From the IMG/VR virus record IMGVR_UViG_2734482533_000011: a stretch of DNA of 6,750 nt; one strand, written 5' to 3'. Made by a program: the position numbers and the translations under genes. This document shows, in pieces, positions 1 through 6,750 of the stretch. The notes beneath the pieces are model-generated. The model had not been told where the DNA came from. It did not search any database and saw only the letters and a program-made list of their open reading frames with translations. Positions within the stretch are counted from its first letter, which is position 1. The number at the start of each line of letters is the position of its first letter. This stretch comes from a virus (Duplodnaviria; Heunggongvirae; Uroviricota; Caudoviricetes).

Positions 1-91
1 GAGCGTTTCCGGATTCTTACACAGCCACTGGATCGGTCAACTGATCCTTAACTGATCGGCATTAGCTCAATGAGCACCTTTTTTCTGTCTG

Positions 92-382
92 TTATTTATT
101 CGCTGATTTTTCTGCTCGTTGCCTGCGAAGCTCTTTCGGATCGGCAATGAGAGGGCGATAAATCTCCACCCGATCGCCATCATGCACACTATCGCTTAGT
201 TTTGCCGGACGGCTGTAAATGCCGACTTTGTTTTTAGTTAAATCGATATCGGTACGCAATTCCAGCAAGCCACTGGCGCGAATAGCTTCTTCAACCGTCG
301 CGCCCTCCTGCAGCGTCACGCGCTGCAGGTACTGCTTCTCAGGTAGCGCATAAGCCACCTCAACGGCAATTTTACCTAGCAC
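92..382 (-). CDS. ratB: RatB/YfjF (UPF0125 family), 96 aa, probable GTG start
   Basis: The ORF-track frame 92..466 contains the sequence [95 protein letters not shown], which I recognise as E. coli RatB. A GTG at 382..380 gives the expected 96 aa and overlaps the ratA stop by 11 nt; the longer 124-aa ORF from 466 would run deep into ratA. Confidence 0.75.
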
Positions 383-848
383 TGTAAACCTCTTTCGCAC
401 GAACCGTAAAAGCCTGGACCATATTAGACGCCAGCTCTTTAAACACGCGACCAAAGGCGAGTTCAATCAACTTATTGGTAAACTCAAAGTCGAGATGAAA
501 CTCGATACGACACGCCTCCTGGCTCAGCGGCGTAAACTTCCATCCACCAATCAATTTCTTGAACGGCCCATCCACCAGATTCATAAGAATACTTTGGTTA
601 CTGGTCAACTGGTTGCGGGTAGTAAACGTTTTGCTGATCCCAGCCTTAGAGACATCTACCGCCGCAGTCATCTGCCCAGGAGTGGACTCCAGAATCCGAC
701 TTCCGGTACAACCCGGCAAAAACTGAGGATAAGACTGAACGTCATTCACTAACTGATACATTTGCTCCGCGCTGTAGGGTACCAGTGCGGTCCGGCTAAT
801 CTGAGGCATAACTATTTCCATCAACAAAAATCCAACAAATAATATCAT
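372..848 (-). CDS. ratA: RatA/YfjG ribosome-association toxin (SRPBCC/polyketide-cyclase-like), 158 aa
   Basis: Uninterrupted 158-aa ORF whose translation (…[36 protein letters not shown]…RAKEVYSAR) matches E. coli RatA from memory; it sits immediately upstream of and co-oriented with ratB and divergent from smpB, as in E. coli. Confidence 0.9.
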
Positions 849-979
849 TTATCCTGCTGTAAAAAAAACGCTATCCCGGCGCTGGGTAACATCGGGTTCA
901 TGCTAAGATAGAGCCTTGTCCCCCGCAGGATTGATATGGGGTGTTTTCGATTTCAGATTACCGATGATTCACGACGCTT

Positions 980-1462
980 ATGACGAAGAAAAAAGCACAT
1001 AAACCTGGTTCAGCGACCATCGCGCTTAACAAGCGCGCCCGTCACGAATACTTTATCGAAGAAGAGTTCGAAGCGGGACTTGCCCTGCAAGGCTGGGAAG
1101 TTAAATCCCTGCGCGCAGGAAAAGCCAATATCAGCGACAGCTACGTCCTTCTGCGTGACGGAGAGGCATTTCTGTTTGGCGCTAACATCACGCCAATGGC
1201 CGTGGCCTCCACGCATGTGGTGTGCGATCCTACCCGTACCCGCAAGTTACTTCTCAACCAGCGCGAACTGGACTCATTGTACGGTCGCGTCAATCGAGAA
1301 GGCTATACCGTAGTGGCGCTCTCCCTGTACTGGAAAAATGCCTGGTGCAAAGTGAAAATCGGCGTCGCCAAAGGTAAAAAACAGCACGATAAACGTTCAG
1401 ATATCAAAGAACGCGAATGGCAGGTGGATAAAGCACGTATCATGAAAAACGCCCACCGTTAA
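980..1462 (+). CDS. smpB: SmpB, SsrA-binding protein (trans-translation), 160 aa
   Basis: 160-aa [61 protein letters not shown]… is the recognisable enterobacterial SmpB; it lies about 214 nt upstream of the tmRNA gene on the same strand. Confidence 0.97.
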
Positions 1463-1653
1463 ACCTGCACTCCAATTATTGACCAGTTCCTCACCGCGCC
1501 TCCCTCTCCGGCGGCGCGAATGAACATCTTATTGGCTATCACATCCGACACAAATGTTGCCATCCCATTGCTTAATCGAATAAAAATCAGGCTACATGGG
1601 TGCTAAATCTTTAACGATAACGCCATTGAGGCTGGTCATGGCGCTCATAAATC

Positions 1654-1662
1654 TGGTATACT
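1654..1662 (+). promoter_or_regulatory. Candidate extended -10 element (TGgTATACT) of the ssrA promoter
   Basis: TGGTATACT lies about 15 nt upstream of the mature tmRNA 5' end (1677), consistent with a short leader removed by RNase P. No convincing -35 hexamer at 17-bp spacing. Sequence-only inference. Confidence 0.3.
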
Positions 1663-1676
1663 TACCTTTACACATT

Positions 1677-2039
1677 GGGGCTGATTCTGGATTCGACGGG
1701 ATTTGCGAAACCCAAGGTGCATGCCGAGGGGCGGTTGGCCTCGTAAAAAGCCGCAAAAAATAGTCGCAAACGACGAAAACTACGCTTTAGCAGCTTAATA
1801 ACCTGCTTAGAGCCCTCTCTCCCTAGCCTCCGCTCTTAGGACGGGGATCAAGAGAGGTCAAACCCAAAAGAGATCGCGTGGAAGCCCTGCCTGGGGTTGA
1901 AGCGTTAAAACTTAATCAGGCTAGTTTGTTAGTGGCGTGTCCGTCCGCAGCTGGCAAGCGAATGTAAAGACTGACTAAGCATGTAGTACCGAGGATGTAG
2001 GAATTTCGGACGCGGGTTCAACTCCCGCCAGCTCCACCA
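1677..2039 (+). ncRNA. ssrA: tmRNA (SsrA, 10Sa RNA), 363 nt mature form
   Basis: Starts GGGGCTGATTCTGGATTCGACGGG (tRNA-like acceptor 5' half) and ends GGTTCAACTCCCGCCAGCTCCACCA (T-arm plus CCA). It contains the resume codon and tag reading frame. Length is exactly 363 nt. Confidence 0.97.
1766..1798 (+). other. tmRNA tag-peptide reading frame (ANDENYALAA + TAA)
   Basis: GCA AAC GAC GAA AAC TAC GCT TTA GCA GCT TAA read directly from the sequence. The Escherichia-type tag (N at position 5) points to Escherichia/Shigella rather than Salmonella. Confidence 0.9.
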
Positions 2040-2140
2040 CTTTTGACAGGACTGCAACCGGACAGAGACTATAAAAACAGTCACTTACGGACACTGACCA
2101 GACAGTAAGCGGACCAGAAAAAGACAAAAATATACACGCA

Positions 2141-2156
2141 AAATGCACGTGCATTT
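2141..2156. repeat. Perfect 16-bp palindrome AAATGCACGTGCATTT
   Basis: Read directly: AAATGCAC followed by its reverse complement GTGCATTT. It lies between the tmRNA 3' end and the terminator hairpin. Confidence 0.6.
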
Positions 2157-2157
2157 C

Positions 2158-2193
2158 AAAAAAGCCTCTGATTATGAAGTCAGAGGCTTTTCT
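2158..2193. terminator. Bidirectional rho-independent terminator
   Basis: AAAAAA, then GCCTCTGA, an 8-nt loop, TCAGAGGC, then TTTTCT. An 8-bp perfect stem flanked by an A-run on one side and a T-run on the other can terminate the minus-strand tail-fibre operon (ending at 2238) and plus-strand read-through from ssrA. Confidence 0.6.
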
Positions 2194-2237
2194 AGTTGTA
2201 AATAAGGGTAACAATTTAACACGATGCAGCTTACCAA

Positions 2238-2702
2238 TTACGTAACATCAAACGCTCTAATTGTTCCCAAATCCTCCAGACCACTCAGCTCCTCTTTCAT
2301 TTCACGCTGACGGCGATAAATCTCATCGTTGCGATCGACCTGCGCCTGCACCATTGCTGCCGCCAGTTCTTCCAGTTCCGGCATCGACAGTTTCACCTGC
2401 TGATTATCGGCATCATTCCATTCAAACGTGAACGGCTTCGCCTCCTGTTCTGTGCGCCATGCTTCAATTTCCTGACGTCTGGCCTCTCTGGCCGCTTCCA
2501 GCATTTCTGGTGTCACAGTGAATGGGGCTATCTCACCCCATTTGCCACTTTGCAGTTCCTGCCAGATTCGCTGACCCGTCGGTGCGACATCATCAGCGGT
2601 GGCTGTGTAGGGGACTGCCTGGTCCCTGTCGTCAAAAAAAACGTCACAGTCTACTGCGCCACTTTCGGTATAACGGGGATTAATGATTTTTTTAATTTCC
2701 AC
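2238..2702 (-). CDS. Putative tail-fibre assembly/chaperone-like protein partnered with the Stf-like fibre (atypical, family not recognised), about 154 aa
   Basis: ORF immediately downstream of the Stf-like gene. A GTG at 2702..2700 is preceded by GAGGAA with about 6-nt spacing and lies 10 nt after the stf TGA stop; the ORF-track ATG at 2762 would overlap stf by 50 nt. Acidic, helix-rich sequence (…FTVTPEMLEAAREARRQEIEAWRTEQEA…) in the position lambda tfa occupies after stf, but the C-terminus does not match the classical Tfa signature I remember. Confidence 0.6.
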   Translation of the reverse strand: MEIKKIINPRYTESGAVDCDVFFDDRDQAVPYTATADDVAPTGQRIWQELQSGKWGEIAPFTVTPEMLEAAREARRQEIEAWRTEQEAKPFTFEWNDADNQQVKLSMPELEELAAAMVQAQVDRNDEIYRRQREMKEELSGLEDLGTIRAFDVT

Positions 2703-2712
2703 GGTGCATTCC

Positions 2713-3981
2713 TCACGATGTGCGAATAAAAAGCCCGGGCATTGCGCCAGAGACATGAGCATCCGGCACCCCGGACAGGGCGCAATATGACCCCGGTAAT
2801 GAATGCTCTGAACATCCCGTAATGAAAAATTGTGGGGATGCTATATACGTTCCGGTGGGAGTACTGGGCACTGAAATCCCCACCGGTCCCAGTCGTGAGC
2901 CTCTGTATGACTGCCCCCTGACAAGTCTGATGACTTTATCACCGTCAGCTTCTCCCTGGTACGCAGCAATAATCAGCCCGCCAATGTCAGGGTCTCCCCA
3001 TCTGTTGCAGACAGAGCTCGCCACGATTCTGTAAATAATATCTTCTGTGGTTATATTTATTTTCACCCAGCCAGTCAGTCTGGATATGGGCCAGTAGCAG
3101 TAGCGGGTGTGATAAATGGGGCCGTTAATGCCGTAAAAAGTAAGGGATTTGGCTCTGTACCTCGGTTCTGTTGTCTCAGGGCGTGCATCAGTCCACCGGA
3201 TGCTGAGCACCCCTTCAAACCGTGTGTCGGGTATGATGATGTCGTAGGGGCCAGCAACGGAATATTCACCTGGCAGCGCATTCCTTACCCAGGCCAGGAA
3301 ATCACTCTTAGTGTCAAAACGGATAACATCTTCAGGCAGAAAAGCACACCCAAAGCCGAATGCGCCGGGTATCGCCAGACGGCCTTTTGTCCGGTCGTAA
3401 ATGTCGCTCTGTGCTTCCATCGTGGCCGCACTTTTCAGCCCCAGATTATCCCGGGACTTCTGTTGTGCCTTTTCGCCTGCTGCTGCGATTTCAGACAGAT
3501 GGTTAGCCGTTTTCAGAGTGCCGGTCAGCGCAGCATCAATGTCATTTTTGGCCTGCTCTGCTGCGCGGGCATAACCTGCGGCTGCCGCCACATCCTGCGC
3601 CGTCTGCTGTGCGTTTCCGGCTGCGGCCCCGGCGCTCTGCTGCGCCTGCGCCACCATTTCCTCAAAGCGTTTGACGACATCCGGTTTCAGGTCGCCCTCA
3701 TCAGGAGCAATCAGAAAGTCATTCAGCGTGCCGGGCTTTGAGTCGTCGTATACAGCAATGTCGCCAACACAGTACTCGTCGCGCCAGTCCCGTTTCAGAT
3801 ACACGCAATATTTTCCGACCTGTGCCTCAAACGAATATTCACCGTTATTTCCGGTCACTACATCAGCCCTGGTACGCATCACCACTTCTGAGGTGTTTAC
3901 ACGGGATTTCAGAATAATCTGGCATCCGGACATGGGGATGCCTGCGCCATCAGTCAGCGCACCTGATATCACTACAGACAT
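2713..3981 (-). CDS. Side tail fibre protein, lambda Stf-like N-terminal domain with a divergent C-terminal receptor-binding region, 422 aa
   Basis: N-terminus MSVVISGALTDGAGIPMSGCQIILKSRVNTSEVV…YDDSKPGTLNDFLIAPDEGDLKPDVVKRFEEMV parallels lambda Stf (MAVKISGVLKDGTGKPVQNCTIQLKARRNSTTVV…YEDSQPGTLNDFLCAMTEDDARPEVLRRLELMV), followed by an Ala/Gln-rich shaft segment. The C-terminal ~230 aa are not recognisable to me. Confidence 0.85.
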   Translation of the reverse strand: MSVVISGALTDGAGIPMSGCQIILKSRVNTSEVVMRTRADVVTGNNGEYSFEAQVGKYCVYLKRDWRDEYCVGDIAVYDDSKPGTLNDFLIAPDEGDLKPDVVKRFEEMVAQAQQSAGAAAGNAQQTAQDVAAAAGYARAAEQAKNDIDAALTGTLKTANHLSEIAAAGEKAQQKSRDNLGLKSAATMEAQSDIYDRTKGRLAIPGAFGFGCAFLPEDVIRFDTKSDFLAWVRNALPGEYSVAGPYDIIIPDTRFEGVLSIRWTDARPETTEPRYRAKSLTFYGINGPIYHTRYCYWPISRLTGWVKINITTEDIIYRIVASSVCNRWGDPDIGGLIIAAYQGEADGDKVIRLVRGQSYRGSRLGPVGISVPSTPTGTYIASPQFFITGCSEHSLPGSYCALSGVPDAHVSGAMPGLFIRTS

Positions 3982-4004
3982 AGTTTTTCTCGCGATAAAT
4001 TAAA

Positions 4005-4550
4005 TCAGGAAGAACCTTCCGGAGAGACGGACCATTCAATGGCGTTATATGAGGATTTATCAGTGATGGTGCTGAAATCCATCGCCTGCAGCGATTTCGC
4101 GTAAATACGGTACGCTTTCAGTTTTTCCCGGTCTTCGTCGCTGATTAGCCCCAGCAGCAGGTCTTCTTCCCATTCCCCTGTCCGGGCACTGACCTGAGCC
4201 AGAAGGGCATCACGCTCATCTTCCGCTTTGAGTCTGTAGTCAAAGACAAATTCATCATTGCGGTAAAACCAGTAACCCGGCGCGGTAATGCGGCGGTTGG
4301 CGGTAATATCAGGAACTTCAATAACACTGGCGTTACGGGGTTCAATGCCTGTCACATCCTTACCGACCCACACCACGCGCCCGTCTCCGGTGTAAACCAT
4401 TTTTATGGTGTCACTGGCAAAGTTCTTCTGTTCTTCATACCAGTTTTTGCCGTCTTCCGAAAAAAGCCAGGTGACATCATACTGTTTTGTCAGCTGATAT
4501 TATTCCGCGGTTTTCGGATTACCTGCCGTAATATTTTTTAAATGCAACAT
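4005..4550 (-). pseudogene. Tail-fibre assembly protein (Tfa, Caudovirales TAP family) interrupted by an in-frame TAA at 4502..4500
   Basis: ATG at 4550..4548 (2 nt after the fibre-gene stop) opens MLHLKNITAGNPKTAE, then TAA, then the same frame continues YQLTKQYDVTWLFSEDGKNWYEEQKNFASDTIK-MVYTG…VIEVPDITANRR… to a stop at 4005. The N-terminal and central motifs match Tfa/TfaE-type chaperones as I recall them. The ORF track only reports the 3' part (4005..4400). Confidence 0.7.
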
Positions 4551-4552
4551 TG

Positions 4553-5593
4553 TTAAATACTCGCTACGTTATACCAGGTGCCATTAATCAGTTTTTGCAG
4601 CGGTCGGTAATACACGCCGTTGACGTTATCCGCTGAGTTACGGCCGGTATCCGATATCGATATCCCTGACAGCCCGTGTCCCGAAGGTGAGCGAAATGTC
4701 CACGAAACGGTGTTACTGCCGGGGGGGTAATACATTTCATAACCATACCGCACATCCTGCACGCCACCATTTCGCTGCTGGTAACGGGCATCAAAGTTTC
4801 CGTAGTCTGACGGTGTTACCCGTCCTGTAACGTTTACAGCTTTATTACTCTGGATACTGCCACTCTGAAAACGCAACACATGCACGCTATTGGCATAAAC
4901 ATCCAGCAGGCCATCACCATTCTGTTTGAATCCGGTGTCATTATCACCAAGAACAATTGAATTCCCCCCCAGGGCGTTCTGAACGCCGATACCCAGCGCA
5001 CCATTGACCTGCGAACCACCGCCAACAGACACTTTATGCGACATGGATATTTCACCCGTCCGCAGATTAATGGTGAACGGGCGCAGGGGACCAATATCGC
5101 CATTTTCCCCCTGACCTTCACTGGTGGGAATAAGGTGCAGGCACTCTTCCGAACGACGAAAAATCAGGCCAAAAGCTTCGTTGAAAATCCTCAGCGCATT
5201 AACACCACGGATTTTCAGCTCTCCGGTCATGGTGTCGCCATCACGCTGAACGGCATTTTTTGCCTTATCCACCGTGGGTTTTAATCCGAGGTTTTCAACA
5301 GCCTCATCCCTGTCTTCCACATCCGAAAGGTTATTTTTTATCAGCAATGCCTCTTCGTTAATTGCACCGCCCACCAGCAATAATATAGCCTTATATAGCT
5401 GGTCGTGTTCTTCTTTATTCAGTTCTATCCCGGCCTTCTCAATGACACCACAGATTTCCTCCTGAATGGCATTCCACATGGCACTGTTCAGCCAGGTAGC
5501 AAGACGTCCTGTGCGAAGATTTCCGTCAGTAAATCCGTTCTTACCCGGACCAAACTTATCTTTTACCGCAGTCAGCGTATCAATCCTGTGCAT
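4553..5593 (-). CDS. Tail fibre protein, Mu S / P2 gpH-type C-terminal receptor-binding region, about 346 aa
   Basis: C-terminal segment …NALGGNSIVLGDNDTGFKQNGDGLLDVYANS…YGNFDARY…YRPLQKLINGTWYNVASI closely parallels the P2 gpH / Mu S-type fibre C-terminus as I remember it. Probable start is the ATG at 5593 (GAGGA 5 nt upstream); the ORF-track start at 5605 lacks an SD. Overlaps the upstream gene stop. Confidence 0.85.
   Translation of the reverse strand: MHRIDTLTAVKDKFGPGKNGFTDGNLRTGRLATWLNSAMWNAIQEEICGVIEKAGIELNKEEHDQLYKAILLLVGGAINEEALLIKNNLSDVEDRDEAVENLGLKPTVDKAKNAVQRDGDTMTGELKIRGVNALRIFNEAFGLIFRRSEECLHLIPTSEGQGENGDIGPLRPFTINLRTGEISMSHKVSVGGGSQVNGALGIGVQNALGGNSIVLGDNDTGFKQNGDGLLDVYANSVHVLRFQSGSIQSNKAVNVTGRVTPSDYGNFDARYQQRNGGVQDVRYGYEMYYPPGSNTVSWTFRSPSGHGLSGISISDTGRNSADNVNGVYYRPLQKLINGTWYNVASI
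5278..5303 (-). other. gix/hix-like recombination half-site inside the tail-fibre gene (possible relic crossover site)
   Basis: Minus strand reads CTGTTGAAAACC-TC-GGATTAAAACCC. The left arm and central TC resemble Hin/Gin/Pin sites (hixL TTCTTGAAAACC, gix core AAAACCTCGG) as I recall them; the right arm is a poor match. Lies about 100 codons into the fibre gene. Confidence 0.3.
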
Positions 5594-6170
5594 CTTCATC
5601 CTCATCTGGATAGGAAAATAAAACGACGGTGTGTGACGGACATAATTTATTAATCACGCACTCCGCAACCGTATCCCCCCACGTCCGGATCGGTGTGTTG
5701 CAGGCGTCCGTGCATGTCTGCCACTGAGCACCGGCATCCATCGGCAACGTCACACGCCAGAAATAACGCCAGCGATCTCCCCATTCCGGATCGGGGCTTG
5801 CATCCAAGTGCTGGAACTGTTCGATCGTTACGCCGGTATATCCCAGCGCCTCAAGCTGATCCAGGAAGAACTGCTCATTTATGCCACCAGCCACATTGGC
5901 TTTTGCTTCAAGACGTTGCTGACGCTGGCGTAATGTCTGGGTTCCGACAGGGGAACAGGAATCAGGTAAACCATACAATTCTTCATAACGTTCAATCAGC
6001 TCTGTGGACTGACCGGGATCGATTTCAATCACCAGTTCATCAGCCCGCTGGTGAACACGCACAAGCGATGGTGCCAGACCGTCAAGTACACCGTCGGTAT
6101 CTGACCATGCAGGCCCCGGCGGCATCAGTCCGTACAGCAGCTTTGTATAATCATCCTGTAACGAATCCAT
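5580..6170 (-). CDS. Phage tail/baseplate-associated protein, DUF2313 family (YmfQ / Mu gp48-like), 196 aa
   Basis: 196-aa ORF sited between the baseplate J-like gene and the tail fibre gene, the conserved position of Mu gp48 / e14 YmfQ-type genes. Its ATG overlaps the upstream stop (TAATG), indicating translational coupling. Confidence 0.8.
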   Translation of the reverse strand: MDSLQDDYTKLLYGLMPPGPAWSDTDGVLDGLAPSLVRVHQRADELVIEIDPGQSTELIERYEELYGLPDSCSPVGTQTLRQRQQRLEAKANVAGGINEQFFLDQLEALGYTGVTIEQFQHLDASPDPEWGDRWRYFWRVTLPMDAGAQWQTCTDACNTPIRTWGDTVAECVINKLCPSHTVVLFSYPDEDEDAQD

Positions 6171-6682
6171 TATTTACTCCTTGCCGGGTCATAAGCCTGC
6201 CAGGTGATCTCGCCGAGCACCGGAAGCTCGGTCTCCCCCAGGTCAATATCCGATGAAGGGACGATTAACCGGTGGGCCACTTCACCAGCAGACAAACTGA
6301 TGGCCTCACTGATTCTGGACAGATACATACGCCCCTCTGGCACACCATCCCGTAACATCAGTGCATTCAGCTCTGCTTTTATTGCAGTCCTGATCTGCGG
6401 TGTGTCTTTCGATAATGCAATCGTCATCGGGATGACTTTTTCTGTGGCACCGAATACATACAATCCGCTTCCGGCAACAGGTGCCAGAGGAAGGATGTGG
6501 TCCCTGACTGCGTTAATCACGCTTTCATCCGGGGCCGGGCGTTCCGGATCGTTTGTCGCCACCATCACGCCAACCGTTCCAGTGCCTTTCCAGTGTCTGA
6601 AAGTCCATGCACGGTTAATACCCTGAACTTCTTTCGCCCAGATAACATAATCAGGGTCTGCGCCCCCGGTGATGCTGCCAAC
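6170..6682 (-). CDS. Baseplate J-like protein (Mu gp47 / P2 gpJ family), C-terminal portion; the 5' part appears disrupted
   Basis: The frame is open from 6682 down to the stop at 6170 and encodes …GADPDYVIWAKEVQGINRAWTF…VMVATNDPERP…, reminiscent of the central and C-terminal regions of baseplate J proteins. An in-frame TAA sits at 6685..6683 and the other two minus-strand frames are also blocked between about 6651 and 6693, so the full-length gene is not intact in this window. The ORF track starts it at GTG 6568. Confidence 0.65.
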   Translation of the reverse strand, partial: VGSITGGADPDYVIWAKEVQGINRAWTFRHWKGTGTVGVMVATNDPERPAPDESVINAVRDHILPLAPVAGSGLYVFGATEKVIPMTIALSKDTPQIRTAIKAELNALMLRDGVPEGRMYLSRISEAISLSAGEVAHRLIVPSSDIDLGETELPVLGEITWQAYDPARSK

Positions 6683-6750
6683 TTACTGATTTAGTGTATG
6701 ATGGTGTTTTTGAGGTGCTCCAGTGGCTTCTGTTTCTATCAGCTGTCCCT

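What the first reader, a model, noticed from the sequence alone, without database searches (positions are those of the whole stretch)
2010..2240. Integration junction at the tmRNA 3' end with the tail-fibre end, not an integrase, adjacent
The sequence immediately after the tmRNA CCA does not match the native E. coli K-12 flank as I recall it (K-12 carries CP4-57 with intA here). Instead a terminator and the last gene of a tail-fibre operon lie within about 200 bp. This means ssrA is occupied by a different element and the integrase, if present, is at the distal end. Together with the truncated baseplate gene and the broken Tfa, it may be a short remnant rather than a full prophage.
Basis: partly seen in the sequence, partly recalled or inferred. 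Interest (0 to 1): 0.45.

Follow-up and report, generated by a model that had tools for sequence, protein, structure and literature searches.

The report
Decayed prophage end at tmRNA gene
The DNA just after the tmRNA gene is the tail-fibre end of a decayed tailed prophage of Shigella sonnei, broken up by insertion sequences, that integrated into the gene's 3' end; this arrangement is ordinary and already documented.

Summary
ssrA ends at 2039. K-12 and most of 5,426 E. coli genomes stop matching there. A bidirectional terminator (2158-2193) and the stop codon of a DUF4376 late gene (2238) follow within 200 bp.

Bases 2005-2214 are one half of a phage attachment module. In the free phage LMessi the same sequence is contiguous: integrase, then a 35-nt ssrA 3' copy, then this arm, then tail-fibre genes. 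A 43.6-kb E. coli relative (C311) has excisionase, integrase and a second ssrA 3' copy at its far end. So "integrase at the distal end" holds for intact relatives.

The "short remnant" reading is only partly right. The window matches Shigella sonnei genomes at 99.9-100%. There the baseplate J gene is split by a simple IS1 insertion, not truncated. Tail genes continue for at least another 9 kb. One sister record reaches a prohead-protease fragment joined by an IS3-family element to the sheath gene. The tail-fibre assembly gene carries a nonsense codon. The element is therefore a decayed prophage of at least about 16.7 kb. Its distal end in S. sonnei could not be reached.

Integration at this 25-bp ssrA core is experimentally documented (Citrobacter phage PhiNP; prophage CP-1639). 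Interest is low.

The parts
1677..2039 (+). ssrA (tmRNA) gene, intact. Its last ~23-27 nt are phage-derived after integration but identical to the host sequence.
   Evidence: ARAGORN; Rfam RF00023, 295.8 bits, full length.
2005..2039 (+). att identity block: 35 nt of the ssrA 3' end that the phage also carries in its attP. The phage copies differ only at 2012 (A instead of G).
   Evidence: LMessi attP, the L006 tandem junction and the C311 distal junction all read TTCGGACACGGGTTCAACTCCCGCCAGCTCCACCA. The core 2015-2039 equals the published 25-bp PhiNP attP.
2017..2023 (+). T-loop TTCAACT flanked by the T-stem dyad (2012-2016 / 2024-2028): the inferred strand-exchange (overlap) region.
   Evidence: Inference. 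Displaced or phage-borne copies differ from intact ssrA at 2012 (E. coli, Shigella) or 2015 (Salmonella L188), so the crossover lies 3' of 2015. The exact position was not tested.
2040..2157 (+). Tail-fibre-side arm of the phage attP. It has a conserved box AGGACTGCAACCGGACAG (2048-2065), four RGAC motifs phased at 11 bp (2089, 2100, 2111, 2122) and two ATRCAC motifs 11 bp apart (2132, 2143). These are presumed binding sites for the integrase arm domain and accessory proteins.
   Evidence: Contiguous with integrase and core in free phage LMessi. Conserved in 14 distinct arms from several genera. The phased patterns appeared in 0 of 200 shuffles. The same motif set is in the integrase-side arms. 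Binding is inferred.
2158..2193 (.). Bidirectional intrinsic terminator hairpin. On the - strand it ends the phage late (tail-fibre) operon. On the + strand it is the first terminator after ssrA.
   Evidence: dG -21.4 / -20.6 kcal/mol, z -4.7 / -6.2. The stem is kept through compensatory changes across relatives.
2194..2214 (.). Conserved last stretch of the att module (CTAGTTGTAAATAAGGGTAACAA). Similarity among different phage types ends here.
2238..2762 (-). DUF4376 gene, the last gene of the late operon. It has a 99-bp in-frame deletion relative to sister S. sonnei genomes (174 vs 207 aa).
   Evidence: Pfam.
2713..3981 (-). Tail-fibre protein (phage_tail_N N-terminus, mosaic C-terminus).
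   Evidence: Pfam E 2e-63; comparison with the C311 fibre.
4005..4550 (-). Tail-fibre assembly gene (Caudo_TAP), inactivated by a CAA-to-TAA nonsense codon at 4500-4502.
4553..5605 (-). Tail-fibre / phage tail protein.
   Evidence: annotation of the homologue in C311.
5580..6170 (-). Mu gp48 / YmfQ-like baseplate protein.
   Evidence: Pfam E 2e-25.
6170..6668 (-). C-terminal part of the baseplate J gene, split by IS1.
   Evidence: Pfam. The N-terminal part lies beyond the IS1 in sister genomes. The junction has a 10-bp duplication.
6669..6750 (.). End of an IS1 copy inserted in baseplate J.
   Evidence: The IS1 terminal repeat GGTGATGCTGCCAACTTACTGAT is read directly. IS1 transposase genes sit at this place in sister genomes.

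Best explanation
Bases 2005-2214 are the ssrA-proximal junction of a temperate myovirus prophage. Its tail and baseplate genes resemble phiP27 and Mu. It integrated into the 3' end of the tmRNA gene by tyrosine-integrase site-specific recombination. The phage attP carries a copy of the last 35 nt of ssrA, so integration rebuilds an intact gene. In the phage genome the order is integrase (reading toward the core), integrase-side arm, core, tail-side arm with terminator, then the end of the tail-fibre operon. After recombination, inferred to occur in or just 3' of the T-loop, the tail-side arm and late operon abut the intact ssrA. Excisionase, integrase and a displaced ssrA 3' fragment end up at the far boundary. 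The heterobivalent integrase (Arm-DNA-bind_2 N-terminal domain plus catalytic domain) is inferred to bind the phased repeats in both arms. The phage hairpin at 2158-2193 ends the late operon and, in the lysogen, is the first terminator downstream of ssrA. In this Shigella sonnei lineage the prophage is dead. IS1 splits baseplate J, another IS lies between the tape-measure and DNA-circularisation genes, and the tail-fibre assembly gene has a nonsense codon. In one sister record an IS3-family element joins a prohead-protease fragment to the sheath gene, removing the capsid-to-tail-terminator genes. Shown: the junction, its phage origin, the orientation, the distal integrase and repeat in relatives, and the decay. 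Inferred: the exact crossover point, protein binding to the repeats, and terminator use by ssrA.
For: 1) Free phage LMessi carries integrase, then TTCGGACACGGGTTCAACTCCCGCCAGCTCCACCA, then a homologue of window 2040-2214, then a DinI-like ORF (read from the sequence) and a tail-fibre gene, all contiguous. 2) E. coli C311 has a 43.6-kb prophage. Its tail-fibre end sits at ssrA with the same arm. At the far end are excisionase, a 394-aa integrase and a perfect 26-nt ssrA 3' repeat. That integrase is 89% identical to LMessi's and has Arm-DNA-bind_2 plus Phage_integrase domains. 3) The same arm follows ssrA in prophages with three different tail types: C311 (Mu-like baseplate), 95JB1 and CP-1639 (lambdoid), and A36 (P2-like). 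It also lies 8 nt after the tmRNA gene in 7 of 10 other Enterobacterales species hit. 4) Intact ssrA always has G at 2012, while phage-borne or displaced copies have A. A Salmonella relative differs at 2015. 5) Phased RGAC and ATRCAC repeats occur in both arms, with 0 of 200 shuffles matching, and the arm is conserved across genera. 6) Hairpin energetics and compensatory changes support the terminator. 7) The window is 99.9-100% identical to S. sonnei chromosomes, including strain 866. There the tail genes continue past the IS1, the IS1 has a 10-bp duplication, and the tfa gene has a nonsense codon. 8) The published PhiNP attP is the same 25-bp ssrA core and was validated in E. coli K-12. ssrA is a listed Stx-phage integration site.
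Against: The integrase and the distal ssrA repeat were not located in the source lineage; the loci available stop in the sheath gene or at the protease fragment. The crossover position rests on one or two diagnostic mismatches plus the tRNA-integration paradigm, not on an experiment. No protein binding was tested. The protease-IS-sheath deletion was seen in a single IMG/VR provirus record (L028), which may not represent the window's own strain. A Klebsiella integrase 84% identical to C311's has no ssrA fragment within 3 kb, so membership of this integrase clade does not by itself prove ssrA targeting.
Confidence: 0.9

Rival explanations
1. The S. sonnei element is still bounded by its own integrase and a distal ssrA repeat further along the chromosome. 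On this view it is a full-length but IS-disrupted prophage, not a remnant that has lost its integrase side.
For: Intact relatives have this layout. The element reaches at least the prohead protease gene.
Against: None of the best 120 integrase homologues that carry a source name is named Shigella, though many carry no name (weak). The IMG/VR provirus record starts exactly at the protease gene rather than including the portal and terminase (weak). S. sonnei shows IS-mediated deletion and inversion nearby.
Confidence: 0.35
2. It is a short remnant: little more than the tail-fibre genes seen in the window survives next to ssrA.
For: The window itself ends in an IS1 inside baseplate J, and the tail-fibre assembly gene is broken.
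Against: In eight near-identical genomes the other half of baseplate J and about 9 kb of further tail genes follow the IS1. The IS1 has a target duplication, so it is a simple insertion.
Confidence: 0.04
3. The sequence after 2039 is native chromosome rather than a mobile element.
For: None found.
Against: Most of 5,426 E. coli genomes diverge exactly at the CCA end. The segment is part of a free phage genome next to its integrase.
Confidence: 0.01
4. The tail-fibre end came to lie next to ssrA through a secondary rearrangement, such as an IS-mediated inversion or deletion of an integrase-proximal end, and not through the integration orientation itself.
For: S. sonnei is rich in IS elements, and an IS4-associated inversion lies just left of the window.
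Against: The same junction, base for base in register, occurs in IS-free E. coli prophages and in seven other species. It also matches the gene order in the free phage.
Confidence: 0.02

Closest known systems
Citrobacter rodentium temperate myovirus PhiNP (PMC6456863)
   Same: Its experimentally mapped attP/attB is the 25-bp ssrA 3' end GGTTCAACTCCCGCCAGCTCCACCA, identical to window 2015-2039. Integration duplicates it and rebuilds ssrA, also in E. coli K-12.
   Different: Whether PhiNP's integrase, arms and tail genes are homologous to those here was not tested.
Cryptic Stx1 prophage CP-1639 (AJ304858) and the ssrA prophage of E. coli 95JB1
   Same: They are integrated at ssrA in the same orientation. 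The tail-side arm is 84% identical over window 1990-2214, and tail-fibre genes point toward ssrA.
   Different: They have lambdoid siphovirus tail genes (J, Lom) and a dinI gene between the arm and the fibres. The element here has a contractile tail with a Mu-like baseplate.
Escherichia phage LMessi (PP925823)
   Same: It is a free phage genome with the same att module uninterrupted. Its integrase is 89% identical to that of the full-length E. coli relative.
   Different: It has a different structural gene set. It is not a prophage.
Stx2e phage phiP27
   Same: It has the related DUF4376 and tail-fibre genes (79% nucleotide identity). S. sonnei 866 prophages were reported to show partial homology to phiP27.
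   Different: No match to the att arm was found. From memory, phiP27 integrates in yecE with a different integrase; this was not tested here.
CP4-57 of E. coli K-12 and other P4-type islands at ssrA
   Same: They use the same target gene. Such islands with Arm-DNA-bind_3 integrases lie just beyond the displaced ssrA fragment in C311, Salmonella and E. coli loci.
   Different: In them the integrase gene directly follows ssrA and there are no tail genes. K-12 similarity to the window stops at 2039.
Lambda Int/attP paradigm
   Same: The integrase reads toward attP, which lies between int and the end of the late region. The integrase is heterobivalent with an arm-binding domain, and both arms carry repeated sites. 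A hairpin lies beyond attP.
   Different: The target is a tmRNA gene rather than an intergenic site. The arm-domain family and the repeat sequences differ. Function was not tested.

Membership tests
Prophage integrated in a tRNA/tmRNA gene by a tyrosine integrase | An intact t(m)RNA gene whose 3' end abuts foreign DNA | tested here: met
Prophage integrated in a tRNA/tmRNA gene by a tyrosine integrase | The junction sequence is contiguous with an integrase gene and a copy of the gene's 3' end in the unintegrated element (attP) | tested here: met
   Free phage LMessi.
Prophage integrated in a tRNA/tmRNA gene by a tyrosine integrase | A direct repeat of the gene's 3' end at the other boundary | tested here: inconclusive
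   Met in the relative C311 (26 nt perfect, about 35 nt with mismatches) and at the tandem junction in L006. Not present in the window, and the distal boundary of the S. sonnei element was not reached.
Prophage integrated in a tRNA/tmRNA gene by a tyrosine integrase | A tyrosine integrase encoded inside the element | tested here: inconclusive
   Present in C311, LMessi and the second prophage of L006. None in the window or in about 16.7 kb of the S. sonnei element examined.
Prophage integrated in a tRNA/tmRNA gene by a tyrosine integrase | Excision and integration activity | not testable with these tools
   Published for PhiNP at the same 25-bp core.
Contractile-tail phage with a Mu-like baseplate (phiP27-like late region) | Baseplate J, Mu gp48-like, gp46, gp45, gp44-like, DNA-circularisation, tape-measure, tube and sheath genes in order | tested here: met
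   Pfam on window ORFs and precomputed Pfam on sister genomes.
CP4-57 / P4-type integrase island at ssrA | A P4-type integrase gene directly downstream of ssrA | tested here: not met
   The first gene after ssrA is DUF4376 on the opposite strand. K-12 similarity ends at 2039.

The most novel reading that the evidence does not exclude
The conserved hairpin at 2158-2193 and the phased RGAC/ATRCAC repeat module present in both att arms may form an uncharacterised, portable control unit of the Arm-DNA-bind_2 (DUF3596) ssrA integrases. The hairpin would end the late operon. In the lysogen it would end pre-tmRNA transcription. In the free phage it would lie downstream of int across attP, like lambda sib, so that integration uncouples int mRNA from it (retroregulation). 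The dead S. sonnei prophage would also keep supplying a working ssrA 3' end and a usable attB for newcomers, as the tandem array in L006 suggests.
Probability: 0.25. Interest if true: 0.3.

Novelty: already known. Interest (0 to 1): 0.12.

Why it matters
It matters little beyond annotation. The result places the prophage boundary at ssrA to the base. It shows that the "truncated" genes result from IS insertion and point mutation in a Shigella sonnei lineage. It also shows that one int-att module is shared by phages with three different tail types across several Enterobacterales genera. The repeat architecture of the att arms could guide a footprinting study of this integrase clade, which as far as I know has not been characterised biochemically.

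Tried and rejected
1) I tried to walk to the distal end of the S. sonnei prophage. A search with the C311 integrase returned no exact S. sonnei protein usable for look-up. A search with the S. sonnei sheath protein returned a 99% representative and only partial Shigella entries on short contigs. IMG/VR scans gave one sister provirus that starts at the protease fragment. The distal end remains unknown.

2) The consensus terminator scan did not report the 2158-2193 hairpin. Folding did.

3) Rfam found no RNA family in 2040-2240 other than the tmRNA.

4) The paper I remember as "Traffic at the tmRNA gene" (Williams 2003) is not held in the library under the id I tried. Statements about sublocation classes are therefore from memory only.

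5) The native-flank, CP4-57-like and rearrangement explanations were rejected (see rivals).

6) The ORF at 1975-2214 (-) that overlaps the att arm was treated as non-coding. Similar ORFs are annotated as hypothetical in LMessi. This was not tested further.

Full report
**What is in the window.** ARAGORN and Rfam place an intact tmRNA gene at 1677-2039 on the + strand. It is preceded by yfjF, ratA and smpB.

Downstream, all on the - strand, lie:
- a DUF4376 gene (2238-2762);
- a prophage tail-fibre gene (2713-3981);
- a tail-fibre assembly gene (4005-4550);
- a second fibre gene (4553-5605);
- a Mu gp48/YmfQ-like gene (5580-6170);
- the C-terminal part of baseplate J (6170-6668).

The last 82 bases (6669-6750) are an IS1 end, and the first 64 are the end of an IS4-type element. 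A strong hairpin at 2158-2193 has an A-tract before it and a T-tract after it. It folds at about -21 kcal/mol on either strand (z -4.7 and -6.2). The CCA end and the stop codon of the last late gene are 198 nt apart, with a terminator between them.

**Is the flank foreign?** A 251-bp query spanning the junction hit all 5,426 complete E. coli genomes. In most of them, including K-12 strains, the match stops at window 2039, the CCA end. Only 462 genomes carry at least 80% of the query.

The decisive result is the free phage LMessi. Its genome reads in one piece: integrase gene, about 130 bp, TTCGGACACGGGTTCAACTCCCGCCAGCTCCACCA, a homologue of window 2040-2214 including the hairpin, then a DinI-like ORF (read from the sequence) and a tail-fibre gene on the opposite strand. 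Window 2005-2214 is therefore one half of a phage attP, namely the core plus the arm on the late-gene side.

**Orientation and the distal end.** E. coli C311 carries the closest full-length relative in that collection. It covers 80% of the window at 94% identity, and no other E. coli genome reached 80%.

There the tail-fibre end abuts ssrA exactly as in the window. The prophage runs 43.6 kb through baseplate, tail, head, lysis, replication and repressor genes to an excisionase and a 394-aa integrase. It ends at a perfect 26-nt copy of the ssrA 3' end, or about 35 nt allowing mismatches.

Beyond that fragment a separate island with a P4-type integrase begins, so the locus is a tandem array. The integrase has Arm-DNA-bind_2, SAM-like and catalytic domains and is 89% identical to LMessi's.

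The same late-side arm follows ssrA in prophages with quite different tails:
- lambdoid tails in 95JB1 and in the published cryptic Stx1 prophage CP-1639;
- a P2-like tail in strain A36.

The arm also sits 8 nt after the tmRNA gene in 7 of 10 other Enterobacterales species representatives that contain it. "Integrase at the distal end" is thus the normal layout of this int-att module.

**Where the strands cross.** Every intact ssrA has G at 2012, the first base of the T-stem. Every phage-borne or displaced copy has A there: LMessi attP, the C311 distal junction and the tandem junction in L006. A Salmonella relative differs instead at 2015.

The exchange must therefore lie 3' of 2015. The T-loop TTCAACT (2017-2023), flanked by the T-stem dyad, is the obvious candidate overlap region. 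This is an inference from the sequence and from what I recall of tRNA-gene integration. It was not tested.

The 25-bp core published for the Citrobacter myovirus PhiNP is identical to window 2015-2039. That core was validated by lysogenising E. coli K-12.

**Arm architecture.** The late-side arm contains four RGAC motifs spaced exactly 11 bp apart (2089, 2100, 2111, 2122). Two ATRCAC motifs 11 bp apart follow (2132, 2143). Neither phased pattern occurs in any of 200 shuffles of the window.

The integrase-side arms of LMessi, C311, a Salmonella prophage and another E. coli prophage show the same set. Each has three phased RGAY-type motifs followed by two phased RTRCAC motifs (ATGCAC, ATACAC or GTGCAC) upstream of the core.

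Fourteen distinct late-side arms from several genera are nearly invariant at these motifs. They keep the hairpin through compensatory changes, for example GCCTCTGA/TCAGAGGC versus CCCCAGA/TCTGGGG. This is what binding sites for an integrase arm domain and accessory factors, plus a functional terminator, would look like. Which protein binds which repeat is unknown.

**How decayed, and how long?** The window is 100% identical over 1-2415 and 99.9% over 2414-6750 to several chromosomes of about 4.8 Mb. One of them, CP022672, is Shigella sonnei strain 866.

In those genomes the IS1 is a simple insertion flanked by a 10-bp duplication. Beyond it come the N-terminal part of baseplate J, then gp46, gp45 and gp44-like genes, the DNA-circularisation gene, another IS, the tape-measure gene, chaperone, tube and sheath.

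An IMG/VR provirus that is 100% identical to strain 866 over the 3.5 kb spanning sheath to tape measure extends 2.5 kb further. It shows the first 120 codons of a prohead protease joined by an IS3-family element to the sheath gene. Capsid, connector and tail-terminator genes are therefore missing in that record.

The tail-fibre assembly gene has a CAA-to-TAA change at codon 17, shared with strain 866. The element is a dead prophage of at least about 16.7 kb, not a short stub. I could not reach its far end. Whether integrase and the distal att site survive in S. sonnei therefore stays open.

**Comparison with what is known.** Integration of temperate phages and islands into the 3' end of ssrA is well documented:
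- PhiNP, with an experimentally mapped attP;
- CP-1639 and Stx phages of O111;
- CP4-57 in K-12.

The present junction belongs to the same int-att module as CP-1639 and LMessi. It is attached to a phiP27-like late region, a kind of prophage already noted in S. sonnei 866. Nothing here departs from the lambda-style logic of an attP lying between int and the end of the late operon. I rate it as already known and of low interest.

The one mildly open point is the function of the conserved hairpin and the phased repeats. One possibility is a lambda sib-like role for the hairpin, across attP from int.

Noticed in passing
window 1-64; L007-L010 and L012 about 16270-17620: The window starts with the end of an IS4-type element next to yfjF. 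In sister S. sonnei genomes an IS4 transposase gene follows, then raiA-pheA-tyrA instead of bamE-recN. This implies an inversion of the roughly 16-kb raiA-to-bamE segment. L011 keeps the ancestral order.
   Followed up: partly
window 2414/2415 (inside the DUF4376 gene): There is a 99-bp in-frame deletion (33 aa) relative to at least seven of eight sister S. sonnei loci. The protein is 174 aa instead of 207 aa.
   Followed up: yes
window 4500-4502: A nonsense codon (CAA to TAA, codon 17) lies in the tail-fibre assembly gene. It is shared with S. sonnei 866 and absent in E. coli C311.
   Followed up: yes
window 2713-2762: The tail-fibre ORF overlaps the start of the DUF4376 ORF by 50 nt. The fibre is 422 aa versus 759 aa in C311, and only the first ~110 aa are closely related. 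This is a mosaic or shortened fibre.
   Followed up: partly
L006 14000-17050 (CP032523.1); IMG/VR contig of L028 (61.7 kb): In one sister genome a second, apparently complete prophage sits between ssrA and the old prophage, separated from it by a 38-nt ssrA fragment. Its integrase is 69% identical to C311's. The site stayed usable after the first prophage decayed.
   Followed up: partly
L023 7040-7160 (Enterobacter chuandaensis); L019 (Erwinia psidii): The same late-side arm occurs without a recognisable ssrA fragment in L023, and with a degenerate one (AAGTTCAACTCCCGCCAGCCCAC) in L019. These may be secondary-site or decayed junctions.
   Followed up: no
L185-L187 (Klebsiella): An integrase 84% identical to the C311 ssrA integrase has no ssrA 3' fragment within 3 kb. 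It is followed by FAD-binding, LysR and arginase genes, so this branch of the family may use another target.
   Followed up: no
hit H5 (NZ_CP065613.1, 625710-630416): The same tail-fibre/baseplate block (97.9% identity, window 2225-6667) occurs in an E. coli genome without the att arm. The late region is apparently combined with a different integration module there.
   Followed up: no
L012 3592-4572 versus L005, L007-L010 about 3600-4300: The site between the tape-measure and DNA-circularisation genes holds an IS1 in most sister genomes but a different DDE_Tnp_1-family element (IS5-like, by size and Pfam) in strain 866.
   Followed up: no

Follow-up and report, generated by a model that had tools for sequence, protein, structure and literature searches.

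The Stx2e-converting phage phiP27 (NC_003356), sequenced in 2002, carries two tail fibre genes in tandem, each followed by a gene for a putative chaperone, at the att-proximal end of its genome (L52-L57). The first of these pairs resembles the fibre cassettes of Mu (S/U and S'/U') and e14 (StfP/TfaP), which lie beside baseplate genes of the J/gp47 and gp48 families and are exchanged by inversion of the Mu G or e14 P segment. The second fibre recalls Stf of Ur-lambda, an accessory fibre whose gene, together with a chaperone gene downstream of it, stands last in the tail operon; in Ur-lambda twelve Stf N-domains are arranged as a collar at the gpV/gpM junction, and they speed adsorption 10-30-fold (PMC12617516). 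A homologous N-domain is found on the collar spike of the contractile-tailed Vibrio myophage XM1, in which six gp40 trimers use it to attach to gp4 and gp5 of the neck (PMC10457771), the sole solved case that places an Stf collar domain on a myovirus. Alteromonas V22 (gp27) and Campylobacter CJIE1 (the H-fibre partner) each have a fibre chaperone that experiments show to be required, a small protein that ends in a DUF4376 domain and whose gene directly follows that of the fibre.

The window, by which we mean the whole 6,750-nt stretch analysed here, takes in the tail end of a phiP27-type prophage, in damaged form, next to the tmRNA gene, probably of a Shigella or E. coli genome. ARAGORN places ssrA at 1677..2039 on the plus strand (tag ANDENYALAA); homology to E. 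coli K-12 (99.8%) ends exactly at 2039, and the 3' end of ssrA is the boundary between prophage and chromosome. All phage genes described below lie on the minus strand and follow the order J, gp48, fibre, tfa, second fibre (StfN) and DUF4376, the same gene order, strand and att-proximal position as in phiP27, with identities of 96% (J), 98% (gp48), 84% (first fibre) and 75% (tfa). Similarity falls in the second cassette, where the fibres (422 versus 490 aa) are 45% identical and the DUF4376 proteins 61%. phiP27 also differs in using another attachment site and in carrying stx2e, whereas the copy in the window is inactivated. E. coli C311 contains a complete counterpart, an ssrA prophage with the same six-gene order together with sheath, tube, tape measure and an HK97-type head. 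The corresponding sheath and tube genes of our element, also carried by phiP27, would fall outside the window, beyond an IS1 element. The terminal 83 bp of this element (6668..6750; no strand assigned) have 100% identity to the IS1 ends of several records, P1 and SfIV among them. The near-identical contig L007 shows the IS1 as a simple insertion past which the remaining baseplate cluster resumes, and contractile-tail genes can be followed there up to that cluster.

Immediately 5' of the fibres, Pfam identifies genes for a Baseplate_J and a Mu Gp48/YmfQ protein. The former is the 3' part (165 codons; 6170..6667) of an IS1-cut J/gp47 gene and corresponds to residues 196-360 of phiP27 L52. The latter (5580..6170; PF10076, E 2e-25) encodes a wedge protein of the YmfQ family, related to phiP27 L53 as given above, to e14 YmfQ (56% identity) and to Mu gp48 (26%). 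The first fibre (346 aa; 4553..5593) matches PDB structures of the Mu S fibre (5yvq, E 4e-25; its N-terminal part also 8ju3, E 6e-9) and aligns with Mu S in three blastp segments; it resembles Mu S in its anchor as well as distally. Identity to phiP27 L54 is 83.5%, the N-terminal 65 residues are 58% identical to e14 StfP, and phrog_6859 is matched over the full length. The protein combines an N-terminus of the Mu-S/e14-StfP type with a distal part like those of Mu S, P2 H and gp37. The adjoining gene (4005..4550) encodes a tail fibre assembly protein of the Mu U/U' type (Caudo_TAP, Pfam E 7e-21), with 75%, 49% and 40% identity to phiP27 L55, Mu U' and Mu U, respectively. Codon 17 (4502-4500) is an in-frame TAA here and CAA in the relatives L010 and L012, so that the open part is reduced to a 131-aa reading frame (4005-4400) and the gene is a pseudogene.

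After a spacer of 23 nt, read directly from the sequence (3982..4004), follows the second fibre gene (2713..3981), whose product of 422 aa matches PF08400 (phage_tail_N, E 2.4e-63) over residues 1-131 and phrog_2636 (E 2e-205). Residues 1-121 are 43% identical to lambda orf-401, the N-terminus of Stf, and identity to the Ur-lambda collar domain lies at 43-46%. This N-domain (about residues 1-110; 3652-3981) matches the Ur-lambda Stf structure 9e7m (E 4.5e-17) as well as XM1 gp40 (7kjk, E 1e-6). An AF2 model, reliable just for residues 1-92 and about 220-310, gives the N-domain a pLDDT of 73-86 with a dip to 59 at residues 31-40; it superposes on 9e7m with a TM-score of 0.88 at 1.6 Å and is found by Foldseek to resemble 7kjk (E 2.7e-7, TM 0.64). 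A helical shaft (about residues 101-179; 3445-3681), much shorter than that of Ur-lambda Stf, leads to a tip of about 235 aa (residues 188-422; 2716-3420) that belongs to no named family. The tip aligns end to end with the tips of relatives at 27-100% identity and has no Pfam or PDB match; it is not gp37-like, and the distal part of XM1 gp40 is likewise unrelated.

The fourth gene of the two cassettes lies in a reading frame spanning 2238-2762. A GTG at 2702, 10 nt past the stop codon of the second fibre and preceded by GAGGAA, is its likely start, which would yield a 154-aa protein (2238..2702) matching Pfam DUF4376 (E 8e-9). The match is confined to profile positions 47-96 because 33 residues of the domain are missing: relative to L007, a 99-bp in-frame deletion has its junction at about 2414/2415, and alignments with phiP27 L57 and with the homologue in FDAARGOS_944 (80% identity) each contain a gap of about 32 aa. 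A full-length relative matches phrog_1141 (E 8e-88), an E. coli/Shigella family that has an N-terminal half of its own and differs in this from the V22 and CJIE1 proteins. By analogy with these two phages we predict that the DUF4376 protein is the chaperone of the fibre encoded upstream, in the place that Tfa occupies in lambda. Tips and DUF4376 proteins co-vary only weakly (rho 0.16-0.25, from pairs that are not independent).

All four proteins of the two cassettes belong to existing PHROG and Pfam families. A sequence-only reading of this DNA had described two tandem fibre-chaperone pairs of different ancestry, and we find all four genes in the places it gave, on the minus strand and with the pairs 23 nt apart; profile and BLAST searches bear out its assignment of a Mu-S/P2-H-like fibre with Tfa (5yvq, Caudo_TAP), of a 422-aa protein that is Stf-like at its N-terminus (PF08400, 9e7m) and of a different chaperone, DUF4376, downstream. 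Its picture needs correction for three lesions, namely the IS1 that splits J, the nonsense codon in the first chaperone gene (Q17*) and the loss of 33 codons from the second. Given these lesions the copy in the window is, as judged from its sequence, dead and non-functional, and a two-fibre virion built by this very copy is ruled out.

Identity to e14, a user of Pin inversion, is 56-58% in the baseplate genes and the N-terminus of the first fibre, and the two cassettes might accordingly be thought alternative determinants of host range between which DNA inversion or a different switch selects, on the pattern of Mu G, P1 C and e14 P. Against this, both cassettes lie on the same strand, and the two fibres have different N-terminal anchors with no shared constant part. 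No inverted repeats flank either cassette, the best pairs (14-27 nt, 73-89% complementarity) being scattered, and the window, phiP27 and the C311 prophage all lack an invertase gene. With co-oriented cassettes, no flanking repeats and no invertase, we regard a switch as effectively refuted. The contrast with invertible systems that had been drawn earlier therefore stands: where Mu G and e14 P have an inverted alternative cassette, here a separate fibre, encoded in the same orientation and bearing an anchor of its own, would supply the second specificity.

The tandem layout itself is not unusual; it has been known since phiP27 and recurs in exact order in the C311 prophage and many others, an outcome that the sequence-only reading had itself named as refuting its view. 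The tfa-StfN junction is present in 107 of 5,426 complete E. coli genomes (about 2%), and IMG/VR holds 168 relatives, the closest 80 of which were compared locus by locus. There the StfN and DUF4376 genes are placed after a first fibre-chaperone pair, which follows a pPE4-type baseplate in 39 loci, a Mu/phiP27 baseplate in 18 and a lambda J-Lom-Stf region in 3, other loci being of the P2 type (Tail_P2_I with a P2 H N-domain) or J+DUF2612. With at least five tail types preceding it (Mu/phiP27, pPE4-type, J+DUF2612, P2 and lambda), StfN+DUF4376 behaves as a portable module behind several unrelated tails. StfN proteins are 421 to 1047 aa long, with a conserved N-domain (mean identity 91%) and a diversified tip (44%). 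The N-domain does not sort by tail type, and 100% identical copies occur with Mu-type, pPE4-type and P2-type backgrounds; its median dN/dS is 0.10 at a dS of 0.51, and it is under purifying selection. phiP27 and pPE4 have in common only their lysis genes and a block made up of the first-fibre tip, tfa, StfN and DUF4376. The earlier suggestion of a grafted module holds in this evolutionary sense. What was grafted is not a lambda stf-tfa module, however, as only about 110 residues of the second fibre appear lambda-like; blastp finds no match of its tip or chaperone to lambda orf-314 or Tfa.

Such mobility raises the possibility that the module is a mere passenger, brought into myovirus prophages when prophages that share a host recombine within their tfa or fibre-tip genes, and functional only in lambdoid siphoviruses, which possess the gpV/gpM collar site. 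Identical N-domains behind unrelated baseplates could equally mean that the cassette rides along without being assembled. It also lies 3' of a lambda-type J-Lom-Stf-Tfa region in loci L016, L046 and L079, the recombinant block common to phiP27 and pPE4 starts inside the first fibre gene, and decay is seen in the window and elsewhere (StfN of 125-304 aa in L046, L077-L079, L081 and L084). Yet contractile-tail baseplates precede the module in at least 60 of the 80 closest loci and lambda J in only 3, and two of the three lambdoid copies are truncated. Purifying selection on the N-domain is strong at a dS of about 0.5, the tips have become highly varied and yet remain in frame and of full length, and the myovirus XM1 employs a homologous N-domain. 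Taken together, these observations make a passenger that is never assembled on contractile tails unlikely in our judgement.

Alternatively, StfN might dock not on the tail but on the first fibre or on a retained Tfa, producing a branched fibre like those of G7C, CBA120 and DT57C. Mu Tfa remains bound to its fibre, the mobile phiP27/pPE4 block joins the distal part of the first fibre and tfa with StfN and DUF4376, and almost all of the related loci preserve the 23-nt gap between tfa and StfN (in IMG/VR, for instance, tfa ending at 6977 and StfN starting at 7001). In both solved cases, though, the domain sits on hexameric rings of tail or neck rather than on fibres. Moreover, the upstream chaperone is of the lambda type in loci L051, L056, L060, L063 and L065 and just 44% identical in L029; in those loci the first-fibre tip differs as well, whereas the N-domain is still 86-90% identical. 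A branched fibre strikes us as improbable.

On the reading that we consider reasonably likely, a temperate myovirus of the phiP27 kind has integrated at the 3' end of ssrA, and the region is the att-proximal end of its late (tail) operon, with genes for two receptor-binding fibres and one chaperone for each. The primary fibre, folded by the Mu U/U'-type Tfa, would plug its Mu S/e14 StfP-type N-terminus into a Mu-like baseplate of J/gp47 and gp48/YmfQ. The accessory fibre, consisting of a lambda-Stf-type collar domain, a short coiled coil and the tip of an uncharacterised family, would speed or widen adsorption as Stf does for Ur-lambda. By comparison with these phages, intact relatives probably build virions with two fibre types, although a literature search returned no experiment or virion proteome with an L56-type protein in phiP27-like particles, nor a structure of such a virion.

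As to where the accessory fibre would attach, the phiP27-like tail differs from that of Ur-lambda in being contractile and thus exposing no gpV/gpM junction. Attachment to the wedge proteins is unlikely, since the sheath covers the tube and identical N-domains occur behind unrelated baseplates. One candidate docking site is a ring that lies exposed, for example the neck, as for XM1 gp40. Neck docking is proposed by analogy only, since neither the phiP27-like neck proteins (tail terminator and head closure) nor the pPE4 sheath-adjacent gene and baseplate J have a sequence match to XM1 or other solved phage structures, and no sequence similarity is detectable between the neck or baseplate proteins of XM1 and those of either group. 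We further propose, tentatively and as a rather doubtful generalisation, that StfN+DUF4376 is a plug-in accessory fibre whose collar domain of about 100 aa docks on a structurally conserved ring, either the neck or another tube-fold hexamer, shared by many otherwise unrelated tails (Mu-like, P2-like, J+DUF2612, pPE4-like and lambda-like).

The window itself matters little: its copy is inactivated, and databases have contained such a fibre region ever since the phiP27 genome. The broader pattern deserves modest attention in host-range engineering and in the annotation of prophages, as a single conserved adaptor domain with diverse tips is found with at least five tail architectures. If the plug-in proposal is true, any of these phages would gain a second receptor specificity through one recombination event at the end of its tail operon, with no need for adaptation to the baseplate. 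Should the fibre be assembled on all of these tails, the place of a lambda-type collar domain on a contractile tail would become a concrete structural question, and the N-domain of the fibre would offer a ready-made universal anchor for a second receptor specificity in phages or tailocins.

The best phage match to the window is the Stx2e-converting phage phiP27, whose genes L52-L57, at the att-proximal end of its genome, have the gene order and strand found here. Chromosomal DNA makes up the left third of the window, with yfjF/ratA (minus strand), smpB (980-1462) and the tmRNA gene ssrA (1677-2039), and it is 99.8% identical to E. coli K-12 up to exactly 2039, where ssrA has its 3' end. Beyond this point the window holds an inserted element whose genes all lie on the minus strand: the 3' 165 codons of a Baseplate_J gene (6170-6667; 96% identical to phiP27 J), a Mu Gp48/YmfQ gene (5580-6170; 98% identical to phiP27 gp48), a gene for a first fibre of 346 aa (4553-5593; 84%), a Caudo_TAP chaperone gene (tfa; 4005-4550; 75%), a gene for a second fibre of 422 aa with a PF08400 N-terminus (StfN; 2713-3981; 45%) and a DUF4376 gene (2238-2702; 61%). 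The end of an IS1 fills the last 83 bases, 6668-6750. In K-12 CP4-57 occupies the same point (window 2039/2040), so this prophage type, too, uses ssrA as an attachment site. The stretch between ssrA and the last phage gene contains a hairpin and, after it, a T-run (about 2158-2193). An antisense ORF of 210 aa (3109-3741, plus strand) within the second fibre gene is open in relatives and has a counterpart at 7241-7873 on the minus strand in the IMG/VR loci L080 and L085; codon composition is the probable cause, and a gene is unlikely.

A complete prophage of the phiP27 type sits at ssrA in E. coli C311, where the six genes as in the window are accompanied by a Mu-like baseplate, tape measure, tube, sheath and HK97-type head. 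E. coli FDAARGOS_944 carries a 421-aa second fibre, 98% identical, at another chromosomal site. Searching 5,426 complete E. coli genomes with a 499-bp probe for the tfa-StfN junction (coverage of at least 80%) returned 107, and everywhere the annotation reads 'tail fiber assembly protein' followed by 'prophage tail fiber N-terminal domain-containing protein'. The arrangement therefore belongs to a described lineage with this exact order, the finding that the sequence-only reading had named as counting against it. In several E. coli genomes (H122-H128) the DUF4376 gene comes directly after the chaperone gene, and the StfN match is limited to the first ~40 nt; a deletion or replacement of the StfN gene seems to have taken place there. 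'Traversvirus P27' (PMC12502783), despite its name, is another Stx phage with a short tail and has no bearing on phiP27.

The coordinates and families first proposed for the four fibre and chaperone genes were borne out by Pfam, PDB and blastp matches. The PDB matches of the first fibre are the solved structure of Mu tail fibre S (5yvq, E 4e-25) and, through N-terminal residues 30-97, a Mu S/S' construct (8ju3, E 6e-9); blastp aligns Mu S to it in three segments. For its chaperone, identity is 49% with Mu U' and 40% with Mu U. The second fibre matches PF08400 (E 2.4e-63), is 43% identical over residues 1-121 to lambda orf-401, the N-terminal half of Stf, and matches the collar domain of the Ur-lambda side tail fibre Stf in the PDB (9e7m, E 4.5e-17). 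An AF2 model of its N-domain (pLDDT 73-86, but 59 at residues 31-40) superposes on 9e7m with a TM score of 0.88 at 1.6 A; the model of the second fibre has a mean pLDDT of 52 and is unreliable past the N-domain, and fold matches outside residues 1-92 were therefore disregarded. The second chaperone matches Pfam DUF4376 (E 8e-9), and similarity to lambda Tfa was not found. Its gene likely starts at a GTG located 10 nt past the fibre stop, with GAGGAA ahead of it. All four proteins are members of existing PHROG families, and fibre chaperones of the DUF4376 type are experimentally required in Alteromonas V22 and Campylobacter CJIE1. In the second cassette, the lambda likeness is that of the N-domain only.

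A contrast with invertible fibre systems had also been proposed for the two co-oriented cassettes, and this held. The second cassette follows the first after 23 nt, no flanking inverted repeats were found (matches in the region being short, imperfect and scattered), and an invertase gene is absent from the window, phiP27 and the C311 prophage. The lack of both rules out an invertible segment, and the tandem, co-oriented, non-invertible arrangement is thus real. J, gp48 and the N-terminus of the first fibre in the window have counterparts of 56-58% identity in jayE, ymfQ and StfP (residues 1-65) of the E. coli K-12 element e14, which points to one baseplate family with two different fibre arrangements: e14 inverts the distal part of its fibre together with the chaperone by means of Pin, whereas the phiP27 type has a second fibre with a separate anchor.

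Both fibre genes in the window are intact, and lesions lie elsewhere. Gene J is split by IS1; the near-identical IMG/VR contig L007 shows this to be a simple insertion, past which the remainder of the baseplate cluster follows. Codon 17 of the first chaperone gene has changed from CAA to TAA (4502-4500, minus strand), a change common to L007-L009 and absent from the close relatives L010 and L012. Comparison with L007 and all other relatives revealed a 99-bp in-frame deletion (33 codons) within the domain of the DUF4376 gene, with its junction at about 2414/2415, and this explains why the Pfam DUF4376 match is partial. The nearest database proteins come from Shigella sonnei, flexneri, boydii and dysenteriae and from E. 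coli. The feature in the window is one inactivated example of a prophage fibre arrangement that is known and fairly common.

An N-domain scan of IMG/VR yielded 168 relatives, the best 80 loci of which were analysed. In nearly all of these 80, StfN starts 23 nt past the chaperone stop, with a first fibre before it and DUF4376 after it. What lies upstream varies among the same 80: a Mu/phiP27-type baseplate in 18 loci, the type of phage vB_Apl-pPE4 (pPE4; a different J, a 208-aa protein and another fibre N-terminus) in 39, J with DUF2612 in some (L080, L085), P2 J, Tail_P2_I and a P2 H N-domain in L060 alone, and a lambdoid J, Lom and resident Stf in three (L016, L046, L079). These three loci read J-Lom-Stf-Tfa and then the phiP27-type StfN fibre and DUF4376 gene, placing two collar-domain fibres in tandem in one siphovirus genome; the two would be rivals for a single collar site, and the second StfN copy is truncated in two of the three. 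By tblastx, in which long, high-identity segments alone were interpreted, phiP27 and pPE4 have no meaningful similarity in head, neck, sheath, tube, tape measure or baseplate, and share only lysis genes and the block from the distal part of the first fibre through tfa and StfN to DUF4376. The N-domains are not sorted by tail type, identical ones occurring in Mu-type, pPE4-type and P2-type backgrounds. The varied upstream baseplates, the shared block and the unsorted N-domains together uphold a recombinational graft as evolutionary history. The grafted unit, a portable module, is the StfN and DUF4376 pair, often with the adjacent tfa, and not the lambda stf-tfa module that had been envisaged; the observation is confirmed and its interpretation partly supported. 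The pPE4 record (PP818812.1, 'Actinobacillus phage vB_Apl-pPE4') carries Rac-like E. coli genes (recT, exodeoxyribonuclease VIII, dicA, ydaT, kil) and is ~87% identical in DNA to the window's fibre region, so that its Actinobacillus host label looks doubtful.

The phage collection held 311 records with N-domain relatives, nearly all from lambdoid or other siphoviruses at less than 60% identity. Only phiP27 (two records), pPE4 and one other record exceeded 80%, and the window's N-domain thus represents a distinct subclade. In nearly all subclade members the last ~235 residues form a tip at the extreme C-terminus, which aligns end to end at 27-100% identity and gave no Pfam match and no PDB match by single sequence or 15-sequence profile. 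The shaft between N-domain and tip varies in length, and intact StfN proteins measure 421-1047 aa, the window's being among the shortest. A wide protein search returned mostly partial, near-identical Shigella and E. coli entries and only four divergent ones, too shallow a set for a good model. Co-variation of tip and DUF4376 was weak, measured on non-independent pairs and with some DUF4376 sequences shortened by automatic start-codon choice, and it was given no weight. Two Shigella proteins (P0005 and P0027) carry the shaft and tip of the 422-aa fibre on different N-domains, one lambda-like, MAVKISGVLKDGAGKPV, and another starting MPQLKGVIKTPTGEPLGG, indicating that N-domains are swapped and not tips alone.

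The N-domains have a median dN/dS of 0.10 at a median dS of 0.51 (823 sequence pairs), the tips keep their full length at a mean identity of 44%, and the subclade lies overwhelmingly behind contractile-tail baseplates. We infer that this pattern favours a working accessory receptor-binding fibre over dead cargo. Literature on phiP27-like phages yielded no virion proteomics or imaging, and that on PF08400/phage_tail_N or phiP27 tail fibres no second fibre on myoviruses. In a contractile tail, a junction of the gpV/gpM type is covered by the sheath. The Ur-lambda collar consists of twelve Stf N-domains placed round the site where the last tube ring (gpV) meets gpM, and the four fibres it carries, though non-essential, make adsorption 10-30 fold faster (PMC12617516). 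In the Vibrio myophage XM1, six gp40 trimers sit on the neck proteins gp4 and gp5 (PMC10457771); XM1 is the sole solved myovirus with a homologous domain (E 1e-6, TM 0.64). Docking to a wedge protein is unlikely, given identical N-domains behind unrelated baseplates, and an exposed ring such as the neck is one candidate site. Alternatively, StfN could sit on the first fibre or its chaperone in a branched complex. When the phiP27-like tail terminator and head-closure proteins, a pPE4 sheath-adjacent gene and pPE4 baseplate J were compared with PDB sequences, chance matches alone came up, leaving neck docking by homology unsupported.

Follow-up and report, generated by a model that had tools for sequence, protein, structure and literature searches.

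The crossover sites of DNA invertases (hix, gix, cix and pix) are taken here as 26-bp elements in which two imperfectly symmetrical 12-bp half-sites flank a 2-bp core. Hin and Gin bind as dimers, and the wild-type Din invertases show a strong bias towards intramolecular inversion. In Mu, the annotated boundary of the G segment (L004 2467) falls on the TC of TTATCCAAAACC-TC-GGTTTACAGGAA, which codes IQNLGLQE in gene S, while the crossover in P1 cixL/cixR (L005 7225/7226) lies in ...AACC-TT-GGTTTAAGAGAA, coding Y-L-G-L-R-E; both sit on the central dinucleotide of homologous 26-mers. In e14, pixL within stfP reads CTCTCGAAAACC-TT-GGTTTGGGAGAA and codes L-E-N-L-G-L-G-E, with a partner site about 50-80 bp upstream of pinE, and this reading agrees with the published inverted repeat of the P segment, TTGGTTTGGGAGAAGG (PMC12529663). 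The sites of EC958, which were confirmed by long-read sequencing and assembly, have the same GGTTTAnnnGAA arm (PMC4134206, Table 3).

An invertase can also act on sites located in a different prophage, and for real sites such trans action of Pin enzymes is well documented (PMC12529663, PMC4134206); the local absence of an invertase alone is therefore no proof that a site is inactive. For example, PinQ, PinR and PinE all invert the P segment of e14, although PinQ and PinR come from another prophage (PMC12529663), and the Phi4 segment of EC958 inverts despite the truncation of its own invertase, in a study that also cites the work on Cin quasi-sites (PMC4134206). According to the account given in that paper, these quasi-sites (cixQ) were defined by observed recombination (Iida & Hiestand-Nauer 1986/87, via PMC4134206). 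The nearest characterised phage to the locus described below is phiP27 (NC_003356), a Stx2e phage whose genome ends with L52 (baseplate J), L53, L54 (fibre), L55 (tfa), L56 (fibre), L57 and attR.

The window, by which we mean the whole 6,750-nucleotide stretch of DNA that was analysed, has a layout like that of this end of phiP27 (Table 1), and the DNA of the two is 93% identical over window positions 4749-6667 (91% over 4749-5700). An unbroken series of minus-strand phage tail genes runs from 2238 to 6568. In the tail-fibre assembly gene, the stop gives TAE*YQL in the window versus TAEQYQL in an E. coli relative, and the remainder of the gene is a 131-aa open reading frame (4005-4400), while the DUF4376 gene is without ~95-99 nt near 2415 that are present in its relatives. 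The prophage in the window is a decayed, dead remnant, and probably no part of it is in use.

Table 1. Features of the window and their positions.
Feature	Position	Strand	Remarks
smpB	980..1462		Upstream of ssrA
ssrA (tmRNA)	1677..2039	+	ARAGORN; the prophage remnant abuts its 3' end
DUF4376 protein gene	2238..2762	-	Pfam; last prophage gene before ssrA
Second complete tail-fibre gene, in tandem	2713..3981	-	422 aa; lambda-Stf-type 'prophage tail fibre N-terminal' domain (Pfam)
Tail-fibre assembly pseudogene	4005..4550	-	Caudo_TAP, E=7e-21; nonsense at codon 17 (~4502-4500)
Tail-fibre gene	4553..5605	-	350 aa; homologue of phiP27 L54, Mu S (G+ form) and the e14 StfP N-terminus
Linker cassette, ~125 bp	5215..5339	-	KNNLSDVEDxDEAVENLGLKPTVDKAKNAVQRDGDTMTG; mosaic junctions at both ends
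Crossover-site-like 26-bp motif	5276..5301	-	Proximal arm and core gix/pix/hix-like, distal arm unlike
YmfQ/Mu gp48-type baseplate gene	5580..6170	-	Pfam; directly upstream of the fibre gene
Baseplate J/gp47 gene, 3' part	6170..6667	-	Pfam; cut by IS1; ORF 6170-6568
IS1 end	6668..6750	.	IS1 match; truncates the prophage

The 350-aa fibre gene follows baseplate J (gp47) and gp48/YmfQ genes (Pfam Baseplate_J and Phage_Mu_Gp48), an order shared with phiP27, Mu and e14. BLASTP showed that its product is a full-length homologue of Mu S, matching in three stretches: the N-terminus including ALLIKNNLS (36% identity over residues 37-97), the block that contains the site (VENLGLKPTVDKAKNAVQRDGDTMTGEL aligned to IQNLGLQETVNRARNAVQKNGDTLSGGL), and 251 aa of Sv (30% identity, E=9e-20), which extends to the common C-terminus INGTWYNVAS. 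The N-terminus is 58% identical to that of e14 StfP over residues 5-69 (E=4e-22). The protein thus shares with the Mu S/StfP/L54-type fibres their gene order, their N-terminal region, an Sv-like distal domain and a U/Tfa-type gene downstream.

A first-pass annotation of this DNA had reported a crossover-like site of the gix/hix type at 5278-5303, inside the fibre gene. The presence of a crossover-like sequence in this gene is confirmed and the motif is indeed on the minus strand, although those coordinates are 2 nt off. A pattern search of the window located the 13-mer TTGAAAACCTCGG at 5298-5286 on the minus strand and, in the register of the known sites, the 26-mer is CTGTTGAAAACC-TC-GGATTAAAACCC at 5301-5276, with its central TC at 5289-5288. 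The minus strand around it reads GAG GCT GTT GAA AAC CTC GGA TTA AAA CCC ACG, and the 26-mer codes VENLGLKP, which corresponds to residues 103-110 of the fibre. When the window fibre was aligned with phiP27 L54, Mu S and e14 StfP, N105, L106, G107 and L108 were among the invariant columns, and VENLGLKP fell column for column on IQNLGLQE of Mu gixL and LENLGLGE of e14 pixL. The comparison with Mu S, P1 and e14 stfP that had been proposed as a check therefore has the motif coincide with the gix/pix codons, and the earlier view that it lies where the N-terminal part of the fibre meets the distal part is supported by the alignments to Mu S and StfP. The motif thus lies at the constant/variable junction, where Sc meets Sv, and its resemblance to crossover sites reflects homology rather than chance. 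A count on the two sequences gives agreement at 16/26 positions between the window 26-mer and Mu gix. The AAC-CTC-GGx-TTA codons are shared with Mu gix though the peptide does not force them, which makes a past link with invertible fibres plausible, and an older origin in common with such fibres is possible.

Genuine crossover sites were collected from 80 PinE-like invertase loci fetched from IMG/VR. In 55 of them two paired sites are present, the first within a fibre gene that lies 1-4.5 kb upstream of the invertase and the second ~80 bp upstream of it. Together with the sites of Mu, P1 and e14, these 55 pairs provided 28 unique sites and 31 unique half-sites for a scoring matrix, with a half-site consensus of T-T-C/A/T-T-C-n-n-A-A-A-C-C. 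Positions 8 and 10 of the half-site are A in 31/31 cases, position 11 is C in 29/31 and position 2 is T in 27/31. The distal arm is GGT(T/A)T-nnnn-GA/GC in the 27 of 28 sites that are in fibre-coding orientation, the remaining one being a pix site listed in reverse orientation. Read in the coding direction, the arm on the segment side is GGTTT(A/G)-nnn-GAA essentially without exception, corresponding to Gly (GGT), Leu (TTR), any codon and Glu, and the Gly codon is GGT in every true site of the set.

With this matrix, true half-sites score from 5.0 to 18.1 bits and true full sites from 23.1 to 34.4 bits. The proximal arm of the window motif, CTGTTGAAAACC, scores 7.0 bits, a value reached or surpassed by just 5/13,478 12-mers in the window, and is 1 nt away from CTCTTGAAAACC, a variant found in a locus with an invertase and a partner site (L123). 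The distal arm GGATTAAAACCC, read as GGGTTTTAATCC, scores -4.8 bits and has T at position 10, which is A in all 31 true half-sites. The full site therefore amounts to 2.2 bits (2.18), a score attained by 78% of shuffled windows, and the full-site scan returned 1.9 and 1.4 bits at two unrelated positions of the window. As a two-armed 26-bp site, the motif has a proximal half within the true range, a distal half outside it and a full score below 23.1 bits. This is in line with the original description of a half-site match, as one arm and the central dinucleotide agree and the other arm does not, and the scores indicate that the motif is probably not a working crossover site.

Relatives of the fibre were represented by 77 IMG/VR loci that encode its first 140 residues or parts thereof, ~15 of which extend for some 8 kb past the site on its downstream side. 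The motif occurs in 32 distinct sequence contexts, among which it changes at synonymous third positions only: Asn is coded by AAC (29) or AAT (3), Gly by GGA (28), GGG (3) or GGC (1) but never by GGT, and Leu by TTA (31) or TTG (1). The change from AAC to AAT alters position 11 of the half-site, and the distal arm is absent in 32/32 contexts. More distant fibres from loci without an invertase (L168, L170, L172 and L174) have NLGL at the same residue with unrelated codons, such as AAT TTG GGG TTA and AAT CTG GGA CTT, while both arms score at least 9 bits in the invertase-positive Mangrovibacter, Scandinavium and E. coli e14. This synonymous-only pattern is that of a coding sequence under protein-level constraint, not of a DNA site under selection.

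We therefore consider it likely that the flagged sequence codes for a conserved [N/Y]-L-G-L linker in a fibre of the Mu S/StfP/L54 type, and that its resemblance to a half-site comes from descent and protein constraint. The linker lies between the N-terminal part, which serves baseplate attachment, and the distal shaft with the receptor-binding part. In invertase-bearing relatives (Mu, P1, e14 and P2-like prophages), these codons also serve as a 26-bp crossover site, the second arm of which needs Gly to be coded by GGT and the next two codons to be x-Glu (nnn GAA). The window reads NLGL-K-P with GGA for Gly, and its crossover likeness is accordingly limited to the proximal arm and the TC core. 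The window belongs to the phiP27 lineage, which has two complete tandem fibres instead of an invertible segment, and the resemblance would stem from the common descent of the fibre genes together with constraint on the protein, rather than from selection for a recombination site. We infer that an invertase dimer would not be productively bound at the window motif and that no recombination would occur there.

A search for the other components of an inversion system was carried out in the window and in its relatives. No Pin/Gin/Cin homologue was detected in the window by tblastn (best E=9.8); PinE, Gin and Cin queries retrieved nothing at E<=1e-10 from the window, L001, L002 and the 77 related loci, and, at E<=10, nothing beyond noise hits from L006, the window and the entire phiP27 genome. 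Pattern search with 2 mismatches, a repeat finder and a matrix scan revealed no further copy of the site in the window, in either orientation. The NLGL of the 422-aa fibre (3436-3447) was considered as a direct-repeat partner and rejected, as it is coded by AATCTGGGGCTG, which is unlike a crossover site. L006 (16.4 kb) represents the same locus, being 99.9% identical to the window and containing both the IS1 junction and the 3' end of ssrA; an inverted partner site is absent from it and from the whole phiP27 genome, and neither an invertase nor a full site was found in L006 within 8 kb either side of the matched fibre segment. The complete phiP27 genome (42.6 kb) likewise has no invertase and no full site, and its annotated recombinases consist only of a site-specific integrase and an excisionase. 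There is no inverted distal fibre and assembly cassette in the window, where every open reading frame from 2238 to 6568 has minus-strand orientation and the second fibre, which is complete, is arranged in tandem. The first-pass statement that no invertase or inverted alternative fibre lies between the motif and ssrA is thus upheld by tblastn and by the uniform strand of the open reading frames, and the search it had recommended for an inverted copy and a serine recombinase yielded neither in the window, L006, phiP27 or the 77 relatives. A close relative that bears an invertase was also sought and not obtained, with 0/77 IMG/VR loci encoding one; the fibre N-termini that come closest among the 80 PinE-type loci show 58-60% identity, apart from one that reaches 79% over 29 residues.

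These results weigh on the proposal that the motif is a relic of an ancestral invertible segment, under which the forerunner of the phiP27-type fibre gene carried an invertible segment like that of Mu, both the invertase and the inverted Sv'-U' cassette have disappeared, and the arm on the segment side has drifted. The collinearity of the fibre with Mu S (Sc, site, Sv), its gix-like codons and TC core, and a proximal arm that is still inside the functional range are all compatible with such a history, as is the presence of pin in sister lineages that have this baseplate J-YmfQ-fibre order, among them e14 and many further loci. However, invertase, partner site and inverted cassette are missing from all members of the lineage that were sampled, the second fibre lies downstream in tandem on the same strand, and the distal arm is missing from every one of the 32 contexts. 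In addition, real orphan sites retain both arms. A wider scan of species-representative genomes revealed a continuum, within which four E. coli/Shigella loci (L184, L185, L196 and L197) were found to have a perfect pix site, with arms of 14.6 and 18.1 bits, and no invertase or partner within ~8 kb either side; these two intact arms are what a recent relic looks like. The data are compatible with either gain or loss of inversion, and we regard descent from a lost invertible segment as unlikely.

The mosaic structure of the fibre gene was surveyed by comparing its nucleotide sequence with the 77 loci and with E. coli complete genomes, of which 60 records were sampled from 183 that matched. Homology breakpoints recur at ~5339 and 5332, at 5283 and 5271, at 5215-5230, at 5054-5061, at 4840/4860 and at 4749, while 5289/5288 is not among them, whether in the 77 viral loci or in the classes of junction present in the 60 of 183 E. 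coli records. The linker cassette is common to fibres with an N-terminus of the phiP27/Mu-S type and to fibres with a different N-terminus (L051, MNGLILTTSGAAEIEAAY...), which we judge to be P2-H-like, and it is also present in fibres with different distal parts (L030: ...GDTMTGKLTLPQTSGFGVNT). The joints observed lie at the edges of this conserved linker, as would be expected of homologous or illegitimate recombination rather than of invertase action, and the 125-bp block plausibly acts as a homology patch, with ordinary recombination at its edges swapping fibre modules between phages. One E. coli record (H75) has homology that begins exactly where the 26-mer does, at 5301, but this was rejected as a site-specific junction because it corresponds to the insertion of an IS21-family element (ISEc62).

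The other origin that had been put forward, a scar of distal-module exchange in which the distal module was joined to the N-terminal part by recombination at this very site, is less likely still than a lost invertible segment. The site is certainly inside a mosaic zone: a group of 13 loci (L069-L081) has the distal part in common at 78-90% DNA identity, and this homology ends at 5283 or 5271, which is 5-17 nt from the motif centre. Furthermore, the distal domain of the window fibre has homologues (51-53% over the C-terminal 154 aa) within the invertible segments of P2-like prophages (L139, L151 and L154), where distal modules are joined via genuine sites coding T-Y-L-G-L-G-E, and the fibre therefore draws on the same module pool. 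However, the L069-L081 loci carry SKAVKAAMDKAK where the window has NLGLKPTVDKAK. A partner of this type is without NLGL and would therefore have no site to cross over with, and its junction is ambiguous from ~5283 to 5268, so this class was rejected as a scar at the site. The absence of any sampled junction at 5289/5288 also speaks against an exchange at the motif, as do the junctions at 5339/5332 and 5215-5230, which leave the site within the common cassette, and the bias of Din invertases towards intramolecular inversion.

Marginally less probable again is the use of the motif in trans, whereby a Pin-family invertase encoded elsewhere in the host would occasionally recombine the half-site with a genuine site. 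The activity of PinQ and PinR from another prophage (PMC12529663) and the inversion of EC958 Phi4 with its own invertase truncated (PMC4134206) provide precedents, and the proximal arm of the motif is good and its core is TC, as in gix. These features are offset by a full-site score at chance level, by T rather than the invariant A at position 10 of the distal arm, by the TT cores of e14-type pix sites and by the state of the element, which is a dead remnant; in addition, the matching E. coli records that were sampled show no rearranged junction. It is equally improbable that low-frequency trans use of such a quasi-site fuses the fibre N-terminus to modules of invertase-bearing prophages, or inverts the chromosome between prophages. 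The findings lend support neither to use in trans nor to an ancient invertible ancestor. If the quasi-site reading were true, invertase-less and invertase-bearing prophages would belong to one exchange pool of host-range modules. A pure chance match unrelated to crossover sites, which the first-pass annotation had allowed for, is barely credible: it describes the motif as a two-armed 26-bp site, whose score most shuffled windows attain, but is refuted by the alignment of the motif, in a homologous gene and between conserved flanking sequences, to Mu gixL and e14 pixL, and by the exact 13-mer, for which ~2e-4 occurrences are expected in the window from sequence length alone (0.17 with up to 2 mismatches).

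The motif is thus a known conserved fibre linker; it matters little as it stands, other than to illustrate how an invertase site can be called falsely. Din-type sites are overlaid on the conserved [N/Y]LGL coding motif, and any fibre gene of the Mu S/StfP type can therefore show a match to a half-site plus core. For annotators, a real site can be recognised by Gly coded by GGT, an arm of GGTTT-nnnn-GAA (peptide G-L-x-E) and a partner ~80 bp upstream of a pin-like gene.

Among the characterised systems, Mu gixL occupies the homologous gene and codons and has the same AAAACC-TC-GG-TTA core as the window, and the protein blocks that flank it in S are also those of the window fibre, with ALLIKNNLS upstream and TVxxAxNAVQxxGDTxxGxL downstream. 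Mu differs in its second arm, GGTTTACAGGAA, and in possessing gin, a gixR in inverted orientation and an inverted S'v-U' cassette, all of which are absent from the window, where the distal arm is GGATTAAAACCC. The e14 prophage has the same upstream order of baseplate J, YmfQ and fibre, with ENLGL at the equivalent residue, but its pix site has a TT core instead of TC and is accompanied by a partner site and inverted tfaE-stfE. The Cin quasi-sites are partial matches to a crossover site like that of the window, and the identity of the central dinucleotide matters for them; recombination was observed at cixQ, whereas the window motif is known from sequence alone. The closest parallel is phiP27, from which the window copy differs in its truncation by IS1, in the nonsense codon in tfa, in the last ~65 aa of the fibre compared with L54, and in its location at ssrA, the phiP27 fibre genes being at the attR end of the record. 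The site sequence in phiP27 L54 is identical to that in the window.

An approximately 125-bp linker cassette (5215–5339) surrounds the crossover-like 26-mer of the Mu S-type tail-fibre gene and is 89–96% identical among related fibre loci (L030 and L044–L068, including L051). It occurs in fibres whose N-termini fall into two or more unrelated types and whose distal parts are of several kinds, with mosaic junctions at its edges. In E. coli Z0117EC0005 (L164, ~5208–6000), a related fibre gene is interrupted by the IS21-family element ISEc62, and homology to the window picks up again where the 26-mer begins (5301), which is probably a coincidence. The codons AAT CTG GGG CTG, used for the NLGL motif of the window's second fibre, demonstrate that crossover-like DNA is not forced by the peptide.

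Coordinates of additional features in the window
Feature	Position	Strand	Remarks
G+C-rich hairpin with flanking A and T runs	2155–2192		AAAAAAGCCTCTGATTATGAAGTCAGAGGCTTTTCT; in the ssrA–DUF4376 intergenic region
NLGL motif (SRDNLGLKS) of the second fibre	3436–3447	minus	fibre of 422 aa with Stf-type N-terminus
Tail-fibre assembly gene	4005–4550	minus	nonsense codon at codon 17 (4500–4502)
IS1 element end	6668–6750		cuts off the baseplate J gene

The closest complete-genome relative is E. coli FDAARGOS_944 (L001), where a frameshifted ipaH-type type III secretion effector gene (L001 6193–7834) adjoins the equivalent prophage end, a hint that prophages of this type have a Shigella or EIEC-like background. 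The nonsense codon is apparent when the assembly-gene peptides are compared (TAE*YQL in the window versus TAEQYQL in E. coli FDAARGOS_944), and a 131-aa ORF is all that remains of the tail-fibre assembly gene in the window, which is therefore a pseudogene. The DUF4376 gene, the last prophage gene before ssrA, lacks ~95–99 nt near 2415–2420 that are present in both L001 and L006, an IMG/VR contig of the same locus, and its ORF encodes 174 aa in the window versus 207 aa in L001.

L006 is 99.9% identical to the window across 2414–6750 and features the same junction between IS1 and the baseplate J gene. At the other end, similarity between L006 (11290–11704) and the window begins at 2002, covering the final 38 nt of ssrA (2002–2039), while the rest of ssrA and smpB have no match in this contig. 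This limited match suggests that the attachment core is the 3′ end of ssrA and that the L006 genome continues past it into other DNA, possibly a second element. The hairpin that follows ssrA in the window looks like a bidirectional intrinsic terminator.

Neither an invertase nor a partner site is present within ~8 kb either side of the perfect e14-type pix sites (CTCTCGAAAACCTTGGTTTGGGAGAA) in StfP-like genes of Shigella flexneri and E. coli chromosomes (position 8278 in L184 and L185, and 8215 in L196 and L197), and these look like genuine orphan sites.
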